The translations under genes and the position numbers were made by a program. Below, piece after piece: positions 1 to 32,000 of a stretch of 32,000 nt of DNA. Origin of the DNA: Microcystis aeruginosa NIES-2549. Its GTDB lineage: Bacteria; Cyanobacteriota; Cyanobacteriia; Cyanobacteriales; Microcystaceae. Where the stretch lies: contig NZ_CP011304.1 of the NCBI RefSeq assembly GCF_000981785.2, positions 2,220,001-2,252,000 on the forward strand. The letters run 5' to 3'. The stretch's first letter is position 1, and each line of letters begins with the position of its first letter. Under the pieces are notes generated by a model. That model had not been told where the DNA came from. It made no database searches and was given only the letters and a program-made list of their open reading frames with translations.

Positions 1-654
1 CATCACTAAAGGCACATGATGTTCGATTAACAGGACGGTTAAAGCTAAATTATCGCGAATTTGTCGAATTAGCTGACTTAATGACCCCTTTTCGCTAGGA
101 TTCATCCCAGCTGCCGGTTCATCGAGGAGCAATAACTGGGGTTGCAAAGCTAAAGCGCGGGCAATTTCCAAGCGTCTTTGATCACCATAGGCTAAATTAC
201 GGGCTTTTCGATTGCTTTGGTCGGTTAATCCGACTAAATCTAATAATTCCGCTGCTCTTTTATAGGTTTTTTCCTCCTCCCTTCTCGAAACTGGTAAACC
301 CAAAATTCCTGTCCAAAGATTGGCTCTATTGTGAATGTGACCAGCGATCGCTACATTTTCTAAAGCCGATAATTCACCAAATAAGCGCAAATTCTGGAAA
401 GTACGGGCAATTCCTGCCTGAGCGATCTGGTGAGGACGATAATTCGCCAGACTGTCGCCTTGATAAATTAAATCACCACTCGATAGGGGAATTAAACCGG
501 TGATCAGATTAAATAAAGTCGTTTTTCCCGCCCCATTGGGTCCAATTAAGCCAAAAATCTCGTTTTTTTGTACCTGAAAGCCAACGCCATCGACAGCGAC
601 TAATCCCCCAAATCGACGGGTGGCTCCCCGCACTTCTAATAAATTTGCTTGCAT
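1..654 (-). CDS. ABC transporter ATP-binding protein, LivG/NatA-like (amino-acid uptake type); 3' end runs off the window
   Basis: Not in the ORF track because it is truncated. Hand translation of the reverse strand from ATG (654-652) gives MQANLLEVRGATRRFGGLVAVDGVGFQVQKNEIFGLIGPNGAGKTTLFNLITG (Walker A). Further on are NLAYGDQRRLEIARALALQPQLLLLDEPAAGMNP (LivG-type signature plus Walker B) and LLIEHHVPLVM (H-loop). The frame stays open to position 1. Confidence 0.85.
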   Translation of the reverse strand, partial: MQANLLEVRGATRRFGGLVAVDGVGFQVQKNEIFGLIGPNGAGKTTLFNLITGLIPLSSGDLIYQGDSLANYRPHQIAQAGIARTFQNLRLFGELSALENVAIAGHIHNRANLWTGILGLPVSRREEEKTYKRAAELLDLVGLTDQSNRKARNLAYGDQRRLEIARALALQPQLLLLDEPAAGMNPSEKGSLSQLIRQIRDNLALTVLLIEHHVPLVM

Positions 655-928
655 CCTTGTTAACAGATTAAATTAGTCGATTTTACTCGATCAAGACGAT
701 TGGAAGTAAGCATTGCACCAACCAAAAAAAAGATATTTGTCAGGAGATTTACCCTGAAAGAATCAGTTGTAGAGATTTATCGGGCAGTTATTTTGGTCAG
801 GAAACATTTTACACAATCCCCACCAGATAAGCAAGACGGCTCACCACTACCAGCGAATCACTACCGATAACGAAAAACTGCCATAATTGCAGAAATGTCC
901 TCATCTAGCCAAAAGGCGATCGCTATTG

Positions 929-2005
929 ATGAAAAATGACGCTAAAATTATCGATCTCGTCATCCGGCTGTTTTTTCTGGGCCTGTTGTTATTTGCTGGT
1001 TTTACCCTGCTGCGTCCCTTCCTAACCATGATCCTCTGGGGAGCAATTCTAGCGATCGCTTGGTATCCGCTCTTTCTCTGGTTAAAAAAGTTACTCGCTG
1101 GCCGGGCGAAACTGGCCACAGTTCTCCTCACCCTACTTTGTCTAGGGATTATTATCGGTCCGGTGAGTGGCATTGCAGCGGTTCTGGCGGGTAATCTGCG
1201 AACGATGGCCGAGTATATCGATACTGGTGCGGCGCTGATTCCCCCTCCCCCCGCCGATGTGGCCACCTGGCCGCTGATTGGCGAAAGGATTGCCAGTCTC
1301 TGGCAGCAGGCATCGGATAACACGGGTCAATTTCTTCAACGCTTCGAGCCACAATTAAAAGAACTGGGGAAAATCTCCCTTTCCCTAGCCACCAGTACCG
1401 GTCTGACGGTGCTGAAATTTATCGCCTCGATTCTGATTGCGGCGGCCCTCACCCTCTCGGCTAAAAATCTGACTCGCCTGATGAACCGGTTAGCGGAAAA
1501 GATCGCCCCGGGTAGAGGAATCGCGCTGGCCAGTCTTACCGCCTCCACCGTCCGCAATGTTAGCCGTGGTGTTATTGGCGTTGCTATTATCCAGAGTCTT
1601 TTGATCGGCATCGGTTTAGTGACGGTGGGAACGCCTGCGGCCGGTTTATTAACTCTCCTCACCCTAATTTTGGGTATTCTGCAAATTGGCCCCGGTTTGA
1701 TTGTCTTGGGGGCGCTCATTCACGCTTGGGTAACACTACCCCATTCCATCGCCCTATTATTTACCCTCTGGATGATTCCCGCCACCCTGGTGGATAATTT
1801 CCTCAAGCCGATCTTAATGGGGCGCGGTCTGCCCATTCCTATGGTGGTGATTCTGTTGGGGGTGTTCGGGGGAGTGATCGCCTACGGGATTATCGGTTTG
1901 TTCGTCGGACCGGTTCTGCTCGGTCTCTGCTACGAGTTAGTTAGGGCTTGGATTGGCGAGGATAGCCCCGAACCAGTGGCAAATAGCCATGATGAGCCAA
2001 TCTAA
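929..2005 (+). CDS. AI-2E family transporter (PerM / UPF0118 permease)
   Basis: The ORF is 887-2005. The likely true start is ATG 929 (MKNDAKIIDL), because 887 is a TTG. It is a multi-pass hydrophobic protein with the typical C-terminal block NFLKPILMGRGLPIPMVVILLGVFGGVIAYGIIGLFVGPVLL. Antisense ORFs inside it are compositional artefacts. Confidence 0.85.
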   Translation: MKNDAKIIDLVIRLFFLGLLLFAGFTLLRPFLTMILWGAILAIAWYPLFLWLKKLLAGRAKLATVLLTLLCLGIIIGPVSGIAAVLAGNLRTMAEYIDTGAALIPPPPADVATWPLIGERIASLWQQASDNTGQFLQRFEPQLKELGKISLSLATSTGLTVLKFIASILIAAALTLSAKNLTRLMNRLAEKIAPGRGIALASLTASTVRNVSRGVIGVAIIQSLLIGIGLVTVGTPAAGLLTLLTLILGILQIGPGLIVLGALIHAWVTLPHSIALLFTLWMIPATLVDNFLKPILMGRGLPIPMVVILLGVFGGVIAYGIIGLFVGPVLLGLCYELVRAWIGEDSPEPVANSHDEPI

Positions 2006-2522
2006 GGGCGGATATGTCTAATTTTTACCTTGAAAAGGCTCGCCGGTTTAGGGGTTGTCATCCGTGGCCACTACCTTATTTTTACCCGGAGTCGCTAGAC
2101 TCAGTTTTGGGGCTTATGCAGAAACTGAATAAAATGCGAAAATATCTCCTACATAAATAGGGTTTGCGGCAAAAAGTACGGGCGAAGCCTGTGGTGACTC
2201 TCAGCCAATTAGTTGATCACAAACGTTGTTAGGTAACATTTTAAGAATAAGAAAAGATGATGGGAATCTGACAAGATTTTGCCCTGAGGGTGGCCAAGAG
2301 ATTTTCATCAATCTAGAGGGACTTGTTAACCCTGAACAATCCTGTTTTTTTTAACAAGTCAGACTAAATCTTTCCGGGAGGACTTTAAAAATTGCCTTGG
2401 CATAAGTTGCTATTTGAGAGAGGAAAATATAGAAGCAGCTGATTATTTATTAAGCTACTTTTTTTAATTTTTAACGGGTTAGGACTGAGATATACTGAAA
2501 TGGTTGCTTATAGATCACTACT

Positions 2523-4058
2523 ATGGGACGTTTAGCGCTGATCAGCGTGACTGACAAAACCGGAATAGTTGACTTTGCCCGTCAGCTAACAGAAGAGTTT
2601 GATTTTGAAATTATTAGCAGTGGAGGAACCGCCAAAACACTGCAATCGGCGGGGATTCCCGTGATAAAAGTGGGAGAATACACAGGCTCTCCTGAAATCT
2701 TGGGCGGAAGGGTGAAAACTCTCCATCCTCGCATCCATGGCGGTATTTTGGCTAGACGGGATTGGCAGTCAGATTTAGCGGAAATGGAGGCTAATCAAAT
2801 TCGTCCTTTTGATTTGGTGGTGGTTAATCTCTATCCCTTTGAACAGACGATCGCCAATCCTGATGTTACCACCGCTCAGGCGATCGAACAAATCGATATT
2901 GGTGGTCCGGCGATGTTACGCGCCTCGGCTAAAAATTTCGCCCATTTGACTGTCATCAGTAACCCGAAGTATTACGAGCAGTATTTAAGCCAATTACGGC
3001 AAAATAACGGCGAAATCTCCCTGGAATTCCGTCAAAAAATGGCGGGGGAAACCTTCGCTTTAACCAATGCCTACGATCAGGCGATCGCTGCCTATTTCGC
3101 CAGCTTAAACGGGGAAACGACTCGCTTTAATTTGGCAGGAAATGCCCTGCAAACCCTGCGTTACGGCGAAAATCCCCACCAAAGTGCCACTTGGTACGGC
3201 AGCGGGACAATGGCTCACGGTTGGGTAAAAGCGACCTTATTACAGGGAAAAGAACTAAGTTATAACAATTTAGTCGATTTAGAAGCAGCCCGCCGTTTAA
3301 TCGCTGAATTCGGCAGTGAAGAACCAGCCGCCGCTATCTTGAAACACAATAATCCCTGTGGGGTGGCGATCGGTGATAGTTTAGTGGAAGCTTATACTAA
3401 AGCTTTTCATGCCGATGCTATCTCGGCTTTTGGGGGTATTGTTGCCCTAAATCAAGCCATAGATGAAGCAACCGCTAAAGAATTAACGAAAACCTTCCTA
3501 GAATGCGTGGTTGCCCCCGATTGTAGCCCCGAAGCCCGGGATATACTCGCTAAAAAGTCAAAAGTGCGGATTTTATTGCTGCCGGATTTAAGCACGGGAG
3601 AAAAACAAACAGTAAAAGTTATCGCCGGCGGTTTTCTAGTACAAGCGGCCGATGATGTGGTAGAAACCCCGGAGGAGTGGCGCGTGGTGACAGAAAAACA
3701 ACCCACTGCCGCACAATTAGCGGAATTACTGTTTGCTTGGAAAGTATCTAAGCACGTTAAATCTAATGCTATTGTGGTGACAAAAAATCAAACTACTTTA
3801 GGTGTTGGTGCGGGGCAAATGAATCGCGTTGGTTCGACGAAAATTGCCCTTGAACAAGCAGGGGAAGCGGCCAAAGGTGGCTATTTGGCTAGTGATGGCT
3901 TTTTCCCTTTTGATGATTCTATTCGCACGGCGGCCCAGTTTGGTATCGAGGCAATTGTTCAACCAGGAGGTTCTTTAAAAGATCAGGATTCGATTAATGC
4001 CGCTAATGAGTTAGGTTTAATTATGGTCCTAACAGGCATTCGTCATTTCTTGCATTAA
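2523..4058 (+). CDS. purH: Bifunctional AICAR formyltransferase / IMP cyclohydrolase
   Basis: 511 aa. N-terminal MGS-like block ALISVTDKTGIVDFARQL...GGTAKTL, then VKTLHPRIHGGILARR, VVVNLYPF, IDIGGPAMLRASAKN, YGENPHQ, SYNNLVDLEAA, KHNNPCGVA and the C-terminal GIRHFLH. All are classic PurH motifs. Confidence 0.97.
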   Translation: MGRLALISVTDKTGIVDFARQLTEEFDFEIISSGGTAKTLQSAGIPVIKVGEYTGSPEILGGRVKTLHPRIHGGILARRDWQSDLAEMEANQIRPFDLVVVNLYPFEQTIANPDVTTAQAIEQIDIGGPAMLRASAKNFAHLTVISNPKYYEQYLSQLRQNNGEISLEFRQKMAGETFALTNAYDQAIAAYFASLNGETTRFNLAGNALQTLRYGENPHQSATWYGSGTMAHGWVKATLLQGKELSYNNLVDLEAARRLIAEFGSEEPAAAILKHNNPCGVAIGDSLVEAYTKAFHADAISAFGGIVALNQAIDEATAKELTKTFLECVVAPDCSPEARDILAKKSKVRILLLPDLSTGEKQTVKVIAGGFLVQAADDVVETPEEWRVVTEKQPTAAQLAELLFAWKVSKHVKSNAIVVTKNQTTLGVGAGQMNRVGSTKIALEQAGEAAKGGYLASDGFFPFDDSIRTAAQFGIEAIVQPGGSLKDQDSINAANELGLIMVLTGIRHFLH

Positions 4059-4115
4059 TACAAAGTTAGGGGGTGTTGCTGCGGGTAAGTGAGTCGTTAG
4101 GCATTCAATCTACTT

Positions 4116-4187
4116 ACAGCCCAGAGGCAGGCGTTGACAATTGACGTAGGATTAGTTAGTATGATGCTCTAATCCTACTGGGCTGTC
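4116..4187 (+). promoter_or_regulatory. Putative sigma70-type promoter with nested inverted repeats (candidate autoregulatory operator) upstream of the mazEF-like pair
   Basis: TTGACA (4134-4139), 17-nt spacer, TAGTAT (4157-4162), about 40 nt before the antitoxin ATG. A perfect 10-bp inverted repeat GTAGGATTAG (4146-4155) / CTAATCCTAC (4169-4178) straddles the -10. An outer 9-bp inverted repeat ACAGCCCAG (4116-4124) / CTGGGCTGT (4178-4186) encloses the whole promoter. Confidence 0.45.
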
Positions 4188-4204
4188 GTGGGCAGTTTAG
4201 GGCA

Positions 4205-4429
4205 ATGAGTAAGAAAGTTAGCATAACCTTAGACGACGAAGTTTTGGACTTTGTAGATCGACTAGCAAGCAATCGTAGCCGCTTTATCAATGATGTTCTC
4301 TGGCAAGAGAAGAAAAGGGTTTTTATGAAAGAGCTAGAAGATGCTTATAAAGATCAGGCCAATGATCCAGAGATGCAAGCAGAAATTTCTGTCTGGGATA
4401 TTGCAGTGGGTGATGGTCTAAATGCCTAA
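4205..4429 (+). CDS. Ribbon-helix-helix (CopG/MazE-like) antitoxin
   Basis: 74 aa. N-terminal RHH pattern KVSITLDDEVLDFVDRLASNRSRFINDVL with an acidic C-terminal tail. It overlaps the downstream PemK/MazF gene by 8 nt (ATGCCTAA). Confidence 0.75.
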   Translation: MSKKVSITLDDEVLDFVDRLASNRSRFINDVLWQEKKRVFMKELEDAYKDQANDPEMQAEISVWDIAVGDGLNA

Positions 4430-4790
4430 TGGAAGACTAACCTATAAGCGAGGAGAGATATGGTGGGTCGATCTGAAACCCGTTGTTGGTTATGAAACCG
4501 ATAAAGAACGTCCTTGTCTGATTTTACAAAACGATATTGGCAATCAAAATGGAACAACGACAATAGTTGCTCCATTGTTGCCAGGAAAAAGAACTTATCC
4601 TTTTGTTGTCAATATTACCCCGACAGTGCAGAATGGACTAGACGGAGATCGACACATCAACTTAAGTCAAATGAGGGCTGTAGATTCTCAGAGAATTAAG
4701 AATCAACAGGGTGTTTTAGAAGACGTTTATTGGGAAGAAATAGAGAAAGCAGTCTGTATTCAACTCGGTTTCAGTTTAGCTTTTAATTAG
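4422..4790 (+). CDS. mazF: Type II toxin, PemK/MazF family endoribonuclease
   Basis: 122 aa. The block RGEIWWVDLKPVVGYETDKERPCLILQNDIGNQNGTTTIVAPL is the characteristic PemK/MazF N-terminal SH3-like signature. It is translationally coupled to the upstream RHH gene. Confidence 0.9.
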   Translation: MPNGRLTYKRGEIWWVDLKPVVGYETDKERPCLILQNDIGNQNGTTTIVAPLLPGKRTYPFVVNITPTVQNGLDGDRHINLSQMRAVDSQRIKNQQGVLEDVYWEEIEKAVCIQLGFSLAFN

Positions 4791-4843
4791 CAAATAAACA
4801 GTAATTTTTACCCCAACCCTAATCCCTCACCCCCAATAAAATT

Positions 4844-5650
4844 ATGATGCACGGTTTTATTCCCCCTCATCGTTATTTTCCCTATCTTACTTGGACCGAT
4901 ATAGATTCAATGCCAGATAAGGAAAATGTGGTAATTATTCAACCCATTGGTGCGATCGAACAACACGGACCCCATCTACCTATTGCCGTCGATGCTGCCA
5001 TTAGTTTAGGGGTTTTAGGCAAAGCTTTCGAGAAATTAAATACAAATGTTCCCGCCTTTGCTTTACCCTGTCTCTACTACGGAAAATCTAACGAACATTG
5101 GTCTTTCCCCGGCACTATTACCCTCTCGGCAGCCACCTTATTAACCCTCATTCAAGAGATAGCTGAAAGTCTCTATCGTTCGGGTTTTCGCAAGTTAGTA
5201 TTAATGAACTCCCACGGCGGACAACCGCAAGTTATGGAAATTGCCGCTAGGGATATTCATCAACAATATCCCGATTTTTTAGTATTTCCTTTTTTCACTT
5301 GGCGAGTTCCCCACAATGCAGCTGAATTATTCTCGGAATATGAATTAGAATACGGTATTCATGCAGGAGATGTGGAAACTAGCATTATGTTATCATTACT
5401 GCCAGAACAGGTCAAAATTGAGCGGGCTGTGCGAGAATATCCCCAAGGTTTGCCAGAAAATAGTTTGTTAACTATGGAAGGAAAATTACCCTTTGCTTGG
5501 TTAACTAAGGAATTAACTAAAAGTGGAGTGATGGGAGATGCTACTAATGCAAGTAAAGAAAAAGGCGATCGATTATTAGAATCCGTTGCTAATGGTTGGG
5601 TACAGGCGATCATTGATGTTTATCGATTCCGTCAACCGAAGTTATACTAA
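4844..5650 (+). CDS. Creatininase-family amidohydrolase
   Basis: 268 aa. QPIGAIEQHGPHLPIAVDA, NSHGGQ and GIHAGDVETS match the metal-binding motifs of the creatinine amidohydrolase family. Confidence 0.88.
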   Translation: MMHGFIPPHRYFPYLTWTDIDSMPDKENVVIIQPIGAIEQHGPHLPIAVDAAISLGVLGKAFEKLNTNVPAFALPCLYYGKSNEHWSFPGTITLSAATLLTLIQEIAESLYRSGFRKLVLMNSHGGQPQVMEIAARDIHQQYPDFLVFPFFTWRVPHNAAELFSEYELEYGIHAGDVETSIMLSLLPEQVKIERAVREYPQGLPENSLLTMEGKLPFAWLTKELTKSGVMGDATNASKEKGDRLLESVANGWVQAIIDVYRFRQPKLY

Positions 5651-5910
5651 TAAAAAATTAATCAGAATTGTTAATAAGCTGTACTGCATTTAAACTGTCT
5701 ATTGCTAATTTTATTAGCAAGGATAAAACTCCATCTTCCTTCTTCTTTGATTCGGGAATTTGAACACCATCTTCTATGAGAATTAATAGAAAAATTTTTA
5801 ACCAAATAGGTTAATTTTTAGCATAATTATTAATCTCAATCATGAGTTTTATCCTTGAGGGTTTAGAAATTTTGTAACCAGTCACAAAAATAAAAAAAAC
5901 GACATTATTT

Positions 5911-6297
5911 TTACCATATTTTTTGTACGGGATAAGCATCGAAAACAGAATCAACGCCTAAAATAATTAGGTTTTCCGTAATTGCTTGAGAAATTAATAA
6001 ACGATCAAACGGGTCTTTGTGATAATAAGGTAAGGTGTCCAATGTCCAAATATGAGATAATTTCATGGGTAAAATCTGCACATCATTAATTTTAGTTTGA
6101 TCTTTAACTATTTCCGAGAGAGAAATATCTAAATTTAATTTGCCTAACTGTACCTTGATCTGTATTTCCCAGACGCTGACCAAACTCAAGAAAAGAAGAT
6201 TATTTCTATTTTCTAGTATCTCAATTGCTGATGAGGAAAGCTGAGGAGAATTCTGGGAAAACCAGATTAAAGTATGACTATCTAAGAGAATATTCAT
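5911..6297 (-). CDS. vapC: PIN-domain toxin (VapC-like)
   Basis: 128 aa. N-terminus MNILLDSHTLIWF and C-terminal block DPFDRLLISQAITENLIILGVDSVF are typical PIN acidic-residue motifs. There is a 4-nt ATGA overlap with the upstream small gene. Confidence 0.85.
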   Translation of the reverse strand: MNILLDSHTLIWFSQNSPQLSSSAIEILENRNNLLFLSLVSVWEIQIKVQLGKLNLDISLSEIVKDQTKINDVQILPMKLSHIWTLDTLPYYHKDPFDRLLISQAITENLIILGVDSVFDAYPVQKIW

Positions 6298-6521
6298 GAG
6301 TCAAAATTCCAGAAGTTATCTGGTAAGGGTTGATTGAAATCATCACTCATCCAAATTTTCCCCTGATGCAACCCAAAGACTCGTTTTTTAGGGGAAGATG
6401 ACGGCTCCTTTTCCTCCGTGAGTGCTTCTACATATTCTAAGATTTGTTTTTGTTTATCTAGAGGAATTTCCTGTAGCTTGTTAATAATGCTTTCTGTAAT
6501 TTTATTGCCAGAAATAGTCAT
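6294..6521 (-). CDS. Small antitoxin partner of the PIN toxin (DUF2281-like tail)
   Basis: 75 aa. The call rests on position, coupling to the PIN gene and the C-terminal motif GLHQGKIWMSDDFNQPLPDNFW, which is typical of cyanobacterial VapB-type partners. Confidence 0.7.
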   Translation of the reverse strand: MTISGNKITESIINKLQEIPLDKQKQILEYVEALTEEKEPSSSPKKRVFGLHQGKIWMSDDFNQPLPDNFWNFDS

Positions 6522-7032
6522 GGTTTTCTCAATATCTACTGAAATCTACACTTCCAGCTTCATGATAGCATTTTAAACATAAATAAAGTTAATTTTTGTA
6601 GAACCACTTCCCCAACTTGTTTAAGAGAGTTCCTGCAAAAATCAAAAATCTTCCGTGAGGAGACTCCGAGACGGTTTACAGGAGGAGAAAAAAGACAAGA
6701 GACAACTATCCTGTCCATAAAACCCAAGATTATGTCAAATTTATCTGAGGTTTTCGATATTTTGAGCCGATAGCACCTCGAAAACTTACTTTTACAGGAG
6801 GTTTAAGCTAAATTAATCCTATTGTTAAGGATATTAGCTAGAGCAGTTATCTTAATGAGCAGGTACAAAATTTTCGTTTTCGGGAGTCGGTCTTCCATAC
6901 CAAATTAGGTTACACTTCATCTTTATCAGAAACACTGTAACACACAGAAATTAGCTGTTTCAGTCCCCTAAGGCTGCTGACTTAGAAACAATTGCGTTAG
7001 AATTAAAGAAATATTACAAGTGATTGACAAAA

Positions 7033-7701
7033 ATGAGTAAGCCTGATATAGAAGCCATTGCCCTCCAGTTAGAAAGCAGCAACTCCAAAGATCGTCTGCT
7101 GGCCTTGGCCTCCCTGCGAGAAGTGACCCCGGAGGAAGCTGTACCCTTGATCAAAAAAGTCCTTTATGATGAAATGCTGCCGGTGCGATCGATGGCTGTC
7201 TTTGCTTTGGGAGTCAAACAAACCGAGGAATGCTTTCCTATCCTAGTGGATTTGTTAGCCAATGATGCCGATTATGGCATTCGCGCCGATGCTGCGGGGG
7301 CTTTAGGTTATTTAGAAGATATTCGCGCTTTTGAACCCCTACAGAGGGCTTTTTACGAAGACACGCAATGGTTAGTCCGCTTTAGTGCCGCCGTCGCTTT
7401 GGGCAATTTGGGCGATATTCGGGCTAAACAGGTGTTATTATCGGCCCTCGATAGTAACGAAGCGGTTATTCAACAGGCCGCTATTGCTGCCCTTGGGGAA
7501 ATCAAAGCAGTGGAAACCGTCGAGAAGCTTTTAACCTTTGTTAACTCCGATGACTGGTTAATCCGGCAGCGATTAGCGGAAGCTTTAGGCCACCTTCCGG
7601 CGGAAAAAACGATCGCGGCCTTAAAATTTTTGGTCAAAGACGAACACCCACAAGTGCGCGAAGCAGCCCGTTTATCCTTGCAAAAATTGGCCAACGTCTA
7701 G
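7033..7701 (+). CDS. HEAT-repeat protein, phycocyanobilin-lyase-related (CpcE/NblB-like)
   Basis: The ORF is 7024-7701 and the likely start is ATG 7033. It has repeated PBS-lyase HEAT units: VRSMAVFALG, IRADAAGALG, VRFSAAVALGNLGD, QQAAIAALGEI, IRQRLAEALG, VREAARLSL. Confidence 0.8.
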   Translation: MSKPDIEAIALQLESSNSKDRLLALASLREVTPEEAVPLIKKVLYDEMLPVRSMAVFALGVKQTEECFPILVDLLANDADYGIRADAAGALGYLEDIRAFEPLQRAFYEDTQWLVRFSAAVALGNLGDIRAKQVLLSALDSNEAVIQQAAIAALGEIKAVETVEKLLTFVNSDDWLIRQRLAEALGHLPAEKTIAALKFLVKDEHPQVREAARLSLQKLANV

Positions 7702-7762
7702 GGATAGGATAGAATAAATAATCTATTCTTCCAGAGCGATCGATCTTTGCCTACAGCCATTC

Positions 7763-8275
7763 ATGGACATTCAAGAATTTATTAATCTCTGTGCGGGTAA
7801 ATGGTTTTCTCAGCGCACCAGTTATCAATTAGCCGCCCAAAAAGTTGCCAATAATAAAGCAGAAATCACCATCGATTTGCTGACTGCCGATGCTGCCGAT
7901 GTGGTGCAATTATGTTTAGAAAATAACTGTCAGTCCCAGTCCAGTCTAGGGGGATGGAAAGCGACTTGGGATAATTCCGTGGACTATGGACAACCGAAAA
8001 AAATCGGTTCTAGCTATTTAGTTTGGCTACCCTCAGAGAATCCTTGGCAGGGAAAATTAATCACATCGGACGCTAAATCGGCAGCGCTGGGAGAATATCA
8101 TCTCAGAAGCGATCAAGCTTTGACTTTAACCATCGAGGACAATCACCATCGTATCGAGGAAAGAATCTGGTTTGCTAGTCCTAATCTGAGATTGCGTACC
8201 AGTATTATCCAGTCGGTCAATGGCGATCGCCAGACGGTTTTCTATTCGGAAATTCGCAAAATGGTTGCTTCTTAA
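7763..8275 (+). CDS. CpcS/CpeS-family phycobiliprotein lyase-like protein
   Basis: 170 aa. The N-terminal signature FINLCAGKWFSQRTSY, the length and the C-terminal FYSEIR resemble S-type (lipocalin-fold) bilin lyases. It lies directly downstream of the HEAT-repeat gene. Confidence 0.72.
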   Translation: MDIQEFINLCAGKWFSQRTSYQLAAQKVANNKAEITIDLLTADAADVVQLCLENNCQSQSSLGGWKATWDNSVDYGQPKKIGSSYLVWLPSENPWQGKLITSDAKSAALGEYHLRSDQALTLTIEDNHHRIEERIWFASPNLRLRTSIIQSVNGDRQTVFYSEIRKMVAS

Positions 8276-8345
8276 GTAGTTGCCATCCCCAATCTCTGAG
8301 GTGGGGAAGACAGGGTTAATCTTCCACCACTCCAGTCAAATCCTC

Positions 8346-9218
8346 CTAACGTCGGCCGCGTCTGCTGCTGCCGAAACCACTGCGACTAGGGGTACGACGG
8401 GAACCAGAGGAACCGAAACTAGGAGAACGTTTGACATTATCAGATTTACCCGAATTCTTCAGGGTACTGGAACCATAACCGGAACCACTGGGTTTTGTGG
8501 TGGTGGTGGTGCTGCGATTGGGACTAGAGGGAGTATTGCTAGGATAACGACGTAAATTGCCAGTAGAACGGAGAGTTTGCCGGTTTTTGACCGCCGGAGG
8601 TGGACTATTATGTTTAGTCCGGTATTGATCTACTGCCTGATTATAGGTGGAACCGTAACCACCAAAACCAGTCATCACACCCCCCGGAGTATAGAGGGGA
8701 GGAACGTAGTATTGAGGACGAAAGAGCAAACTACCCAAAGCTTGACCAGCAACAGCACCGAAAAAAGGACTCCAAAAACTCGATTCTTGCCGAATCACCA
8801 CGGTTTCTTGTTGTCCGGTTTGGGGATTGTTCCGCACTTCCGTGACATTATGGACATACTCGATTTTAAAATCTTCGGTCATGTATAGGGTAGCCTGATC
8901 GCCGTTGATTTCCACCGAGGTTTTTTCCCCTTTAGCGGTATCCTCCTCGGTTAATCTAGCCATTTGCAGGTTAGTGGTGCGAAAGAGGGGAGAATTCCCC
9001 CCAGGGGTGTTTAACAGCATTAAGGTATAAGTGCCATCTCCATCATCGTAGGTAGCTTGTTGCACCTCGTAGCGACCGCTACTAACCTGATTGGATTCTC
9101 GTCTTACACTACTGTTATTAGCTGACGGTGACTGAGTTTCATTTGACGACGAACCACAGGCCACCGTTGTGCAACAAAGGGTAAGAATTAAAAAGATTGT
9201 CGTTACTTGGCGCAGCAT
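8346..9218 (-). CDS. Predicted lipoprotein with a long basic Ser/Gly/Thr/Arg-rich disordered C-terminal tail
   Basis: The ORF is 8346-9278. The likely start is ATG 9218 (MLRQVTTIFLILTLCCTTVACGSSS), which gives a signal peptide plus lipobox-like VAC and avoids overlap with the upstream gene. The tail reads ...SNTPSSPNRSTTTTTKPSGSGYGSS...SRSGFGSSRRGRR. Confidence 0.65.
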   Translation of the reverse strand: MLRQVTTIFLILTLCCTTVACGSSSNETQSPSANNSSVRRESNQVSSGRYEVQQATYDDGDGTYTLMLLNTPGGNSPLFRTTNLQMARLTEEDTAKGEKTSVEINGDQATLYMTEDFKIEYVHNVTEVRNNPQTGQQETVVIRQESSFWSPFFGAVAGQALGSLLFRPQYYVPPLYTPGGVMTGFGGYGSTYNQAVDQYRTKHNSPPPAVKNRQTLRSTGNLRRYPSNTPSSPNRSTTTTTKPSGSGYGSSTLKNSGKSDNVKRSPSFGSSGSRRTPSRSGFGSSRRGRR

Positions 9219-9234
9219 AATGGCAAAATTAAGA

Positions 9235-9834
9235 CTATAAAGGCAGTAATTCGGGGAAATTGAGTAATAGTTGCTCATTGGTCAATTCATCTCCCAATTG
9301 AGCAGGAGAAAAATGTACCTGAATCGCACGCAGCCGACCTTGGTAGTGGAGGTTAATTATTGATCTTAAACCATCTTCCAGGGCCTCTCGATCGGCTAGG
9401 CTAGTTTCTAAACCAGCACTCTCACCCTCGAATGCTATTGTGATCATAACAACTAAGTTATCAGTGACGGGTAAAGTTAAGGGTTCCTTTTCCCCCACTT
9501 GTGAAGACACCGATTCACTTAGGTATCTCCCCGCAGAATCGGTAAACAGTTCGTTAACGTAGTCTCCCGCTTCCCCCTCATTCCAAAAAACATCGCCCTC
9601 ATTAGCCACAGAAAACCAATAGAGGTTCATCTGCAGCAGATTTTGACAAATTTCTACTAAACCCTCTCCCATGACCTCTAAATCGCCTTCGGAATCGATC
9701 GCCTCCCGGCCGGCACGATTAAGAATACCGATCAGGGGTGCGACTTCTTGGCCGTAGAGATGCAAAAATAAGCGACAGACCACATAGCGAGTTCTACCCG
9801 CAAATTTCTTGAAGCGATCGCCTAAAGAACCCAT
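9235..9834 (-). CDS. Conserved hypothetical protein (acidic, soluble)
   Basis: A clean 199-aa ORF with no strong competing frame, co-oriented with the lipoprotein gene and 17 nt upstream of it. I do not recognise the family with confidence. Confidence 0.6.
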   Translation of the reverse strand: MGSLGDRFKKFAGRTRYVVCRLFLHLYGQEVAPLIGILNRAGREAIDSEGDLEVMGEGLVEICQNLLQMNLYWFSVANEGDVFWNEGEAGDYVNELFTDSAGRYLSESVSSQVGEKEPLTLPVTDNLVVMITIAFEGESAGLETSLADREALEDGLRSIINLHYQGRLRAIQVHFSPAQLGDELTNEQLLLNFPELLPL

Positions 9835-10036
9835 AATAGACCTCCGGTAAAAATCAAAAATTGTCGTTAAGGTTAGGAGTCAGTAGTCTTGGAGCCATCA
9901 GCTAGATCAAGGTGATAATCAAGTAAACAGCCAGAAAAGCCCTCAGCTTTTATTTATTTTGCCATTTTCTAGGCTCCTATGCCTTGATGTCCTGTTAACA
10001 GTCTATAATGACTTAGAATCCTATTGGTGTGAGCAA

Positions 10037-11053
10037 ATGGCTGTCCAACTACAACAAGCTTTAGTGGTTGCTTCCTATATCTTGAAACAGCGTCTAGCAG
10101 GAAAAAAGCGTTTTCCCTTAGTTTTAATGCTAGAACCCCTATTTCGCTGTAATTTAGCCTGTACTGGCTGCGGGAAGATTCAACATCCCCCGGAAATCCT
10201 CCGCAATCATCTTACCCCAGCAGAATGTTTCGCAGCGGTGGAAGAATGCGGGGTTCCCGTGGTTTCCATCCCCGGGGGCGAGCCGCTTTTACACCCACAA
10301 ATCGATGAAATTGTCAAGGGGTTAGTGGACAGAAAAAAATTCGTCTATCTGTGTACCAATGCCCTGTTATTGGAGAAAAGCCTGGATAAATTTACTCCTT
10401 CACCCTATCTTACCTTTAGTGTCCATCTGGATGGTCTCAAAGAACATCACGATCGCTGTGTGGATCGAGAGGGAGTATTCGATAAGGCAGTACAAGGGAT
10501 TAAAGCAGCGAAAGCGAGAGGTTTTCGGGTTACTACTAATACCACGGTTTTTGAAGGCACAGATGCGCGAGAAATGCAGGAATTTTTTGATTTTCTCGCT
10601 ACTTTGGGTATCGATGGCATGATGATTTCCCCGGGTTATAGTTATGAGTGGGCCCCGGATCAAGATAGTTTCTTGAAACGGGAGCAAACCAGAGCTTTAT
10701 TCCGAGAAATTCTCTCACCCTGGAAATCAGGTCAGAAAAAGTGGAATTTTAACCATAATCCTCTCTTTCTCGATTTTCTCATCGGTGAACAGGACTATGA
10801 ATGCACCCCTTGGGGTAGTCCTAGCTATAGTCTTTTAGGATGGCAAAAACCCTGTTATCTGCTCAACGAAGGTCATTACAAAAGCTTTCGGGAACTTTTA
10901 GAAGAAACCAATTGGGATAACTACGGTCGGGCCAGTGGCAATCCTCAATGTGCCGATTGTATGGTACATTGCGGCTATGAACCGACCGCGGCCATGGCAG
11001 CTTTTAAACCGGCTAATATGGGACGTGCCATGCAGAGTTTAATCGGAGTCTAA
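10037..11053 (+). CDS. hpnH: Adenosyl-hopene transferase, radical SAM (hopanoid side-chain biosynthesis)
   Basis: The ORF is 9959-11053 and the likely start is ATG 10037 ([20 protein letters not shown]). It carries the radical SAM motif [17 protein letters not shown], then [10 protein letters not shown], plus the C-terminal Cys-rich block [15 protein letters not shown] typical of HpnH. Confidence 0.88.
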
Positions 11054-11055
11054 TC

Positions 11056-12429
11056 CTAAACTGATTCTAACCAGACGGCGGGGACTTGACTAGGGCGATC
11101 GGGTAATTGCATCCACCCCATTTCGCACAGACGAATTACCGAACTTAATTTTTCTACCAAAGCGGGATCAAAACGAATCCCGCTATAATTTTGACAGCGC
11201 TCTAGGGCCTCTCCTAAATCTAGAGCTAGTCGGTCGCCTCGCGGTTGAGTTAATTCCTGAAAATAGGCTGATAATCCTAAAATTCGCGACTCTAAGCTGA
11301 TTTCTTCCCCTTTTAAGCCGTTGGGAACCCCGCTACCATCCCAGTATTCAAACTCATGGTAAATAATCTGTTGAATTGGGGCTAATTCGGGCATAGTGGC
11401 GAGTAATTGTGCGCCTAACACCGATCGATCCCGCCAAAATAACGCATTTGCTCCCTCTAACTGACTGGCACGCTGTCTAAAAACTTCGATCGGAGCCTCC
11501 GCTAGACCGATGCGGTATAATAAACCGGCTAATCGTAAGCGTCGTAATCTTAGGGTGGGTAAATCGAGCAATTGTCCCAACATTTCCGCTAAAGCGGCCA
11601 CCTGTAGGGAAGCAAGGGGATTATCAATATCTCTTTCATCGACTTTTTGAGCCATTCTTAGAAAAGCTTGTAGTTTATTAGCGGCTAAATTTTTATTTAA
11701 ACGGGATGCTTGTCCTTCTAAGTCGCTTAATTCTCGCGTTTGTCTGCTGACGGTGACTAACTGCTGTTGACTGGTTTGCAGATAGGTGACAATGCGAGAG
11801 ACTACTCCCGTTAAATCCGTGGGAATGGGATTAATATTTTGACTAATTTCCTCTTGTTGTCTGCTTAAATCGGCCGCTAGACTGGGATTATAGGGATGGA
11901 GACGCTCAATTAAGATACTAGCGGCTTTTTCGACTAAATCGCGCTCGAATGTCCATAAACCGTAGAATTTTCGCTCCGTGTCTATTTGGGGTTGACTATC
12001 GGACCGGTATTCTTCCGGGGATAACTCATGACAGAGTACCATGGAGGCGTAATCGGGGGAAAGAATGATTAAATTCCACTCATTAACCAAACTATCGCTA
12101 TTATCTAAGTTCACTAGCGAAACATTCTCTAAACTGCCGGTTTTATGCTCAGAAAAACCACTATCGGCCACGGCGGCGATCGCAATATGACGAGAAGAGC
12201 GAGCCATATCTAAATAGCGATCGGCTTCCTGTAAATACCATTTTCCCTGTTGAAAGGTGACTAAGACCAGTGGTTTATTTGTACTATCAGGGCTGCTAGT
12301 TTGCAAGATATGATCTTCAAGAGCATGACACAGGGCCACCAGGGTATTCTTAAAATAGACCCCGTAACTGCTGGGTAATCGTCCCGATGAAGCTCTTTTT
12401 AACTGTTGTAAGCTGGATTCTACGGTCAT
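11056..12429 (-). CDS. DICT sensory domain protein with a C-terminal degenerate HD-GYP-like domain
   Basis: The ORF is 11056-12438 (TTG) and the likely start is ATG 12429 (MTVESSLQQL). The N-terminal half (YFKNTLVALCHALEDHIL...LVLVTFQQGKWYLQEADRY...WNLIILSPDYASMVLCHE) resembles DICT. The C-terminal half has YHEFEYWDGSGVPNGLKGEEISLESRILGL, which is HD-GYP-like with substitutions. Confidence 0.75.
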   Translation of the reverse strand: MTVESSLQQLKRASSGRLPSSYGVYFKNTLVALCHALEDHILQTSSPDSTNKPLVLVTFQQGKWYLQEADRYLDMARSSRHIAIAAVADSGFSEHKTGSLENVSLVNLDNSDSLVNEWNLIILSPDYASMVLCHELSPEEYRSDSQPQIDTERKFYGLWTFERDLVEKAASILIERLHPYNPSLAADLSRQQEEISQNINPIPTDLTGVVSRIVTYLQTSQQQLVTVSRQTRELSDLEGQASRLNKNLAANKLQAFLRMAQKVDERDIDNPLASLQVAALAEMLGQLLDLPTLRLRRLRLAGLLYRIGLAEAPIEVFRQRASQLEGANALFWRDRSVLGAQLLATMPELAPIQQIIYHEFEYWDGSGVPNGLKGEEISLESRILGLSAYFQELTQPRGDRLALDLGEALERCQNYSGIRFDPALVEKLSSVIRLCEMGWMQLPDRPSQVPAVWLESV

Positions 12430-12465
12430 AGGTGGCAAGATTAGGGGAAATGGGGAGAAGGGTGT

Positions 12466-12585
12466 GGGGAGCAGGGAGAGGGAATTATGAATTATGAATT
12501 ATGAATTATGAAGTGGGGAGACGGAGTAGGGGAGCAGGGAGAAAAAACTGATTACTGATTACTGATAACTGATAACTGATTACTG
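12466..12585. repeat. Composite intergenic repeat block: GGGGAGCAGGGAGA x2, (AATTATG)x4, (CTGATWA)x5
   Basis: GGGGAGCAGGGAGA occurs at 12466-12479 and 12529-12542. The AATTATG heptamer array is at 12483-12510, followed by GAAGTGGGGA. The CTGATTA/CTGATAA array is at 12548-12585. Confidence 0.9.
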
Positions 12586-12612
12586 TCTCCTCATCGCTTT
12601 TTACTTAATTTT

Positions 12613-13095
12613 ATGACCTTAGTGATTTGTACGGGTTTTCATGATTCTAGATTGACCGAGGATTTTTTAGGACATCTGGGGAGCAAATCGGTCCAATTAC
12701 GTCCCTATATTATTATTTCTCCTTTTTCTTGCTTAAATGAAGCTTTTTCACCGGGAGAAGACCTAACCTTAATTGGGTTTAGTGCGGGGGTGGTAAATGC
12801 GATCGCTTTAGCCTATTATTGGCAAGCTCAAGGGGTTAAAATTCGAGCTTTAATCGCACTGGACGGATGGGGAGTGCCATTAATCGCTAATTTTCCCATT
12901 TATCGCCTTAGTCACGATTATTTTACCCATTGGAGTTCCTGTTTATTGGGTAGCGGTCAAGAAAATTTTTATGCAGATCCCCCTGTAGACCATCTTAGCC
13001 TCTGGTCGTCCCCCGATCGAGTAACTGGTTGGTCTGTCAATGGTAATTTTGTCCAACGCACCACAGCGTTAACTTTTTTATCTCAAATCGGTTAG
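12613..13095 (+). CDS. Hypothetical protein, possible small alpha/beta-hydrolase-like fold
   Basis: 160-aa ORF. The only recognisable element is a nucleophile-elbow-like LIGFSAGVVNAI (GxSxG). The function call is weak. Confidence 0.5.
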   Translation: MTLVICTGFHDSRLTEDFLGHLGSKSVQLRPYIIISPFSCLNEAFSPGEDLTLIGFSAGVVNAIALAYYWQAQGVKIRALIALDGWGVPLIANFPIYRLSHDYFTHWSSCLLGSGQENFYADPPVDHLSLWSSPDRVTGWSVNGNFVQRTTALTFLSQIG

Positions 13096-13165
13096 GCGAG
13101 AATCAATTAAGTACAATTAGCTAGTCCCCTCCCTATCTTTCCTATTTCTTTACCGCTGCCAACTC

Positions 13166-13855
13166 ATGAGTACATCAGTTCTGAGTTCTTCGATTCTCTT
13201 GGTGGGAATTGAGGAGAATATCGCTAAACTAGCTAGTGCGGACTTGAAAGAAGCAGGTTATCGTCCCCTGATTGTGCCTAGCATTGATATCGCTTTTCCA
13301 GAAGTGCAAAGTTGGCAGCCAGCGATGATTATACTCGATCGCTTCCTGGCGGGGGAAGCGGGTGTGAGTTTTTGTCGTCGTTTACGTTCCCAAGGGAGTC
13401 GCGTTTATATTATTTTGTTAGTATCTCAAGAAACCCTAGAAGAACGTCTTGCCTGTTTGGAAACGGGAGCCGACGATTATTTTCTCAAACCCTATAATTC
13501 GCAATCTTTTCTCAAATTAATCCGTTTTTACCTGCAACCTCTGGAAACTATCCCCGAACAATTGTGCTTCGGTGACTTAGTATTAGATTTAGCCAGTCGT
13601 CGTCTCTCCTATAAAAACAAAAATATTGAGTTGACGATGAAGGAATTTGAACTGCTGCGCTACCTGATGATTCACCCGAAAGAAGTATTATCAAGGGAGC
13701 AAATTCTCGAAAATGTCTGGGGGGACGAATTTCAAGGAGAGTCAAACGTTATTGAGGTGTATATTCGCTATTTACGCCTGAAGATGGAGGCTGGTGGTCA
13801 AAAACGCCTCATTCATACCGTGCGCGGTGTCGGCTACGTTTTACGCGAATCTTAA
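13166..13855 (+). CDS. OmpR/PhoB-family response regulator (receiver plus winged-helix DNA binding)
   Basis: 229 aa. The receiver has MIILDRF (putative phospho-Asp), LLVS and DDYFLKP. The C-terminal part LDLASRRLSYKNKNIELTMKEFELLRYLMIHPKEVLSREQILENVWG...VIEVYIRYLRLK...IHTVRGVGYVL is a canonical trans_reg_C domain. Confidence 0.9.
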   Translation: MSTSVLSSSILLVGIEENIAKLASADLKEAGYRPLIVPSIDIAFPEVQSWQPAMIILDRFLAGEAGVSFCRRLRSQGSRVYIILLVSQETLEERLACLETGADDYFLKPYNSQSFLKLIRFYLQPLETIPEQLCFGDLVLDLASRRLSYKNKNIELTMKEFELLRYLMIHPKEVLSREQILENVWGDEFQGESNVIEVYIRYLRLKMEAGGQKRLIHTVRGVGYVLRES

Positions 13856-13895
13856 CAGTGATCAGTAATCAGTGATCAGTAATCAGTGATCAGTA
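13856..13895. repeat. Heptamer tandem array (CAGTGAT/CAGTAAT) about 5.7 units
   Basis: Read directly from the sequence. The array starts 1 nt after the response-regulator stop codon. Confidence 0.9.
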
Positions 13896-13914
13896 GATTG
13901 CTTTTATTTAATCT

Positions 13915-13990
13915 CCCTACACCCTACACCCCACACCCCACACCCCACACCCCACACCCCACACCCTACACCCTACACCCCACACCCCAC
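13915..13990. repeat. Heptamer tandem array (CCCTACA/CCCCACA) about 10.9 units; the complement is (TGTGGGG)n
   Basis: Counted unit by unit: CCCTACA x2, CCCCACA x5, CCCTACA x2, CCCCACA x1, then a partial unit. ORF 13886-14140 merely translates this repeat (PHTPHPT...). Confidence 0.95.
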
Positions 13991-14008
13991 CAGCCTAGTC
14001 AAGCTCTG

Positions 14009-14806
14009 CTATTCGATCTGGATGGAGGTGGGGGAATCTATAGGAGGGGTGGAACTCCCCGGGGTGATAGTTTGACGGTATTGACTATAAAGACGGTCGC
14101 GCCAAGCAAAAAAGCCCTCGTAGGCGCTATTATCGGCTAACCCCGGAATCCCCTTGCCTTGCAATTCCCTGGGTAAGTTGAGATAGGAACCCTGGGGAAA
14201 CTGAAGCAGTACACTCAATCCCGCCACGGCTAAATCGGCTAAAGTGGGCTGATCCCCGACTAAATAGGGACGATTGGTTAAAATGAGGTTTAAAGCCTCT
14301 AAGTCCTGTTGTAGCCCCTTTTTCGCAGTATTGATAGCATCTTTTCCCAGACCTACACCCGCACCCAAAATATCAATTAATTCCCCCGGCATGGAACCCA
14401 GTAACAAGCGCATAAAATCGGGAGTTTCCCGGGGTAAAAAAGCGGTACGAAAGTTTTGATTTTGGGCAAAAGCGCCGAGAAAAGCGGTTCTTCCTTTTAA
14501 TCCCAGGGATTCATCGGCCCATTCTTCGATTAATAAACATTGACCCCGTTGGAGGGGATCTGTGGGGATAATTGGTTTTTCAGGATACTTGCGATCGAGA
14601 TAAAAAGCAATCTCCGTCGAGTCAGCGATATAGGTATCACCATCCTTGAGGACCGGGACCTGTCGCTGTCCGGAAAGACGGAATAAGTCCAATTGTCCCA
14701 CCCCCGGCACCACGTCCCTTTTTTTATAGGCCAGTCCTTTATAGTCGAGGATGAGACGGACTTTCTCACAATAGGCAGATAATTCAAATTGGTAGAGTTC
14801 TAGCAT
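14009..14806 (-). CDS. Glutathione S-transferase family protein
   Basis: 265 aa. The N-terminal thioredoxin-like GST domain is MLELYQFELSAYCEKVRLILDYKGLAYKK...QVPVLKDGDTYIADSTEIAFYLDRKYPEKP, followed by a helical C-terminal domain with TLADLAVAG. Confidence 0.88.
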   Translation of the reverse strand: MLELYQFELSAYCEKVRLILDYKGLAYKKRDVVPGVGQLDLFRLSGQRQVPVLKDGDTYIADSTEIAFYLDRKYPEKPIIPTDPLQRGQCLLIEEWADESLGLKGRTAFLGAFAQNQNFRTAFLPRETPDFMRLLLGSMPGELIDILGAGVGLGKDAINTAKKGLQQDLEALNLILTNRPYLVGDQPTLADLAVAGLSVLLQFPQGSYLNLPRELQGKGIPGLADNSAYEGFFAWRDRLYSQYRQTITPGSSTPPIDSPTSIQIE

Positions 14807-15167
14807 AGGATGATATAGCCCCTCGATAAATCAGTTTCTCCCTGATTACTCTAACCCTATCGGGCATCGGTCGTCTAAACTTAAAGACTTTACTCCGATT
14901 TTGCTCGAACATTTGTACTAAAAAGAAGAAGGGCGAAAAAATAATCTTTTGCTAATTTTAGGAGTTAGGCTGGGTACTCTTAGGGAAGATAGACTAAACT
15001 CAGCCACCATAACTCAATAGTGCCACGCTTTTAGGCTAGAATATCTTCGAGCTCCAGAAGAGCCGGAATAACTTATATATTCCCGCAAGCTAACTTGCGA
15101 GAGACCAATAGCATAACGCTATAGTAGGGGTGCGAGGGCTAACTCCTTTCTCGGATCAGAGGTTATT

Positions 15168-16376
15168 ATGCAATTATCCATGGACGTTTTTAATGAGGTA
15201 GTTCGTTATCTCGACAGCCACGAAGAAAAATTACGGATCAAAAAATTAATTTTTTGTATCTGTAAAAAATATTGGGAAAATGATCCTAATATTTTAGAGG
15301 GTGTGGCGATGGAAGACTTGGTGAAGGAGTTAGTGCAACTCAAAACCAGTAAGGAACAATTAACTTTGTCGGTTTATAAATTAGTTAAAAACCTAAATCA
15401 TTCTAAAGCTTATCTGGGCGTAGCCACAGTTATTATTGAGCAAATCAGTAAATTATATGGTGATATTGCTGCCGCCTATGAAACCCAATTATCACCATTA
15501 GAACCAGCAGTTAACCCTAGGGTTAATGCCGTTAATAATGCTGTCAACAACGAGGAAGATAATTCCTTAAGACAGGTGGTTAGTAGCCTAGAAAATCATC
15601 TAGAGACGGAGAGAATTCAAAAATTAATGTTTGCCGCCTGTAAAAATCGTTGGGAAAATGATCGATCAGTGATTAATAATTATGGCTTAAAAAATATTAT
15701 TTTAGAACTTCGGCAAAACAATCCTAATTTCTTCAGCTTGCGACAAACTCTCAACCAAATTGCCGAAAATATTAATAAAAAAGCTCTCTACCTGTCCCTA
15801 GCCGATATTATTCTTACCCAGCTAGAGCCTCTTTACGATACTGATAGCGATTACGAAGAAGATGAGTCAAACAGTCAAATCTTTAACGATCAAATGGTTC
15901 ATCTAAATGATGATTGTGATTCTTCGGCTAAAACTGCATCTTTCTCCTCCTCTAGAACTAGAAGTAAACCTGTGGAGTTTCCCTCTTCAATCATCGCTCT
16001 AAATGAACCGCAAGTAGGAATGGGATTGCACTTTTTCGAGCCAGCTTCCTTAAAAAATAACCCCAGTAATTCCCCACAAATTCCTGCCTACGACCCCTTT
16101 GAAATTCGTTTAGAAATTTCGCATTATGCTAATCCTTTACGAGCCAAAATATTAATTTTCTCGCTCCTATTTTATCCTTGGGATCAGAACAGTCAAGATT
16201 GGTTAACCCTGCGAAGTTATACCCTAGAAGATTTACTACAACAACTCATCCAAAGTGGGAAATCTCTCAAGGATATCGAAATTCAACTATACAATATTGC
16301 TCAAACCCAAATGGATAGGGATGCTAACGTTCAAACCGCCGGTATTCTGGTGCAAGCTTTACAAAGAATTATTTAA
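15168..16376 (+). CDS. Hypothetical protein built from three copies of an unnamed ~90-aa helical domain, with acidic and Ser-rich linkers
   Basis: 402-aa ORF. The internal repeats are aa 7-97, 134-223 and 310-400 (nt 15186-15458, 15567-15836, 16095-16367). They share the pattern RI.KL.F..CK..WEND...EL.Q...YL..A.II.Q...LY. Confidence 0.7.
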   Translation: MQLSMDVFNEVVRYLDSHEEKLRIKKLIFCICKKYWENDPNILEGVAMEDLVKELVQLKTSKEQLTLSVYKLVKNLNHSKAYLGVATVIIEQISKLYGDIAAAYETQLSPLEPAVNPRVNAVNNAVNNEEDNSLRQVVSSLENHLETERIQKLMFAACKNRWENDRSVINNYGLKNIILELRQNNPNFFSLRQTLNQIAENINKKALYLSLADIILTQLEPLYDTDSDYEEDESNSQIFNDQMVHLNDDCDSSAKTASFSSSRTRSKPVEFPSSIIALNEPQVGMGLHFFEPASLKNNPSNSPQIPAYDPFEIRLEISHYANPLRAKILIFSLLFYPWDQNSQDWLTLRSYTLEDLLQQLIQSGKSLKDIEIQLYNIAQTQMDRDANVQTAGILVQALQRII

Positions 16377-16409
16377 TTGTTTACCCCAATTTCTCTGGAT
16401 ATTATACCT

Positions 16410-17402
16410 ATGAAACCCACCGAATTAATTGCACGTTATGCCGAGGGAGAAACTCAATTTAGTGGCTTAAAATTGCCAGGAGTTAATTTAGTTGGTGCTG
16501 ACTTGATTGGCATTGTTTTAAATGGGGCAGATCTGCACGGAGCCAATCTTCTCTTTACCTATCTTAACCGGGCTAATCTCGCTCAAGCTAATCTCGTGGC
16601 GGCTAATTTAAGCGGTGCTAGTCTCAACCAAGCTGACTTAAATGGCGCAGATTTACGCAGTGCCAATTTACACGGAGCGCTCCTACAAGGGGCTAATCTT
16701 CGTGATACTGATATAACCCTAGCTATTCTACTTGATGCTAACTTAATCGGGGCGGATTTACGCGGGGCTGATTTAAGTAGTGCTAACCTCACTGGTGCTT
16801 GTTTGCGGGGAACAAATATGCGTCAGGAAAATAAAAATTCTAACACTAATTTACAAGCGGCTAATCTCTATCGCGCCGACCTGCAAGGAGCTAATATGAA
16901 AGGGGTTAATCTGGTACGAGCTAATCTAGTAGGAGCCAATTTAAAGGAGGCTAATTTGTCCAATGTTGACATCAGAAATGCGGATTTAACTAATGCTAAT
17001 CTGCAAGGTGCTTTACTTACTGATGCCAATTTAGTCGGGGTGTGTTTAGTGGGAGCAAATCTAGCGGGAGCCAATTTAGTGCGGTCAAAAATGAGCGATA
17101 CGGAAGCAATGGGCGCAAATTTCCATAGTGCAATTATGACTGAAATAAAATTAGATCGAGCTAATCTTAGTCAAGCTAATTTTCAAGCGGCAAGAATGAA
17201 TCATGCTGACTTAAGAAGGGCTAATCTTTCAGGAGTTAATTTCAGGGAAGCGGAGCTAATCGATGCTTTTTTTGCTAGAGCAAATCTCACCGGTGCTGAT
17301 TTAAGTAATGCTAATCTAACTGGTGCTGAGTTAATGAGTGCTAATCTCATGGGAGTTAACTTCCTCGGTGCAATTATGCCCGATGGCCGGATTAATAATT
17401 AA
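16410..17402 (+). CDS. Pentapeptide-repeat protein
   Basis: The ORF is 16377-17402 (TTG directly after the upstream TAA) and the likely start is ATG 16410 (MKPTELIARYAEGETQFSG). About 300 aa of A(D/N)LxG-type pentapeptide repeats follow (GADLHGANL, ANLSGASLNQADLNGADLRSANLHGA...). Confidence 0.9.
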   Translation: MKPTELIARYAEGETQFSGLKLPGVNLVGADLIGIVLNGADLHGANLLFTYLNRANLAQANLVAANLSGASLNQADLNGADLRSANLHGALLQGANLRDTDITLAILLDANLIGADLRGADLSSANLTGACLRGTNMRQENKNSNTNLQAANLYRADLQGANMKGVNLVRANLVGANLKEANLSNVDIRNADLTNANLQGALLTDANLVGVCLVGANLAGANLVRSKMSDTEAMGANFHSAIMTEIKLDRANLSQANFQAARMNHADLRRANLSGVNFREAELIDAFFARANLTGADLSNANLTGAELMSANLMGVNFLGAIMPDGRINN

Positions 17403-17498
17403 AATTACTTAGACAGTGTTGTTGGCAATTATTCTGGTATAATTAGGGGTAGAATTGAGGGTAGTATTATGGTTTAGCCAGCAATTATTGCAGAAGAT

Positions 17499-17936
17499 AT
17501 GGGCAAAATCTACACCAGCATTACAGTTATCAATCGCGCCGATCAAATTCGTGCGGAGGATGGTATCATCGCGCCGGATCAAATTCGCTCTCTTACCCTA
17601 GAAAATGTCTTGGTAGATACGGGAGCAACTAATCTTTGTCTGGTGCCAGAAGTAATCTCCCGCTTGGGTTTACAGCTTTTAAAAGAAGTAGATGTGGCTA
17701 CGGCTAAAGGCATAGGAAAAGCGAGAATTTTTCGCGATGCTACCTTGATTATCGCGGGACGGGAAGGCACTTTTGAATGTTTGGAATTACCCAGAGGTCA
17801 AAACAATTTATTAGGAGTAATTCCCTTAGAAGCTTTGGGATTAGAACCAGATTTTCGCAGCCAAAAATTGCGAGTTTTACCCACGGAATCCCACGAGACT
17901 TATTTAACAATTTTATCGAACCAAATAGCTCTATAA
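17499..17936 (+). CDS. Retropepsin-like (clan AA) aspartic protease family protein
   Basis: 145 aa. The VLVDTGATNLCL (D-T-G active-site motif) and the later IIAG/LLGV pattern are typical of small bacterial retropepsin-like proteins. Confidence 0.78.
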   Translation: MGKIYTSITVINRADQIRAEDGIIAPDQIRSLTLENVLVDTGATNLCLVPEVISRLGLQLLKEVDVATAKGIGKARIFRDATLIIAGREGTFECLELPRGQNNLLGVIPLEALGLEPDFRSQKLRVLPTESHETYLTILSNQIAL

Positions 17937-19592
17937 AATCACTTTTTGTCTGACTGTTCCGGCTCTTTCAGCTATAGCGATAATCTCGATTTCTTGACCA
18001 GAAACTCCCTTAATTACCCATTCCACCGTACAGCGATAATCTAAACCGTGAGCGAGACTACTATATACTTTATTTGATCGTCCTTCTAAGTGACCGATTT
18101 CTTGCTCTAATTTTCCCACTATTAAACTCACCTCATCGGCCAAATTTAACTTGACTTGAATGGGACGAACTATCTTTCTTTCCAGTGCTTTTTTGCTGGT
18201 ATAAGTGGGTAAAAATCCCTGATTTTCTAACTGTAAAACCAGATGATAAATACCATCGCCCTCCGACTTAAGATCGAGACGAGAGATAGCTAAAAGAGGT
18301 GACATTAAAGCATGGGCAATAGTAAACTGACATTGTTTCTCACATAAATCTGGTAAATACTTTTCTGGGGCATTTTGCCAGACATTTTTAAAGTCCCAAC
18401 CGCCAATTTCCACCTCTCCCAATTGGGGATGATCAAAACTTTGCCAATTAATAAAACCCTTTCCCGCTAAATTCTCATCATTCCAACGCTGTAACTTCAA
18501 TTCATCTTCCAAAGGATGCCAGCGAAACCATTGAATATAATCATCTTTTTCCACTGCTGCTTGGGTGGGTGCATCCCATAACTCCACCGTAAAACCATAC
18601 CAACCAAAATGATCATAACCGTAATCATCCATGGCACCGTTAGTCACTTCTTTAGGATGATAACGAAAATCGTGATAGACAGAAACGCATTCATAGCCAG
18701 TCATTGCCTTTCCCTTATCGGCAATATATTTATACATTTCTAAGTCTTCCACGGGGAAATATTCATCGGGATGGGTGCTATAGGGACGCAACATGACTGC
18801 TGAATAGGTATGATAGGTAACGAAGCCATTAATATTGGTGTTATTCGCCCAAAATTCGGCTTCTGCACGGGTTTCTGGCTCGGAAAAAGGAAAATCTCCG
18901 GCCCCCTGTTGTTCCCCTTCAGGAACCCAATAAACAGGATAATTGCGGTTAAAATCTAAACCTTCTAGGGTGGGGGCAGTGGTAAAATTATAGCCATCGT
19001 AATCGCGGATTAAACCTTCGGTGAGCAAAGTGTAAAAAGTTCCCTCAAATTCCTCCGGTTCGCGACGCACCATAATGCGAGGATCTTGTTCAGAAATTTT
19101 CCAAGCGCCACAGGTATCTTTTTGGCGCATTTGTAAGATTAAACCATCGCCGTTAATATCTTCAGGATATAGCCCCGGTTTCTCATCCGTGTGGGGATAG
19201 GGGCGAATACTCGATCGTAACATATAGGGAGTGGTGAGATATTTTTCCGCTCCATCCACGGCTAATCGCGGCAAAATATAGACAGTGTAATGGTCAAGAA
19301 GTCTGGTAATTTGGGGATTATGACCGTATTGGCTCAAAAGATGAGAGATAGTGTAGAGAGCGACGGCAGAGCCTGTTACTTCCCCCGCGTGGGTGTTAGC
19401 ATCGATCCAATAGGCAGGTTTTTCTAAATAGGGTCCTGTGGCTTGATTTGTTAGGGTAGTTAACCAGATATCTCGATTTTCGTAGGTTTTACCGATCGAA
19501 GTCAGGCTAATTAAATTAGGATAGGATGAAGCTAGGTTTTTCAGGAAAGAAACTAATTCTTGGTAGGGGTAATAGTGGCTAAAATCAAACAT
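17931..19592 (-). CDS. M14-family zinc carboxypeptidase
   Basis: The ORF is 17931-19604 (TTG) and the likely start is ATG 19592 (MFDFSHYYPYQEL). WIDANTHAGEVTGS supplies the HxxE zinc ligands, followed by LDFNRNYP and FVTYHTYS (second His region). The gene overlaps the convergent protease gene by 6 nt. Confidence 0.88.
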   Translation of the reverse strand: MFDFSHYYPYQELVSFLKNLASSYPNLISLTSIGKTYENRDIWLTTLTNQATGPYLEKPAYWIDANTHAGEVTGSAVALYTISHLLSQYGHNPQITRLLDHYTVYILPRLAVDGAEKYLTTPYMLRSSIRPYPHTDEKPGLYPEDINGDGLILQMRQKDTCGAWKISEQDPRIMVRREPEEFEGTFYTLLTEGLIRDYDGYNFTTAPTLEGLDFNRNYPVYWVPEGEQQGAGDFPFSEPETRAEAEFWANNTNINGFVTYHTYSAVMLRPYSTHPDEYFPVEDLEMYKYIADKGKAMTGYECVSVYHDFRYHPKEVTNGAMDDYGYDHFGWYGFTVELWDAPTQAAVEKDDYIQWFRWHPLEDELKLQRWNDENLAGKGFINWQSFDHPQLGEVEIGGWDFKNVWQNAPEKYLPDLCEKQCQFTIAHALMSPLLAISRLDLKSEGDGIYHLVLQLENQGFLPTYTSKKALERKIVRPIQVKLNLADEVSLIVGKLEQEIGHLEGRSNKVYSSLAHGLDYRCTVEWVIKGVSGQEIEIIAIAERAGTVRQKVIL

Positions 19593-19663
19593 AATCTTCT
19601 GCAACTAAAAAAAGGATTCTTGGGTTAATTTGACAAAATATGGGATAATAACAGTAAAAAACT

Positions 19664-19876
19664 ATGGATAGTCAAGATATCGCTCGCTACATTGAAGAAA
19701 CTAACGGTATTTCCAAGCCTTGGCTGTTGGTGCAATTGCGTCTCAAAAAACTGCAAGAACGTCGTGCCAGTCTTTCCCAACAGGAATATATCCAAGAATT
19801 GGATGATATTCAGCAAGACTTAATGAAATTGGGCGAATGGTGGCGAGGAATCGAGTCAGAAGTCTTTAAACCCTAA
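19664..19876 (+). CDS. Small hypothetical protein (70 aa, helical)
   Basis: A clean ORF with an ATG start in the gap between divergent and convergent neighbours. I do not recognise a family. ORF 19625-19816 on the opposite strand competes but looks like low-complexity hydrophobic noise. Confidence 0.5.
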   Translation: MDSQDIARYIEETNGISKPWLLVQLRLKKLQERRASLSQQEYIQELDDIQQDLMKLGEWWRGIESEVFKP

Positions 19877-20619
19877 GCGGTGGCGATAATCTGCAATACT
19901 CGCGGTAAATCCTCAAATTCGCCGACGATGCGTTTTACTGGTTGTGGCCAAACCCGGACTAAAGTGGGAATAGCAGAGACATGATTGGATTCTGCTTGTT
20001 CTGGATGCTTAGAGATATCGATCACTTTCAGGGTATAGGGGTGGTGTAATTCTCGTTCCAGAAGCTGATGGATCGATTCTAGGGTGTGCTTAGTATTGGC
20101 ATTATTACCGGAGACAAATAACCGCAAAACATAACCCTTAGGACTAGGATTACTATAGTCAGAGTCAGCAGCCATCGCCGAAGTAGCTGCGGGAAGCTCC
20201 TGATAACGGACAATCAGATCGTGGGATTGCCAAAGTTGGGGAAACTGCTGACGATAGGTTTCTAAGATAGTGGGATTAGAGGATTGTTCCTGCCAAGGTA
20301 CAGTAAACCAAGCTCGATCGTCCGTGGCGAAAATAGCATTTAATAAAGGCTGATAGCGACGGACAAGGGGATAGACTTCGGCTCTAGTATGAATACGGTG
20401 ACTGTAGGGATCTCGCCAGCGATCGATGGTAGCGGTAAAACTAGGAACTAAAAAATGGGGGGGTTCTGGCAACCCTAAAGCGGACTGGAGAGCAGTACAG
20501 AGATTCAGATGCCAATGAGTTTGTTTATCAGGATCGATACAGTAAATTAGGTCGCCCCCGGGGGTAAACAGGGCGATGCCTTTAAAAATATCGGGCAACA
20601 CAATCGCAGAAGTAGCCAC
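19873..20619 (-). CDS. KaiB-domain protein with a ~160-aa N-terminal extension (long KaiB-like)
   Basis: 248 aa with a GTG start. The C-terminal 88 aa (nt 19876-20139) read YVLRLFVSGNNANTKHTLESIHQLLERELHHPYTLKVIDISKHPEQAESNHVSAIPTLVRVWPQPVKRIVGEFED. This aligns by eye with canonical KaiB (YILKLYVAGNTPNS...[43 protein letters not shown]). Confidence 0.82.
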   Translation of the reverse strand: MATSAIVLPDIFKGIALFTPGGDLIYCIDPDKQTHWHLNLCTALQSALGLPEPPHFLVPSFTATIDRWRDPYSHRIHTRAEVYPLVRRYQPLLNAIFATDDRAWFTVPWQEQSSNPTILETYRQQFPQLWQSHDLIVRYQELPAATSAMAADSDYSNPSPKGYVLRLFVSGNNANTKHTLESIHQLLERELHHPYTLKVIDISKHPEQAESNHVSAIPTLVRVWPQPVKRIVGEFEDLPRVLQIIATA

Positions 20620-20709
20620 TTGAGGGGTTCCCGTGAAAAATAAATAGGAGCTTCTATTTTTCTAGACTACTAAACTCTTGACCCCTCAAGGATTTCCTTC
20701 AGGGTTTTT

Positions 20710-21981
20710 CTAGATTCTCCCCCGCAGCATCATCGCCATTTCATTGGGAACCGGGGACATGGCCAAGGCTACCCCCTCGCTAATCCGTCCCTTTTGATAG
20801 AGGTTAAACAGGGATTGATTAGTGGTAATCATGCCGTGGTATTCGCCGTCTTTCATTAATTCAACAATTTCGTCATTTTTGCCGCTGCGAATGTAATCTT
20901 TGACGGCCTCTGTATTGACGAGAATATCGTAAAAAGCAGCCCGTTTACCGTCGGTGGTGCGACATAAACCCTGGGAAATAATACAAACTAAAGATTCTGC
21001 GATCGCCACCCGCGTCGATTCCCGTTCCTCGGCGCTATAAAGAGTTAAAATCCGGTCAAGGGTTTTTACAGCGCTGTTGGTGTGCAGGGTTCCCAGGACT
21101 AAGTGACCGGTTTGGGCAGCTTTCAGGGCAGTATTAACGGTGGCTTTGTCCCGCATCTCCCCCACCAGAATAATATCTGGGTCTTCCCGCAAACAGGCTT
21201 TTAGGGCATTATCGAACTCCTGGGTGTGTATTCCCACTTCCCGTTGTTTGATCAAACTGCGACGACTTTCATGGACAAATTCGATCGGGTCTTCGATGGT
21301 GATAATATGTTTGGGGTGTTCTTTATTGATGTAATCGATCATGGCTGCTAGGGTGGTGGATTTCCCTGAACCCGTCGGACCGGTGATTAAAATCAATCCC
21401 TTCTGCACATCGCACACATCCCGGAAGACCATCGGTAAGCGCAATTGTTCCATAGTGGGGATTTTCATGGGAATCAGACGCAAAACCATCCCCGGACCGC
21501 GCAGACTTTCAAAGATATTAATCCGCACCCTAGCGAATTCGTACTGAGTCGCACCGTCAAATTCTAGGTCTTTTTTAAAGCGAAGGATTTCTTCTTCACC
21601 GAGCATTTCGCGTAACCAACTATAAAAAGTGTTGATGTCAATTTCAGGATAGTCGAGAATAATCATTTCGCCACGATCCCGCATCCGGGGTTGTTCTCCA
21701 ACTCCCAGGTGAACGTCCGAATAACCCCGATCAAAGGCAAACCGGATCAAATGTTCTAAGTTGGGTTGATTGGAGGCGCGACTTTCGGGAGGACTTGGAG
21801 GCGATATTTGACCATTTTGCGGCATATTTGGCACTTCTTTTGGCTGCGTCGCCACTTTTTGGCTCATTTCTTGATTTATCTCTGGTGTGGTTCCCTTGAT
21901 TAACTCCGAGGGAGGCATCGGGATGGAGGGAACCGGCAGCGGTTGTAGTCGTCGCGAGGAAGAATTGGGATTTTTATTCAT
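20710..21981 (-). CDS. pilT: Type IV pilus retraction ATPase PilT family, with a Pro/Ser/Gln-rich N-terminal extension
   Basis: The ORF runs to 21987 (TTG) and the likely start is ATG 21981 (MNKNPNSS). Motifs present are Walker A GLILITGPTGSGKSTT, ITIEDPIEF, Walker B ILVGEMRD and the His box TGHLVLGTLHTNSA. Confidence 0.92.
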   Translation of the reverse strand: MNKNPNSSSRRLQPLPVPSIPMPPSELIKGTTPEINQEMSQKVATQPKEVPNMPQNGQISPPSPPESRASNQPNLEHLIRFAFDRGYSDVHLGVGEQPRMRDRGEMIILDYPEIDINTFYSWLREMLGEEEILRFKKDLEFDGATQYEFARVRINIFESLRGPGMVLRLIPMKIPTMEQLRLPMVFRDVCDVQKGLILITGPTGSGKSTTLAAMIDYINKEHPKHIITIEDPIEFVHESRRSLIKQREVGIHTQEFDNALKACLREDPDIILVGEMRDKATVNTALKAAQTGHLVLGTLHTNSAVKTLDRILTLYSAEERESTRVAIAESLVCIISQGLCRTTDGKRAAFYDILVNTEAVKDYIRSGKNDEIVELMKDGEYHGMITTNQSLFNLYQKGRISEGVALAMSPVPNEMAMMLRGRI

Positions 21982-22085
21982 GAGCAATAGGGGTTTTTCC
22001 TTTACTATTCCCCGATTGTACTAACATCTCATCCCCAATTTCTCAATTGCTCACAGACGTTAGATTGAGGAGTAAGGATCCAGTA

Positions 22086-22194
22086 GTCTCCGAGTCAGGA
22101 GACAGGAGACTCCGAGACAGGAGACAGGAGATTATTTTTATTTATTCTTCCCACTTCCCCACTTCCCCACTTCATAATTTATAATTCATAATTC
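22086..22194. repeat. Composite intergenic repeat block: (AGGAGAC) heptamers, (CCCACTTC)x3, (ATAATTY)x3
   Basis: AGGAGAC occurs at 22097-22103, 22104-22110 and 22119-22125, with AGGAGAT at 22126-22132. GTCTCC...GGAGAC forms a palindrome at 22086-22103. CCCACTTC x3 spans 22150-22173 and ATAATTT/ATAATTC x3 spans 22174-22194. The last two blocks are the reverse complement of the (GAATTAT)n-GAAGTGGGGA module at 12482-12520. Confidence 0.9.
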
Positions 22195-22228
22195 CCCCTC
22201 TCCTATACCTTTTCAACAGGATTTAGTT

Positions 22229-22277
22229 CCGAAAATCGTTACAATGGAGGTTGAGGGCTGATGATTTTGACTACTCA
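22229..22277 (+). repeat. Left copy of a 49-bp imperfect direct repeat flanking the tcmP/DUF5131 cassette
   Basis: CCGAAAATCGTTACAATGGAGGTTGAGGGCTGATGATTTTGACTACTCA compared with the copy at 24187-24235. 45 of 49 positions are identical, in the same orientation. Confidence 0.9.
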
Positions 22278-22316
22278 AGTTTGAGCGAGTTTGACTTGAA
22301 ATATAAAAACAAAAAA

Positions 22317-23219
22317 TTATCCTTGTAATTTTAGTTTTTCGTAACGTTTAAAAATATCGTTAGTAATTTTTATAGCAGCTTCACGGTGACTGGCTAAACA
22401 CAAAGTATATAAAGCGGCATTCTTAGAATTTTTCATGATAACTGGGTTGCTAACGTAGGGAAAAAGTGTTTTTAATCTTTCTGTATATAAATCTGCTAAT
22501 CTATCGGCAGAGATTTTGTCACGACTGGCATTAGGTTCTTGATTATCAAACAAATTTAATTGAATATTTTGTGGTGGTTGGTAAATTTGCTCTAGCCAAT
22601 CTACGTTCCCCATTACTTTATTCAACTGTTCTACTACCTCTGTTTTTGGTTCTTTATCTTTTAGCAAAAGCCGAGTAACGCCCATCACCGAAAAGTTAAT
22701 AAAAATATCGCAAGCTTTAGTTTCTGCTAGTTGAGTGATAGTTTGCCAATCTACTTGTAATCCATAGGGATCTAAAAAAACAAAGGCTCGTTGAGTAAAT
22801 TTTTTCTTGAGCAATAAATTAGGCAGTATATCGTTACATAAAATCTCATTACAGTTACCGCGACGGACATGAATTTCACGGTCAGGAAACTCCTCACATA
22901 AACGTTCTAAACGTTCAGTGCGTTGACGGGAAGTATCAATAAACCAGTAACCATCAAATGGTGGTTCTGTTCTCAAAGCACGCAGGGGAGAACCATCAAT
23001 ATATCGTTGTTCATCTTCCTTCGCTGTTGGTCTCACGGAACCAGCAAAAGCGTCTATATAGTAATAAGCTTTAAGCCAAGGCTTTCCTGTGGGATTCTTG
23101 GGAGTTTTCTGATTGTTCATGATCACAGAATAAGCATTGAGATACTGAGCGAGTAAATCTAACTTATCCTCAGACCATTTACCAATAATATCTTCGCCTT
23201 CTTGGCCTCGTTGACTCAT
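22317..23219 (-). CDS. tcmP: Three-Cys-motif partner protein TcmP (Rossmann/methyltransferase-like motifs)
   Basis: 300 aa with an ATG start. WSEDKLDLLAQYLNAYSVIM, YYIDAFAGS and AFVFLDPYG match what I recall of the TcmP family (TIGR04474). It lies 14 nt downstream of the three-Cys DUF5131 gene, its defining genomic partner. Confidence 0.75.
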   Translation of the reverse strand: MSQRGQEGEDIIGKWSEDKLDLLAQYLNAYSVIMNNQKTPKNPTGKPWLKAYYYIDAFAGSVRPTAKEDEQRYIDGSPLRALRTEPPFDGYWFIDTSRQRTERLERLCEEFPDREIHVRRGNCNEILCNDILPNLLLKKKFTQRAFVFLDPYGLQVDWQTITQLAETKACDIFINFSVMGVTRLLLKDKEPKTEVVEQLNKVMGNVDWLEQIYQPPQNIQLNLFDNQEPNASRDKISADRLADLYTERLKTLFPYVSNPVIMKNSKNAALYTLCLASHREAAIKITNDIFKRYEKLKLQG

Positions 23220-23233
23220 ATCGATAACTTTGT

Positions 23234-24049
23234 TTAGGTCAATGTTAATAAATTATCTTGTTGTTTATTTTTTGAGAGTTTTTTTAGGGAGGAACCTGCT
23301 CTGATTGTCCATTTAGCATTGTGTTCGTTCCAAGCAGCAGGCATTTCATCCCAAATACGCTCATCAAGCATTCTACCACCAGCTTTGGAATAGTTACCAC
23401 CCCACTGCTTAAAGAAAAAAGCAACTTTAGATTCTCTGGTTTGAGCCAAAATTTCCCTAACCCAATCTGGCTCTATGGGACGATGTTGATAGCCTGATTC
23501 ACCGCCAACAATAACCCAATCAATCAGCGATAAATCCAGATTTAGTGGTCCTAAAAGAGGTTCACAGGAAAGAAAACGTACTTTGGCTGGTACTGTTTTT
23601 AAAGCCTCAATTCTATGGGTATATTGCTGACTTTCTACAGAGACACCCATCCAGATATTTTCCGACCATTCCAGTTTATCTGCTAAAGTTGCTAGTTTTT
23701 GAGGGCGCTTAGTCAAAATTTGATAAATATGCCAAGGAGTGTCTCGCATCACCGCAAAGATTTCCTGTAAATAGCCAAAGTCTAAATCTTCATGAAAAAG
23801 ATCACTCATCGAATTGACGAAAATTCGACTCGGTGTGCGCCATTTTTTCGGCTGTTCTAGTCTTTCTCGATGAATAGTAAAATTAAAACCTGTGGGAAAA
23901 CTTCCAGGAAAACGCATTGTTATTGCTTCTGCATAGCAATGACGACACCCCGGACTCACCTTTGTACAACCAGTGGTGGGATTCCAAGTTTTGTCCGTCC
24001 ATTCAATACCAGTTTTACTACTTGACATTTTTTTACCAGATACTTCCAT
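23234..24049 (-). CDS. Phage Gp37/Gp68 family (DUF5131) three-Cys-motif protein
   Basis: The ORF runs to 24085 (TTG). Likely starts are ATG 24049 (MEVSGKK) or ATG 24028 (MSSSKTGIEW). The family signature is present: TGIEWTDKTWNPTTGCTKVSPGCRHCYAE (C-x6-C-x2-C), FVNSMSDLF, HIYQILTKRP, FLSCEPLLGPL, WVIVGGESG and FFFKQWGG. Confidence 0.85.
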   Translation of the reverse strand: MEVSGKKMSSSKTGIEWTDKTWNPTTGCTKVSPGCRHCYAEAITMRFPGSFPTGFNFTIHRERLEQPKKWRTPSRIFVNSMSDLFHEDLDFGYLQEIFAVMRDTPWHIYQILTKRPQKLATLADKLEWSENIWMGVSVESQQYTHRIEALKTVPAKVRFLSCEPLLGPLNLDLSLIDWVIVGGESGYQHRPIEPDWVREILAQTRESKVAFFFKQWGGNYSKAGGRMLDERIWDEMPAAWNEHNAKWTIRAGSSLKKLSKNKQQDNLLTLT

Positions 24050-24186
24050 AAGAGGGTGAACTTTTAACAAAGTATTATAGTACAAAATATCTAAGTAGGA
24101 TCAAAGGCTGACAAAAATTAATGCTACTGCCTGATCTCTCCCGATCTCCCTCAGAGGCTATAGTAACTATAATCACCCCTTTAGAC

Positions 24187-24235
24187 CCCAAAATTGTTAC
24201 AATGGAGGTTTAGGGCTGATAATTTTGACTACTCA
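24187..24235 (+). repeat. Right copy of the 49-bp imperfect direct repeat
   Basis: CCCAAAATTGTTACAATGGAGGTTTAGGGCTGATAATTTTGACTACTCA. It sits 38 nt upstream of the ATG at 24274 and contains a TACAAT -10-like hexamer (24198-24203). Confidence 0.9.
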
Positions 24236-24273
24236 TTTCTGTTTGATCGTCAGTCTTAGGGGAGGTAAATACG

Positions 24274-25035
24274 ATGAATAGTCTGCCCAGTTCAGTCGAA
24301 CGGGAAAATCTAGGACAATTTTTGTTAGAAAACCTGCAAAATATTACAGATAAACTCGATCAAATTGTCACCGATTCTGATCGGATAATACTGGATAATT
24401 TACTACAAGAAACTAAGATTTTAGTTGAGCAAGTTAAGGATAACTCTAAAACTTATCAAGCAAGAGCCGATATATTTTATCAAATTAATAAATTATGGCT
24501 TCAGGTTTGGAAACAATATAAGAATGAGATTTCGGCAATAAATTTGATTGAGATTATCAATGAATTTACCGATAGAGTAACTGCCTATAATCAATTATTT
24601 ATCGGCCTTGCTCAGATCAATGAGGGAAAGACTGGTGAGGAAAAAGCCGATTTAATCAGAGTGGTGGAAGGTTCACGCATTCTCTCGGAAACCATAGATG
24701 TGTTTATTGATATGTTTGCCGATTCAGAACTAGAGCAAATTTACCAGGGAGCTAAAAATGCTCTATCGGTTTCTAATCGTACTATAACCGAATATTTCCA
24801 AGATACTGACAAATCTTTAGTCACCCAACTGAGAGCCTATTATAGTTTAATAATTTTCAGAATTCAAGAGCGATTTAATCCTAGTAATGTATCTTTAGAA
24901 ACTACTTCTCATTCCCTAACAGATGATTTAAGCGATCTTGATCCTTGGACAAGAGACTTAGTGGGGGTTGTCGATTTAGGCTCAGAAGACCCAAAAGAAT
25001 CGTATATTGATTATTTAGTGGATAAGTATCGGTGA
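24274..25035 (+). CDS. Hypothetical all-helical 253-aa protein with an antitoxin-like C-terminal tail; upstream partner of a PIN toxin
   Basis: A clean ORF with a GGAGG Shine-Dalgarno at 24260-24264. Its stop overlaps the PIN gene start (GTGA). The C-terminus GVVDLGSEDPKESYIDYLVDKYR resembles the tails of short cyanobacterial VapB-type antitoxins, but the preceding ~220 aa are extra. Confidence 0.6.
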   Translation: MNSLPSSVERENLGQFLLENLQNITDKLDQIVTDSDRIILDNLLQETKILVEQVKDNSKTYQARADIFYQINKLWLQVWKQYKNEISAINLIEIINEFTDRVTAYNQLFIGLAQINEGKTGEEKADLIRVVEGSRILSETIDVFIDMFADSELEQIYQGAKNALSVSNRTITEYFQDTDKSLVTQLRAYYSLIIFRIQERFNPSNVSLETTSHSLTDDLSDLDPWTRDLVGVVDLGSEDPKESYIDYLVDKYR

Positions 25036-25442
25036 AACGAGTCCTATTCGATAGTGATGTATTGCTAGATGTTTTGGGTAAGCGTGAACCACATTTTCCC
25101 GCATCTGTACAAGCATTAAATACAGTTAAGACAGGTAAAACTCAAGGATATATTTCCGGTCATGCCGTCACTAATATTGATTATATTTTGTCTAGAGAAA
25201 ATGGAAGAGAAAGCTCAAGAAAGTTGGTGATAAGTCTTCTAGAGAATTTGCAAGTTGCTAGGGTGACAGATGCAATAATTAGGCAAGCATTGGCAAGTCA
25301 GATGAAAGATTTTGAAGATGCCGTTACCAGTGCCGTTGCTGAATCAGAAAAGCTAGAGATAATCATAACGCGAAACCTAAGAGATTTTGCAGTTTCCCCT
25401 GTTCCCGCAATGCTACCAGTAGATTTTTTATCGATTCTTTAA
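25032..25442 (+). CDS. PIN-domain toxin (VapC-like)
   Basis: 136 aa with a GTG start. KRVLFDSDVLLDVL (first acidic residue), the later FEDAVTSAVAE, and IITRNLRDF are typical PIN motifs. Confidence 0.82.
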   Translation: MKRVLFDSDVLLDVLGKREPHFPASVQALNTVKTGKTQGYISGHAVTNIDYILSRENGRESSRKLVISLLENLQVARVTDAIIRQALASQMKDFEDAVTSAVAESEKLEIIITRNLRDFAVSPVPAMLPVDFLSIL

Positions 25443-26501
25443 CTAATGCTTCGGTAAACGTAAACCATCCGATCGCATGGGGATTAAAATCTGAGTTAAA
25501 CTGCGTAATTGTTCGGCCGTTCCCATACAAATTAATAAATCCCCGGCCATTAATTCCGTATCGCCAGTCGGTCCCCCGATTAGCGTACCATCAGCGCGAC
25601 GTATAGCCAAAACTAAGGCCCCCGATCGAGATCTTAAATGTGCTTGACTAAGACTTAAACCGACACAGGGACAAGTCCTCGGATCGATTAAAAATTCTTC
25701 CATATAAAATGATCGATCGGTTCCAGTTAAAATCCCATCGACAAAATCCATCACCTGGGGTCGTAGGGCCGCGGCCGCTAATCTTCTACCGCCGGTAATA
25801 TAGGGAGATACCACCGCATCGGCCCCGGCCCGTTGTAATTTTTGTACTGCTTCCTCGGTACTAGCCCTAGCAATGGCGCGGATTTTCGGATTAAGAGTTT
25901 TAGCAGACAAAACTGTATATAAATTCTCCGCATCGGAAGTTAAAGCGGCCACAATACAAATAGCGCGTTCGACTCCTGCCATTTGTAAAGATTTATCTAA
26001 GGTAGCATCTCCTTGAACAACAATATAATTTAATTCTTTGGCCCGATTTACCTGTAGGGGGTCTGTATCAATGACTACAAAAGGAATATTTTCGGCGTAA
26101 AATTCGATCGCCACCTGTCTGCCGGTGCGACCCAAACCACAGATGATATAGTGTTCCGATAGTCGATCGATCAAGCGTTTCTCCTGTCTCTGTTTGAGTC
26201 CCTCTTGAAAATAGCCTTGAATTAAAGCTTCGGTCAAGCGATTAACAATATAACCGATGCTGACTACTCCCATGATAATCAAAACCATTGTAAACAGTCG
26301 TCCCCGTTCACCTAGGGGATTAATTTCGCCAAAACCGACGGTAGCGAGGGTACTAATCGTCATATAGGCCGAATCTAGCCAACTCCAACCCTCGATCAGA
26401 TGATACCAAAGCGTACCCAGCAAAAACACCACGATCAGGGCAAAAATTCCCCCGATTAATTCCTGACGCAGACGACGATATTTATCTTCACTGATAGACA
26501 A
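25443..26501 (-). CDS. Two-TM potassium channel with RCK (TrkA-N/TrkA-C) gating domains, MthK-like
   Basis: 352 aa with a TTG start. It has the selectivity filter TLATVGFGE between two TM helices, the Rossmann motif IICGLGRTGRQVA and a C-terminal TrkA-C-like domain. Its stop codon abuts the PIN gene stop with a 0-nt gap. Confidence 0.88.
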   Translation of the reverse strand: MSISEDKYRRLRQELIGGIFALIVVFLLGTLWYHLIEGWSWLDSAYMTISTLATVGFGEINPLGERGRLFTMVLIIMGVVSIGYIVNRLTEALIQGYFQEGLKQRQEKRLIDRLSEHYIICGLGRTGRQVAIEFYAENIPFVVIDTDPLQVNRAKELNYIVVQGDATLDKSLQMAGVERAICIVAALTSDAENLYTVLSAKTLNPKIRAIARASTEEAVQKLQRAGADAVVSPYITGGRRLAAAALRPQVMDFVDGILTGTDRSFYMEEFLIDPRTCPCVGLSLSQAHLRSRSGALVLAIRRADGTLIGGPTGDTELMAGDLLICMGTAEQLRSLTQILIPMRSDGLRLPKH

Positions 26502-26627
26502 GCAAAATTCACCCCTAACACTGTCTAGTAAATTACAATAAAATCAGTTTTTAATCTAAATAACCCGTCCTTCTCAGACGGATTTGATTATAATTTCCCC
26601 TATGTCTAATCGCGCAGGAGTTCCCCA

Positions 26628-27911
26628 GTGAGTCCAGAAACCCTTTTAGAACCAACCCTAGTTGATCCCACTCCCAATTTAAACCCGAATCAACCCTTCG
26701 ATCCAGATAGTTTTAACAGCTATGTGATGAATACCTATGGTCGCTTTCCCATTGCGATTGCCAAGGGGTTGGGGTGTCGTCTCTGGGATACTTCCGGCAA
26801 ACAATACCTTGATTTTGTCGCGGGAATTGCCACCTGTACCCTCGGTCACGCACACCCCGCTTTAATTGAAGTGGTTAGCCAGCAAATCCAAAAACTCCAT
26901 CATGTCTCGAATTTATACTATATTCCCGAACAAGGGGAACTAGCTAAATGGATTGTCGATCATTCCTGCGCTGATAAAGTTTTTTTCTGTAATTCTGGTG
27001 CCGAAGCGAACGAAGCGGCAATTAAATTAGTGCGTAAATATGCCCATACGGTGCTAGATTTCCTGGAACAGCCGGTTATTTTAACCGCTCACGCTAGTTT
27101 TCACGGTCGCACTTTAGCTACCATCACCGCAACTGGTCAACCGAAGTATCAAAAAGACTTTGAACCCCTGATGCCGGGGTTTGCTTATATTCCCTATAAT
27201 GATATCGAAGCGGTGGAAAATGCGATCGCTGATCTCGATGAGGGTAATCGTCGTGTGGCCGCGATTATGTTGGAACCCTTGCAGGGTGAAGGGGGAGTAC
27301 GTCCGGGAGCTATCGAATATTTCCAACGTTTACGGCAAATTTGCGACGAAAATAACATTTTGCTTGTCTTTGATGAAGTACAGGTGGGAGTGGGAAGAAC
27401 CGGCAAACTCTGGGGTTATGAGAATTTAGGGGTAGAACCGGATATTTTCACTTCTGCTAAGGGTTTAGCGGGGGGTATTCCCATCGGTGCGATGATGTGC
27501 AGAAAGTTCTGTGATGTGTTTGAACCGGGTAGTCATGCGAGTACCTTTGGGGGTAATCCGTTCGCTTGTGCCTCAGCTTTAACAGTATTACAAACCATTG
27601 AACGGGATCACATTCTCGAAAATGTCCAGCACCGAGGGGAACAATTACGCAGCCGTTTACGCGCGATTGCTTCTCAATATCCCCATCTATTTGTCGATGT
27701 GCGCGGTTGGGGTTTAATTAATGGTATGGAAATTAATTCAGAAAGTGAGTTAGTTTCATCTACTATTGTTAATGCAGCCTTGGCCGAGGGTTTATTAATT
27801 GCTCCCGCAGGTCCGAAGGTTCTCCGTTTTGTACCTCCTTTAATTGTCTCGGAAACAGAAGTAGATGAGGCTATGGATAAGCTAGAAGCAGCCATCGCTA
27901 AAGTGGTTTAA
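26628..27911 (+). CDS. argD: Acetylornithine / class-III aminotransferase
   Basis: 427 aa with a GTG start preceded by GGAG. Motifs include DFVAGIATCTLGHAHP, FFCNSGAEANEAAIKL, LVFDEVQVGVGRTGKLW, TSAKGLAGGIPIGA (PLP-Lys) and HASTFGGNP. Confidence 0.9.
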   Translation: MSPETLLEPTLVDPTPNLNPNQPFDPDSFNSYVMNTYGRFPIAIAKGLGCRLWDTSGKQYLDFVAGIATCTLGHAHPALIEVVSQQIQKLHHVSNLYYIPEQGELAKWIVDHSCADKVFFCNSGAEANEAAIKLVRKYAHTVLDFLEQPVILTAHASFHGRTLATITATGQPKYQKDFEPLMPGFAYIPYNDIEAVENAIADLDEGNRRVAAIMLEPLQGEGGVRPGAIEYFQRLRQICDENNILLVFDEVQVGVGRTGKLWGYENLGVEPDIFTSAKGLAGGIPIGAMMCRKFCDVFEPGSHASTFGGNPFACASALTVLQTIERDHILENVQHRGEQLRSRLRAIASQYPHLFVDVRGWGLINGMEINSESELVSSTIVNAALAEGLLIAPAGPKVLRFVPPLIVSETEVDEAMDKLEAAIAKVV

Positions 27912-27913
27912 TT

Positions 27914-27938
27914 TCAGTTATCAGTTATCAGTTATCAG
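27914..27938. repeat. Heptamer tandem array (TCAGTTA) x3.6
   Basis: Read directly from the sequence. The array begins 3 nt after the argD stop codon. Confidence 0.85.
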
Positions 27939-28020
27939 ATGTAAGTTTTAAGTTGACAGTTCCCAGTTATGAGTCAATTCTTTTTGAGCTTTATCACCCT
28001 AACTGTCACTTTTTCAATGA

Positions 28021-28048
28021 TTACTGGTTACTGTTTACTGATAACTGA
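28021..28048. repeat. Heptamer tandem array (TTACTGG/TTACTGT/TTACTGA/TAACTGA)
   Basis: Read directly from the sequence. The array ends 3 nt before the ATG at 28052. Confidence 0.85.
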
Positions 28049-28051
28049 TTT

Positions 28052-30187
28052 ATGTGGCATCCTGACGCTTATCAAGCTTTAATTGCCGAGAATTATCCCC
28101 AAGTTGCGGCAATCTACGAGGAACTAATCGATAACAATCCCGAAAATATTTCTGACTATTGGTACTTGGGAGTTGCCTATCTTCTGCAAAATTTAGAAGC
28201 AGAGGCACAGGTGATGTGGCAAAATGTTTTAAGAGGAGGTAATCCGGAAGAAGTTAAGCAATGGCAAGCAGAATTAGAAGCAGTTTTAGACGCAGAAGCG
28301 CGACGACAACAAAGAAAAGGTGATCTGGCAGCTGTAGAATATTTTCGCTATCATCTACAGGAAATTGTTCCCAAGTCAATTAATAATTTATTAGCTTTAT
28401 TTGACTTGGCTTTAGATTTAGAAATATTCGCTCCAGGAGAACTACTTAATTATCCTATTCAAGAGAATCTCAGATATAATCCTGATCGAGAATTGCTTTT
28501 AAATGTAGTTCTCAAAAGTCTTTTATATCCCCATGAATTAACTTTAGATTTAGCTCAAGCAAGTTTACCTTACCTAGGGGAATTAGCCGATAGTTTTATC
28601 CCGCAAGCTTTTCAGATATCAGCACGAGTCACCAACGAGCAACAAAGTCCCGCTTTTGGAGTGGAAATTATTAAACTTTGTCTGCAATTAAGACCTAATG
28701 ATCTGAGTCTTTTGGAACAATTGGTTAACCTCTATATTTTAGCAGAAGACTTTGATAATTCTTTAATAACTGCCTATCAATTGCGAGAAATTTGTCTAAC
28801 CCCAACCCTAAAGTTATACAGTAATTATCTAATTTTGTTAATACTTTTGCGCTGGGGAGTTTGGCAAGAAATTGATCATATCTATCAAGAATATCAGAAT
28901 TTATTACAGGAATTAACCCGTCAGAAAAATATCACTTTAGAACCGATTATTAAAACTAGCTTTCTCAATATTTCTAGTCCCCTACCCTACCTAGGCGATC
29001 GAGCCTTAGCCAACCGACAATTAACTAATCGCATCGCCGAAATTTTCCTTGATAATAATAGTTTAAAAACTCCTTTAGTTACAAGCAAAAAAGCTTCAGG
29101 AAAACTAACGATTGGTTATCTTGCTAGTACCTTAAAACATCATTCTGTCGGTTGGTTAAGTCGTTGGTTAATTCGCCATCATGATCGAGAAAAATTGCAA
29201 ATAGCCATCTATACTATTAACCAAGAAGAAGATGAAATTACCCGTCAATGGTTCCGGGATAGCCGAGATATTATCCGTCATTTTCCCCACGCTCAAAATC
29301 CCCTAGAAGTTGCCCAACAAATTCAACAGGATCAGATAGATATTCTAGTAGATTTAGATAGTTTAACCCATAATCTCACCAATCAGATTATGGCCCTGAA
29401 ACCCGCAGCAAAACAAGTGACTTGGTTAGGTTGGGATGCTTCTGGATTAGCAACTATAGATTACTATATCGCCGATCCCTACGTTTTACCCCAGCAAGCG
29501 GAGGAATATTATCGAGAAAAAATCTATCGTTTACCAGAGACATATTTAGCAGTGGATGGTTTTGAAATCGGCACTCCCAATCTCCGTCGAGAAGATTTAG
29601 AAATTCCCCCCGATGCTACCATCTATTTTTCCGTACAAAGTGGCATGAAACGCCATCCTGATACTATTAAACTTCAGATGAAAATTCTCGCACAAGTGCC
29701 TAATAGTTATTTTCTGATTAAGGGAGTCGGTAAGACTGAAAAAATTCAAGAATTATTTACTGAAATAGCGATTCGGGAGGGAGTTAATCCCCAAAGATTG
29801 CGATTTTTACCGAGAGATATAGATGAATATACCCATCGCGCTAATTTACAGATTGCCGATGTGGTATTAGATACCTATCCCTACAATGGTGCTACCACCA
29901 CCTTAGAAGTTTTATGGCAAGGAATCCCTTTAGTTACACTGGTAGGAGAACAATTTTCCGCCCGCAATAGTTATACTTTTATGATTAATGCTGGTATTGA
30001 AGCCGGAATTGGATGGAATGAGGTAGAATATATCCACTGGGGAGTAAAATTAGGACTTGATCGCTCCCTTCGTCAAGACATCAGCCATCAACTGTTAGGA
30101 AATCGTGACACAGCCCCCCTCTGGCAAGGGAAAAAATTCGCCCAAAATATGGAAAATGCCTATTTAAAAATCTGGCAGGGAAATTGA
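28052..30187 (+). CDS. TPR-repeat protein with a C-terminal GT41 (SPINDLY / O-GlcNAc-transferase-like) glycosyltransferase domain
   Basis: 711 aa. The N-terminal part is TPR-like and helical (YWYLGVAYLLQNLEAEA). The C-terminal part has LTIGYLASTLKHHSVGWLSRW, DILVDLDSLTHN, VTWLGWDASGLATIDYYIADPYVLP, FLIKG, DVVLDTYPYNGATTTLEVLWQGIPLVT and ARNSY, typical of the GT41 family. Confidence 0.82.
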   Translation: MWHPDAYQALIAENYPQVAAIYEELIDNNPENISDYWYLGVAYLLQNLEAEAQVMWQNVLRGGNPEEVKQWQAELEAVLDAEARRQQRKGDLAAVEYFRYHLQEIVPKSINNLLALFDLALDLEIFAPGELLNYPIQENLRYNPDRELLLNVVLKSLLYPHELTLDLAQASLPYLGELADSFIPQAFQISARVTNEQQSPAFGVEIIKLCLQLRPNDLSLLEQLVNLYILAEDFDNSLITAYQLREICLTPTLKLYSNYLILLILLRWGVWQEIDHIYQEYQNLLQELTRQKNITLEPIIKTSFLNISSPLPYLGDRALANRQLTNRIAEIFLDNNSLKTPLVTSKKASGKLTIGYLASTLKHHSVGWLSRWLIRHHDREKLQIAIYTINQEEDEITRQWFRDSRDIIRHFPHAQNPLEVAQQIQQDQIDILVDLDSLTHNLTNQIMALKPAAKQVTWLGWDASGLATIDYYIADPYVLPQQAEEYYREKIYRLPETYLAVDGFEIGTPNLRREDLEIPPDATIYFSVQSGMKRHPDTIKLQMKILAQVPNSYFLIKGVGKTEKIQELFTEIAIREGVNPQRLRFLPRDIDEYTHRANLQIADVVLDTYPYNGATTTLEVLWQGIPLVTLVGEQFSARNSYTFMINAGIEAGIGWNEVEYIHWGVKLGLDRSLRQDISHQLLGNRDTAPLWQGKKFAQNMENAYLKIWQGN

Positions 30188-30293
30188 CAATGAGAAAGTT
30201 ATTCGCAATCAATAAAGTATCGAATCGGGGCAGGAAAAATTCAGCGTCGGGGAGTTTAAAAAGATTAGAGGATTTAATAGAACTCTTGCCAAT

Positions 30294-30534
30294 TAATTAG
30301 GGTTTGCTGAAAAAGTTTGTTGCTGGGGTTAGGCTTCGGCCGTGAGCTCAGCGTTCGACTGAGCTCACGCCGAAGTCCGAACGGAGTCGGTCGTCGGGAG
30401 TCGAATGAAAGTGCAAGGATTTTGAGTCCCTCGGATCGATTTCTCAACGTTTATTTCTTGCACTTTTTTGACTAAAAAAGTCCCAAAAGTGTTTTCTAGT
30501 AATGCTTCCATTAATATTCAGCAAACCCTAATTA
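30294..30534. mobile_element. MITE-like non-autonomous element (241 bp) with 16-18 bp perfect terminal inverted repeats and nested internal hairpins
   Basis: The left end TAATTAGGGTTTGCTGAA (30294-30311) is the exact reverse complement of the right end TTCAGCAAACCCTAATTA (30517-30534). Internal stems are CTTCGGCCGTGAGCTCAG / CTGAGCTCACGCCGAAG (30334-30351 / 30359-30375) and AAAGTGCAAG / CTTGCACTTT (30408-30417 / 30457-30466), the latter followed by a T-run. There is no ORF. A TA target duplication is possible. Confidence 0.6.
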
Positions 30535-30681
30535 CTCACCTGCAGAAATGAGATGCTCCCTCTGAACAAGCTTGATGAATTAGGAAGTTATCATTATTGC
30601 TTGTATATTTTTGCACATCCTCTGGCTAAAAAGTAGAGCGAGAGGTCAATTCATCCGGAGTCTTGCTGCTTTCTTGGGGGG

Positions 30682-31638
30682 ATGTTGTTCTCGGCTTTAG
30701 TCATACTATATCTAACAATTTTCTCAATATATGATGCTTTCTGGAAATCTTACATACAACAGAATTTATTGATTTATTCTACAGATGGTTTGATGGGAAA
30801 CGTAAATCAACTAAGCTTTTTCAGAAAAATTAACATATTTCTTGGGATGTTAAGGAGAGTGCAAGATACACAGATATTATTTTTACTAACAGCAATTGTC
30901 TTGATATTAGGAGTACCATTTCTGATATTAAAGCGTGTTTCCTTAAGCCAAAATCAAGAAAAGTACCAGACATTTTGCTTTGTCTATTACAGTTTATTTA
31001 TTTGGGCAGCATCGAGTTATTCAATTATCAGACCGGGGAACGGGTTTACTCATTATTTGCTGTTTCTAATCATACCTAGTGGATTTCTCATCGGTGTTTT
31101 TATAGGTGAACTGGCACAAGTCTTACAAGTGTCAAAATTAACCCGTTCAAACTTAAATTTCTCTCTTTTAACAGGTGTAATTTTTATTACAGTTGCTAGT
31201 AGTTTTTTACAATTTGCCACAACGATAACATCAGATAATGTTTACCTTAATAATCGCCGAAGATTTGCTAGAAATTATCTTAGTCCGATTGCAAAAACTA
31301 TTCTCAAGTATGCTTCTCCTGGTGAATCTATGGCGGTCTGGGGATGGGCATCAGAGCTATATGTTGACACGGGTTTGGTACCGGCGATAAGAGATAGTGT
31401 TTCTCTTTGGCAAATCAAACCAGGTTCACTGCAAGAATATTTTCTGCAAAGATACGCGGAGGATTTCATTAATTCTAATGCTAAGTTATTTGTTGATGCT
31501 GTAGCTCCAAGAATGTTTTTCTTTACCGATAGACAAACTCAGGGACACGAAGTTTTTCCTGAAATTGCTAGGGTTATCAATGAAAATTATCGGCTAGTTG
31601 ATGAAGTTCAAGGAGTTCGTATTTATCTTAAAAAATAA
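30682..31638 (+). CDS. Integral membrane protein with a C-terminal soluble domain (possibly related to ArnT/PMT-type glycosyltransferase C-terminal halves)
   Basis: 318-aa ORF with about 6 predicted hydrophobic helices and then a ~140-aa non-hydrophobic tail. It is AT-rich and downstream of the GT41 gene. The family assignment is tentative. Confidence 0.5.
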   Translation: MLFSALVILYLTIFSIYDAFWKSYIQQNLLIYSTDGLMGNVNQLSFFRKINIFLGMLRRVQDTQILFLLTAIVLILGVPFLILKRVSLSQNQEKYQTFCFVYYSLFIWAASSYSIIRPGNGFTHYLLFLIIPSGFLIGVFIGELAQVLQVSKLTRSNLNFSLLTGVIFITVASSFLQFATTITSDNVYLNNRRRFARNYLSPIAKTILKYASPGESMAVWGWASELYVDTGLVPAIRDSVSLWQIKPGSLQEYFLQRYAEDFINSNAKLFVDAVAPRMFFFTDRQTQGHEVFPEIARVINENYRLVDEVQGVRIYLKK

Positions 31639-32000
31639 TCCTACGCTGCCTTACCTCTTGTTCTTGGTCAAGCAATCACTGGCAACCTAGAAAAGGGTAA
31701 GCGCATCTCAAACGCTGTTGACAATCGGCCAATTTTATGAGCCGATTGCTGTGTAGTCATTTCAAATGATACCAGTCAATCAGAATAGTTACGAACTCGA
31801 CCTATTTGCTCGATTTCTCCTCAAATATGTCTGAATCGTGGGTAGGCGACGAAGAAAAACATGGGGCAATTAAAATCATTTCTATTCAGGGAAGTTTCTT
31901 AACTAGAAAGACTTTTAGTCTTTAGATAATATTAGGTCTAGATATCCTGTTCACCGATTACTGACCTAGGAAATTAACTTGGCACGACTACTTAATTTCT

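Follow-up and report, generated by a model that had tools for sequence, protein, structure and literature searches.

Duplicated promoter-leader of a neighboring operon around a tcmP/DUF5131 candidate defense cassette in Microcystis aeruginosa: an old insertion/deletion polymorphism of probable homology-mediated origin

The locus considered here lies within a 32,000-nt stretch of Microcystis aeruginosa NIES-2549 DNA (contig NZ_CP011304.1, positions 2,220,001 to 2,252,000), which is referred to as the window and supplies the coordinates used below. Between pilT and an operon encoding a 253-aa protein and a PIN-family protein, the window contains a compact minus-strand pair of genes, tcmP and DUF5131, which is bracketed by direct repeats (Table 1). 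The products of the two adjacent genes match the PADLOC PDC-M41 models over their full length, and the pair is accordingly a candidate defense system, with its defense role being a database prediction. Our literature search recovered no functional study of the PDC-M41 pair; the mentions that it did recover only list the gene, once beside the Hna defense gene and once in prophages. The DUF5131 family has been placed as a subgroup within the radical-SAM superfamily (PMC9477430). The DUF5131 gene call is 271 aa in length, but translation may in fact begin at the ATG at 24028, which is the start conserved in a second Microcystis locus (L028), where the ORF begins MSSSK. An identical TcmP protein is encoded on at least 23 contigs and is found at the pilT to 253-aa/PIN locus in all 10 that were shown. 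Derivation of the cassette from a phage or a plasmid was considered and rejected, as there was no phage DNA match and the only plasmid matches were distant ones to DUF5131 coding sequence, on plasmids that are unrelated. The layout of the neighboring 253-aa/PIN operon resembles that of toxin-antitoxin systems, and the operon is highly variable between strains: the 253-aa gene is 84 to 99.8% identical over its 5' half, while L008 and L009 carry a different PIN gene in place, with flanks that are nonetheless ~99.5% identical. An exact-protein look-up of the 253-aa protein and PilT returned no match.

Table 1. Features of the tcmP/DUF5131 locus (window coordinates)
Feature	Coordinates	Strand	Description
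A-type upstream allele	22103..22221		short tandem repeats: GGAGACA, CCCCACTT, CATAATT
Left repeat copy (RL)	22222..22277	+	stranded duplicate of the 253-aa/PIN operon promoter-leader
Left junction of inserted block	22278..22316		ACTACTCA / AGTTTGAG...
tcmP (three-Cys-motif partner protein)	22317..23219	-	NCBIfam TIGR04474 E=7.2e-64; PADLOC PDC-M41A E=9.2e-65
DUF5131 (phage Gp37/Gp68 family)	23234..24049	-	Pfam PF07505 E=1.2e-93; PADLOC PDC-M41B E=1.2e-103
Cassette-linked upstream region (C-up)	24053..24143		likely promoter region of the minus-strand DUF5131-tcmP operon
Segment upstream of RR	24144..24179	+	36 nt, contains TATAAT, directly adjoins RR
Right repeat copy (RR)	24180..24235	+	in-place promoter-leader of the 253-aa/PIN operon
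253-aa/PIN operon	24274..25442	+	253-aa gene without family match, then overlapping PIN_3 gene

A preliminary description of this DNA had reported imperfect 49-bp direct repeats at 22229-22277 and 24187-24235 with 45 of 49 positions matching, which enclosed only the two-gene operon and its presumed promoter region. The right copy was placed in the 5' leader of the gene starting at ATG 24274, together with a TACAAT box, and the left copy was viewed as a stranded piece of duplicated leader. All of these observations were reproduced. The 49-mers have the same identity as first reported, and ungapped extension lengthens the repeat to 56 nt (50 of 56 identical), with a spacing of 1958 bp between repeat starts. 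The content between the copies is limited to tcmP, DUF5131, and ~130 bp upstream of DUF5131. In RR, the TACAAT is located at 24198-24203 and is preceded by a TGn, promoter-like matches extend over 24194-24223, and 38 nt separate the end of the repeat from the ATG. RL is indeed a copy of the leader of the next operon; it sits 39 nt past the tcmP stop codon and is directed into the tcmP 3' end. A degenerate 40-nt repeat core has exactly two matches in the window versus none in 100 dinucleotide-preserving shuffles. A low-identity duplication running on past the repeat ends was ruled out, as local alignments of the outer flanks scored no better than shuffled sequence. Since the two-copy arrangement is present in at least 10 independent assemblies (NCBI, ENA, and Logan), it is not an assembly artifact.

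RR is homologous to the lone copy of every strain with an empty site and is polymorphic from strain to strain (~9 variable positions in 56), whereas RL is invariant in 10 of 10 contigs of the window clade, even as RR differs among these same contigs. RL of the window also carries three substitutions found in no other allele (TT at positions 6-7 and G at position 10) and has lost the TGn extension, while TACAAT is kept by the left copy in all three sequenced versions. A structured RNA, tRNA fragment, or riboswitch was excluded as the identity of the repeat, given the lack of Rfam and tRNA matches, folding at the level of shuffled sequence (z from -0.42 to +0.27), and no covariation among 13 leader alleles. 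An apparent compensatory change between the window copies (AAAATC/GATTTT vs AAAATT/AATTTT) vanished once more alleles were tabulated, and no inverted-repeat pairs involving the element were found.

The repeat is confined to this one locus. When 185,579 species-representative genomes were scanned, there were four repeat matches, all in Microcystis, one per genome, and at the same locus, while a metagenome scan yielded 17 contigs with the repeat, every one of which is Microcystis and has it at the pilT to 253-aa/PIN locus. No further copies were found in all of the Microcystis DNA fetched, with up to 14 mismatches tolerated. These results, which answer the call of the preliminary description for a genome-wide search, bear directly upon one of the origins it entertained, recombination between copies of a dispersed element. 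In this explanation, the repeats would be part of a family of short interspersed repeats (MITE, REP-like, or similar), two of which recombined and in doing so assembled or captured the cassette. MITE-like and IS-like repeats do occur in these Microcystis loci, but the single copy per genome in the four Microcystis reference genomes, the confinement to one genus, the common location of all 17 metagenome matches, the lack of terminal inverted repeats, the shuffle-level folding, and the Rfam and tRNA negatives all oppose such a family. This explanation, to which we assign a negligible probability, is refuted at the sensitivity of the scans, which needed an exact 20-nt or a 34-nt degenerate core and so cover copies down to ~85% identity.

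The search for an empty site with a single repeat copy was likewise successful, and such sites occur in two forms that differ in their upstream flanks. At the A-type empty sites, which are those of L003/L015 and L022, the two flanks of the window meet across one repeat copy, while B-type single-copy empty sites are found in L002, L004, L016, L017, L019, L020, L023, L024, L026, L029, L030, and L031. With the left flank, one copy, and the right flank contiguous in empty strains, each flanking repeat is a copy of native target sequence that runs on into its own native flank. Cassettes also occur next to either flank, in A-type sites of the window clade and L039 and in the B-type site of L028, which makes for all four combinations. 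C-up accompanies the cassette in all cassette-bearing contigs, carries a minus-strand promoter-like match (TTGTCA-17-GATATT at 24114-24086), and is missing from every A-type and B-type empty site; the single C-up without a cassette is in L001, a rearranged context. When aligned, the A-type allele substitutes for the B-type flank plus the 36-nt segment that adjoins RR, and its right end is the left edge of the 56-nt repeat. As this edge is a breakpoint between upstream alleles, it is not an att boundary. In L028, the cassette is instead located between 92-bp direct repeats (9416-9507 and 11452-11543 of that contig), which correspond to window 24144-24235. The 36-nt segment is thus included within the L028 duplication, whereas it is single-copy in the window, where the A-type flank takes its place on the left side; B-type empty sites keep one copy of it. 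A tandem leader duplication without the cassette was found in no strain, and no other cargo was found at the site among about 30 contigs.

Comparison of the cassette-bearing lineages argues for a single event. The window clade, L028, and L039 share both the left junction (ACTACTCA abutting AGTTTGAG) and the right junction (...CTCTCCC(G/T) abutting ATCTCC). The two junctions are recognizable with substitutions in L040, while L025 and L027 have the right junction only in common with the other cassette lineages. Between the window and L025, L027, and L028, the cassette is 93-96% identical, compared to 95-97% for the flanking genes and 88-89% for pilT; TcmP of L040 is only 87% identical. Since the divergence of the cassette is similar to that of its flanks and the junctions are shared by four diverged lineages, the sequences point to an insertion that happened once and long ago, and recent mobility is not supported. 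Recombination within the region is apparent from the four combinations of flank and cassette and from L028, which matches the empty L020 at 98.9% identity through the left repeat inclusive but resembles L025 (97.5%) from the cassette into the 253-aa gene. L025 and L021 were considered as alternative original left junctions and rejected, as both consist of secondarily inserted IS or MITE family termini (GGCTCTTCGGGAATTG...). L001 was similarly dismissed as a cassette-free donor locus: although it is joined to a Crp-like gene, colinearity with another Microcystis genome ends 37 nt past that gene, and L001 is therefore a rearranged or chimeric contig. A donor arrangement, in which the cassette lies beside the leader with a different left neighbor and no left copy, was not found among the loci fetched. 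Nor do any of the known empty-site leader alleles simply combine the left and right copies of a known cassette-bearing pair, and direct evidence of deletion between the repeats was therefore not found among them. As a separate observation, the DNA of this Microcystis locus is prone to rearrangement, with short tandem repeat arrays, MITE/IS insertions, and a small hairpin (~22313-22332, overlapping the tcmP stop codon) having an inverted loop in other lineages (TCCTTG in the window vs CAAGGA in L025, L039, and L040).

The preliminary description had interpreted the repeats as the footprint of a cassette insertion, and offered site-specific integration with an att-like duplication, homology-mediated insertion, and recombination between dispersed elements as possible sources. 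The insertion itself stands and its homology-mediated version is favored; no positive evidence was found for the site-specific version, and the dispersed-element one is rejected. In the site-specific explanation, the cassette would be the remnant of a small island integrated into an attB within the leader by a tyrosine or serine recombinase that acted in trans or was later deleted; the repeats would be attL and attR, with the element-side copy rebuilding the promoter. Sharp-ended direct repeats around accessory DNA and a single copy in empty sites are both in keeping with this, as is the fact that the right copy and the element-linked upstream region still give the downstream operon a promoter, like islands located at gene ends. 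The circularly permuted L040 contig (2007 nt with a 28-nt end overlap) also resembles an excised circle, although an assembly loop through identical copies could yield the same structure. Conversely, as the preliminary description had stated, the window lacks an integrase or transposase (no match to such families in Pfam among its ORFs of at least 100 aa), no recombinase is present among the called genes of loci L005-L014, and none adjoins the cassette in any cassette-bearing contig. The two genes take up nearly all of the block, so that nothing of a larger island remains in it, and no alternative cargo was seen at the site in about 30 contigs. There is no constant att core (56 bp in the window, 92 bp in L028, with the left edge of the former at an allele breakpoint), and the co-divergence of the cassette with its flanks gives no sign of recent hopping. 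In addition, four other cyanobacteria (Crocosphaera, Gloeocapsopsis, Oscillatoria, and Chamaesiphon) carry the gene pair alone, in unrelated surroundings and without flanking repeats, and tcmP/DUF5131 cassettes are thus not generally accompanied by a long duplication of their target. The sole flanking match in these four cyanobacteria is a 15-nt HIP1-like palindrome, and such palindromes are common in cyanobacteria. Site-specific integration is thus quite unlikely.

We consider it probable that the arrangement originated from a homology-mediated insertion-duplication of the promoter-leader of the neighboring operon. The repeats are copies of the 253-aa/PIN operon promoter and the first part of its 5' leader, and the duplication would have arisen a single time, in the ancestry of several Microcystis lineages, when a 1.87-kb block (22278-24143, comprising tcmP, DUF5131, and ~90 bp upstream of DUF5131) joined the chromosome. 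Presumably, the incoming DNA already bore a homologous leader adjoining the cassette and recombination was anchored in this leader, either as a Campbell-type single crossover of a circle or by integration of linear DNA with one-sided homology, as the insert would by either route end up between two copies of the homologous segment. The original duplication would have been 92 bp (24144-24235), and the A flank would later have taken over its left 36 bp, which would yield the 56-bp repeats in the lineage of the window. The right copy presumably still serves the 253-aa/PIN operon and the left copy would be a relic. The cassette would afterwards have been inherited and swapped among strains by ordinary homologous recombination, and its direct repeats would permit a precise loss that leaves one copy. 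We infer both homology as the driver of the original joining and the gain or loss direction of each present-day difference; the present empty sites may be older than the insertion or may result from later deletion between the repeats, as the data are compatible with either. The locus is an old insertion/deletion polymorphism of an ordinary kind, involving neither a new mobile element nor a new recombination mechanism.

The sharp ends on both sides of the 92-bp duplication would fit a staggered-cut or site-specific mechanism as well. Together with the lack of a donor configuration among the loci, they could also be reconciled with a non-homologous origin, by template switching, by microhomology-mediated break-induced replication, or by the cassette falling into a prior tandem leader duplication, and tandem repeat arrays, MITE/IS insertions, and the inverted hairpin loop mark the region as rearrangement-prone. 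Yet, the junctions offer no informative microhomology, tandem leader copies were never seen in a strain lacking the cassette, and the tandem-duplication version requires two events versus one for homology-mediated insertion. We regard a non-homologous origin as unlikely. An integrase-free mini-island, consisting of one leader copy, tcmP/DUF5131, and the upstream region (~1.98 kb) and capable of circle release and Campbell re-entry, is quite improbable. If it did exist, RecA-type recombination between the leader copies would free the circle, which following uptake would enter at a single leader, with A-type entry creating the 56-bp repeats of the window and B-type entry the 92-bp repeats of L028; the circular or tandem form would in that case have left its trace in the L040 contig.

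It is also conceivable, if very improbable, that selection keeps both copies, with the left copy acting as an antisense promoter across tcmP/DUF5131 or as a second operator for the same regulator, in a way that couples the cassette to the toxin-antitoxin-like operon. The retained TACAAT of the left copy and its orientation toward the tcmP 3' end are suggestive of such a role, as is the persistence of the two-copy layout out to the diverged L040, where both copies have lineage-specific changes in common. The latter may reflect gene conversion or selection preserving both copies, so that the left copy may be more than a relic without function. Against this are the unique substitutions and lost TGn extension of the left copy in the window, the polymorphism of leader alleles in the absence of covariation, and the persistence of the L028 cassette with an interrupted tcmP, which looks like decay rather than maintenance. 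As it concerns present function and leaves the origin unexplained, this explanation can be compatible with homology-mediated insertion.

Among known systems, the closest parallel is insertion-duplication. In naturally transformable bacteria, Campbell-type or one-sided-homology integration leaves the insert between direct copies of the homologous segment; each copy runs into native sequence outward, and when the two copies recombine, the insert is lost precisely and one copy remains. The Microcystis empty sites match this removal product, but the Microcystis event differs in being natural and old, and in having a short duplicated segment (56-92 bp). No circular or linear donor was observed, the sole hint of a circle being the ambiguous L040 contig. 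The attL/attR of integrase-borne islands and prophages share with the Microcystis repeats the direct orientation around accessory genes, the one-copy empty site, and the restoration of the target end by the element-side copy, whereas the Microcystis block is only 1.9 kb and two genes in size, has no integrase or alternative cargo, and has diverged along with its flanks. IS, transposon, and MITE insertions similarly produce a direct target duplication at both insert ends, but this is typically 2-15 bp, far shorter than the 56-92 bp in Microcystis, and the Microcystis block lacks a transposase as well as terminal inverted repeats, its ends (AGTTTGAG... and ...CTCTCCCG) not being inverted copies of one another. 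The genuine MITE/IS insertions at the Microcystis locus look unlike the cassette insertion. Lastly, the PDC-M41 pairs elsewhere in cyanobacteria are likewise compact units with a different context in each genome, but among the genomes compared, a duplicated neighboring leader on both sides is peculiar to the Microcystis copy.

The locus offers a clean and sharply bounded case of a small candidate defense cassette that is gained and lost in a heavily recombining, bloom-forming cyanobacterium. Mobility genes are absent from the cassette itself, and it is the duplicated promoter of its neighbor that gives the homology for precise loss and possibly regain. This should be useful for the annotation of the Microcystis pan-genome. 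Furthermore, natural strain pairs with and without PDC-M41, having flanks that are ~99% identical (L028 vs L020), could be used to test the defense role of TcmP/DUF5131.

The two direct copies of a 49-nt sequence on either side of the tcmP/DUF5131 cassette lie exactly where the preliminary description placed them, with 45/49 positions identical, and ungapped extension lengthens the repeat to 56 nt (22222-22277 versus 24180-24235, 50/56 identical, 1958 bp apart). Alignments of the sequence flanking the copies are no better than those of shuffled sequence at either end, and a 40-nt degenerate core finds exactly 2 matches in the window and 0 in 100 shuffles. It is likewise correct that the copies enclose tcmP, the DUF5131 gene and ~130 bp upstream of the latter and that the right copy precedes the next gene. 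This gene encodes 253 aa, has its ATG 38 nt past the end of the copy and overlaps a PIN_3 gene. In agreement with the reported lack of an integrase or transposase in the window, no ORF of at least 100 aa matches such a family. There are also no tRNA or Rfam matches in the window, and the fold of the repeat offers nothing notable. As the repeat contains TGnTACAAT and further promoter-like matches, we infer that it probably comprises the promoter of the 253-aa/PIN operon and the first ~25 nt of its 5' UTR, hereafter the leader. Its 3' end, GACTACTCAT (24226-24236), is the complement of ATGAATAGTC (24272-24283), the sequence around the start codon of the 253-aa gene, and this pairing could constitute a translational-control stem; the pairing is invariant in 13 alleles and is therefore without covariation support. 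The left copy is unable to form the stem.

The possibility that the repeat belongs to a dispersed family was not borne out. A 20-nt core searched against one genome per species (185,579 species) matched 4 contigs, all from Microcystis and with 1 copy each, while a 34-nt degenerate core matched 17 metagenome contigs. BLAST maps place every match at the same locus, between the pilT-family ATPase gene and the 253-aa/PIN operon, and the repeat is therefore locus-specific. The related strains also include the empty sites with a single copy that a cassette insertion predicts, and these are of two types, A and B, distinguished by alternative flanks upstream of the repeat. Five arrangements were seen at the locus among the fetched contigs (L-numbered), and either flank type occurs both with the cassette and without it (see table). 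In B-type empty sites, window 24144-24179 follows a short B-specific flank and precedes the one copy. The A-type flank is composed of short tandem repeats (GGAGACA, CCCCACTT and CATAATT) whose copy numbers vary by strain. The remaining arrangements were set aside as secondary: the left flank in both L025 and L021 is formed by a terminus of an IS or MITE family (GGCTCTTCGGGAATTG...), and in L001 the cassette-linked upstream region (window 24053-24143) is joined to a Crp-like gene by a link that breaks 37 nt past that gene when compared with another Microcystis genome.

Features of the cassette locus in the window and in related contigs
Feature	Sequence	Position	Remarks
tcmP	window	22317-23219, minus	TIGR04474, E=7e-64
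DUF5131 gene	window	23234-24049, minus	PF07505, E=1e-93
Inserted block	window	22278-24143	1866 bp
A-type flank	window; L003	22103-22221; ~4183-4305	
A-type empty site	L003 (same contig as L015), L022	window 18443-22277 + 24180-25451	contiguous, overlapping across single copy
B-type empty site	~12 contigs: L002, L004, L016, L017, L019, L020, L023, L024, L026, L029, L030, L031		without window 22103-24143
Cassette in A-type site	window, L005-L014, L039		L005-L014: 10 contigs (NCBI, ENA, Logan) with TcmP identical to the window's
Cassette in B-type site	L028	9416-9507 + 11452-11543	92-bp direct repeat, = window 24144-24235
Secondary rearrangements	L025, L021, L001		
MITE-like insert	L003; L002; L020	~2718-2911; ~914-1075; ~1380-1587	between PIN and K+ channel genes
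Empty site of MITE-like insert	window	25440-25451	
IS or MITE terminus	L025; L021; L029	1-114 + 3664-3775; 1913-1945; 12054-12090	GGCTCTTCGG(G/T)AATTG...

The edges of the inserted block are shared between lineages. The right edge of the repeat, ...GACTACTCA, forms the junction with the tcmP-distal end of the block and is the same in the window clade (L005-L014), L028, L039 and L040, and the other junction, between ...CTCTCCC[G/T] and ATCTCC..., is likewise common to lineages. The block has no terminal inverted repeats. In the window, the left edge of the 56-nt repeat falls exactly at the divergence point of the A and B upstream alleles, which indicates that the original duplication was 92 bp and that the A flank took over its left 36 bp in the window's lineage.

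Insertion-duplication is integration anchored by homology inside the duplicated segment, through a single crossover with a circle or through linear DNA with one-sided homology, and it leaves the native target sequence directly duplicated around the insert. The present locus resembles this, as a native target is duplicated around the insert over 56-92 bp without a recombinase or inverted ends. By analogy with established genetics, the locus would be the footprint of such an event. A single old event mediated by homology, with gain and loss by recombination afterwards, is the reading that the evidence favours. In the founding step, the insert would have integrated via homology within the leader segment, duplicating that segment on both sides; no donor arrangement was found among the loci examined. 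The same repeats would permit precise deletion of the insert, and an excised circle re-entering an A-type empty site would yield the 56-bp form, a B-type site the 92-bp form. A site-specific origin with later loss of the recombinase is possible, as is a replication or repair accident. The original proposal of an insertion footprint holds in outline, given a repeat unique to the locus and the existence of empty sites, whereas an active att-type or dispersed-repeat mechanism is unsupported. The Logan contig L040 (2007 nt) carries the unit in circularly permuted form, its two ends overlapping by 28 nt. Its first nucleotides belong to a leader copy that leads into the cassette, and at its other end the upstream region is followed by a complete leader copy and 2 nt of the cassette's beginning. 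Two further contigs are similar. L040 could represent a circular or tandem form, but an assembly loop passing through identical copies of the repeat would explain it equally well.

Sequence divergence indicates that the cassette is not a recent arrival. Flanks and cassette are 98-100% identical within the window clade; in comparison with L025, L027 and L028, identity is 93-96% for the cassette, 95-97% for neighbouring genes and 88-89% for pilT. The TcmP allele of L039 is 93% identical to the window's and that of L040 only 87%. With a divergence similar to that of its neighbours, the cassette has resided at the locus for roughly the time over which these lineages have diverged. As far as the end of the left repeat, L028 and the empty L020 share 98.9% identity, whereas from the cassette into the 253-aa gene L028 is 97.5% identical to L025 and only 92% to L020, a mosaic of the kind made by homologous recombination. 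The tcmP of L028 is interrupted by a ~90-nt insertion (L028 10272-10363) leaving only a 249-aa ORF, and in this lineage the cassette seems to be in decay. A stretch elsewhere in L024 matches the insertion at 86% identity. A hairpin, AAAATTA-TCCTTG-TAATTTT (window 22313-22332), overlaps the tcmP stop codon. In L025, L039 and L040 the loop is inverted to CAAGGA, which gives TcmP different C-terminal residues, and L028 has a deletion of the hairpin.

Neighbouring sequences vary as well. The 253-aa/PIN operon (window 24236-25442) is strongly variable by strain, the 5' half of the 253-aa gene being 84-99.8% identical, and L008 (3664-4946) and L009 (2523-3805) instead carry a 277-aa gene and a different PIN gene with no DNA similarity to that of the window, between flanks ~99.5% identical to it. 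Many strains have a MITE-like insert of ~160-200 bp with ends GCTGAA...TTCAGC, an internal short tandem repeat array and a 12-nt duplication, TAACTAATGCTT, on both sides. In L025, two inverted IS/MITE copies enclose the whole tcmP-DUF5131-leader-253aa-PIN segment, resembling a composite transposon, and in L021 a related terminus is inserted in the first few nt of the leader. Other window genes (4422-4790, 5911-6297 and 19873-20619) encode a MazF/PemK toxin, a second stand-alone PIN protein and, adjoining pilT, a 248-aa protein with a C-terminal KaiB domain.

Outside Microcystis, TcmP homologues of 60-70% identity have a wide distribution among cyanobacteria. In Crocosphaera subtropica, Gloeocapsopsis dulcis, Oscillatoria sp. 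FACHB-1407 and Chamaesiphon minutus, DUF5131-tcmP is a bare two-gene unit amid unrelated genes, and the only direct matches between its flanks are chance or HIP1-like ones. This makes the duplication a feature of the Microcystis insertion alone, and its interpretation as the signature of a cassette-encoded mechanism was rejected. Searches with the cassette region found no matches in phage DNA and no close match in plasmids. The phage-like L041 (6790 nt of a 12-kb Logan contig), which encodes an SSB, AAA_24 and a 1177-aa protein, also has a DUF5131 gene. Its product is 85% identical to the L040 protein, making this gene a close viral relative of the Microcystis-type one. Both cassette proteins match the PADLOC candidate defence system PDC-M41 (A: E=9e-65; B: E=1e-103). 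The radical-SAM superfamily includes DUF5131 as a listed subgroup (PMC9477430). The papers found to name TcmP list it only beside the Hna defence gene and in prophages, without a functional test.

The initial observation is thus confirmed and extended, as an instance of an already known kind of structure. Its main practical value is that the locus offers natural strains with and without a candidate defence pair that is as yet uncharacterised.
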